Assembly (NCBI RefSeq): GCF_009914755.1
Contig: NC_060936.1
Direction: 5' to 3' (one strand)
Source of the DNA: the human T2T-CHM13v2.0 reference genome, Homo sapiens
Length of the DNA stretch: 64,000 bases
Both the position numbers and the translations under genes were made by a program. Positions 1 to 64,000 of this stretch are shown in pieces. The stretch's first letter is position 1. Each line of letters begins with the position of its first letter. Below the pieces are notes generated by a model. The model was not told where the DNA came from, did no database searches, and saw only the letters and a list, made by a program, of their open reading frames with translations.

Positions 1-1076
1 AGGACAGACGTGGCAGGATGGAGAAGGGCAGGCCTGAAGGCCGCTGGCCCGGTCAGCTGGGCTTGAACTAGGTGGAGGGAGCGAGGGCAGTTGTCTGAAC
101 TAAGGCAGGAGCAGTGGGAAGGGCAGTGAGGTGAACATGAGGTTGAAATGACAGGTTCTGGTCTTTGGCTAGATGGGGCCGGATGAGGGCAGAAGTCTCC
201 CAGGTTTCTGGCTTCAGTGGCTGGTGTAAGTGTTGGTGGAGCTGAACACAAGGGTGGAGGAGCGATCTCGGGAGAAAGATTATGAGTCATTGACAAATAT
301 GGGGCGTCTCCCCAGACCCCACTATTTCATTTCCCACTGCACCCTCTTATCTAGATCCTTGGTATTTTTCACTGGTTTTGAGACAGTGCCTTCCTGTTGG
401 GTCTTGTAAGGTCCAGTCTCTCTTCTTGTTGGAAGAGCCTGTGAATTCTTTCACTGCATGTTTATGAATAGCCTTCCCGGGCCAGGCACTGTGATGAGTT
501 CCTTCTCCCATACAGCTCATGGCCTGGTACAGGGGGAGAAGGTGAAGGAAGAGATAGATGGTGAGGCTGATGGTTGTAGTCCAATATGCAGTGTGGTCTC
601 ATAAGTGAAGAACAGGCTGCAAGGAGAACATTCCAGGACAGGCCTGCGATCTGGACTTCAGTGTTGAGGTGGTTTCCTAAAGAAATTGTCTGGGCTCAGC
701 TGGATGTGCAAGGGCTCCTGAGTGACAGGCTGTGGAGAGGGGCTTCTCTGGGGCTGGAAGGAGCCAGTGCAGTGCCCGACCCTGTGGCATAGAACGTGAG
801 AAGTGGGCAGCCTCTGCTTGAGAGGATGCCGAGGGTGGTCAGCAAGGATAACTAACGGTGGCAGGGCCTGACGGGGTCAGCTTGCACCAAGTTGGGTGGA
901 GAACGAGTAGCTCCAGGCCTCCCACAGTGGACAGATCCTCAGGCCTGGAGGGGTGTCCTCCTGAAGGAGCATTCCCAGTCTCTGACGAATGAGGCCTGGG
1001 TCTCTGGCTGGAGTTGGAGTGGGTCTGTGTCTGGAGGGGGCACTTGGGCTCTGGAAAGAGGCTACAAACTCTAGAC

Positions 1077-1263
1077 TAGGCTGGGCAAACTATGGCCAGC
1101 TCCTGTTTTATCAGAATGCACCTTTATATTCTCCTTCATGTATGTATTGTCCATGGTTGCTTTAGTGAGTTGAGTGGTTGCAACAGAGATCACATGGCCT
1201 GCAAAGCTTCAAACATTTCCTAACTGGCTTTTTATGGAAAAGGTTTCCCAAGCCCTGCTCTAA
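1077..1263. mobile_element. MER58A-like hAT DNA transposon fossil
   Basis: ggcaaactatggcc...gcaacagaga...tggcctgcaaagc...ccctgctcta. Confidence 0.65.
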
Positions 1264-1394
1264 ACTGGCAGGCAACTTTCTCAGAGATAGTTCAGGCCTA
1301 GTCTCCATGTGTGGACAAGATGAGCCCATACCGTGAAGCTGGATCTCCCAAAACGCACATCTGTCTCAGGTCTTATAAAGCTGTGAATCATTAA

Positions 1395-1700
1395 GTGTGT
1401 GAACATACATGTGGTCATGTGTGAATATGCATGTGGTCACCTGAGCACACATATGGTCGTATATTAACATGCATGTGGTCACATGTGAATGTGCATATGG
1501 TGGCATGTAAGATGCACATGGTCATGTGAACATGCATATGGCTGTGTGAATATACATATGGTCCTGTGAACATACATATAGTTGTGTGTGAACATGCACG
1601 TGGTTATGTGTGAACATGCATATGGTTGTGGGAACATAGATATGGTCATGTGAGAACATGCATGTGGTTTGTTTGACGCATGTGGTCATGTGATGTGAGC
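1395..1700. repeat. Degenerate ~20-bp minisatellite (tgtgaacatgcatgtggtca)
   Basis: Roughly 14 diverged units read directly. Confidence 0.8.
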
Positions 1701-2904
1701 TTGAGGTGCACCGTCAGGCTGGGATGGGCCTTCCCAGGGTGGACTCAGCCCCTTGCTGCAAGAGACCACTTCCTGAATCCTGGTCCTAAGCCTGTGAGCC
1801 TTTGCTCGGCACCAAGAAGCAACTCTGTTGATACCGACTGAGATTCAGATGCCTGAACCTGACCTTCTACACACGTGGCCCTAGTGGATCATTCCAGCCT
1901 CAGTTTCCACGTCTCCCCAAATGCCTGCTAAATGTGTCAGCCAAACCTGACTACTTCCCATTCTGCACACATACCTTCTCCACCTTGGTGGCCGAATCCT
2001 TTGGAGCCCACCTCTCACATTCAGCTCCCGGTTCTTGGTTATTTGGGCTCCTGTCTCGTGTGCTCTATCAGGTTCTAGGCTTTGCAGGAGTGAGTTCTGT
2101 CTCCACTCGTTTCTATGTGCCTCGTAGGACTGGCTCTTGGGAGGGTCTTCATGGTGACTGAGGCCATGGATCCTTAGCCCTGTAGCTTGAATTCACTTGG
2201 CACTCAAACACTCATCCTGAAATGATGCTCTGAAAGTGATGCTTCCAGTCAGTTAAGGATCCACTGTATTATGGATCTCCAGCACCCAATGCCTGGCACA
2301 TAAGAAATGAATGAAAAGTAGTGAATGATCTCAAGTATGTCTACAAGGCGAGAGGAAAGTGATCCTATTCACCAGACATGCTAGGGAGGCATTTGGCGCT
2401 GTTGGCTCTGCTGTTGCACAATAGGCCTGGGACTCTGAAGGCTGGCACTTCCTCATCCTAAACCTCAAATTTTAATGAATTACCTCCAAGTGGGCAAAGG
2501 TCCATGGGCCAGGGTTCTTGGTGTAAATAACCCACCTCTTTTGGGTGTGGTTAATGGACAGGGACTATACAAAACTAAAAACAATGTTTGAATGCTGACT
2601 TCCTGTCAGCCATGGTGATGAAGCACTCTGTATACATGACCTTATTCAATGCTCACTACAAACCCATGAAGCAGATTTTTAGAAAAACTTTCCATTTGGA
2701 GCATTTTAAACAAGAGGATAGTGTAATGAGCTTTCACCTCCTTATCAGCAGATTTAAATATTTGTTAACTCATGGCCCATCTTGTTTCCTGTATACTCCC
2801 ACCCACTTATCCCCCTCTCTTGTTGTTTTAAAGCAAATCCCGGACATTATGTAATTTCATCTGTGAATATCTTAGTATGTATCTGTAAAAGAAAGGGACT
2901 AATT

Positions 2905-3520
<616 letters not shown>

Positions 3521-4012
3521 AAGAACTCTTTTAAAAAAAAAACAAAATTGCAATACCATTATCATACCAACCATCGCACACTACTATTCTTTAATACTAC
3601 CAACTACCCTACTGTCTCCAAATTTCCAGTAATTTCATTTTTTTGTTAGTTTGTTTGAATCAAAATCCAAATAAAGTCTCTCCTTATGATTGTTTGATTT
3701 GCCTGTTAGTATTTCTGGATCTATAGGTTTCTCCTTTCATCAATTGTTTCTCCTTTGCAATTTATTTATTGAAGAAACAAGACTGTTTCCCTGTATTTCA
3801 GATCTTGCTAAATGTATCCTCATTATGGCGTTTCTCATAGTTTGGATTTTGCTAATTGTATCCTTGTGGTGTTTAACTTGGTCTTCACTTTGTTCTCTCT
3901 ATTTACTATAAATTAGTGGTACGATCTAAAAACTTGGTCAGAGGCAGGTTGGATTTGTGGGGCAGGGTAAAAATACTTTGCTAGGTTCTTCCATCAGGAG
4001 GTGTGTACTGTC

Positions 4013-4016
<4 letters not shown>

Positions 4017-4099
<83 letters not shown>
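4017..4099. repeat. (AT)n microsatellite fused to poly-T
   Basis: About 28 AT units followed by about 27 T. Confidence 0.97.
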
Positions 4100-4334
4100 G
4101 GTGATGTTGCCAGCCACTGATTGATTATGGATTGAACAATGGTGGTATTGTGATATCATTCCTGCTCATTTTTGAGCTGTCATACTTCTATAAAGAGATA
4201 CTGCTACCCTGAGAACAGCCTTGTAGAAGAAAAAAATAAAATGAAAAAGTAAATATAAAAAGAGATACTTCTCTTTATAAATTATTGTGTTACTCAGTTG
4301 TACAATTTATATAGAAAAGGCCAGGTAGTTGCTT

Positions 4335-4632
4335 TATTTATTTGTTTAGATAGGGTCTCTCTCACTCTGTCACCCACGTTGGTGTGCAGTGATGCAATCA
4401 CAGCTAACCACACCCTCAACCTTCCTGGCTCAAGGGGTCCTCCCACCTTTGCCTCCCAAGTAGCTGGGACCACAGACACACAGCATCAGGCATGGCTCAT
4501 TTTAAAAATGTTTTTTAGAGACGGTGGTCTCCCTATGTTGCCCAGGCTGGTCTCGAACTCCTATGCTCAAGTGATCTTTCTGTCTCTGCTTTCCAAAGTG
4601 CTGAGATTACAGTCCTGAGCCACCCTGCCTGG
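4335..4632 (-). mobile_element. Alu (old, J-like)
   Basis: Diverged Alu consensus. Confidence 0.85.
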
Positions 4633-5822
4633 CTCACTCTTATTTTTAATAAAGAATCATTATGAATGCAGAGATTTAAACATATTTGATGTAGTTTAGT
4701 CCATTGCAATTATTATACTTATTGATATACAAAATGATCTATCTTTGGTCAAGAAGGAGTTCCTTCAGATTGGCTCTTGAAGCATATTGATATCATCCTA
4801 ATGATCTTTGATAGATTCCTTGCTATCTAGAGTGACAATATGTTCCAGTCTTGTCTTAAGCATTTCTAGCCCAGACCTGGAATCATCAATTTCTCTAAGA
4901 AGCCTTGGTTTCCTTTAGTGGGTAAGGGTATTTGAGGACCACAATCTTGGTGCTAAGGGTCGATGTTACAGTTTTAAAAGTTTTTTTTTTAATTGACAGC
5001 TTTAATTGAGGTAGAATTTACCTACTAAAATTCACCCCTTTTAAGTGTACAATTCAGTGATTTTTAATATATTTAGTCTATTTACAGAATTGTGCAACCA
5101 TCACTAAAATCTACTTTTGAAACATTCCATCATCCCAGAAAGAAAAGTTGTGCCTATCAGAGTCACTCTTCATTCTCATCCCCAGTCCTAGGCAACCACT
5201 AATCTATATCAGGCAATTCTGGACATTTCATATAAATTGAATCAGTCAGTGTGTGTTATTCTGCATCTGGCTTCTTTCACAAAGCATTGTGTTGTTGAGG
5301 TTAATCAATGTGGTAGCGTGCATCAGAATTTTCCTTTTATTGCCGAATAGTATTCCGTTATACACCACACTTTTTTTTTTTTAAAATCTCTTCACCGGAT
5401 GATGGGCATTTGTGTTGTCTCTGCCTTTTGGTTCTTGTGAATGGTGCTGCCATGAACATTCACATACAAGTCAGTGTGTGGGCATAGACTTTCATTTTCC
5501 CTGGACAGGTACACAGAAGTGAAGTTGCTGGGTTTAAGGCAATTCATCTAACATTTTGAGAAACTGTCATACTGTTTTCCCAAAAAATAGCTGCACTATT
5601 TTACATTCCCACCAGCAATCTATGTGGGTTTTGATTTTTCCACATCCTCTCCAGCACTTGATATTATTTTTCTGATTGGTTATAGTCCTTCTAGCAGGTG
5701 TGAAGTGACTTCTCATTGTGAATTGAATTGCATTTTCTTAGCAATTAATGACATTGAGCAGTTTTTAATGTGCTTTTTGGACTTTAATACATCTTTTTTG
5801 GATGGTTCTTTGCCCATTTTAA

Positions 5823-6157
<335 letters not shown>

Positions 6158-6528
6158 TAAGAGTTCTGGATATGTCACTTACTAGAGATATGATTTATAA
6201 ATATTTTCTCCCATTCTGTGGGTTGGGAGAAACCTTTCTTGTGTCTTTTGATGTGCCAGGGTTTTTAATTTGGCTGATGTCCAATTTGCCATTTTTTCCT
6301 TTTCTCACTTGTGGTTTTGGTGTTGTATCTAAGGCATCAATTGCCTAACACAAGATCACAAAGATTTACTTCTATGTTTTCTTCTAAGAGTTTTATAGTT
6401 TTAGTCCTTGCATTTAGGTATATGACTCATTTTAAGTTAATTTTTGTGTGTGGTGGTAGTTAGGGACTCAATGTTTTTGCACATGGATATCCCATTGTCC
6501 CACCACCGTTTGTTGAAACAACTATTCC

Positions 6529-7380
6529 TGGCTGGGTGTAGTGGCTCACACCCGTAATCCCAGTATTTCGGAAGCTGAGGTAGGAGGATCACTTGAGTCC
6601 AGGAGTTTGAGACCAGCCTGGGCTACATAGTGAGATACTCATCTCTTAAAAACCAAAAAATAAAGGAAGAAAAAGAAAAGACTATTTCTTTCCAAATGAT
6701 TTTTCTTGGTACCTTTGTCAAATCAATTGATTGTAAATGTAAGGGTTTATTTCTGGGCTATCAATTTTTTAAATTAGTTAATTAATTTTTTGGAGGCAGT
6801 GTCTTACTATGTTGCCCAGACTGGTTTTGAACTCCTGAGCTCAAGTCATCCTCCCCTCTCAGCCTCCCAAGTAGCTGGGACTACAGGTGTGTGCCACCAT
6901 GCCCAGCTAATTTTTAGTTTTATTTTTGTAGACATAGGGTCTTGTTATGTTGCCCAGGCTGATCTCAACTCCTGGCTCCAAGGGATTCTCCCTCATTGGC
7001 CCCCCAAAGTATTGGGATATGAGGTGTTAGCCACCATCCTTGGCTTTTTATTTACTTATTTTTTTTCTTTACTCACACGATCTCTCTCTCTGTTGCCTGA
7101 CCTGGAGTGTGGTAGCCAATCATAGCTCACTGAAGGCTAAAATTCCTAGGCTCAGGTGATCCTACCATCTCAACTTCCTGAGTAGCTAGGATTACAGGTG
7201 TGCACCGCCATGCCTGGCTAATGAAAAGCAAAATTTTTAAATTGATTTTGGTACATTGATACAAAAAAATGTTTTGTATGTAGACACAGGTCTCACTGTG
7301 TTGCCTAGGCTAGTCTTGAGCTCCAGGCCTCAAGGGATCCCCTTGTCTCGGTCTCCCAAAGTGCTGAGATTACAGGTGAG
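6529..7380. mobile_element. Alu cluster: a sense monomer (6529-6680) and two antisense Alus (~6785-7045, ~7060-7380)
   Basis: Alu consensus blocks. Confidence 0.8.
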
Positions 7381-8785
7381 AGTACTTGCCTGAGCTTTCA
7401 ATTACATTCCATCGACCTATACATCTGTCCTTATGCTGGTACCATACTCTTGATTACTTTGTAAGTTTTGAAGTTAGGATGGTAAGTCCTCCCACCTTGT
7501 TCTTTGTCAGGATTGTTTTGCTTATTCCGTGTCCTTTGCATTTCCATGTGAATTTTAGGATTCATTTGCCAATTTCTGCAGAAAAGGCAGCTGGGATTTT
7601 GGCAGGAATTGGGTTGAACCTGTAGACCAATTTTGAGAGTGTTGATATCTTAGTAACATTTAGTTTTCAGATCTATGAACAAGTAACATCTTTCATTTCT
7701 TTAGGTCTTCTTTAATTTCTTTCAACAATGTTTTGAAGTTCTTAGTGTACAAGTTTTCCTGTTGTTAAATTTATTTCTAAGTATTTTATTCTTTTGGATG
7801 CTATTGTGAATGGAATAATTTTCTTAATTTCATTCTTGGACTGTTCATTGCTAGTGTATAGAAATACAATTGATTTTTCTATGCCGATTTTGTGAACTTG
7901 CTGAACTAGTTCTAGGGTTTTTTTTTTAGGGGATTCCTTAGGATTTTCTGTATACAAGATCATGTCATTTGTGAGTAAGACAGTTTTACTTCTTTTCTAG
8001 TCTGGATTCTGTTGTATATGGATCGCCTAATTGCCTGGGCCAAAACCTCATTACAAAACTGAATAGACCTGCTGAACATGGCCATCCTTGTCTTATTCCC
8101 AATCTTAGGGGGAAAGCATTCAGCCTTGCACCATTAAATGTGTTAACTGTAAGGTTTTCACAGATGCTTTGTATTATGTTGATGAAGTTCCTTCCTGTTT
8201 CTAGTTTGTTGAGAATTTTTTTTTTTCCATGCGTGGGTAGATAATTTTACTCTCATTTACAGAAAAGGAAATGGTTATTCAAGCAGCCTGCCTCCAGACC
8301 AAGCCCTGGATTATGGTGCTCTCTACAGCACTCTCTTCCATTTAATTTTTCCTCTGCGCCTCCTCTAAATTCTCTTTCAGCTCACTGGGGAATGTTGGTG
8401 TTCTCCAGGATTCTCAGCACTTTGCTTGGGTGCTTCTCTGCTGAAGTGGGAGAATGGATTCAGCCATCACCTGCAAGCTGATGACTCCACATTCCCTGTC
8501 TTCTGCTCTGAGCTCCGGTGAATCCTCATGCTCCCAAGACTTTTCCACTTGGATACAGTCAGGAAATCTCAAACCCATCCTGTCCCAGAATGCCCCGTTA
8601 TCCCTCTCCACTCAAGTGGTCTTCTCTGCCTCTATTTTCAACATTGTATGCTTCTGCCATTTGTCCTGTTCCAGCCTGAAACCTGGGCGTGATCCAGCAC
8701 TTTTCCCTTTCCTTGACCCCTCCTCTCACCTTTTCTAATCAGTGGCCAAGTCTGACATATTTTTTCTCCTCACCTCCACTGCTAC

Positions 8786-9452
8786 TGATACAGGAGGTAA
8801 AGAAATTATTTAGGCCGATAGTGAGGGGAACAGAGTCCTTGGCAGAGCTTCCCTTCTAACAAAAAGCAGCCCAACAAATTTTTTTTCTAACAAAGAGCAG
8901 CCTGAAAAATTGAGCTGCAAACGTAGATAAGCAAGCTGGAAGCTTGCACGGGGGAATGCTGGCAGCTGTGCCAATAGAAAAGGGCTACCTGGGGGCCGGG
9001 CATGTCCAACATAGAGGGCCCATCTTCCCTTTTCTGTCACCACGTGTGCAGTAATAGAGAAATGGGCAACATGGCGCGGCTCAGGCAGAGAACCCACCTG
9101 CATAATACAAGATTAGGGAGGGGGCGACTAGAATTTCTCACCCTATGCAAACGACACACCTGGTCTAAGCAGTTTTTCATGCCCTGTGCAAATGGCATGC
9201 TTGGTCTGACTAGTCTTTCATGTCCTATGTAAATCAGACACCACCTCCTCACCAGCTCATCTATAAAACCCTCTGCATTTGGCCGTGGACTGGCAATCCA
9301 TTTCTCTGTGACCCCTCTCTGCAGCAGAGAGCTTTTCTTCTGCCTGTTGAACTTCCACTCTTAACCTCACTCTTTGTGAGTCCGCATCCTTGTTCTCCAT
9401 GGCTGTGAGACCACAAACTTCAGGTGATACTCCAGACAATGAGGCCGTTTCA
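8786..9452 (+). mobile_element. Solo ERV1 LTR, MER50-like
   Basis: TG...CA termini (tgatacaggagg...gaggccgtttca), internal TATAAAA. Confidence 0.75.
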
Positions 9453-10461
9453 TTATTGCCTTGCTCCTGCCTCCAGTCTCATTCCCCTCAAATTCACCCT
9501 CCACTTTACCAACAGAGCAATTTCTCTGAATTACAGATCCTCTCATCCTTAGCCCTTTAGTGGTTCCCTATTCCCATAGCACAGCAATTAAGGCCTTTCC
9601 TCATCTGTTCATTTCATACACTAGGAACTTCCACTAAAGATTGAAGTCACTGAATGCACTTTCTGATGCCAATTTTAATAGCCTCATGCTGCTTTCATCA
9701 TTTGATGTTAGAAACAGTGTTAACCAGAAACAATGTTACCCACTTGACTCTGCTTTCTTCTGCATGTCGTGTTTTCTCTGTGTCAATGCTTCTTGTGTAC
9801 TCTGTTGTCTTTTTAAAATATTAAACTTATTTCAATAGAGACAGGGGTCTCACTATGTTGCCCAGGTTGGTCTCGAACTCCTGGGCTCAAGTGTTCCCCT
9901 CAGCTCGACCTCCCAAAGTGGTGAGCTTACAGGCACAAGCCACCACTCCTGGCCCTGTTGTCTTTTTTTGAAAAGTTCTTTCTCCTCCCATGCCATTCCC
10001 TCTATTCCTTTACATCCTGAAAAGCCCTACTCAGTAGGCCCTCTTCTTTGAACCTCCTCCTAGCTGGTGCATAATTATGCCCTCCTCTGTATTATTTCAG
10101 AACATTGTGTATGCCTATAATATCACATATGTTATCCTATGTTATAAGTATTTGTCATGTTTTTCTCTAGATTTATACTAGACTTATCTTAAATACTCTC
10201 ATAATTGCCAGCATATAGAAAATGCCTAAAGAATATTTGTTGAATCCACCTGAATTAGGATTTGTCTATAAGCCTCTTTGCTTTTAATAAACAATTTTCT
10301 AATTTGTCAGACAGTTTAAATGCATTTTGAAGAGAACATACTTAAAAAAATAACATTTTAAATGTGACAATGTAACATATGCTTATTTTAGACTATACAG
10401 AACATATTGAAAAGCCCTTCGAAGAACAGAAAAATGATTTTTAAATGTACAATCTGGGTAC

Positions 10462-10838
10462 TGTTAGTCCAAACTGCACTGTTTTGTAAGCCCCCTGCCG
10501 TTTCACAGACCTTGGCAGAGCAAAACATTCCATGGGGGTTCCACCGTGAGAAATGTCCTGCCCCACCACCTGACCACAAGGCACAGGAATGTCCTTATCA
10601 TACCCTGCCGAGCAAAGGCCCAACTGAAGGAACATCTTTGTCAAGCAGCAAACCACGCCACCCAGACCCTGCCCGCCCATACCTATAAGTACCCTAGCCT
10701 GTAAGCGGTGGTGGGCTCTGGCGTTAAGCTGGTCCCCCACCTCAGCAGGTCGCTCTGGCAATAAACTTGTGTTGCTGTCGAGCTGCCAGCTCTTCCTGTG
10801 TCTTTTTTTAACCTTCGCCTTCCCTTCAAAAACTAACA
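10462..10838 (+). mobile_element. Solo ERV1 LTR, MER61-like
   Basis: Inverted termini TGTTAG...CTAACA, TATAA box and AATAAA; family uncertain. Confidence 0.7.
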
Positions 10839-11039
10839 GATATGTTACCATTTTGATGTATTTCCTTTCAGTTTTATCTGTGCATTCATATGTGAGTGTA
10901 TGTACACATACATATGTGTATAGTTGTATGTATATATGTAGTATACACATAAGTGTATAATCTGGATATATCCAACTCCGTTATCCATATCATTGGCTAT
11001 GTCTACAACAATAGTATAGATACTTTTTGTAACCTGTCT

Positions 11040-11330
11040 TTTTTTGTTGTTAATTATTGTGGATACATATCAGTTGTACCTATTTATTGGGTACATGTGA
11101 TATTTTGATGCAAGCATACAAAATGTAATAATCAAACCAGAGTACTTGGGATGCCCATCACCTGAAGCATTGATCATTTCTTTGTATTAGGAACATTCCA
11201 ATTCCACTCTTTCAGTTATTTTGAAATATACAATAAATTATTAAGTACAATCACCCTATTGTGCTACTGAACACTAGGTCATAATCCTTCTAACTGTATT
11301 TTTATACCCATTATCCATTTCCTTGTCTTT
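11040..11330 (-). mobile_element. L1MA 3' end fragment
   Basis: gggtacatgtgatattttgat...ttgaaatatacaataaatt. Confidence 0.7.
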
Positions 11331-12384
11331 TTTAACTTAATGTAGTGTGAGCATTTCCCCATCATCAAATATCATTTTATAAAATTATTTTAAATAACTG
11401 CATTTATAAAATAGCCACATTTTATAAAATTATTTTAAATAACCTCACTCGTGAATACTGGGGTAGCTGGGGATAAATTTTTAGGCTCATTGTTATTGTC
11501 CCTGAAAACGTGGAAGTTATTATTCCATTGTCTCATCTACTGCTGCTGATGATTTAGGCTCATTGTTATTTTCCCTCAAAACGTGGAAATTATTATTCCA
11601 TTGTCTCATCTACTGTTGCTGATGAGATGTCTGCTGTTGGCTTGGCAATCTTTTCTTTGCAGCAAATCTTTCTTTTTTTCTTTTAACCTTTTGGTGTTTC
11701 CTCATTTTTTAAATTTTTTCTTTTATCCCAATGTGTCTAGGGGTTTATCTACTATCTAATAAATAAATATGTATTTTTAATCCTGTAAAAGACTTGATGT
11801 GCCTTTTCAACCCAAGGGTTATCTTTTTTAATTCTGAAAAATTCTCAGCCATTGTCACTTCAATGATTACCTCTTGCCCAACTACTCAATTTTTTTTTAA
11901 TTCCCCTTAAGCACATATTGGAGTAAAACTCTATTTTACTTTGCTCATCTTTCTACATATCTGTGCTGTAAATTGGTCACTCTGTCTTCCAATTCACTCA
12001 TTCACTCTTCAGCTGTGCCTAGTCTGCTGTGAAACCTATCTAGAGAGTTGTTTAAATCAATCTCTGTTTTTCTGTTTTGGACCCATTAACAAAAATACAG
12101 CTCCATGTTTCTTTTATGTAAAATGCTGTATTTACCTTAAAGTTCTTCTTTTAACTTAATTCTTTTCGATAGTTTAACACACATAAGTTTATGAAACAAT
12201 ACGTACACCTCAATGACTTGTCACAAAGGAGTATCTATGTCATCATCATCTAGGTTAGAAAAACAAAAAAGGACACTGCCAGCACTCCAGAATCCACCAT
12301 TGCGATGCTCCCTAGTCTCTATTCCCTCCCAAGGTGAGGATTAACCTGACGTTTATTATATAAAAATCACTTGGTTGATTTTCT

Positions 12385-15300
12385 TTAAAGTTTTTATTTT
12401 GAAATGATTGTAGATTCACAGAGAGTCACAAAAGTAGTAGACAGAGTCCCTTGGATGCTTTACCCGGCTTTCCCTAACAGAACAGCTATCTTACAGAACA
12501 GCAGGACACCATCAAAACCAGGGCATGGGCATTGTCTGACTATTGTTAGACTACAGACCTTATGCAGTTTTCACAGTGTTTGCATGCACTCCTTTGTGTG
12601 TGTGTGTTCTATGCAAGGTGATCTCATGTGTAGTATCCTGTAACCACTTGCACCAACTGTCCTTGCCAAAGAACTGTTTCATCACTGAGAGGAATTCACT
12701 TGTGCTACCTCTTTTTAGTCACATCCTCGTACCTTGTCCCTGTCTCCTGGCAACCACCAATCTGTCCTCCATCTCTATAGTTTTGTTAGTTGGAGTGGAA
12801 CAGGAATTAAAAGAAATTAAAGAATGTGTAAGCAAAAACTCAGTTGTATGTAAGAAAACCCAATTCCCCCTGAGGAAGAGAAAGAGCTGGAGTCCTTTAA
12901 AAATTAACTGCCTGTTTTTCTGTGGCTAGTGAGCCTTATCTCTCCCTTTCCCAGGCATTATGAAGACCCTGTTTCTCTAGCTGTGCAGCTCCAAGGTCAC
13001 TAGACAGATAAACTCAAGTTGTAAAATATGTTTTTCCTTGAAAAGTAAGAAATAATGTAATGCAAGTCTCAATTGAATAACTGTCTTTGTTTCTCGCTTC
13101 TGTAATATGCTTCCCCCTGCACAAATCTTCCCCCACCCATGAAATGCTTAAAAGGTAACTTGACTCTTTGTTCGGGGCTCAGTCCTTTGGATGTTAATCT
13201 GACTGGGCCAATGCACCTAAATAATAATAATAAATCCTCCTCAACCCCTCGGTCTCTCTGATTCCTAAATTATCCCACAACAGGAGAATGTTTTATACAT
13301 GGAAGCTTGTAAGTGTAAAACCTTTTAGAAGATTGGCTTTTTTCATAAGAGGAAGTTTTTTCTTTCGTCAACAAAAGCCAAAAGCCAATCTTCAACAAAA
13401 GATTGGCTTTTTTTCACCAAGTTTCACGCTCTAACAAAACCTCCAAGTTTTTGCCTGTATCAATAATTTCTTGCTTTTTATTCCTGGGTAGTAGTCTCTT
13501 ATATGGATATGGTAGAATTTGTTGAGTCTTTCACCATTGAAAGATATTTGGGTGGTTTCCAGTTTGAGGCTATTTTGAATAAAACTTTTAAGAACATTGA
13601 TGTACAGGTTTTTGTGAACCTGCTTTCATTCTTCAGGTTAAATCCTGAAGAGTGAAATTGCTGAGTCACATAGGACATGTACCTTTGGTTTTATAAGAAA
13701 CTGCCAAACTCTTTTCCAGAGTGGCTATACCTTGTTCAAGTGATGCCAGTGATGTGTGAGTTGTCTGGTTTCTAAGCAATCTTGCCAGGATTTGGTGTCA
13801 TCATTGAGCTTATCCTTTCTAACAGACATAGCGATACTTCATTGTTTTAATTTGCATTTCTCTAATGGTTACTGATGCTGATCATATTCACTTGTGCTTA
13901 TTTGCTGTTCATGTTCTTTCTTTGACAAAATGTCTTTTCATGTCTTTTGCCCACTTTTACACCGGATTGTTTTTTTAAAAAAAATGTGTTGAATTTTGAA
14001 GGTTCTTCATAGATTCTACATACAAGTCCTTTGTCAGCTATATGGTTTGCAGGTGTTTTCACTCAGCCTGTAGCATGTCTTTTCATCCTCTTAATAAGAT
14101 CCTTCACAGAGCAAAAGTCCTACATATTGAGGAAGTTCATTTTGTCAGTATTTTCTTCTACAAATTGTTATATTGGTGTCATGTCTAACAACTTAGTCTT
14201 GAATATTTCTCCTATGGTTTCTTCTAAAAGTTTCATAGTGTTACATTTTTTATTTAAATCTGTGCTCCGTTTGAATTAATGTTTATATAAAGGTAGGAGC
14301 TTTAGGTTGAGGTTCAATTTTTTGCTTATGAAAGTTCAATTGTTTCAGTAGCATTTGTTGAAAGATTCTCCTTTCTCTATTGAGTTGTCTTTGCAGCTTT
14401 GTTAGAAATCAATTTTCCATGTCAGTGTGGATCTATTCCTGGATACAGTCTGTCCCATTGATCTCTGTGTCTATCCCTTTGCTGGAATCACACTGTCTTG
14501 ATTACTTCAGCATTGGAGCAGAACTTTAAAATTGTGTAGCATCGCTTTTCTGACATCATTCTTTTTTCTACCTTTTAATCTTTACATGTCTTTTAAAATC
14601 AGATTACCTGATATACAACATATCCTATGGTGGGATTTCGATGGAGTTGTATTAAAAGTATAGATCAATTTGGGAAGAATTGAAGTCTTTATTAAGTATT
14701 TCTACCCATGGATCCATGTATTTCTTCATTGATTTAGGTCTTCTGTGATTTTGTTTACAGCATTTTGTACATTTTCAGCATACAGATCTTATATAGACTC
14801 AATCATTTCATTTTTTCAGAGATAGTACAAATGCAATTATTTTAAAATGTTGATTTTCTGTTAGTTATTGTTAGTATATACAAATTAAATTGAGTTTTGT
14901 ATTTTGAACTTGTGCTACTTCTGGAATGTGTGTGTGTGTGTGTGTGTGTGTGTTTGTGCACGTGTTTATGTAGTCCTTGGAATACACCATAACCAAGTGG
15001 GTTCTTCCTGGGAATGCAAGACTGCTTCAATACTTGAAGATCAGTCAATGTAATCTGCCATAGTAATAATCTAACAAGAAAATCAACATGATCACATCAA
15101 TTGATATAGAAAAAAAATTTACAGAATTCAACATATTTTCCTATTACAGATTTTCTGCAAACTAGGAATAGAAGCAAGCTTCTTAACCTGATGTATCGCA
15201 CCTTCAAAAAGCCTACAGCAAACATCTTACTTAGTGATGAAAAACTGATTGCCTTCCCCATAAGATTGAGAACCAGGCAAGGATGTTTACTCTCATCACT

Positions 15301-15410
15301 CCTATCCAACATGGTACTGGAAGTCCTAGCCAATACAATAAGGGAAGAAAATGACACAAAATAAAGGTAGTAAGATTAGAAAGAAAGAAATTGTCTCTAT
15401 TCACAAACAA
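12385..15410 (-). mobile_element. Old L1 with LTR insertion and an inverted 5' segment (14985-15410 on +)
   Basis: T-rich antisense L1 up to ~14980, then sense ORF2 (HH.QVG..PGMQ..FN to KLSLF). Confidence 0.8.
12796..13282 (+). mobile_element. Solo ERV1 LTR (LTR15-like) inserted in an L1
   Basis: TG...CA termini, AATAAA, perfect 4-bp GGAG target-site duplication at 12792-12795 and 13283-13286. Confidence 0.8.
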
Positions 15411-16458
15411 GGTGATTTCTTTTCCTTTTTCTTCTTTTTTTTTTTAAGAGACAGGTTCCTTCTCTGTCACCCAGGCTTAAGTGCGATCATGGCTCATTGT
15501 ATCCTCAAACTCCTGGGCACACACAAACAGTCCTCCTGCCTCAGCCTCCCAAGTAGCTAGGACTACCGGTGCATGCTGCCAAGCCCAGATAATTTTTTTT
15601 ATTTTTTGGAGACACAGGTAGTCTCATTCTGGTTTCAGCTCTGGAAGGGGCGAAGAACAAGTCCCCAGAGCCCATCCTGTCCCTCGTGGATGACATACTG
15701 AGGGCTCAGGAAGACGCTCCCTCACAGCCTGCCCCAGTTTCCAGGCTGAGCCACCTGAGCAGCTGCTTCGGAAAGCCTCTTGTGCCATAGCCATGCTTAG
15801 GAAAAAGCATATCTTCCATTCAATTCACCAAGAAACACCAAGAAATAACTGGATACAAAGAATAAAAAATACTCTGCCACACTGGCAGGGCAGGAGGGTG
15901 AAAATTGTGCCCCCTCCAAAGGTAATGTCTATAAAAGGATAACTAAGGCCAGCGCCAAAGTCCACCTACAGAAGGCGGGTCTGTCTCAACCCCAGCTGTC
16001 AGTCACTGTGAACCTTTAGAACTGGGGCTGAAGCTTCTTCCAGTTGCTTGCTCAGATGTCAGTGAGACCGCTCCACAACAGATAAGGGGAGCTGTGTGTC
16101 AGGGAAGTCCCAGCCACTAGGACAAGCTGCACTCCAGGCAGCTGTTTCTGTTCTTGTGCAAAGAACAGCGCAATCCATTCAAGTTCACAGGGGCGGGTGG
16201 CACTTGAAAATGTCAGGGTCAACTTGCAGGGCAGAAGTTAGCAGGGAAGTCTTCCTGGGGGAGTGGGAGAGCCCAGCAGAGTTTAGGAGGAGAGAGGGGC
16301 GACATCGGGGCAATCCTCTGAGTCTCTCTTTCCTCCTCAGGAACTGTCCAGGAAGACCCTGCAGTCTCTCTGCAGGCTCATGGGAGCTCCCAGAACTGAG
16401 ACAACACACGGATCCAGGCCTGCTTCGAAGTCAGTGGGATGCGGCCCTTGAAAGTCGA

Positions 16459-16870
16459 TGTATTGGGTTCCTAGGGCTCTCGTGAAAACATGCCACACCT
16501 GGCTGGTTTTAAACAACAGGAGTTTATTCTGTCAGTTGAGAAGGCTACAAGTGCAAAATCAAGGTATTGATGGGATGAGTTCCAACTAGAGGCTGTGAGG
16601 CAGATCAACTCCATGGCTCTCTCCTGGCTTCTGCTGGTTTCTGGCAACCGTTCACTTCCCATGCCTGGTAGACACATCACTCTAACCTCTGCCTCCCTTT
16701 TTCATGGGCACATTCGCGCCTGTGTGTGTGTGTGTGTGTGGATGTGTGTGTTAAGGACAGCAATCATTAGACTAGATGGGGCCCACTCTAATCCACTGTG
16801 AGCTTCTCTTACTTTGGTAACATCTGCAAAGACCCTATTTCCAAACAAGGTCACATTCCATGTTCTGGGA
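16459..16870. mobile_element. MLT1-type MaLR LTR
   Basis: taaacaacaggagtttattct...ccctatttccaaacaaggtcacattc. Confidence 0.65.
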
Positions 16871-19409
16871 CTGTCTTCTGAGAGATGTCTCCCCCAGGAT
16901 CCTTCCAGGTGGAAGGATGCCCTTTGACCTGCAAAGCCAGGCAGAAAACCAGGATCAGGGCAGGACAAGAGGATGCTAGCCTGTGATGGCTCCCACTCAG
17001 GTGGGATGTGAGAAGTGCCTGTGGCCTGGGACAACCAACTTGCTCCCGTTACCTCATCTGAGATGGACTGCACAGTGTATGTCCAGGGCCCAACCCGGCA
17101 CACTGTGCCTTTGCAATGCTGTCTCTGTGCTTTGGAAATTCACTCAGCCCACTGCGTGGGGTGGTCTGAGGCGGGCCACAACCATTTCTCAACCATCCCT
17201 GAGTACCTGACCAGTATCCCTCGGGGGTGACGACGACCGCCTACATCTGGAGCATGAGGAGCGTGTTTACCTGGTGAGTAAGGATGCAAGCATAGGACGT
17301 CCTGGCCGATCCTCTGCACAAGCAATGCCTTTGCTCCAACGGGATGGGCAACGTTGGATTAGGCCTGAGGCAGATTTGATCTCGGAAGATACATTTGAGT
17401 CTATGTGTTTTGTGCATTTATTTTTGTTTCCTTGAATTAACATGGAGTCCATTTCAACTTTCACTTAGTCTCCTTTCTCTTCCCCCACTTCTTTCTCTCT
17501 CTCTCTTTCTTTGTATGTGGAAGAATTTTAACTCTGTGTTCCATAATGTCTAAATACTCAAATTTAGAGTTGACAGCCATACAGCAAATTATTCAAGTTG
17601 CTGTCAAAAAAAAAAATCCCTGCGTTTTCTAGGATTAAAACTGTGAATAGAGTACTGGAAAAAAAAAAGTCATAGACTCAGATGCAAAATGACAACATTT
17701 AATGGGATGATAAGGAAATAAGACTTGACAAGAAACCATAGCCCACTGCAGACTGTTCACGATGTCAGATGGTTCATGATTTTTTTCCAGGTTTGATACA
17801 GAAGAATCAGTTTGTTACAAGAAATGCTTCTCCAACTGGGATTTAAAACATCATTTAAACAATAAACACGTTTGTATGTATATATAAATAGATATTTAGA
17901 TATAAAAACATGCATATATAGGCACATAGACATGTACATACACACACATATGTACAAATATATATGCCTAAATTTTTACTGACCTGTCAACTTACAAAAC
18001 AAAAATGAGAGATTTATAAAAGGTACATATATAGCTGTGAATTCTTTAAAGCTATTTTTAAAGAAATTAATATAATCTTAATGATTATCAGATTACTCAT
18101 GCAGTACACAGCTACACAAGTCTAATGAAGTACCAGACACTTTTCTTTCTTCAACTATTGTCCTATCTTATTCAGGTTTTCATTTTCTTACTAGATGTGT
18201 TTTCAATGGTTTATGACGTAATAAAATTTCTTTACCTCTTCTAGTAATTGCTTTGTCTCACTCGGAAACTGAACTACTGTCGATGTTGTAAAAAGCTAGG
18301 GCATATTCTTCTGAAAAAATAAAGGGAACATGTATTTTTATTAAATAGATGATATAAGCACATTAGATCTAATCCTTCCAATAATTTTGAAATAGAGACA
18401 ATTACTTTCCCATTTTATACATCCAGAAATATGCTAATAATATTTAAGACACTTGATGAAATATATTCTATTAGTAAATGATAGAGACAGAATTCAAACA
18501 CTCCACAAACTTCACACAGCATTCAACAAGAAATAAATAGTACCAACCTTCCAGGGAACAGTTGTATGGTCTCTACAACATCTTTGTATATGTTTTAGAA
18601 ATTAATCTATCAAATTTTTAAGTTAGTTAGCATTTCAGAATATTCCCCACTCCTCTCTTTAAGTCAAAGTCCACAGAAGTAGCTTGGAACAGTCAGTCTT
18701 AGCATGAACAACAATGACAATAACAAAAAGACCTGGAAGCTTAGTGTGGCTTGTATTTCAAGTTCAAGTGGAGCCCTGTCAGGTTATATTGCAAGGATTC
18801 TGGTGTTGAAAAACTCTGGTAACTGGAAAATGGGTTCAGTCAGAAGACACATCATGGGATAAAGAAACCAGTATACAAAGTAATGCCATCTATTGTTTAC
18901 TCTGTGAAGACGGAGGTTGATTTTGGAAATTTAGTAGCTCAGGGAATATTAGATATAAATACCACATTCAATAACCTTAGGGCATGGCTGTTGCTTGCCT
19001 ACCTTTTTCATAGTAATCGTAGACCATGGCTGGGGCTGGCTGAATGTTGAACACAAGGTTGCTCTGCTCAACAGAAAAAGGGAAACTGTCTGCTCGACCA
19101 AAACCCTATCATGACACAAATTATAATTACATTGTAGCAGGTCTGAGAAAAGATAATCACTGAGAAAATTATCCGCAGAAGTTTATGATCTACATAATTA
19201 AATAGATCTAGGGTATGATTAACTTACACATTGGCAAAATAATGAGTTGTTAACCTTAAATCATATAAAATTTCAAGTTCCTTTGCTTACACTGAGGTGA
19301 GAGGAATTTAGCTGGAAGTCTTAGAGGAATGTAGGCATTTATGTGAGTGGTAACAATACACATAGAAAGGATGTCCCTAAAGCGCATGCCACAGTTTGGG
19401 GTTTCCTCA

Positions 19410-20095
19410 GTAGAATAAAAATAGAACTACCCTATGATCCAGCAATCCCATTTCTGGGTATGCATCCAAAGAAAATGAGATGAATATTTTGAAGAGACAG
19501 CTGCAGTCCCATGCTAATTCTTTCATTAATCACAATAGCCAACATAAGGAGTCAACCTAAGTGTTCGAAACAGATGAATGGATAATGAAACTGAGGCATA
19601 TCCACATACAAATTATTCGGCCTTAAAAAAAAAGAATTTCTGCCATTTGTAACAACACTGAAGAACTTGGAGGACATTATGTGGAATGAAACAAACCAGA
19701 TACACACAAAAAACACTGCAGGATCTCACCTGTAAGTTAAATCTAAAGTTGAGTTCATAGATGCAGAGAGTAGAATGGCAGTTATCAGGGATGGGAAAAT
19801 GGGGAGATGCTGGTCAAAGGATAGAAAGCTTCAGCTGTGCAGGATGAATACATTCTACAAATCTCGGGTACAGCGGTGGCCTACAGTTAACAATGCTGTA
19901 CTGTATATGTAATATTCCCTAAGGGAGTAGATCTTAAGTGCTTTGTCACAAAAAAAGAAGAGGTAACTGTGTGAAGAGAGGGATGTGTTAGTCAGCTAAT
20001 TCACATATAGTCACGCTAGATGATAACAATCAGCTCACTATATATATCAAAACGTCACACCACATACCTTCAGTACGCAATTGTAATTTCAAAAA
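19410..20095 (+). mobile_element. L1MA-type 3' end in an OVOS intron
   Basis: aaaatagaactaccctatgatccagcaatccca...acagatgaatggataa...gagtagatcttaagtg. Confidence 0.8.
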
Positions 20096-21442
20096 ATTAT
20101 GGCAAACATTGTAAGAGTTTAGTCAAATTATAAAATAATTACATATCTACTCTGTGACCAGACTGTGTTTGATAGGGAGATGATGTTTCTAAAATGGAAA
20201 GCTATCTAGTCACATAGCCAGGGCATATATGAAATAGCCTTGGAACTAGCAAGGAGAAGATGATCAGTGGGATAAAACACTGGTAATCCTTAACGTCCCT
20301 TATTTTTTCCTTTTACAGATCCTATCATACATATCTATAAGAAATTGAAGCATCCAATTATCCTTGGAAGGAAAAAAGAAAAACTTTAAAGAAAAAAAAA
20401 TATGGCTAAACTTACATTTTCCAAGTAGAAAAGAACATGGTCATTCTTGACTTCAGTCTTCATCACTTGGCCCTTGTTTTCAAGCTTTGAAGAAATTGTT
20501 AGGGAAGGATAGAGAATAGATTTTAGAACAAATGACAGCGCCACTGCAGAACTCAATGTCCACTCTTTTCTACGTCACGTTCTGTTTTATGGAACATTCC
20601 TCGGTGCCGTGATGTTTTCATAAACACAGGTAGCAACTAAAGAAAAATATATGATGAACCATGGGAAATACTGACTGCTAATTGGTACAAATTAAGTAAA
20701 CCAGCTCTCCAGTGTTAGCGCAAAAATACAAAGGTGAATGTTGAAGAAGAACTCTATAGTTTTGTTTTGCTAAACTATGGCTGAACAAGTATTTATTTTA
20801 TCTTTATACTCTATGTAGCTGTCTTTGTGCTGAAAGATTAGGCTTCTATTATTTACCTCTTCAATGGATGACATGGTTGGAGTAAATCCTGATAGCATTT
20901 TTACATCTATAACCACCATACTGGATTTATTGCGAATTCCAGTGTATCTGAAAATTTTAAGAAAACACTCGTTTAGATATCAATTTTAAAAAGTGACTTA
21001 TCTCATAATGAGAGTGCCAGGTGGATAAATACTAATTGGCTAGAAATCTGGAGGACAGGTAAAAGCTGAAGAGAAAACATCGGAAGAAAGTCATTTTCAA
21101 GCATCTGTGAATAGGCACGACCAGAATGATAATGAAAGAGATGATACATAGCAACAGAAATTGGAGCAAATAATGAATTATCTGGACATGAAATCTTCCC
21201 CAAACCCTGCTTTTAAGCTTACCTGCAGTCTCAAAGTTTGAACTGATAAACAGAGCTTCTAAATCTTTTACATATACTTAGGTTAGTGTTAGAGTTGCAT
21301 AACACTTAGAGGACATCTTTGCTTAAAAGGTGGTATATGAGCATAATTAGAGAGTAGATGTGTCCCCAGGAGAACTTCTAGCTCAGTTTCCTGCTTCTGG
21401 ATAAGACTATGGGGGTGTGAAGTTGAGAGTTCCATAGTTCAT

Positions 21443-21752
21443 CAGGGCATGGTTGCTCACACCTGTAATCCCAGCACTTCTGGAGGCCAAGGTGGGTGGA
21501 TCACTTGAGGGTCAGAGTTCAAGACCAGCCTGGCCAATATGGCAAAACTCTGACTCTACTAAAAATAGAAAAATTAGCCAGGTGTGGTGGTGCACGCCTC
21601 TAATCCCAGCTACTCAGGAGGCTGAGCCATAAGAATCCCTTGAACCCAGGAGGTGGAAGTTGCAGTGAGCTGAGATTGTGCCACTGTGCCACTGTACTGC
21701 AGCCTGGGTGACAAAGTAAGACTCTGTCTCAAAAACAAACCCAAAAAAGAAA
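21443..21752 (+). mobile_element. Alu in OVOS intron
   Basis: Full dimer with A-rich tail. Confidence 0.9.
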
Positions 21753-23406
21753 AAGAGTTCCCCAATTCACTGAGTTCTTAGCCCTGGAGCTCAAGCGATT
21801 TTTATTTAGAAATTCTAAAAAATATCTCCCAAACTAATTTTACTCAATGTTTTCCACATATTAACTAAGGCTAAAAGCCTTTAGCATCTATAAATCATGC
21901 TTGAATTCAAGAGGATCATTTTGTTTTTCTATTCTGAAAAGTAAAAATCTAAAATGTTACTCTTTACAGTTACAAAAGAAACATTTGTGGGCTTGCTACT
22001 ATATGACCATGCATGCTTGTCTTGAGAAAGAAATATAGAATCTCTGTTTTTCAAAACTAGGAGTACTTCCATACAACAGAATAAAAAGTATCATTGAAAC
22101 ATCAGTGCAGTGAAAGCTTTCAAATCCTGCTCACATAGACTGCATGTTTTCTTGCCTCATTTTAGCTCTGATTTAGCTGAAGATGTACTAAATTGTGGTG
22201 TCCGGACAGAGGGCTAAAAAGTGACTGTGCTGTAGAATTGTCACCACCAACATGAGAACTCATCATATTACCATGATTTATATTTTGTTATTTCACTACT
22301 GTTTGAACTTTTAAAATATTTTACCATCTTGTTCACATGGGAGTTACTGTCAAAATATGACACTTACTTGAGGGTCACTGTGAGGTCAAAAGCAGTCGAA
22401 GAGTAGTTCTTTACTATTTCCAAGGAAAGAGAAAATCCAGATGCCTTCTTAGGTAGGAGAACATTGTACTTAAGGGTGGCCTAGAAAGGATAGCAAATTA
22501 TAAGAAAACCCATCCTGTATTAAGAATTATACAGTCTGACTAGAGTCAGTAGTAATGTGATTTTACATTTTAAAATAACCAAGAGTATACTTCGATCATT
22601 GGTAACACAATGGATAAATGCTTGAGGTGAGCATACCCCACTTGCCCTGATGTGATTCTTACACGTTGCATGCCTGTATCATGCACCCGGTAAATATTTA
22701 CACCTACTATGTACCCACAAAAATTAAAACATTTTTAAAAAGAAAGAGCCTATTGTTTATTTCTATTACTAATGCAGTTTACATCTTTATCATCAGGGAA
22801 TCAGGTTAAATTCTTTAGTTTTCAGAATAATGTAATTTAATGAAGATAGAATACTTTCTAATAGCAATATTCCTCAAGAAACTTCTCTTAGACAGCTGAG
22901 TAGCTTTTCAAAAAGTAACTTGCAATTTTGGCTATTGATTATGTAAATACACAAAACGGTCAAATAACACTTCACGTAGAACTGAACAGACAGTCTGACT
23001 CTTTTACTGGCAAACACTCATCACCCTCTTAGGCAGATTTCTGTTACCTGGATAAATGTACAACCGTGTCCTTCCACATCTACTGTGTATTGTCCAGGTG
23101 CCTGTGTTACTTCTGAACGTTGGACCAGTAGGCGGTTATGACCGTTAACCTGGAAAATCTCACTGGATCCTTCACTGCTAAAGGTGACAGTGTTTTGATC
23201 CTTAGAGAAGAGCCCCTCTTCCCCCCCCTGGCTCTTAGGATCCCCATCGCAGGGCGGGGAGGCACCCACCGCGAGGCGGAGACTGAGAGCCAGCCCCTCT
23301 TCCCCCTCTGGCTCTTAGGATCCCCATCGTAAGGGGGGAAGACACCGCCCGCGAGCTGCTGACTGAGAGCCAGCCCCTCTTCCCCCCCTGGCTGAGGACC
23401 CCCACC

Positions 23407-23578
23407 GCGGATTCTAAGATCCTTAGCACCCACCTGGAGGACTGTGGGTTTTAGGTGTCCAAGAAGAAAGCTCAGATCTGCCGACGGCAGGTGCCTTACT
23501 TGGGATTTACTATCCGACAGGGGTCTGAACGCAGCTCGGGATCAGAAAAAAAGCAGGTCATTTGCAATGTACCGGAAC
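23407..23578 (+). mobile_element. Duplicated ~170-bp HERV pol fragment (copy 1) inside the satellite
   Basis: SKKKAQICRRQVPYLGFTIRQG; near-identical to the 27023 and 28024 copies. Confidence 0.9.
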
Positions 23579-24643
23579 CAGCCCCTCTTCCCCCCCTTGC
23601 TCTTAGGACACCCATCGCAGCGGGGCAGGCACACACCGCGAGGAGGGAACTGAGAGCCAGCCCCTCCCACCCCCGGCTCTTAGGACTCCCATTGCGGTGG
23701 GGGAGGCAAACCCGCGAGGCGGGGACTCAGAACCAGCCCCTCTTCCCCCACTGGCTCTTGGGACACCCTTCGCAAGGGGGGGAGGCACCCTCCGCAAGCT
23801 GCTGACTGAGAGCCAGCCCCTCTCCCCCACCCGGCTCTTCGGACCCCCATCGCAGTGGGAGGAGGTACACACCGCGAGGCGGGGACTGAGAGCCAGCCCC
23901 TCTTCCCCCACTGGCTTTTGGGACCCCCATTCCGGGGGGGAGGCACCCCCCGCGAGGCGGGGACTGAGAGCCAGCCCGTCTTCGCCCCCTGACTCTTAGG
24001 ACAGCCATCGCAGTGGAGGGAGGCACCCCCAGCGAGGCGGGGACTGAGAGCCAGCCCCTCTTCTCCCCTGGCTCTTAGGACCCCCATCGCAGTGAGGGAA
24101 TGCACCCCCCGCGAGGCAGAGACTGAGAGAAAGCCCCTCTTTCCCCCCTGGCTCTTAGGACCCCCATCGCAGTGGGAGGATGCACCACCCGTGAGGCGCG
24201 GCTCAGAGCCAGGCCCTCTTCCCCACCTGGCTCTTCGGACCCCCATCGCAGGTGGGGGAGGCACACCTCGCGAGGCGGGGACTGAGAGCCAGCCCCACTT
24301 CCACCCCTGGCTTTTAGGACCCCCGTCACAGGTGGGGGAGGCACCCCCAGCGAGGCGGGGACTGAGAGCCTGCCCCTCTTCCCCCCTCCAGGCTCTTCGG
24401 ACCCCCATCGCAGTGTGGGGAGGCACCCCCTGTGAGGCGGGGACTGAGAGCCAGCCGCTCTTTCCCCCTGGCTCTTAAGACCCCCATTGCAGGGGGGAAC
24501 ACACCCCCCGCGAGGCGGGGACTGAGAGCCAGCCCCTCTTGCCCCCCAGGCTCTTGGGACCCCCATCGCAGGGGGGAGGAGGCACCCCCCGCGAGGTGGG
24601 GACTGAGAGCCAGCCCCTCTCCCCCACGCGGCTCTTCGGACCC

Positions 24644-24880
24644 GCATCGCAAGGGGGGGAGGCATCGCAAGGGGGGGAGGCATCGCAAGGGGGGGAGGCA
24701 TCGCAAGGGGGGGAGGCATCGCAAGGGGGGGAGGCATCGCAAGGGGGGGAGGCATCGCAAGGGGGGGAGGCATCGCAAGGGGGGGAGGCATCGCAAGGGG
24801 GGGAGGCATCGCAAGGGGGGGAGGCATCGCAAGGGGGGGAGGCATCGCAAGGGGGGGAGGCATCGCAAGGGGGGGAGGCA
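24644..24880. repeat. Perfect 18-bp sub-array (GCATCGCAAGGGGGGGAG) x13
   Basis: Read directly; gives the MPPPLA / RHRKGG / EASQGG 6-aa periodicity. Confidence 0.95.
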
Positions 24881-25599
24881 CCCCATGCGAGGCGGGGACT
24901 GAGAACCAGCCCCTCTACCCCCCGTGGCTCTTAGGAGCCCGATCGCGGGTGAGGGAAGCACCCCCCGCGAGGCGGGGACTGAGAGCAAGCCCCTTTTCCC
25001 CCCCTGGCTCTTAGAACAACCAACGCAGAGGGGGGAGGCACCCGCTGTGAGGCATGAACTGAGAGCCAGACCCACTTCCCCCCAGCTCTTGGGATCCCCA
25101 TCACAGGGGGGGAGGCACCCCACATGAGGCGGGGACTGAGAGACAGCCCCTCTGCCCCTCCTGGCTATTAGGACCCCCGTCGCACGGGGGAGGGACCCCC
25201 CCATCGCACGGGGGGGAGGGACCCCCATCGCACGGGGGGGAGGGACCCCCCATCGCACGGGGGGGAGGGACCCCCCATCGCACGGGGGAGAGACACCCCC
25301 CGCGAGGCAGGGACGGAGAGCCTGCCGCTCTTCCCCCCGTGGCTCATAGGACCCCCATCGCAGGCGCTTGGCACCCCACGCGAGGCGGGTACTGAGAGCC
25401 AGCTCCTCTTCACCCCAGGTCTCTTAGGACTACCATCACAGGGGGGAAGAGGTACCCCATGCAAGGCGGGGACTGAGAGCCAGCCCCTCTTCACCTCTCG
25501 CTCTTAGGCCCCCATCGCGGGGGGGGAGGCACCCCATGCGAGGCGGGGATTGAGAGCCAGCCCCACTTCCCCCCTGACTCTTGGGACCACCATCGCAGT

Positions 25600-26345
25600 G
25601 GGGGCAGGTACACACCGCGAGGCGGGGGGGGGGGGGGGCAGGTACACACCGCGAGGCGGGGGGGGGGGGGGCAGGTACACACCGCGAGGCGGGGGGGGGG
25701 GCAGGTACACACCGCGAGGCGGGGGGGGGGCAGGTACACACCGCGAGGCGGGGGGGGGGGCAGGTACACACCGCGAGGCGGGGGGGGGCAGGTACACACC
25801 GCGAGGCGGGGGGGGGCAGGTACACACCGCGAGGCGGGGGGGGGGGGGCAGGTACACACCGCGAGGCGGGGGGGGGGGGCAGGTACACACCGCGAGGCGG
25901 GGGGGGGGGGGCAGGTACACACCGCGAGGCGGGGGGGGGGGGGGCAGGTACACACCGCGAGGCGGGGGGGGGGGGGCAGGTACACACCGCGAGGCGGGGG
26001 GGGGGGGGGCAGGTACACACCGCGAGGCGGGGGGGGGGGGGGCAGGTACACACCGCGAGGCGGGGGGGGGGGGGCAGGTACACACCGCGAGGCGGGGGGG
26101 GGGGGGGCAGGTACACACCGCGAGGCGGGGGGGGGGCAGGTACACACCGCGAGGCGGGGGGGGGGGGGCAGGTACACACCGCGAGGCGGGGGGGGGGGCA
26201 GGTACACACCGCGAGGCGGGGGGGGGGGGGCAGGTACACACCGCGAGGCGGGGGGGGGGGGGCAGGTACACACCGCGAGGCGGGGGGGGGGGCAGGTACA
26301 CACCGCGAGGCGGGGGGGGGGGGCAGGTACACACCGCGAGGCGGG
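25600..26345. repeat. ~30-bp sub-array CAGGTACACACCGCGAGGC(G)n, about 25 copies with variable poly-G tracts
   Basis: Read directly. Confidence 0.95.
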
Positions 26346-27022
26346 GACAGAGTGTCAGCCCCTCTTCCCCCACTGGCTTTTGGGACCCCCATCGCGATGG
26401 GGGGAGGCACCCCCAGCGAGGCGGGGACTGACAGCCAGCAACTCTTCTGCCCCGGGCTCTTGGGACCCCCATCGCAGGGGCGGGAGGCACCCCCCGCGAG
26501 CCAGGTTCTGAGAGCCAGCCCCTCTTCCCCTCTGGCTCTTAGAACCCCCATCGCAGTGGAGGGATGCACCCCCCGCGAGGCAGAGACTGAGAGAAAGCCC
26601 CTCTTTCCCCCTGGCTCTTGGGACCCCCATCGCAGGCGGGGGAGGCACCCCCCGCGAGGCGGGGACTGAGAGGCAGCCCCTCTTCCCCACCTGGCTCTTA
26701 GGTCCCCCATCGCGGGAGGGAAGCACCCCCCACGGGGCGGGGACTGAGAGCCAGCGCCTTTCCCCCCGGGGCTATTAGGACCCCCATCGCAGGAGGGTGA
26801 GACACACCCCAGAAGGCTGGGACTGAGAGCCAGCCCCTCTCCCCCCGCTGGCTATTAAGACACCCAACGCAGGGGGTGAGGCACCCCCTACGAGGCTGGG
26901 ACTGAGAGCCAGCCCCTCTTTCAACCTGGCTCTTAGGACCCCCATGGCAGGGGGGGAGGCATCCCCCACGAGGCGGGGACTGAGAGCCAGCCCCTCTTCC
27001 CCCTCTGGCTGAGGACCCCCAC

Positions 27023-27194
27023 CGCGGATTCTAAGATCCTTAGCACCCACCTGGAGGACTGTGGGTTTTAGGTGTCCAAGAAGAAAGCTCAGATCTTCCA
27101 GCAGAAGGTACCTTACTTGGGATTTACTATCCGACAGGGGTCTGAACGCAGCTCGGGATCAGAAAAAAAGCAGGTCATTTGCAATGTACCGGAG
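27023..27194 (+). mobile_element. Duplicated ~170-bp HERV pol fragment (copy 2) inside the satellite
   Basis: SKKKAQIFQQKVPYLGFTIRQG. Confidence 0.9.
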
Positions 27195-28023
27195 CCAGCC
27201 CCTCTTCCCCTCTGGCTCTTAGGACACCCATTGCTGGTGAGGGAGGCACCCCCCGCGAGGCAGGGACTGAGAGCCAGCCTCTCTTCCTCCCCTGGCTCTT
27301 AGGACCCCCATTGCGGGGGGGGGGAGGCACCCCACACGAGGCGGGGACTGAGAGCCAGCCCCTCTGCGCCCCCTGGCTATTAGGACCCCCATCACAGCGG
27401 GGAGAGGCACCCCCCGCGAGGCAGGGACGGAGAGCCTGCCCCTCTTCCCCCCGTGGCTCTTAGGACCCCCATCGCAGGCGCTTGGCACCCCACGCGAGGC
27501 AGGTACTGAGAGCCAGCTCCTCTTCCCCCCCGTGTCTTAGGACAGCCATCGCAGCGGGGGAGGTACCCCCCGTGAGGCAGGGACTGAGAGCCAGCCCCTC
27601 TTCACCTCTCGCTCTTCGGCCCCCATCGCAGGGAGGAGGAGGCACCCCATGCGAGGCGGGGACTGAGAGCCAGCCCCACTTCCCCCCTGGCTCTTGGGAC
27701 CACCATCGCAGTGGGGGGAGGTACACACCACGAGGCGGGGACGGAGAGTCAGCCCCTCTTCCCCCACTGGCTTTTGGGACACCCATCCCGGGGGGGAGGC
27801 CCCCCCCCCGCGAGGCGGGGACTGAGAGCCAGCCCGTCTTCGCCCCCTGACTCTTAGGACCCCCATCGCAGTGGGGGGATGCACCCCCCGCGAGGCAGAG
27901 ACTGAGAGAAAGCCCCTCTTTCCCCCCTGGCTCTTAGGACCCCCATCGCAGGCGGGGGAGGCACCCCCCGTGAGGCACGGACTGAGAGCCAGCCCCTCTT
28001 CCCCCACTGGCTAAGACCCCCAT

Positions 28024-28649
28024 TGCGGATCCTAAGATCCTTAGGACCCACCTGGAGGACTGTGGGTATTAGGTGTCCAAGAAGAAAGCTCAGATCTGCC
28101 GACGGCAGGTACCTTACTTGGGATTTTCTATACGACAGGGGTCCGAACGCAGCCCGGGATCAGAAAGAAAGCAGGTCGTTTGCAATCTACCGGAGCCTAA
28201 GGGCAGAAGGCAGGTTAGAGAATTCTTAGGAGCTGTGGGGTTTTGTAGACTGTGGATTCCAAACTTTGCAGTATTAGCCAAGCCTTTGTATGAGGTCACA
28301 AAGGGGGTGGGGACCGGAAAGCTTTCCAATGGGGATCCCAACAACAGGAAGGCTTTCATGAGTTAAAGGAAAAACTTCTGGCAGCCCCAGCCCTGGGGCT
28401 ACCCGATGTGACAAAGCCTTTTCCATTGTATGCTTCAGAGAGAGAAAAGATGGCAGCTGGACTTTTAACCCAAACTGTGGGGACCTGGCTGAGGCCAGTG
28501 GCCTACGTCTCTAAACAACTAGACAGGGTTTCTAAAAGATGGCCCCCCTGTTGGAGGGCCTTGGCAGCAACTACCCTGCTAGTACTAGAAGCAAATAAGC
28601 TGACTCTTGGGCAAAACCTGAACATAAAGGCCCCCCATGCTGTGGTGAC
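28024..28649 (+). mobile_element. Class I (gammaretrovirus-like) HERV pol fragment, RT thumb/connection region, frameshifted; probably HERV-T/S71
   Basis: SKKKAQICRRQVPYLGF, RQVREFLGAVGFCRLWIPNFA, TKPFPLY..RPVAYVSKQLD..WPPC..KLTLGQ..APHAV parallel MLV RT. Confidence 0.9.
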
Positions 28650-28689
28650 TGAGAGCCAGCCCCTCTTCCCCCCCTGGCTCTTAGGATCC

Positions 28690-29325
28690 ACGGTGGACTC
28701 ACAGCCTGTTTACCATATTGTGAGTAATATCATCTCCCCCTCTGGAGACCTCCGGAGATTATGAACTGTTTCACAGACGGGTGTACACCCTCAGTGTACA
28801 GAGGGCGTACACCCATCTGTATTGGGAGTAATATCATCCTCTTCCTCCCTGAATATTAAGAACAGTATCACAGGGGTGTTTCTACTCCCTGCGATATCGC
28901 GTGTCATATCCTCCTCTCCCACCTTGCAATTAGAAACAATATCAGTGGGGGCGTGTCCACCTTCTGTCATATTGAAAGTAATATCATTTTCTTCCCTCCA
29001 GGACCGTGGGAACAATATGCCAGGGGGATTTCCACTTTCTGCCATATATGTAGTCACATCACCCACTCTGCCTTGGAATATTATTAAGGACCATCTAACA
29101 CGAGGGTGTATACGTCCTGCAATACTACGAGTAATATCAACTTCTTGGCCTCTGAATATGAGGAAGAATATCACAGGGTGGGTGTACACCTCGTGCTCTA
29201 TTATGCGGAGTCATATCTGTCTATTATGGGGAGTAATATCATTCTCTCCCTTTCAGGATATTAATAACAATTTCACAGGCTGGGTGAACACAGCCGGCAA
29301 TGCTGAAATTATTATCAACCTCTCC
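28690..29325. repeat. AT-rich SATR1/SATR2-type satellite
   Basis: Recurrent gggtgtacaccc, gggagtaatatcat and aatatcacaggg motifs at roughly 75-bp spacing. Confidence 0.8.
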
Positions 29326-29414
29326 CCATCTTCCCCTCCTGGCTCTTAGGACCCCCATCGCAGGGGGCTGAGGCACCCCCCGCGAGGCGGGGACTGAGTG
29401 CCAGCCCCTCTTCC

Positions 29415-29538
29415 CTAGCCCCTTCGTCAGGGCTGAGAGAATTTTGAGCGCTAGCCGTCTCTCGATCGCTGGCTAATAAAGAACTCCTGAATTAGTCTCA
29501 AAGTGTAGCGTTCCTCTATTACCCGCTTGGTTACAACA
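29415..29538 (+). mobile_element. 3' end (R/U5) of an ERV1 LTR, LTR6-like (HERV-T/S71)
   Basis: AATAAA at 29475-29480; ends ...ggttacaaCA; no primer-binding site follows; family assigned from memory. Confidence 0.7.
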
Positions 29539-30576
29539 GCTTTATATTAATAATTGTAGTAATAAAGTTGATCGCACATAGGATGGAGGAGGCACCTGCC
29601 TGGTGAGATGAGACAATGGTCGGATTCACTGAGGCTCCTGCGTGTCCCGGATTTCCCGCTGGGGGAGGGTGTTCTGCTCAGCGGTTCCCACACCTGCTTC
29701 CATGGGAGAAGCAAGAAGAAGTCAGAAGGGTGGGCGAAGGAGTCAGAAGCTTCTATTATTGGTTCGGGGAGATGCTGTGTCGGGGGCATCAATTATATGG
29801 GGAACCAACCAGTTGCCAACTCCTGACCCTTGGAGTTGACCCCACACCGCTTAAACCTCTGCGCTGGTTCCCGGGGGCCCACAGTGAGGTCTGTAACTCG
29901 GGGAGAGGCGCTGGAGCGGGGTGTGGGAGAATGGTGTGCAGGACGGGCTCCATGCACTTTGAAATTATAAACTGCCTTATGAGACAGGGGTACGGTGTGT
30001 GTGCATTTTCCTGGGAGAGTCCATAGTTTTTACCACATTGTGTAAAGCTATGCTGTGCAGTAGAAATATTACGCCATACACAATACATATGTACAGTTTT
30101 AGTTGTCAAAGAAACTGAAAGAAGATCTTGATGAACACGGATGGCATAGATGTGAGGAAAGCACCATTATTAAAGAATATTTATGCATTTATGTAATGCA
30201 TTAAAAGGTAACAAAATGGATAAGCAGGTAACACAATAGCAAAGACCTAGAGTCAATTGCAGTCATCCACTGGGGAACTGAGGAGTCAGGGTTTCTCATT
30301 ACAAAACTCTCTGATGGAAGACTATTACTTATCAACTATTTATTGTCTTTCCACTAAACAAGAAGTGATCGTCATCTTTTCAGATGAGCACCACAGACTT
30401 TGCAAAAGATAATTGCCAATTACCCTTTGTACCTGGATTTTCTCATTCCTAAAAATAGTACTACATGACTCCAAAGTTTGTTGTGAAGTTAATTGGGGTG
30501 GTGTATCCTAAAGTAACAAAAATGTTGACCATACAGGAGGGGGTGGTTAGTGTTAAGACTCTCTGTTTTTCTGTCT

Positions 30577-30580
<4 letters not shown>

Positions 30581-30649
<69 letters not shown>
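30581..30649. repeat. (AT)n microsatellite, about 34 units
   Basis: Read directly. Confidence 0.97.
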
Positions 30650-30652
<3 letters not shown>

Positions 30653-31247
30653 TAGGTTTACATAAAGACAAAGTATCATGAAAAGGGGTCTTACAATTGG
30701 TAGTACTAAAAAAATGTTTAAACTCCAAGATCTTCAATTTTAATGTATAAAAATAATAAAACATACTGATAAATAACAAAAGTTCTATAGTCAGACAACA
30801 TAGGTCCAAGTTTGGGCTTGATCTCAACTAGGGTTTCAATGCTGAAAAAAATGTCATGTGGTCTTTCCAACTTCATTTCCTTACCTAACATTGGAGATAA
30901 TAAATTCACTGTTATTAAGTGTTAAATGAGATTATTCTTAAGAAGGTGTTAGAATGGTTCTAACATACATAGGTGTTATGAGCTAATATTTGTAGTACCA
31001 TTGTAGCATAAGGAAATACCATCTGCTGAGAGAGGCACAATAATGATTATCTTCATGATAATAGTTTAAGAGCTACCAGATACAGAATGAAGGGGCCATA
31101 AAATGATAATGTTATGAATGATTTTGATGCTTACGCCAGAATCCATTCTAGGATAGCTCCTGCCTGAAAAGAACTGGGATTCATTTCTTTGGAATCATGG
31201 GACACTGAGTGTGGCAAAAAGAAAACAAAAGAAAAATATGGAAATCA

Positions 31248-31800
<553 letters not shown>

Positions 31801-31994
31801 TCTAAGGATTTCATTCCTGGTTCAAAACCAGACTCCTAGCCTTGGTTTTGGGTGTTTTTCACAAACTGGCCTCTCTTTATCATTCTTTTTCCTGGTACTT
31901 CCTCAAGGATGACTGTGTCCCCACCACTCAAGACCACCTGCTGTTTCACCACATACCTTTGTTCAAGCTGTTCCTTTTACCTGGGATGCTCTCG

Positions 31995-32275
31995 TTTTGT
32001 TTTTTTGAGACAGGGTCTCACTGTGTTGCCCAGGCTGGAGTACAGTGACATGATCATGGCTCACTGCAGCCTCCACTGACCACCTGGAGCTCAGATGATC
32101 CTCCCACCTCAGCCCTCCCTAGCAGCTGGGACTACAGGCCTGCACCACCACACCCAGCTAATTTAAAATATATATATTTGTTGGTAGAGACAGGAGTCTA
32201 TGTTGACCAGGCTTGATTCTTCCACCACGGCCACCCAAACTTCTGGGATTATAGGTGTGAGCCACTGCTCCCCAC
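31995..32275 (-). mobile_element. Alu (J-like)
   Basis: Diverged Alu consensus. Confidence 0.8.
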
Positions 32276-35200
32276 CTGGAATGCTGTCTCTGCACCTTCT
32301 CCCTGGGCCTGGTAGAGAGGCACACATTCTGCTGAGAGGTTTTTCCTGACTTCCCTAACCCTAGAAGGGCTTTCTTCCTCCTTAGCATTGTACTCATGGC
32401 TGGATTAGAGTTTAACTGTTTTTGACGCTGTTTTCCTGGCTGTTGCATAGTGTCTTATTCGTCTTTGTCGTGATAATGGTCTGCACTGAATAGATGATCA
32501 GTAGATGTTTGTAGACAGAATGAATAAACCACTAATCAGCCTCTTAGTGCTTGAATGGACTTGCTACTTCCTTGTTTAGATTCGTGTCTGTACAATCCTC
32601 TCATGTGGATAGTACAGTAAACACAGACACCCTCAGATGTGGTAACAAGGAATTCATCTTAAAATGTGTACAGAAAGTTTTACATCTTTATCCTCCTCCT
32701 GATCTTACAGGTGGGAGAACTGAGGCACAGGACTGAGTTAAGATGGCCAGCAAATTTGCATGAGTATAAATACAAAGAAGGAGAGGGGAGGAACATTTTT
32801 GAAAGGTGTGGGTGGTCTCACACGATTGGTTCCTCAGATGGTTGGAGATCAGTTGGCCGTGCCTTGGTTATGTGACAGGATAGAGGAGAAGTGGGAGGTG
32901 AGGAGTAGCTCCTGGGTCCTCATGAGTATTCGAGGCAGGTTCAGGTCTGAGAAGCAGAGGATATCCTTCCTGGAAGCCTGAGTTAGGAGGAGGAACTCAC
33001 TGCTGGAGAAAAAGGTGAAAAGGAAAGAGACATCTCAGATCATGGGAAGTGCTGGCCTGAGGAGGCAAGGAGAGAACCATCAGGGTAGAAGAAGGGGCTG
33101 AGGAAGCTGGCAGGGGGAGCAGAGGAGTAGGTGCCAGCATGGTGAAGAGGTGCAGTGCATTATGTGTGATACACACATTATTATTATTGGGAATAACCGT
33201 GTATCAGAGTGCAGTTCTCAGCCTGGAGAATGGGAAATGGAAAGGACCAGAGATTCAGAGAAGGCAGTTTACCCAAGGTCACACAGCCCTTTAAGGCCAA
33301 GTACAGCCTCCGAGGCATTTCTTGCCACACTCACCCAGGCCCACCCACACCTCTGTTGCAATGGAGGGCCCCACTACCCAGGAGAGCAGGTCTAGGGCAC
33401 AGTGCCAGGCCGGATGAATGTCCCTCATGCCCTTTTCAAACAACAGGCTATGATTAGGCCTAATTATAGGGGCCTGGTCCCTTAATATTCTTCCTGGCAT
33501 GTCTCTTGCCAATCAAATCAGTGCCATCTGCAGTGTGATTCCTGCTTTAGTGGCATCGGGAGAAGAGTTAATTCAACCCAATATAAACAGACTGTGCCCT
33601 CACCTTGCAATTCGAGTATTTTTCCCTCCTGTCCTGCACCCCAACATGCACCTCCTTCCTTCTGGCTCCCTAAGCTCTAGCCTGGGTGAGCAGGGCCTGG
33701 ACACTCCTATACCTAGAGTCACTAGCCACTGCCCAGTCTGTCTAGGACGCAGGCCTCGAATTCCTCAGGGTTAGAGTGGGAAGAACCCACGTGTGCACAT
33801 TTGCTTTTCCAACCTGGGCACCATTTGGCAGTTGATTCGGGCAATTCTCTCACCACCACCACCCTGCCCATGTACCTGTTTCCAGCCTCTGTTTCCCTCT
33901 TCAGCCAGGGATCCTTTCTTGTGTTTCCAAGGTGGAGAGCTGAACTGAGATCATGTATGGACAGGGTGCTCGGCAGGTACCCAGCACCTTAGTACCAATT
34001 CCCCAGTCCCTGGTCCTGCCGTCTCCCTCCCTCATTCATTCAGCAGGCATCGGCAGAATCCCATCTCCTATGAGCTCCTGACCTCCTACCAAATGCTCTG
34101 CTGCCACCTACCCCCACCTGATCAGAGGGCCACCCCCTGTACTGGGAAGTCCTCTCTCCAGTCCCTGCAACACAACCTCTGGGAGCAGCCCCTTTGGGGA
34201 TTCTTGGTCCTGGAGGACCCAGCTGTCTTCCCTGGGTGGAAGGGGCCAAGGGGAGAGCCCAACTTGGAAGCTTTCGCTCCTGAGAGCCGGAGAGCTCACT
34301 CCCTTCCACCCCACCTAGCCTCCTGGTTTCCTGTGGTGGCTCTGCTCTCCCAATTCATGCTCTTCCTCCCACGAGGCAGAGAGGGGCGGGGGGCGGGGGG
34401 CGGGGGGCGGGGGGTGGGGGGCGGGGATGGGGGAGGTTAGTCCTTCACTGTTTCCTGCAGCCAGAAAATATTTACCCAACAGTGCCTGTGTGCAAGGCAC
34501 TGAGCAAATCACTATAGATCCAGTGATGAATAAGGCAGCGTCCTTGTCCAACTGGTGTATACACTCTGGCAGGAGAGACAGACCTAAATAACCAATTAAT
34601 GATCAGTTATTTAATTACAGTTGTGGTAAGGCCTATTTATAGTATTTTGTAATCACTAATCTTCATGTATCATGGAGCTTGCTCCACCATTGATCTGAGT
34701 GTGTTAACTCATTTAATCCTTGCCACATTTTATGAGGAGGCGCTGCTGTTATCCATTTTATAGATGAGGAAACTGAGGCACAGAAAGACAGAGATCTGGC
34801 CGAGTGCCAAAGCCAGGGTTCAAAGCCAGGGATCGTGGCCCTGGGTTCTGTGGGTTATCACCGCCTCTGCGGAGGGGAGATGAGGTGCTGCGAGGCTCAT
34901 CATGGGGGGCCTGGCTTGGTCTCAGGGGTCAGGGAAGACGGATGTGAGGAAATAGCATTTGTGGTAAAACCTGAGGGTGAGTGGGTAGGTCAGGGAGAAC
35001 ATTCCAGAAAGAAGTAAGCACATGAGCTACAGCCCTGAGGTGGAGGACCTGAAAGGAGGCCAGTGTGGCTGCAGCGCAGGCCGTTGAGGGAGCCGAGCTG
35101 GAGGGCTGCGGTTCTTGTATCGGCAGTGCTGACCCCGCAGTCCTTGGGCTCCAGTGACTTTTCGCTCAGTGTTTATCTAACTCGAGTGAGCGAATGGTGT

Positions 35201-35623
35201 TTGCTGTTTCCTGCAAAAGTCCCAGGGGTTGTTGGGTACACAGGTCCTGTCTTTGGCCACAAGCAACCTGAAATGAGGCTTGGTCTTCTTCCCAGGACCC
35301 CGGGCTGTGCCTCACTTGGGGGACCCCAGCATGAAGTATGTGACTGCCTGACTCAGGCCCCTCTCCAGGTCCAAGTCACCCCCACCCGGCCCCATCCCTG
35401 GTTGTTGCCAGACCTGGAGTCCCTGCTCCTTCACTGGTGCAGCCTCCTCTTCTGTCACCAACTACAGTCAGGAGGTGACAGGGATGAGGCTGCAGTCAGG
35501 GGATTTGCAGGCACAGAGGGTTGGGTGAGACAAAGAAAACGACAGGACATGGTGACAGATTAGGAACAAGAACGAAGGAAAGGGAGGAGTCAGCCATGAC
35601 TGGGAGTAAGGTGGGAGCATTGA

Positions 35624-36348
<725 letters not shown>

Positions 36349-36408
36349 TAGGCCAGCTGCTGGTCCAACTCCGAAATCCACCACCCCTCAGCCACCCAGC
36401 CCTCCCAG

Positions 36409-38500
36409 GAGAAGCTGAAGTCCTTTCCTGTGTGTGTGAGCGCCAAGCTGGAGCCCAAGGATGACATGGAGGAGGCGCTTGGGGGGTCTCCCCAAGTCTC
36501 CATGCTGCTCGTCAACATCAGAGAGATCCTTTGTAGCAGAAAATGGAGTCGCAGGGTGTGGGTGCAAGACTCAGCCTGACTTAATGGGGTCCCAGGGCAT
36601 CACACTCAGGTGCAGCACAGAGGCGGGAGCCAGAAGGTGACCAGGGTGGCTTGGCTCGGTGGCCTGGGACCCCTCAGTGCAGTGTCCCTGATGACATGGG
36701 AGAGGTAGGTCAGGAACATGGTCCCAGGACAGCAGGTGCTGGCTTGCCTGACCTCCACGTTGCCCCTGTAGATACAAGAAGTCTGTCTTCCCGGACCAAC
36801 TGGTTGGTGCTGTAACAAAGAGCCATGTGATGCTGGGGGCAGAGACAGAGAAGAAACTGTTCAGTGCCCCTTGTCCATCAATGAGAGAGCAGCTGGAGCA
36901 GCAGGTGGACAGGGAGGGGGAGGGGCAGGGGCAGGGGCAGGGGCTGGGGGCCTTGCCAGGCTCCTCTCTAGGAGAGGCTCTATTGAACCCCTTATGCCAC
37001 CACAGCTGTGCAGGGTGCACATGAGGTCTCGCTAGCTGCTCCTGCAGGTCCCTGTCACCTCTCACATGTCCCTACCTAATCCCGTGTGTCCCGGAGAACT
37101 ACTTCTACACGCCAGACCTGGGCCAAGTCCCCAAGGTCGATGTGCCATCCTACCTGACCTGCCTGGCAGACCTCAAGTATGGTGCCAGCCTGGGCCCCAG
37201 CATCACCCACTCTGCCCTGGCACCAGGCTCAAGTCTCTCAAGCCCAGTGAGCTGGGTGTTAGGATGGCAGCCAGGCTCCCTACTCAGTCACCTCCTTCCC
37301 TAGGCACCCCACACTTTCTCCCATTTCCACTTCCGACCTATACGATGGCATGTTAACAGCACCCCAACCTCCCCAAGCTGCTGCGGTGCTGGTCAGTGCA
37401 CCCTCATCCCCACCCCAGGCCCTGCCCACTGCAGTCCAAGGTGCCGGGCAGGATGACAGCAGCAGCATCCCCTTCAGGAGGGAGCCGCTCTCTGAGGCCA
37501 CCTCAGTCTCATTTCTGGATCCCTGGCAGATTTTCTGTGGGGTTGTTAGCTGGTCAGAAATCCCTTATTTTTTTTAATAGTTGTCATTTCTTGTTCTACT
37601 TGGCTCATAAAATAGTGGTTTTCAAACTGTAGCGCACTGGAATTCTCACCTCTACGGTAGAGGGAGCCTGGACAAGGGTGGCCCTGGGGCCCCCATTCCT
37701 AAACCAAGGAGAAAAAAGGGTCTAATAACAAAAACACTACAGGGGACAGGAACACGGAGCCGGGGGTCAAATGTGACTGAACCCCACACCCCACTCCGTG
37801 GCTTTCCTATTGCAGTGAGAGCCGTAAGCCAAGGCAGGGAACTGATGTGGGATCTCTTCAACAAGCTGGTCCTGAGACGCAAGGGTAGGAGGCAGGGCCG
37901 CTGTCTGCCATGGGCTGTGGCATCGTTAATTCTCTCTTGCCTTTTTCTTCCTGTGTTTAAGTCTCTGGGGCCTGGGGAAACCAGTGCTCCCCACAGACCT
38001 CCCTCACTCAGCCTTTGCCCTCCAGCCTTTTCACCTCTGGGGCTGGTGAGGGGCCGGGAGGAGAGAGCCCGTATGTCAGACAACAAACCGTGTCTGCTAA
38101 CCCCCAGCAGCCACAGGCAGAGGAAGAAGAGGACAACTGGAAATCCTAGCGGGCGCCGCCATGCCTTCCTCCCCTAAACCCAGACTCCAGCCATGGCCCG
38201 GACGTGGACACAGCCAGAATGGGATCCTCAGCCCTGCTGCCCTGGAGGAAGGGGCGGGGATGGAACTGTCCCAGGTCTGTGTGGAGACCACCTTCGGGGA
38301 GCGGGAGGCTGGCTTGAGGCCACACAGCTGGGGTGGGGGCTTCTGTCTGCCTGTGCTCCATCGGAGGATGGCTCCACCCAGCCCCTGCACCAGTGCGCTC
38401 CTCGATTCCCTAAAGAGGCTTCCAGAGAAAACAGCAGCACATATCAATGAAAAACTCAGCAGAAACCAACAGTACACTTTTAATTAAGGACCTGTAGCTG
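36409..38500 (+). pseudogene. Decayed unprocessed WASH (WASHC1) pseudogene, 3' exons only
   Basis: Exon remnants: 36409-~36531 EKLKSFPVCVS; 36772-36904 [22 protein letters not shown]; ~37088 VPENYFY (acceptor AG lost, frameshifted); ~37353-37478 Pro-rich..QDDSSS; 37816-37884 VRAVSQGRELMWDLFNKLVLRRK; 38026-38149 ..PQQPQAEEEEDNWKS*. Confidence 0.88.
38479..38484 (-). promoter_or_regulatory. ATTAAA polyadenylation signal of the DDX11-like gene
   Basis: tttaat on + strand about 940 nt past the stop, followed on - by GT-rich sequence. Confidence 0.65.
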
Positions 38501-39420
38501 TGCAGGATGCAAACAGCTGGGCATCAGTGACTTTCCTCCTGCCCCCGGTTTGTCCCTGATGGTGGCAGAAGATCCCAGCTGACCACGGCCCCTTTCTCTG
38601 GGGTCAGAGGGAGAAGACAGGCGCAGTCAGCAGGGGCAGCTGTTGCAGGTGGGAGGGATATTTTCCCACAGGAACAAAGGTCTCCATGATGATACGGGGT
38701 CTCTATAGTCATGTTGAGAGCCTAATGGCCCTTGGCATAATTGCTGGTGTCGGGGTAGAAGGTGTCTTGGAGTTTGCTCAAGTGGTTGAGAGGGAGGGAG
38801 GTGCCATAGACTTGGAGGAACTGGCACGAAGCCAAGGATACAAATCCAGGCAGGGCTGTGGGGCAGGATAGAGAGCAGGGCCTTCTACTGAAGGAGTGAC
38901 TCAGGAAGGAGGAGGGGAAGGTAACAAGCCCCTGGGCAGGAGCCCTGTGGCCGTGGGATCATTTTAAATTGAGACCAGAGAGTGAGCAGTCCAGGGCAGC
39001 TATAACCTTGGCTAGAAAGGGCAGAGGCAGATGGGCCTGCTCCATCTCGCCTCTTAAGAAGGTGGGCAGGACGGAGATGCCACAGTGGATGCCACAGCTG
39101 CCACAGCCTCCTGTGGAGACCAAGCAGGAGGCCTGGCTCTCAGCCATGCAGGATGGAAAGAAAGATTCTATTCCAGGAGGGGAGCTGCCCTGGAACGCCC
39201 CAAGGACAGCCAGGACCCACTGTTCATTCAGGATTCCCGCATTTTCTCCTACGGGAGCTAACGCCTGTGCCTGGGTCCTGGCAGCGCTCTGGACTCCACA
39301 CTCTCCTCCTGGGTTTCACCTTTGTAACAGGATCCCTGCAGACCACGCCCACGACAAACACTGTCTCCAGAGGGCAGGACAAAGGAAGGGCACGGCGCCG
39401 GGCGGTGGTGTGGTTGCCCA

Positions 39421-39450
39421 TCAGGAAGAGGCCGACTTCTCCCGGTGAAA
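39421..39450 (-). CDS. DDX12P: DDX11-like exon 27 coding part (FHREKSASS*)
   Basis: cag|TTTCAC, TGA at 39421-39423. Confidence 0.95.
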
Positions 39451-39525
39451 CTGGGCAGACAGAAGGCAGTGAGAAATGTGATCTCGGGGTTGGGAGGCTC
39501 TCAGAAAGAAAAAGGTAGGACTGAC

Positions 39526-39680
39526 CTTCTGCACAGCAGCAATGGCGGGGCCAAAGGTAGCTTTGACCTCCACGCGGGCTCGGATCCAGGCCGGCAGCTT
39601 GGCCAGGACAGGGGGCCGGGCGTATCGCTGGTCCAGGAGCACTATGCTGGCAAAATCCTTCTGGTGCCTGATGGCCCTGC
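39526..39680 (-). CDS. DDX12P: DDX11-like exon 26 (RAIRHQKD...AAVQK), 155 nt
   Basis: Motif VI GRAIRH; AAG|gtcag donor. Confidence 0.95.
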
Positions 39681-39773
39681 CTGCATAGGAACAGAGGCTG
39701 GGGCTCCGAGCAACACCTGCCTCCCCCTACAGCACATTCCCATGGCGACCCCCACTCACCTTCCTCAGACTTA

Positions 39774-40073
<300 letters not shown>

Positions 40074-40200
40074 TCACAGGGAAGATCAAGAGGGTGTGGA
40101 GGGGCATCCAAGCTTCCGGAGGGGGCAGGAGACACCAGCGCAGTGGGGAAGGCCTGGCTGTATCAGCCCTGGGGGTGATGCCACTCCCACCCACTGCCTA

Positions 40201-40401
<201 letters not shown>

Positions 40402-40730
40402 CTACCCCTTCCGTCAGCCCTCTCCGACTGTGATCAAAACTCAGCCTCTCTCCACTCTGTACCTACCACCTGGAGAGGGCTTGTAAGGCTGAGAGATCCC
40501 GTCTAGGCCAATTGATTGGGTCCTGATACAGCAATGGCCAACCTAAAATCCAACTGCTCTCCCAGGGCCAAACCCAGAGCTGCTGAGCCCCTCCCTCCAG
40601 CTGGCTGGTCTGAGCAGTCGCAGCCCAGCTGTGGGCTCTAATGGCAGCAGACAGCAGGCAGGGGCCCAGCTGCTGGGAATGAGGGTCGGCCATGTATCAC
40701 GGCCCAGGAGATGAGCAGAACCACTACTTA

Positions 40731-41016
<286 letters not shown>

Positions 41017-41152
41017 CTGAGAAAGACAGAGGACACTTCCCAGAGACAGGTTCAGGGTGCCAGGTCTCGGGTCTGCTCGTGGCCTTGTGTTTTCTGGCCA
41101 GGGGACTGGAGAACCTCACAGCCAGGGACTTTGGGGAAATCCTCTGTAGTCA

Positions 41153-41425
<273 letters not shown>

Positions 41426-41429
41426 CTAA

Positions 41430-41457
41430 GGAAGGAAGGAAGGAAGGAAGGAAGGAA
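41430..41457. repeat. (GGAA)7 microsatellite at the exon 21 acceptor
   Basis: Read directly. Confidence 0.95.
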
Positions 41458-42147
41458 GGGAGGGAGGGAGCCCCCCCCATGGAGCAACCCCTCAGCCACC
41501 CACAAACCGCGTCTTCACCTTGAGACTCAAAACTGAGGAGAGACCCTCGGCAGGACTACAGCCAAAGAAGAGGACTTGGCTCCCCTGAGTGGGAACCACG
41601 GGGTGGTAGGTGCCACCTCCCACCAAACACACCCAGCCGCTGCTGCTGACTGCGCCTTTCCGACACATGTCACAGCACTAGCGTCCCTGGGGGGCCTCCC
41701 TATTGCCCTGGCACTGAGTCGTCCCTTCTTCTGTCCAGGGTCCTGATGGGCACCACAATGACAATCAGGGGCTGCACACCCCAGGCACACCACAGGAGAT
41801 GCCCCCAAGCCCCACATCCCTGCCCCCGGCAGGGGCAGATATAACCAAAGGGCAAGAGAGCCAAAGGGAACTAGCAGCTTTCTGCTGCGTGAGGCGTCCT
41901 CAGAGGATGCCTGGAGGTTTTATGAATACATATTTCGCAGCCTAAGGCGTGAGGGGCGGGGAAGCTCAGACCTTCCTCCATAAGCATCTAGATCGACGCC
42001 GCTCATTCTGTGTGGCTCTAAGTGGGTGTCCCTGTGCAATTTCCCCAACACCTGAAAACACTCAGGGTGGGCCAGAGCGCCCCTGCCCCAGAAAACCCTT
42101 TGCTGCCGGAGGCCAGGCTGTGGTGCAGCGAGCTGGCTGGGACTGAC

Positions 42148-42251
42148 CATCTGAGGCAGGTCTCTTTTCTGGAACGTGAATTCTAGCGGCTGGTTGGAGA
42201 CCCCGATGCAGATGACAAGGGGCAGGATGTTGTCTGGAGGGATCACGTGAC
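42148..42251 (-). CDS. DDX12P: DDX11-like exon 20 (HVIPPDN...DLPQM), 104 nt
   Basis: Within ORF 41920..42321; AG/GT boundaries. Confidence 0.95.
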
Positions 42252-42577
42252 CTGGTAAGAGCCAGGGAGGGGCCGAAAACTGGAGATGCAGGTGTGCTGT
42301 AAGACACTGCAGAGAGGGCATTTACCTGCCCCATCATCCAGCACAGGAACAGCGACTGACAGCGCTCACCCACCCACCATCGCCAGTCACACTGGGCAGC
42401 ACGCAGCAGGCAGCAGGGAGCAAAGCAGGAGAGCCTGGGTGAGCGCACGAAGGGTGAGTCTCCCATCCCGGGGTCTCCTCCGCCTCTGTGCCTGGTCGCA
42501 GTATGAAGTATTACCCACAGAAAACGGGGGCCAGAACCTGACCTCTAGCCTGCCCCACCCTGGGCACAGCTTCTCAC

Positions 42578-42650
42578 CACAGGAAAACTCCACCACGCGC
42601 TCAGCTTCCACCCCGGCACAGGCCAGCAGCTGCTGCCGGAAGTCAGACAC
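42578..42650 (-). CDS. DDX12P: DDX11-like exon 19 (VSDFRQQ...EFSC), 73 nt
   Basis: cag|GTGTCT and G|gtgag. Confidence 0.95.
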
Positions 42651-43905
42651 CTGTAGACCAAGGCCACAGCGTCATGGCCCCATGACCCCTCAGAGGCCCA
42701 GCAGAAAGGAAGCGAGAAGTCTGGCCTAAGAGACAGCAAGTACACACAAACTGAAAGAAGAGGTCAAAGAAAAGGCTGACGGCAAACTAACAAAAAGAAA
42801 AATGGTGACTGATACCCAGTGCTGGCAGTCTCGTTTAAACTATGTGCAGGAACAGCAAAGGAAATCCAGCAAATCTGGCACAGTCATTATCAACCCTGGC
42901 CATGCAGCAAAATCACCAGCGAAAATTTTCAAAAATAACACGTGGCCAGGCCCCAGCCCAAACTACTGAATAACAATCTCCAGGCTTTCACCTGCTAGAC
43001 TGGCAAAAATCCAAAAGTAACCACTCTGGAGAAACAGGCATTCCTAGACAGTACTGGTGGGATACAGAATGGTACAATTCTCATGAAATTTCACAGTAGT
43101 TAACAAATTAAACATAGTTATACTTTTTAACCCAGGAATCCCATATTTAGGAGTCCAGTGAGAAGATACAGCCCACAAATACCAAACAGCATGTGCCCCC
43201 GGACCTTTCCCTGTAATCATGAGCCTGCCTATCCAGAGGGTACTGGTTGGATAAGCTCCCTACATCTGTCCAACAGAGAACCACGCAGCCCACTAGAGGA
43301 GCGATGGTCAGACAACTGACTAAGATGCCTTCTGTGTAAATAAAACAGGGAAGGGAAAAATGAAGACACGTTTTTGCTTATTTAGGGGAAAAAAAGACTG
43401 AAAGGGTAAGCTAGTAAAACGGATTCCCTATGGGGGTGGGGAATGGGCTGGAAAGGGATGAGAGTGAGGCTTTCCTGAATAGATCTTTTTATATTGCTTT
43501 GACTTTTGAGCCATACAAATATTTACATATTTAAAAACTACAAGTCAGAAAAGAAGAAAGCAAATTCTAAAATTGAAAAGAAAATGAAACAAAAACAGCC
43601 TAGCTATCTATGAAACTGACAACAGAAGCACACGGAGAGAAGCCTGGTTCCACGTGACTTTAGAGCCTAGTGACCAGGCATCCTTAGTGGGTTACACTCT
43701 AAGGGCAAAGAGGAAAGGCAATTTCAATCAGATCTATTGTTAGAATTAATATTGGTACTATGATTTCAAAACTTTTAAGTATATTATAGGATAGAGCAGA
43801 TAAGTATGTTAATGTAGCACACATGTTCAGGCTTAAGAGAAAAAGAGATACAATAAAAGGTCAAGTAAACAAATCCTTTCATTTTTACTTAGAAACACCA
43901 ATATG

Positions 43906-44220
43906 GGCCAGGCGTGGTGGCTCATGCCTGTAATCCCAGCTCTTTGGGATGCCAAGGCTGGCGGATCACCTGAGTTCAAGACCAGCCTGGCCAACATGGT
44001 AAAACCCCATCTCTACTAAAATACAAAAATTAGCTGGGTGTGGTGGCACATGCCTGTAATCACAGCTACTCAGGAGGTTGAGGCATGAGAATCGCTTGAA
44101 CCCCGGAGGCAGAGGTTGCAGAGAGCCGTGATCGGGTTCACTGCGCTCCAGCCTGGGAGACAGAGCGAGACTCTGTCTCAAAAAAAAAAAAAAAAAAAAA
44201 GAAAGAAAGAAAGAAAGAAA
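43906..44220 (+). mobile_element. Alu in DDX intron 18
   Basis: Full dimer; degenerate TSD agaaa(c/t)acca(a/g)tatg. Confidence 0.92.
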
Positions 44221-45146
44221 TACCAGTATGGATTCATTCTGAAAACATTTCCTAGATCTGTCTACTAAAATGCCCCAGGAGCATGACAAACACCCTAGCA
44301 CCCACAGCTTGACTTCCAAATGTCATTCCCCATTACAAGAAACCAGAGCGGCTTGGAGAAATGAATCAATCCAGTGTGCGGCAAGGACACCCATGGTGAT
44401 CCCATGACATTCTGCTGTGCTGGAGGCGAGACTGACCGGGCCACGGGGAGGACCTGAGCTAGCAGGAAGGGGCTCTCACCATGTGAACATCAGAAACAAT
44501 AATGACTGTAAACAACTTTAATATGCCGAATGAATAAAACTATGAATCTATCCATACAAAAATATAAAAATCAAAAGCTAAGGCAGCTGGGGCTGGGAAG
44601 CACTGCTTCAGGATTCCCAGCAGCTTTTTGTCCAGGAGGCCCTTTGCTAGGTAAGAGTCACCACTGTGCAGAAATGCGGTTATATTCATCACAGTCATGC
44701 TCAAAACAGAAAACTGCAAATAGCTTGCACACCTAACAAGAGAGAAGCAGCTACATGAAATGCTATATATCTGTGTAACTGGAATCCAGCACAGCTGGGA
44801 TACTGAAATACATGCATACTTGCTGACAAGGAGACAGGGTTTATGACCCTCTGGCTGCTGAGTGAAAAGAGCAAGTTCCAGTGACAGCACATGGAGGGAG
44901 CCACACTTTTGTTTTTAAAACAGCTATGCACATAAGTAAAAATTATGCCTACAAAGACTATTATATTCATATACATCAAAACGAACCTTTTAAAAGTGGA
45001 ATCATGATTTTTTTCCTTGAGTTTGAAACCACAGAACAGCTTTCTCTGGGAGACATGTGATCCTGGGGCTACAGAATGGAGCAGCAGAGGAGTCTCCACT
45101 GCTCCTGCAGCCTAAAAGGCACAGCAGTGAGAGAATAGCAGTGTCA

Positions 45147-45452
<306 letters not shown>

Positions 45453-45524
45453 CTATCGTCCCAGCAAAGGGGGTCCCCAGTTGAGTCCAGGTCTGAGGCA
45501 CAAGTGCTAGTGCTTTCTCTTTAA

Positions 45525-45888
<364 letters not shown>

Positions 45889-46234
45889 TATCCTCTCCAT
45901 TTTCATATGAGGAAACTGAAGTTGAGAAAGAAAATAGTCCAAATCACAAGGCTCATAGATGACAAAATCATGACCCAAACCAAAGCCCACCTACCCCACA
46001 ATACAAGTTTCCCTAGGACCCCTGCCCTAGAGGACCTCCATCCCAGCCCCTCGATCTCCTCCCGTCCACCTCCACTGCTTGCCCAGGTCACAGCAGGCCA
46101 GTGCCCACTGCACTGCTTCCTCCTAACCCAGGGAGTTCCCAGGATGGAAGGAAAGAATCTTTTCATGCTGCGGCTCCCGGGCTCAGCTTGGCTCCTTCCT
46201 GGGAACTGAACCTGGCCAAGAACCACCTGATTAC

Positions 46235-46366
46235 CTTGGCGGCTCAGGATGACCCTGCCGTCCTGGTTGGCCGTAGTGAGAGCTGCCAGGAAGCCTTCGA
46301 TGTGCATCAGTGGGGAAGCTGGTTGCGGGACGCTGGCCTGACTCTCGTCTGCAGGGGCTGCAAGTG
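46235..46366 (-). CDS. DDX12P: DDX11-like exon 17 (LAAPADES...ILSRQ), 132 nt
   Basis: [14 protein letters not shown] peptide; AG/GT boundaries. Confidence 0.95.
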
Positions 46367-46465
46367 CTGCACAGAGCAGAATGGGGAGGAGGCCTCCCTC
46401 TTGTCAGGTCCACACATGAGGAACAGAAGTCCTTGCCCATGCGTGCAGCCGGCTCTGCCTGCTCA

Positions 46466-46884
<419 letters not shown>

Positions 46885-48393
46885 CTGCAAAAACCAAGCC
46901 CAGCTGTAGGCATGTGTGCAAACTGAGCAAGCTGTAATCTTAAACACAAAACAAAAAACACCACTTCTACCACCCAGGCAGCACAACGCAGTGCTACCTT
47001 CTGAGGCACCTGGAGCCTCCTTGCCACCAACCTTGTCATCCCCTCTCCGAGGCCACCCCCTCCTCTACTGCCCCTGCCCACAACGCAGTGTCCTCAGGGG
47101 GGAGACCCTCTTTCCAAATGTCTCTCTCAAGTCTAAGAGTGCTCAGTACAATCTAGGTCCCCTTGGCTTTCCTTCCAGGTGACAGAGTTAAAACAAAGGA
47201 ACTTCTATGAGCAAAGCCACAGAGGAGATGATGGCTGGGACCTGCTCAGGGGCTGGGGCAGTGCCACTCAGTCGGAGCATCCAATGTGTGTGGTTTGGTG
47301 CCAGATCTTAGCTTGGGATGCAGAGATGAGGAGTTTGGAGCCTTTAAACCGGTTTCTAAAAAGAGCGATGTCCTTCGATGAGGATTCCCTCAATGGTGAG
47401 TGATGAGACCCGAGACCCATGGGAAGAAGAGGGGAGAAGGAAAGCAAGGAGGGCAAAGGGAAGGCGAGAGAAGGAGTGCCTGCACCCATGTCCCAGCTGT
47501 GGGAGAAGCGCGGGGACGGCAGGACTGTCTGAGGCTGTCAGGCCTGGCGGCTGTCACAGGCATGTGGGAGACAAGGGGAGAAAGGCATCAAGGATGACGT
47601 GGATCCAGCCTGTCTGGCAGGGATGGTGGCAGTGACAGTGACCCAAATGTGTAATTCAGGGGAAAAGCTGGTTTTAAGAAAAAAAAGGCAGGCACGATGG
47701 GAAGAATGTGGGGCCCCAAGTCAGTGCAGCCAGGTTTGGACGCTGTCTCTGCCACTTGCTATTGGCTCACTTGTGGGAAGCCTGTGCTCGCCACCCTCCT
47801 GAAGTCACCTCCATGGGCCTGTTTGCTTTCCTTGCCGGGGCAAAAGGATATCCTAGCTCAGAGCACAGCACGTGGCATGCCGCCTAGAACAGAGGCAGAA
47901 CCCTGTACCCAGGGGCAGTCACTGTTGCTGATTTGAGTTACGAGCTGGGGGTTCAGGCGGCAGTGGCCGTGTTTCATCTGGGGAGCGCTGGGTACACAGA
48001 CCTGGAGCGAGCAGAGGTCTGAGGCTGCAACCAGACCCAAGGCCCAAGTGGGAAGACGTGACAGGGGTTGCACAGAACAAATCAACATCCTATTCCTGTC
48101 CATAAGCCTGAGGGAGACTGTGCCAGAAGATGGGGTGACACAGCAAGGACCTGGAGTCTCTATCTGTTCTATGGGGCACCAAGAAAGGTCCCTTTCTCAC
48201 CCATCCCTCATCCCTGTGGCCTTCACTCTAAAAGATGATGACTTTTGTCTCACAGGCGTGTTGCGTTAAGGGTTAAGTAATTACACATCTGTTTTGCTTT
48301 TTCTTCCTTCTATAGTCTTAACATAGTACTCTACCCACAGGTGGTGACAGGAAGGAAATTGGATGTGCAATGTGGAAAGGTGGAAACCTCTAC

Positions 48394-48461
48394 CTTGAAC
48401 AGGTTGATGTTGTCGATCTGGCTCTGGAAGAGAAAGTCGTTGATAGTCTTCAGCTCCATCC
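48394..48461 (-). CDS. DDX12P: DDX11-like exon 14 ([10 protein letters not shown]...NLFK), 68 nt
   Basis: cag|GGATG and AAG|gtaga. Confidence 0.93.
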
Positions 48462-48581
48462 CTGAGAACAAACACATGAAGGGCCTTGGGAGCTTCACCC
48501 TAAGCCTCAGGTTTCAGTCCCAGGGTTAAGCTCGGAAGTGGCTCAGATCAGCTCTGGGCGCTCTGAGAGCAACTCTCTTAC

Positions 48582-48626
48582 CTGTCTGTGACAGACTCTG
48601 TGTATTGGGATTTTGCTTAATGTTCC
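48582..48626 (-). CDS. DDX12P: DDX11-like exon 13 (NIKQNPNTQSLSQT), 45 nt
   Basis: tag|GGAAC and CAG|gtaag. Confidence 0.93.
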
Positions 48627-49473
48627 CTAAAAAAGAGAATGGAAATAGGTCACAATGGTGGTTCTCAGGCCCCCCAACCCTTCCCTATCTTCTCTCCCTC
48701 CACACTGCACATCAAGTAAGAAGAGCATCTGTATTTGAACGGCTTTGTTTTGCTTTTCACTGTTTATAGTATGCAACGGACCCACTTAGAGGGCAGGTGG
48801 GTCCAGGAGCCTCCCACGTCTGACTCACGTGCTTGCACGTGGAACCCAAAGCCCTGTAAAGTTCATGTTTTTCACCCCTTCTCCAGGAGGCCGGGACACA
48901 GCAGCCAGACCAAGGTATGCAGGGCACCGGAGCACAGAGGAGCTGCCCAGGCCACTGGTGAGCCTGAGGCAAAGCAGAGCTGGCGGCTCAGAGCAGCAAC
49001 ACGAGACCAGCTCCCGCCAGGAGCTCCCACAGGCTTTCTGCAGCTTCCACTTCCACAGACACTTTCCAACAAGGGGGTGCCCCATCATAAAAGAAGGGGA
49101 TGTGACAGGGTCATGCAAAGAGGCGTGGGAGCTGGAGTCAGAAGATCCCAGGCTCCCGTGCTGGGAGCAGCCCTTGCTCCGAGCTCTAGTTTATGCGTCT
49201 ATCAACAAGGATTCAAATACCAGCACTGCGTTCTCACAGGGCACACAAAACCGCATATGCAAGTGCTTCGAACAACCCACAGAACTATGCCTATCACGGA
49301 AACACCGTGTGTCCATGTGATGCTGTATCCTTAATATCCCCCCAGAGCAGGGCCTGAAATAAAAAGTCCTCAGAACATGGGCAAAGAACCCATGGGTCTA
49401 AAAAAAGCTCAAGTCAGACAACTCAACTAAGCTACAAAGAACAAGAATTTTCTAAATCAATGACCAAGACCCT

Positions 49474-50081
<608 letters not shown>

Positions 50082-50322
50082 CTACAAATCCTTTCCCAGA
50101 GAGCAGGCTGGCCATGGCCCCAGGCCTCAGAGCCAGCGGTCAGTCCCCAGCCTTCCAGGTCTGTGTGCAGCACACACCATGATGTGCCTAGGACATGAAT
50201 GGCATGCAGCTCCACCCCGCCACAGCCCGGGCCAGAGGTGGGAACCAAAGTGCTGCCTCTCAGAGGCCCATGCAGGGGGCCACCAAGGGACTGTCCCACT
50301 ACCTCAGAGAGTCACATCTCAC

Positions 50323-50369
50323 CCGTATCGCTCCATGTACTGCAGCAGCTGGGAATGGGCCTGGCAGAG
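50323..50369 (-). CDS. DDX12P: DDX11-like exon 11 (LCQAHSQLLQYMERYG), 47 nt
   Basis: cag|CTCTGC and GG|gtgag. Confidence 0.93.
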
Positions 50370-51308
50370 CTGGGGAAAGAACACAAACCAGGCTCTGAGC
50401 AAGCAGCCGAAGGCTAAGGTACTGACATCTTAGATTCACCTAGAAGACGCTAGCCCTGGACACACAGGAAGCCACCAAAGGGAGGAGAGGGGGCTGGGTG
50501 CAGACAAAAGGTACTGGTTTCCACAGCCCTTAGGCTAGTGGGAGCTAAGAGAAAAGGGAAGGAAGGGAAGGTTTCCTCCAGTGTCCACTGTGGGTCAGAG
50601 AAAAAGCAAGAGGCTGAATTCCTCAAGTATGGAATCTCCCTGCTAGTTTCCACCGGGTTGGGAAAAGACCTCGAGTCTACAAAGAGTGATGGTTCAAGGT
50701 CACCATCACATCCCAGCCTCAATTCAGCCCAGGCACAGGTCAGTAGAGCTGGTGGGATGTCGTGGGGGTTTCACAGTCAGAAACCAGTGGGCACACCCCA
50801 GCTCCACACTCATGAGCTGCATGACCTCAGGACAGAGCTTGACCATCTCTGAATCTCCACGTTTCCAATGTAAAACAGGAACACCACCCCCATGGCAGAG
50901 TCAGCGTGAAGACCAGAGACACCTGGTGCCATGCATGGCGCATGATAGGGCAGCAGGAGGAGCCTGCACTGATCTTGAGCATTCCTCAATTCAGTCCCCT
51001 CCAGACAACTTCAGTAATGACAAAATCCAATCCTGAGGGGACTTCTGCCTCACACATGCCATCTCCCTGGCTTGCAGAACTGGCTGCTGGCATCCAGGGC
51101 TGGAGGGACTCAGGAGCATGGGGGCAGGTGAGGTGCAGGGAAATGAGGCACTCTGTCATAGCGGGGTCCCCAGAGTTCTGGGATGCACTGGAAAGCCATG
51201 GTCAGCCTCCGATGAGGTCACCACCTTGACTCGTGCACCCTGTAGCAAGCCCCACCTCCGGAGGAATTCTTGGCCCAGGTGTCTGGAGGAACCATCCAAG
51301 TCCCTTTA

Positions 51309-51593
<285 letters not shown>

Positions 51594-53005
51594 CTATTTC
51601 CTGCCTGGACTGTGTAGAGACATTCAAAAAACAGCTTGTAGCAACGGACAAGCTCTCCTCGAGTTTCACATGAAAAGCCAATACATGAAACACAGGAAAC
51701 TAGGGCTGGTCTGACTCCTGAGTAAACCAAGGGCAGGGCTGGGTGAAGGGAACCCCTGCTTAGCCTTGTCCATGTCCTCAAGGTCGCCCCGGAGGCCCCC
51801 GAGTTTCCACAAAACACTTGAAGACCATCGGTGCACCAGGAAGCGGCCCCAGCTTCTGCTCCTGGAGCTGCTACTTCCCAGCTGTGTGACTCTGGAAGAG
51901 TTGTCTAACCTCTCTGACCCTTGCTTTCCTCATCTGCAAAATAGGGTTGACACATCCTATTTCAAAGTGAGGGTTAAGGCGTGGAGCTGGGGTAACAAAA
52001 ATAAAAGCAACTCTGCAGGTCTTTAGGTGTTTGTTGTTAGGAAAGTTTCCAGTTAAAGGAATACTCATATAAAAAATAAAATATCGGAAAACTGAATGGC
52101 TCCATCACCCACGCTTGGTGAGAAAATATGAGTCACTTAACTTTTCTGGGCTCCAGCGTCCCCATGCACGGAATTTCACTGGAATACTATTAACATAAAA
52201 GCAAAATATGGTCAAAGTACTTTACAAATTCAAAAATCGTAAAGATTTTGGGCCATATTATGGTATTTGTGTATAAATGCCTATAGCACTAATTTTGCTC
52301 TAAAGGCAAACAGACCGGAGGGAAGGCCTGGGACACCATGGGGCCTGGCAGCTTTCCTCAGTTTCTCTGCCAGCGCCCACACAGCTCAGCAGGTATGCTG
52401 GTGAGCATTTAGCTGCTGTGCAAACGGTTACTTAGTTCCCTGAATCTTTTAAAACTTTACATTTTTTTCTGGATTATACAGAATTTTCCACTAGTGATAT
52501 CCCATTTCCAAAGTCACTCAAGTTAAAGAAGTAGCAAGGAAATAGTGAAACTGCACCCACCAAGTAACAGTGAGATACTACTTTTCATCTGCTACATTAG
52601 CAGTTCTTCCTTCTGTTTAAAAATCAAGAGAAGTTGTGGCAGAGAAGACAGTATTCTCACGTGCTGCAGGTAGGTGTAAGTTAGGGAAAGCTTTCCAGTT
52701 AAGAGTACTGATATTACAAAAAGGAAAAACTGGAAAACTGAATGGTTCTATCACTGACATCCTCCATCACATCATAGGCATGGAAGTTGGGAGCATCACT
52801 TGGAAAGCCATTTGTAAATAGATGTATGCAGCACACTCTTCTCAGCTCCTGGCATCCCCCCTCTCCCTGTGGTTTCACTAGGAATGCACCGGCTTTCCTG
52901 GCTCCTAAATACCATCCCCAGTAATGCCAACTGGCCCTGCTGCCTGGAGACCCCAAGGGATCCCACGCGCCTCCTCCAACTCACGCCTCAGGAGAGAATG
53001 GGTTA

Positions 53006-53443
<438 letters not shown>

Positions 53444-53669
53444 CTATAAGACCCTCCCAAGTACTGCCTACTGTGTCTCATCGGAACACTGTAACGTTTT
53501 ACTTTTGTTCTCCAGAAAGAGCCCGTAAAATCATCTCCAAGCCAACGATTCGGACCAGACGCTCACCCAGAGAATAGGAACACTTTTTCCCAAGGAGAGG
53601 GGACTCAGGGAGGAACTGGGGTCTCCTCTGCCATTCTTTCTATGAAAGACACTGAATGGTCTTCAGTCA

Positions 53670-53861
<192 letters not shown>

Positions 53862-53977
53862 CTAAATGACATCCTACCAACACACGTGGACCTGCCCCCG
53901 CCACCTCTCCTTTGCCTTCCAGTGATGGGCCGGCCAGGCCAGGGAGGGGGCTGCTCCTCACACGGTTCAGCCTGTCA

Positions 53978-54178
<201 letters not shown>

Positions 54179-54508
54179 CTAGCAGAGAGAAAGAAAGGCA
54201 CTTCAAAGAGGGAACCAAAACATCCCACAGCATTCTCTAACATCAAGGCACGCCAGGGCCTGAGAGGCTGAGGGAAAGGGAGTGGCTCCCAATGCACAAA
54301 GCCAAGGCAGGACAGCAATGTCCCATGTCAGGCATCTATCGAGGGACCCAGGGATTCCCAAGTCACCCACAGCTCCAGAAGTTCAAGGGAATGCCCCACA
54401 GGCAGCTCCTTCCACGAGTCATATCCAGCACCAATCAGCAGGGACAGAAAACACCCAGACTTCAGCCCAGAACAGCTGTTCCTCTATGCCCTGGGATGGC
54501 AAGCATGG

Positions 54509-54648
54509 CCCTGCCCCCAGGAGAGGTCTCCCCAGGCCCCGAACCCAGGAGATGTCTCCCCAGGCCCCAAACTCAAGAGAGGTCTCCTCAGGTCCCTGCT
54601 CCCAGGAAAGGTCTCCCCAGGCCCTGACCCCAGGAGAGGACTCCAGGG
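54509..54648. repeat. ~28-bp minisatellite x5 in DDX intron 6
   Basis: ccc..cccaggagaggtctccccagg units. Confidence 0.75.
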
Positions 54649-54842
54649 TCCACTGCAGCTGGCCAAGGGAGCAACTCAGGACCAGGGTTGCGTGCAAGAA
54701 GCAACAGAGTCCAAGTGCTGGAAGCTCCTCCTTTGTGGAGAGGAGGGTGAGAAGTAGCCGAGTGACTCCAGCCTCTTCCCCAAGGGTGCACAGCCCAGCC
54801 CATAGCCCCCAGCACAGCACCAGCTGAGGACACTCGTGTTAC

Positions 54843-54888
54843 CTTAGTTATGTGTTCTTCCTCCAGGTCATCCTCATCCTCATCCACT
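54843..54888 (-). CDS. DDX12P: DDX11-like exon 6 (VDEDEDDLEEEHITK), 46 nt
   Basis: cag|AGTGGA and AAG|gtaac. Confidence 0.95.
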
Positions 54889-56608
54889 CTGTGTGTGTGA
54901 GAGAGAACAGAAAACAGTCTTCCCTCAGCAAACTCAGCAAAACGCACTGAGCATCTGCTGAGCGCTGGTGCTGAGCCCTGGCCATTCCCAGCAATGGGTT
55001 CCACCAAGGTAGCAGGTGCTGCTTGCTCAGAAACTCCCCCAGGCAAATGCCAACCCCAACCTCCCGTGGCCGCTCAGGTCTGTGGGTAGGGAAATGTAAA
55101 AAGGAGACATGAGCTCAGCACCCCAAACCCAAGTCTTGAGTTGGAAGCCTCGGGACTCATGGCAGGCTGCTCTCCTCTCTGCCCTCCCTCCAGCAAGCTG
55201 GACACCTCTGAGGCCCCAGGGGGGATATTTGCTCTTCATCATCTCGGGCCTTCGGATGTTCTGTGCCTGGAATGTTGTCTCCCCTCACCAGCTCCCAGTC
55301 AACTCTGAGATAGCAGCAGAAACATCACCTCCTCCAGGAAGCCTTCTTTGACCTTCCCTGGTAGGTCTGGCTGCTCTGACACAGATTCATGGCCCCTTCA
55401 CACCCATCTCATTCAAAATTGCTTCCTCTCGGTCTATCTCCCCAGACTGTCATGTCCACAAGGGAGGACCCAGGTCGGCCTTGTTTCTGCTGAGTCCCCA
55501 TGGCCTCACCTAGAGCTTGGTATGCAGCAGGAACCCCATGACCATCTCCTGGATGAAGCTACAACTGACCAATCGAGTGAACAGAGGATGCTGTCACTTA
55601 TGACCAGCTACAACTCTTCTTTTGTCAGCGCCTCAGTCTGCCCTTTCCAGCAATGCGGGAAGAATCCATCAGCGCCAGGCGTTGGCAGGGAAGCCAGCCC
55701 TGCATCCCATGGCCTGAAGCTGAGCTAGCTCTACTAGTCTATGCTCCTCAGAAAACACAAAACCATCTGACAGGCACACGCCACCTATGGCAACATCACA
55801 TAAAAAGAAAACATTTTTGTTCACCTCGAAATTCCTTTCTAACAAAGCAGAATACAATTGTCTTGGGCTATCAGAAGAGTAATTATTACAGGCTTGGCTT
55901 CATGGTCACTAAAGAGCAGGCGGCTCTATCTTAAAAGGCTTGGATTCAATCTTATGTCGCATGCTGGACAAAGCCAGCAGGAGCTCACTGAGAGGCTGGG
56001 TGTGTGAAGAAATGAAGAGCAAAAATTTTCTATTCAGAACTCAGGTCCTCTGAGGCTCACGTTATCTCCTGAAACGTGAGGGCATGGGAAGCCCCGGAAG
56101 CTGACCTACAGGATCCACGGCTCTTGCCCAGACCTGAAGGAGCACTTTGTTCCTCTAATATTCACCACCTTCATCTCCACTCAAGTTCTCTGCCTTGTCC
56201 CCATGGGCTCTAAGGGAGAAGAGAGGGAGCAGAAACACGACCTTGGAGGTGGGCAGGAACGGTTCATGGAGCACAAACTGTTTATGACCCCCTCTCACCA
56301 GCGAGGCATAAAGCAGCATGGTGGTCTCTGCCCCGGGCAGGGCCAGAAGTCGAGGTCCACATGCGCAGCCTGGAATTATACTACCAGACTGCAACGAGGC
56401 AGCATCTGCTCATTCATGTCAACTCGATTGTATTGAGCACACCCCTATGCCAAACACTGGGTCAGCTCTGGGAACATCAAACTGTAAAGACGTGGTTCCT
56501 GCCCTGAAGCAGCTCGAGCCCAGCCAGGGAGAGGAGGCAACAACAGAAGCACAAGCAGGTGCGTGAGCAAAACAGAGCAGCTGACACCGGAAGCCACCAA
56601 GACGACAC

Positions 56609-56796
56609 CTGAGCCAGGCCTTAAAGGAGAGGAAGACATCTGCGAAGGGAGGAGGGCAGGGTGTTTGGCCACAGCACGTTGCATGAGCAAATCCTCAGAC
56701 AGGACAGAGGAAGGCCTGGTGCGCTGGAGGAAGTTCAGGGCAGCGGGGAAGCTGGCGTCTGGTGGATGGCGGCTGGAGGTGGCGTCAGAAGGCGCC
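56609..56796 (-). other. DDX12P: Alternative frameshifting cassette exon in intron 5 (APSDATSSRHPP...PLRPGS), 188 nt
   Basis: gtctgcag|GGCGCC acceptor and TCAG|gtgtcg donor; inclusion reads exon 6 as EWMRMRMTWRKNT-stop, matching my recollection of a truncated DDX11 isoform. Confidence 0.7.
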
Positions 56797-57693
56797 CTGC
56801 AGACAGACCGTGAAGGCCGGGGATGAACCTTCAGGAATATCCACGGAGGGTCTCTGGTCTTGCAGTTACCCTCCCACAGATGTGGTGGCCAGGATGTCAC
56901 AGGACACACGGGACTCATCATCAGGTGCAGCCCCCCACCCCATCCACATCACCATTTTGTTTTCCTTGTAGGCAAACATGCTGACTTCACATAGGTGCTA
57001 TTTGTTTTCATGTCTATTAACTGTCCCCTCCATGTCTTCTTCCCTTCTACGTCCACAGCATCTGGACAGTGCCATACTCAGAGCAGACACTCAGGGATGG
57101 TGGTGAGGTTCCAGTGTGAATGGGAACGGGGCTGTCACCAGGGATCCTGTGGGCCCGAAATGGCCTGGGTGGCCTGCTCAGGGCTAAGTCACCCAGCAGC
57201 TCATGGCTCATCAAGTGGAAACCTTGAGTCTGGACCAACAGAGGCTTTATGGGAGAAGGAAAGCTCAGGCTAAGGACGCCTTGACGGTTGGCACCTCAAA
57301 GGTTACCCAGTGCAGTCAGCTGCCTCAGAGCCTGAGATGTAGAGCCAGGCCGGCTGAGTTCTAGCCCAGCTCTCCACTGCCGAGGCTTGTGGCCTCAGCC
57401 AAGGAGTCTCTCCTTGTGGGGCTGCAGCCTCCTTGTGTATAAGGTGCAGACACAAATGTTCCTGCCCTGCCTGAGCTGCTGTGAGGACAGCTGAGAGGAC
57501 ACAGGCCAGGCCGGTGACTGTCCTCACTGCCACTGGCACTCATGGACCCTAGGAAGGACCCGGCTTAGAGCAGAGGGCAGAGGCCACCATGCCTCTTGCC
57601 AGGTGCTTCATGGCATCTGTGGCATGAGGGAAAGAGCTGTCTTCAAGGGTGTCCCCCGGCCTGGGGCAGGGTAGTGCTACCGCCTCTGTCTCA

Positions 57694-58237
<544 letters not shown>

Positions 58238-58512
58238 CTACAGGAGGCAGACATGAAGGAAAATCACCAGGAAGCCCAAAACCAGGCCTCTCCTAAGGAG
58301 TCTGGGCCACTCAGCTCGGCGCCTCCTCACTGGGGGCAGCTCTCCTTCCCCAACCAGCACTCAAGGGCTGCCGCATCCCCTCCCGGGACCTCATCCCTGC
58401 AGGTCCCAGCCTCGCTGCTCACTGTGGAAGGCGGCACGCTCCTCCCAAAGCCACACGCTCTCCATCAGATCCATTTGCAGCCATTGAACCATGCTGCCAA
58501 TGGCAACGATCA

Positions 58513-59028
<516 letters not shown>

Positions 59029-59715
59029 TTAGAAACAGGAAAACAACAAAGCCTCCCAAATGACCTTTCCCCATTTTAATAAAAGCTTGAAAGAAGGTCT
59101 GGCTGTACATAGGAGAGGATGCTCTAAGGCCAGCCTAGGAAAGGAAAGGAAGGAAACTAGCACTAGAATAGCCAGGAAAAACAGAAAAAAGGAAGAAATG
59201 GAAACTGGGCCCAAGAAGCAGGAAAAAGCTTCTTTAATTATCCAGCTCACTGTTCTGAAAACAAATTTGAAGCAGTTTATCAGATTCTATGTAAATATCG
59301 CACATAATTAGAAGAAGGGGAGACATTAGACAAAAAGTCCCCTAAAAGAATTAAGGCCCCAAACTGCTGAGCAAGAAATCCCAGGTACTCGCCAACGGGG
59401 AGCCACAGTGACCGCGCGGCCTTCGTGCAGCTCGTGCGTGGATACAGGATGATCAGTCACGAGTGCCAGTGTTTACGGTTTGTGTTTTTTTTTTTTTGTT
59501 TTTTTTTTTTAAAGCAAACTAATCACTCTGGAACACCACTTTTTTTGTCTGTTTTTGAGAGGAGGTCTTGCTATGTTGCCCAGGCTGGTATGGAACTCCT
59601 GGGCTCACACAATTCTCTGGCCTCAGCCTCCCAAGTGGCTGGGACCATAGGTGTGCGCCTCCACATACAGACTGGAGAACACTACTCTTGACTTAAGACC
59701 AGAATTGTCCATAAG

Positions 59716-60121
59716 CCTGATTGAATTGTATTCCTCCAAATTCCTGTGTTGAAATCCTAACCCCCAGCATCTCAGAATGTGGCCTTATCTGGAAATAGGA
59801 CTGTCACAAATGTAATTAGTTAAGATGAGACTACTAGGACGGGACCCAGCCTAAAGGGCTAATATCCTTATTGGAAAGGGGACACGTGGATGCAGACATG
59901 CACAGAAGGCAGGCGATGTCATGATACCCAAGGAGAACACGCCACCTATAAGCCAAGGAAAGGGGCCTGAAGAGATCTTTCCCTCGCGACCCTCAGAAGG
60001 GACCAAGCATGCTGACACCTTGATCTCGGACTCCAGCCTCCAGCGCTGTGGGATGTCAGTTTCTGTTGTTTAAGCCCCAGTTTGTGAAGCTTTCCTCTAG
60101 CAGCCCCAGGGAACCAATACA
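59716..60121. mobile_element. MLT1-type MaLR LTR in DDX intron 2
   Basis: tgttgaaatcctaacccccag...acaccttgatctcggactccagcctccag...aaccaataca. Confidence 0.75.
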
Positions 60122-61785
60122 GTTCTTCCAGAGAGGACCCTTCAGGGAGCGCCACAAGGAGGCGGCCCTGGTGTCCACAGGGGAACTCAGCTCAGGGGAG
60201 TCTCTGGAGGACCCCATGCCTTCTGCTCCAGGCAGTCAGCTCTCTGAGCCTGCTGAACCCAGAGGGGATCTCAGAGTATCCAGGGCGGGGTGAAACACCT
60301 CGTATGACTAGGGTTGGGGCAGCAGCGCGGCGCAGGAGTCAGAGCCTCAAACTCCACAGCCAGGCGCCAGGGTTCCAGCTGCCTCCCCTACCTGCAGCTC
60401 TGTGGCTCAGGCTGGCCTCACTACGCTTGTTTCCACGAGTGCAGAAATGGAAATGACAACAGCAGCACCTTCCTCATAGAGCTGGTGCAAGCAGGACATT
60501 AACACACACAAAAGGCCAAATCCTCTGGATTAGAGGATTACCTGGCAAATAACAAGTGAGCGGTTGGAGTTAGCTAACTTTTTGCTATCATTAAGTAATA
60601 ATAATAAAATTATTAATAGCATTATTCTGGAATATGGGATCTATTAGTTTTCACCAAAATCTTGAAAGGCCCTGGGATAGGATAGAATGACATTGCTGAC
60701 AAATGGATGGATCCCATATTTTTAGGAAAGCCCCATATGTACCATTTCCCTCAGCTTTTGATAGAAAGTAAATGGCAAAGAGTTCCAGGCAGCATTTCCC
60801 AGCAGCACCTGGAGGGCGGCTCTTCTGTGCTGCCTGTGATATCGGAAGCAGACAGCTTCAGCTGTCACTGGGCTGGGAGACACAATGGTTAGAAAGCCAG
60901 TGCCCTCCATTTGAAAGTGAGCTGAGGAAGTTCCTAAGGGTATGGTCAAAGTTATCTTTCAAAAACAACCGTGGTATACTCCGGCACAACAGCAAAAGAA
61001 TAACTGAGGCCCACTGTTTTCTACATCCTGTAATAAGACCACAAAACTTTTAGACTGGAAAATGTTAAAAGGATTTATAACCAAAGGCTCACCTTCCTGG
61101 GGTATCATCAACAGTTACATGATTTATGCCAAGATAAGCAAATTCATTCACTCTGAACACCTGCTGGTTGCAGCAAGCATGGGGCTCAGAGCTGAGAACA
61201 CAAAGGTGCAGAGCCCCTAGAAAATGCTCACAGGTTCACATGTAACATACAATTCGAGGGCATCATAGATCCCCGCAAAGCATGCTGCATTCCAGGTTGG
61301 AGGACTCCCGGAACTGCAGTGTTACACAAGGCACAGCACACACCAAGTGGTAATGGTGACTCAACTTGATAGACCTGTATAAGGCTTAAAAGGTGACTAT
61401 CAAGGATAAACAGCATCTCGGGCAGCTAAGGTGGGGCACCTGTGCATCCAAGGCGGGGAAGGGCATGGTAGGCACAACAGGTAACACAGACCCCACTCAG
61501 GGTGTCCCACAGCATGGCTGCTCCTATGGGCTGGGGGACACCCAGGACAGGAGAAAACACTCTATTCAGGAGATGATTTAGAAGACAGAAGAATGTCAAA
61601 GGTAATAAAGCCACAGGGTACATTCACAGAGAGTGCACACAAGAAGATGAAGCTATAGAACCAGAAACATCGACAATTAAAGGCTGAGCATAGGAGGAAG
61701 ATGCAGAAGCCTGGAGTGCAGAAGACTGAGATGGAAAGACCTGAGAGGCAGAAGATGGGTTGTCAGGCTAAACAAGGTAAAAGGG

Positions 61786-62075
61786 GTCAGGTACAGTGGC
61801 TCACGCCTGTCATCTCAGCACTATGGGAGGCCAAGGAGGGAGGATTGCTTGAGCCTAGGGGTCTAAGACCACCAGCCTGAGCAGCATAGTGAGATCTCAT
61901 TTCTACAAATTAAAAAATTAGCTAGGTGTGATGGCGCACACCTGTAGTCCCAGCTGCTCAGGAGGCTGACGTGGGAAGATCACTTGATGCCAGAAGGTCG
62001 AGGCTGCAGTGAACCATGATCTTAACACTGCACTCGGCCCTGGGCAACAGAGCGACACCCTGTCTCTAAAATTAA
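61786..62075 (+). mobile_element. Alu (J-like)
   Basis: Diverged dimer. Confidence 0.85.
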
Positions 62076-62961
62076 ACAAGGCAGAATGAACATGCACTCA
62101 TCTGTGTTCCAAAGCACACTAAAATTAACCAAAGTAATATGGAGGCTTACACCCACAAAAACAAAGAAAGTGGAAGGAGTAATATGTTTTAGGAGAGAGG
62201 GAAAGAAGGCAGAGACATGGAAGTGATTCCGCAGAGACACTCAAGCCCAAGTGTCCCCAGAGATCTCCCCCACTCATTCTCAGAAAGACTCAGGAAGTGG
62301 TAGGAACACAGCAGGCCACTGAAAACAAAGGGACGGGTTGAAATTCTGTTTAAGAACAATTAGATTCCCAGGTTGCAATCCCTGCTCCTGCTCCTTGCAG
62401 AAGACAGGAAGTGGGCTCTAAGTGGAAGCTGAGCTAGGAGAGCCCTGGAGGCAACTGGCAGATTGAGGAGGCAAGAGGGAGGGAGAGGAGGGTCAGGCTG
62501 AAAGCAGGCACTGAGGGGGACTCTCCACCTGGATCCCCTTCCCCAGACCACCTCCCGGAAGACCGGCTATTGGGCTTCAGCGTCTGTACCTGCTGGGCCA
62601 GAGCTCAGAGGCACCTGCTCTGGAGAGACCGAAGACTATAGGGAAAATCCCACAGATGTGCTGGCAACTGGAGGCCCCCAACAAAGGAGCCCAGCCTGGC
62701 AGCCACAGCCAGCCTGCCCTGCAGACTCAGCCTTTCTGTGCCCTCTTCTTCAGCATACACAGGCAGTCCAGGGCTGCCAGACGTTTGAGGAAAGCCTCCA
62801 AACGGACATATACCCTGACGTGGTGTGGGTGCGGCCGTCTGTCCCCACTAACACTCATGCTGAAATCTGTCAAGTCAGTCTGAGGAGCAACTAATTCAAA
62901 TGACACGGAAAGGATGGAGGATTCCAGGAGGGCTCCAAGGTAAAAATGGAATTGGTCACTG

Positions 62962-63510
62962 CTGTGGACTGAATTGTATCCCCACCAAAATGCATGTTAA
63001 AAAAATGTTTTTAAAGAACAAAAACAAAACAAAAGAAGCTGTGTATGGTGGTGTGCACCAGTAATCTTGGATCTTGCCAGCCACCAGGTACTTGGGAGGC
63101 TGAGAGGGGAGGATCGCTTGAGTTTGAGACCAGCCTGGGCCACATAGTGAGACTGCCCATCTTAACAAACAAACATATGTTGAAATCCTAACCCTGCCAT
63201 GTGACTGTACTACAGATCTGGCCTTCAAGGGTAAAGGAGGTCATAACGGAGCAGCCATAAGGGAGCAGCCCTTGTCCTCATAAAAGAGAAAGAGACACCA
63301 AAGATTTGTTTTTCTCCTCCTCCTCTTTTCTTGCTCCACAATAAGAACGCAGCCATCTGCAAGCCAGGAAGAGACCCCCTCCCCAGAACCAGAACCCTGC
63401 CAGAATCTGGATCTTCAACTTTCCAGCCTCCAGAATGGTGAGAAAATAAATTCCTGTTAAGTCACCCAGTCTATGGTATTTTACTATGGCAGTCCTGGCC
63501 GACTAAGACA
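62962..63510. mobile_element. MaLR (MLT1A/MST-type) LTR interrupted by an Alu monomer (~63035-63170)
   Basis: ggactgaattgtatcccc...tccagcctccagaatggtgagaaaataaattcc...gactaagaca. Confidence 0.7.
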
Positions 63511-63847
63511 GGAGTTATCTGTACGGAAAATCATATTGAGAGGCCACTGGATGATGTGGGAGGAACTGGCATAGGTATATTAAAAACTAAACTAACTTTA
63601 AAAGGGCAATTATTAACTAGAGAAAACAGAATATTAAGACATATTGTTCAAGACAAAATTATGTTCAAAACATAATCATAACGCACTGGTTCACTCAGCA
63701 GAGACTAAAACTTAGAATTATATTTGAAGGATGGGGAACCGGAGGGAAAAGAGTTGGTAAGAAAGCCATCTCATCTACCGTAATAGGTAGGCACCAATGA
63801 CTTCAGCCTAATTTTTCTCAGACCACAGAGCTATGTTTAAGACTTTA

Positions 63848-64000
63848 GGCCGGCACGGTGGCTCATGCCTGTAATCCTAGCACTTTGGGAGGCCGAAATG
63901 GGCGGATCACGAGGTCAGGAGACTGAGATCATCCTGGCTAACACGGTGAAACCCTGTCTCTATTAAAACTACAAAAAATTAGCCGGGCGTGGCGGCGGGC
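63848..64000 (+). mobile_element. Alu (Y-like), cut by window edge
   Basis: ggccggcacggtggctc...gatcacgaggtcaggaga...atcctggctaacacggtgaaaccc. Confidence 0.9.

What the first reader, a model, noticed from the sequence alone, without database searches (positions are those of the whole stretch)
23210..29400. GC-rich satellite looks like a base-by-base GC-shifted descendant of the adjacent AT-rich SATR block
Seen: the two repeats align in register. AT form ggatatta..aacaatatcacagggtgggtgtacacc..gcgat..gggagtaatatcatcctcttcctccct; GC form ggctcttaggacccccatcgcagggggggaggcacc..gcgaggcggggactgagagccagcccctcttccccccct. Nearly all differences are A/T to G/C, and intermediates survive (ggctattagga, catcacagggg, ggtacacacc). 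Inference: strong directional substitution, such as GC-biased gene conversion in a recombining array, turned an AT-rich satellite into a CpG-island-like one, with ancestor and descendant side by side.
Basis: partly seen in the sequence, partly recalled or inferred. Interest (0 to 1): 0.7.

Follow-up and report, generated by a model that had tools for sequence, protein, structure and literature searches.

The report
Satellite repeat climbing a GC ladder
This human repeat is a GC-rich relative of the AT-rich SATR satellite beside it, and copies scattered over the genome preserve graded in-between forms that keep a predicted hairpin, likely recording millions of years of GC-favouring copying in a source array elsewhere rather than a change that happened here.

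Summary
The homology is real. The 79-bp GC unit aligns to the 76-bp AT-rich SATR unit with 52 identities, 21 A/T-to-G/C and 2 reverse differences (score 73 against 24.8±4.4; 0 of 5000 shuffles). The local story fails. GC units sit at 32 or more places on 8 chromosomes. The window holds a mobile composite (GC array, 0.6-kb retroviral pol piece, frozen 640-bp SATR block) that is now losing GC, and its in-window 'intermediates' are at background level. True intermediates lie at other loci: eight graded classes, 51 to 76% GC, nested in the monomer tree. The most AT-like units lie beside the oldest block copies. The unit is a quasi-palindrome: Watson-Crick pairs stay at 15-17 of 22 while G-C pairs rise from 4 to 12. 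It is probably the catalogued SATR1 variant SATR1v (not tested by sequence). Ten literature searches did not find the ladder or the paired changes. Best guess at mechanism: GC-biased conversion with arm-to-arm copying in a homogenising source array (0.5).

The parts
23211..23408 (+). First GC-rich ~79-bp units (class F, probable SATR1v); left end of the composite, in an intron of the OVOS-like LOC728715 model
   Evidence: left junction shared with the chr12:30.99 paralogue
23407..23579 (+). Junction plus truncated (149-bp) retroviral pol piece
23575..27025 (+). Main GC-unit array, interrupted by three G-rich sub-arrays
24644..24880 (+). 18-bp sub-array, 13.2 copies, 100% matches, cut from the G-run of a unit; likely recent
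25174..25301 (+). 25-bp sub-array, 5.2 copies, 91% matches
25600..26346 (+). 32-bp sub-array with variable poly-G, 23.9 copies, 95% matches
27024..27196 (+). Second junction plus truncated pol piece
27192..28026 (+). GC-unit array, about 10 units
28025..28640 (+). 24-bp junction with a 7-bp inverted repeat, then a ~590-bp retroviral pol fragment (RT/RNase H region), 92-95% identical to copies at DA/Xiao loci
   Evidence: Pfam PF17919 E 5.6e-15; HERV-E label from PMC2700803 by co-location
28647..28689 (+). GC half-unit running into the junction monomer
28690..29335 (+). Frozen AT-rich SATR block (~8 diverged monomers, 45% GC), conserved as a block at dozens of loci
29325..29411 (+). Last single GC unit; right end of the composite
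29415..29539 (+). 3' end of a dispersed LTR-like repeat (LTR2/HERV-E type recalled); belongs to the neighbouring duplicated segment, not to the composite
   Evidence: 40 of 40 scored matches; 98% match with its flank at C12:9305541-9305686; absent from the other composite loci scanned

Best explanation
The array is a dispersed copy of the likely latest class in a graded series of SATR satellite units that run from 51% to 76% GC, and the shift likely happened in a long-lived source array elsewhere through GC-biased gene conversion between tandem units, with changes likely copied from one arm of the unit's predicted hairpin to the other. Shown: homology; 21:2 W>S bias; eight classes at different loci; nesting of the classes in the monomer tree; composite structure; present-day decay; stem pairing kept across class consensuses. 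Inferred: (1) AT-to-GC direction, from branch lengths and closeness to generic SATR. (2) A single source lineage that shed copies at successive stages, like an Alu/L1 master gene. (3) Conversion bias as the cause: one unit upstream of a fixed SATR block became the homogenising, length-variable part, mismatches between units and between arms were repaired toward G/C, and the neighbouring block caught weaker spill-over. (4) The last class captured a pol piece from a SATR-HERVE-SATR flank of a Xiao element and spread by DNA-level insertion (no poly-A tail, LTR or fixed ends), perhaps from circular concatemers. Once dispersed, copies likely left the drive and now decay.
For: W>S 21 vs S>W 2. Summed over seven steps: 24 W>S, 5 S>W, 7 S>S, 1 W>W, P 5e-4; a side branch adds 7 W>S and 0 S>W. 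Monomer tree of 92 natural units is a comb A-A1-A2-B-C-D-E-F, with F on one branch (94/86). Block tree of 35 copies: those beside AT-like units mostly have long tips (0.08-0.10; one 0.04), within-group distance 0.171 and mostly higher scores to generic SATR; window-type copies have tips 0.014-0.036 and distance 0.064. Frozen block, old vs young groups: 11 W/S vs 1 S/W in 320 columns; two of these break the block's own palindrome centre, which fits a base bias better than hairpin selection. Stem pairs 15-17 of 22 in every class, G-C pairs 4 to 12, permutation P 0.005-0.047. In 65 natural units, 56 cells changed on both sides vs 26.8±3.9 shuffled, and all six slid controls were lower. In macaque the GC variant is 81% GC and SATR arrays are ~99-fold enriched at subtelomeres (10.1101/2025.08.04.668424); that subtelomeres recombine more is recalled.
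Against: 12 of 21 W>S changes are transversions; against an expected 70-75% transitions (recalled) P is 0.002-0.009, only partly eased by counting paired changes once. Long SATR arrays elsewhere stay ~44-45% GC. No compensation is detectable inside class F (17 vs 17.3) or the first A set (25 vs 28.4). Number of pairs with double changes and pair types were not above shuffles (69 and 101 of 500), and related units inflate the cell counts. RNAalifold found only 3 consensus pairs. The last step (E to F) weakens the hairpin (-28.3 to -23.9 kcal/mol). Divergence from class consensus is not monotonic with GC (rho -0.05); only A is clearly older. One side class (chr14) shows 5-7 W>S vs 5 S>W. No PRDM9-type 13-mer (motif recalled) in the array. 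In Arabidopsis centromeres non-allelic conversion needed no GC bias. Roots are assumed: no outgroup species was available, and the AT outgroup was not one side of a branch. Classes A1, A2, B and S14 were picked partly by motif (n 28, 14, 7, 6).
Confidence: 0.5

Rival explanations
1. Structure-driven amplification: units with a more stable hairpin or longer G/C runs were copied more often (slippage, circle formation, break repair), so GC-rich variants won without any repair bias.
For: Predicted hairpin energy deepens from -15.5 (A) to -28.3 (E) and z from -2.4 to -5.8. Compensated double changes include S-to-S swaps (pairs 9/54 and 19/44). Transversion excess. The three sub-arrays are cut from G-runs.
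Against: Class F, the most amplified class in the fetched loci, is less stable than E. The frozen block shows 11:1 W/S including palindrome-breaking changes. The run-extension test was not significant (9 vs 7.1 expected, P 0.23).
Confidence: 0.27
2. Selection on the source element, for example escape from a sequence-specific repressor or gain of transcription, drove the changes; GC gain is a by-product.
For: The central TGTACA motif is lost in the units and twice in the block, and CGAT becomes CCAT/TCAT three times in the block. ZNF141 is reported enriched on SATR1 (PMC10547255, passage). RefSeq models start or splice inside the composite (hub table).
Against: Does not predict a 21:2 base bias or arm-symmetric changes; no binding data tested.
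Confidence: 0.1
3. Reverse direction: the GC unit is ancestral and the AT-rich SATR decayed from it.
For: Mutation is AT-biased and F monomers are decaying; both forms exist in macaque, so neither is dated by that; tree roots are assumed.
Against: F-linked block copies are the least diverged and carry a derived pol insert; A monomers are the most diverged (0.16-0.17 vs 0.07-0.13). CpG decay cannot give 12 transversion differences.
Confidence: 0.07
4. One reading: this array was converted in place from the adjacent AT block.
For: Adjacency and homology.
Against: The same unit is at 14 multi-kb arrays; window monomers match other loci better than their own array (0.912 vs 0.893); no excess of ancestral bases and S>W exceeds W>S; embedded pol pieces are not GC-shifted.
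Confidence: 0.03

Closest known systems
SATR1v, GC-rich variant of SATR1 (Hoyt et al. 2022 as cited by, and described in, Zhang et al. 10.1101/2025.08.04.668424)
   Same: GC-rich, length-variable array abutting a conserved SATR1 block; present in human at low amounts (macaque 4.48 Mb is ~36-fold more; I tiled 49.6 kb in the first 40 fetched stretches plus the window).
   Different: Macaque 81% GC, subtelomeric, 589-bp block; here 70%, interstitial, ~640-bp block plus pol piece. Neither text I read gives a sequence, derivation, substitution bias or hairpin.
SES flank (SATR-HERVE-SATR) of DA/Xiao composite duplicons (Li et al. 2009, PMC2700803; also PMC5088589)
   Same: Block, class-E units and pol piece map to many listed DA/Xiao positions (2p-71, 2q-159, 3p-8, 3p-75, 4p-4/9, 8p-7/11, 11q-67/71, 12p-8, 13q-40/67; matched by approximate Mb across assemblies). 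At chr3:8.67 the composite sits inside a continuous pol.
   Different: This locus is not in their table; it has only a 0.6-kb pol piece, tandemly interleaved with GC units, and no flanking HERV-E pair in the stretch examined.
GC-biased gene conversion in concertedly evolving arrays and palindromes (histone genes, rDNA, Y palindromes; recalled, not read)
   Same: W>S excess in homogenised repeats, fading in flanks.
   Different: Here arms are ~30 bp inside one monomer, transversions are in excess, and dated-looking intermediates are scattered over the genome.
Template-switch maintenance of hairpins (Monttinen and Loytynoja 2022, PMC8794818)
   Same: Compensatory changes by copying one arm onto the other.
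   Different: Described for RNA genes under selection; the terms 'GC content' and 'GC-biased' do not occur in its main text.

Membership tests
SATR1v | Sequence match to the Dfam/T2T SATR1v consensus | not testable with these tools
   No consensus in the texts read; supplements not available; Science version not held
SATR1v | GC-rich variant homologous to SATR1 | tested here: met
   Homology and 70% GC monomers vs 45%; lower than macaque's 81%
SATR1v | Occurs in mixed arrays beside a conserved SATR1 block | tested here: met
   Window and most loci; seven chr7/chr13 arrays show no block in the 10 kb fetched
SATR1v | Core order: GC array, 589-bp SATR1, AT-rich spacer, 191-bp opposite-strand SATR1 | tested here: inconclusive
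   Same order at chr4/chr11 loci but ~880, ~400 and ~730 bp; the window has only the first ~640 bp
SATR1/SATR2 (AT block) | Satellite flanking HERV-E at DA/Xiao loci | tested here: met
   Block hits co-locate with Table 1 loci of PMC2700803; SATR1 vs SATR2 not distinguished
Xiao/DA element | Core flanked by two SATR-HERVE-SATR direct repeats | tested here: not met
   One composite with pol fragments only; neighbours are OVOS-like and DDX12P-side sequence
Xiao/DA element | Target-site duplication | tested here: inconclusive
   None evident by eye in the flanks of 14 stretches; the window's right end is a duplication junction
CpG island | GC above 50% and CpG o/e at least 0.6 (recalled) | tested here: not met
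   GC 0.70, o/e 0.46
Known structured RNA family | Rfam match at gathering score | tested here: not met
   0 matches in 23000-29700
gBGC-shaped sequence | Transmission bias toward G/C at heteroduplexes | not testable with these tools
   Needs pedigree or population data

The most novel reading that the evidence does not exclude
SATR holds a single mobile master lineage in which a ~60-bp intra-monomer palindrome drives its own GC gain: a change on one arm is copied to the other with a G/C bias. The lineage shed dispersed snapshots for 25 million years or more, so the human genome carries an eight-step fossil series of hairpin-templated GC drive, ending in a satellite-retroviral composite that spreads as DNA circles.
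Probability: 0.3. Interest if true: 0.75.

Novelty: new variant of a known kind. Interest (0 to 1): 0.52.

Why it matters
Direct stepwise records of directional base change in a satellite are rare because arrays erase their history. Here 57% of the unit's A/T sites (21 of 37) switched, and the steps survive at separate loci. That makes it possible to test whether non-allelic or arm-to-arm conversion is GC-biased in mammals, above all in macaque, where megabases of the GC variant exist. The units also sit at DA/Xiao flanks linked to 8p23 rearrangements (PMC5088589), and this composite ends at a duplication junction.

Tried and rejected
In-window intermediates as relics: rejected. Regional GC bias at present loci: rejected, pol copies 50.9% (34 inside) vs 51.4% (14 outside). 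CpG island: not met. Run-extension mutagenesis: P 0.23; left/right C-G asymmetry P 0.13. PRDM9 13-mer: none in the array. Rfam: none. Retrotransposition: no poly-A or LTR at composite ends in the flanks read. First pooled alignment mis-registered the right arm and was replaced by pairwise class alignments. Distance-to-window vs unit stage was not significant (rho -0.11) and was confounded because the seven young copies have a pol piece in the scored slot. Two chr9:77.06 block copies with internal deletions were dropped from the tree (37 to 35). RNAalifold gave no hairpin consensus. Per-branch substitution counts on the block tree were not obtained, so when the block's changes arose is open. 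Searches for prior description: SATR1+SATR2+satellite, SATR1v, Hoyt+SATR, gBGC+satellite+palindrome+tandem repeat+hairpin (52, 0 papers), SATR1+GC-rich+variant, OVOS2/DDX12P, quasi-palindrome+template switch+GC-biased (68, 0 papers), concerted evolution+gBGC+satellite, template switch+hairpin, SATR1+KRAB. No title, abstract or passage that I saw describes the ladder; most listed papers were seen only as listings, and the library lacks most subscription papers and Dfam.
Full report
Observation. The window holds an ~80-bp tandem array from 23211 to 28026 at 70% GC, broken by three G-rich sub-arrays (18, 25 and 32 bp) and two 149-bp pieces of a retroviral pol gene. It is followed by a ~590-bp pol piece, a GC half-unit, a 45%-GC block of about eight diverged monomers (28690-29335) and one more GC unit. 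The pol piece matches Pfam RT_RNaseH_2 (E 5.6e-15; 1 of 2 stretches scanned had a hit). The majority sequence of 398 GC monomers aligns with that of 298 AT monomers at 52 identical columns, 21 W>S, 2 S>W, 1 S>S and 3 indel columns; 0 of 5000 shuffles reach the score.

Not local. A search of the genome with 1073 bases of the array gave 109 matches (40 of 120 candidates scored), which I group into 32 places on 8 chromosomes, 14 of them multi-kilobase arrays. The AT block and the pol piece recur at many of the same places in the same order, with ends falling anywhere in the composite and no poly-A or LTR in the flanks read. The LTR end at 29415-29539 belongs to the neighbouring duplicated segment. 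Window monomers match monomers at other loci slightly better than their own neighbours (0.912 vs 0.893). The AT-form base at diagnostic non-CpG sites is no commoner (0.024-0.028) than ordinary decay (0.038-0.041), and new variants run S>W 0.037, CpG 0.15, W>S 0.021 per allele. Pol copies inside arrays are 50.9% GC (34 copies) against 51.4% outside (14). So the 'intermediates' in the window are back-mutations, and the array is decaying.

The real intermediates. Searching with less GC-rich units and fetching 38 short stretches revealed graded classes: generic SATR A (51% consensus GC), A1 56%, A2 60%, B 60%, C 65%, D 68%, E 71%, F 76%, with side branches. Over the seven steps there are 24 W>S and 5 S>W (P 5e-4); small classes add noise, and A1, A2, B and S14 were chosen partly by motif. 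A tree of 92 natural monomers is a comb in that order, F on one branch (94/86), but with only 79 columns and an outgroup that is not one clean side. Independently, a tree of the first 430 bases of the block (35 of 37 copies) puts copies next to AT-like units on mostly long tips and those of the window type on short ones; within-group distances are 0.171 (5 old), 0.107 (23 middle) and 0.064 (7 young), and old copies mostly score closer to generic SATR (rho -0.45, P 0.007). At chr22 and chr5 the same block lies inside a plain AT array. Direction AT to GC is therefore likely (about 0.9), though divergence from consensus separates only A from the rest and no outgroup species was available.

A hairpin that is kept. 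The monomer is a quasi-palindrome with a pyrimidine spacer. Across class consensuses Watson-Crick pairs stay at 15-17 of 22 while G-C pairs rise from 4 to 12. Pairs 3/60, 5/58, 14/49 and 16/47 change on both sides, and mismatches 9/54, 12/51 and 20/43 become pairs; pairs 7/56, 15/48, 17/46 and 22/41 are lost. Random placement of the same changes keeps as many pairs with P 0.005-0.007; with positions fixed, P is 0.043-0.047. On 65 natural units 56 cells changed on both sides vs 26.8±3.9 shuffled, but counts of pairs and pair types were not above shuffles, and RNAalifold found no such consensus. Within class F there is no compensation (17 vs 17.3), so the effect belongs to the source lineage, not to dispersed copies.

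Mechanism. I favour GC-biased conversion in a homogenising source array with arm-to-arm copying (0.5). The bias is strongest in the tandem units (21 of 37 W sites), weaker in the adjoining frozen block (11 W/S vs 1 S/W; 190 W columns), where two changes break the palindrome centre, and absent from the late-captured pol piece. Against it stand the transversion excess (12 of 21), pure SATR arrays that stay near 45% GC, and a plant study in which unit-to-unit conversion needed no GC bias. Preferential amplification of stabler hairpins (0.27) explains the transversions and the rising stability up to E but not the weaker hairpin of F. Repressor escape (0.1), reverse direction (0.07) and local conversion (0.03) follow. 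Class F likely arose at a Xiao flank: its block clade is nearest to copies at chr9:102.9 and chr2:71.05 (weak support), its best outside pol match is chr9:102.39 (95%), and at chr3:8.67 the composite lies within a pol that continues on both sides, as expected if a circle recombined in or if the composite formed there.

What is known. Li et al. 2009 (PMC2700803; parts 1-3 of 4 read) define SATR-HERVE-SATR flanks of DA/Xiao and date them to 25-7 Myr. PMC5088589 (passages) places 8p23 breakpoints in them. The macaque T2T preprint (10.1101/2025.08.04.668424; whole main text; PMC copy passages) describes SATR1v: 81% GC, beside 44%-GC SATR1, ~36-fold more than in apes, citing Hoyt 2022, whose preprint (passages) lists a SATR1 variant. 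Their supplements, unseen, may hold the consensus and more. PMC8794818, PMC10547255, PMC12637528 and 10.1101/2025.06.02.657473 were seen as passages only. The unit is probably SATR1v (about 0.8), so the repeat itself is known. The ladder, the paired changes and the pol composite did not appear in what I saw from ten searches.

Verdict. Interest 0.52.

Noticed in passing
window 28052-28158 and 27051-27141 (- strand): The first two exons of the RefSeq OVOS-like model LOC728715 lie inside pol pieces of the composite, antisense to pol, so this transcript is modelled as starting within the satellite-retroviral composite; LOC124906979 exons also fall in it.
   Followed up: no
window 21516-29325 vs L009 (chr12:30.99 paralogue): Flank differs by 1.6%, AT block by 3.1%, collinear GC units by 13.7%; the arrays were rearranged or mutated much faster than their flanks after duplication, or the paired units are not true orthologues.
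   Followed up: partly
window 29411-29560: The last GC unit abuts an LTR end whose flank matches C12:9305541-9305686 at 98%: the composite marks a junction between duplicated segments.
   Followed up: partly
window 28025-28048 and 28686-28696: Both composite junctions carry short fold-back inverted repeats (7 bp with a 3-base loop; 5 bp with a 1-base loop), as template switches would leave (sequence); chance not tested.
   Followed up: no
L011:1843-8761 (chr3:8.67): Three composite repeats are nested in a pol gene that continues on both sides, with the ~600-bp piece duplicated at each join.
   Followed up: partly
L018:1700-2570; L015 and L016 flanks (chr13): Class F arrays here sit beside a more distant ~71-bp AT-rich SATR-like satellite, at L018 with side-branch GC units between.
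   Followed up: no
L071 (chr14:16.91): A side class with a C-G to G-C swap on both arms and no net GC bias against class B.
   Followed up: partly
window 25600-26346: 32-bp sub-array with poly-G runs of varying length: may be a real unstable VNTR, or carry homopolymer-length assembly errors.
   Followed up: no
window 1395-1669: Degenerate ~21-bp purine-pyrimidine alternating tandem repeat, unrelated to the finding.
   Followed up: no
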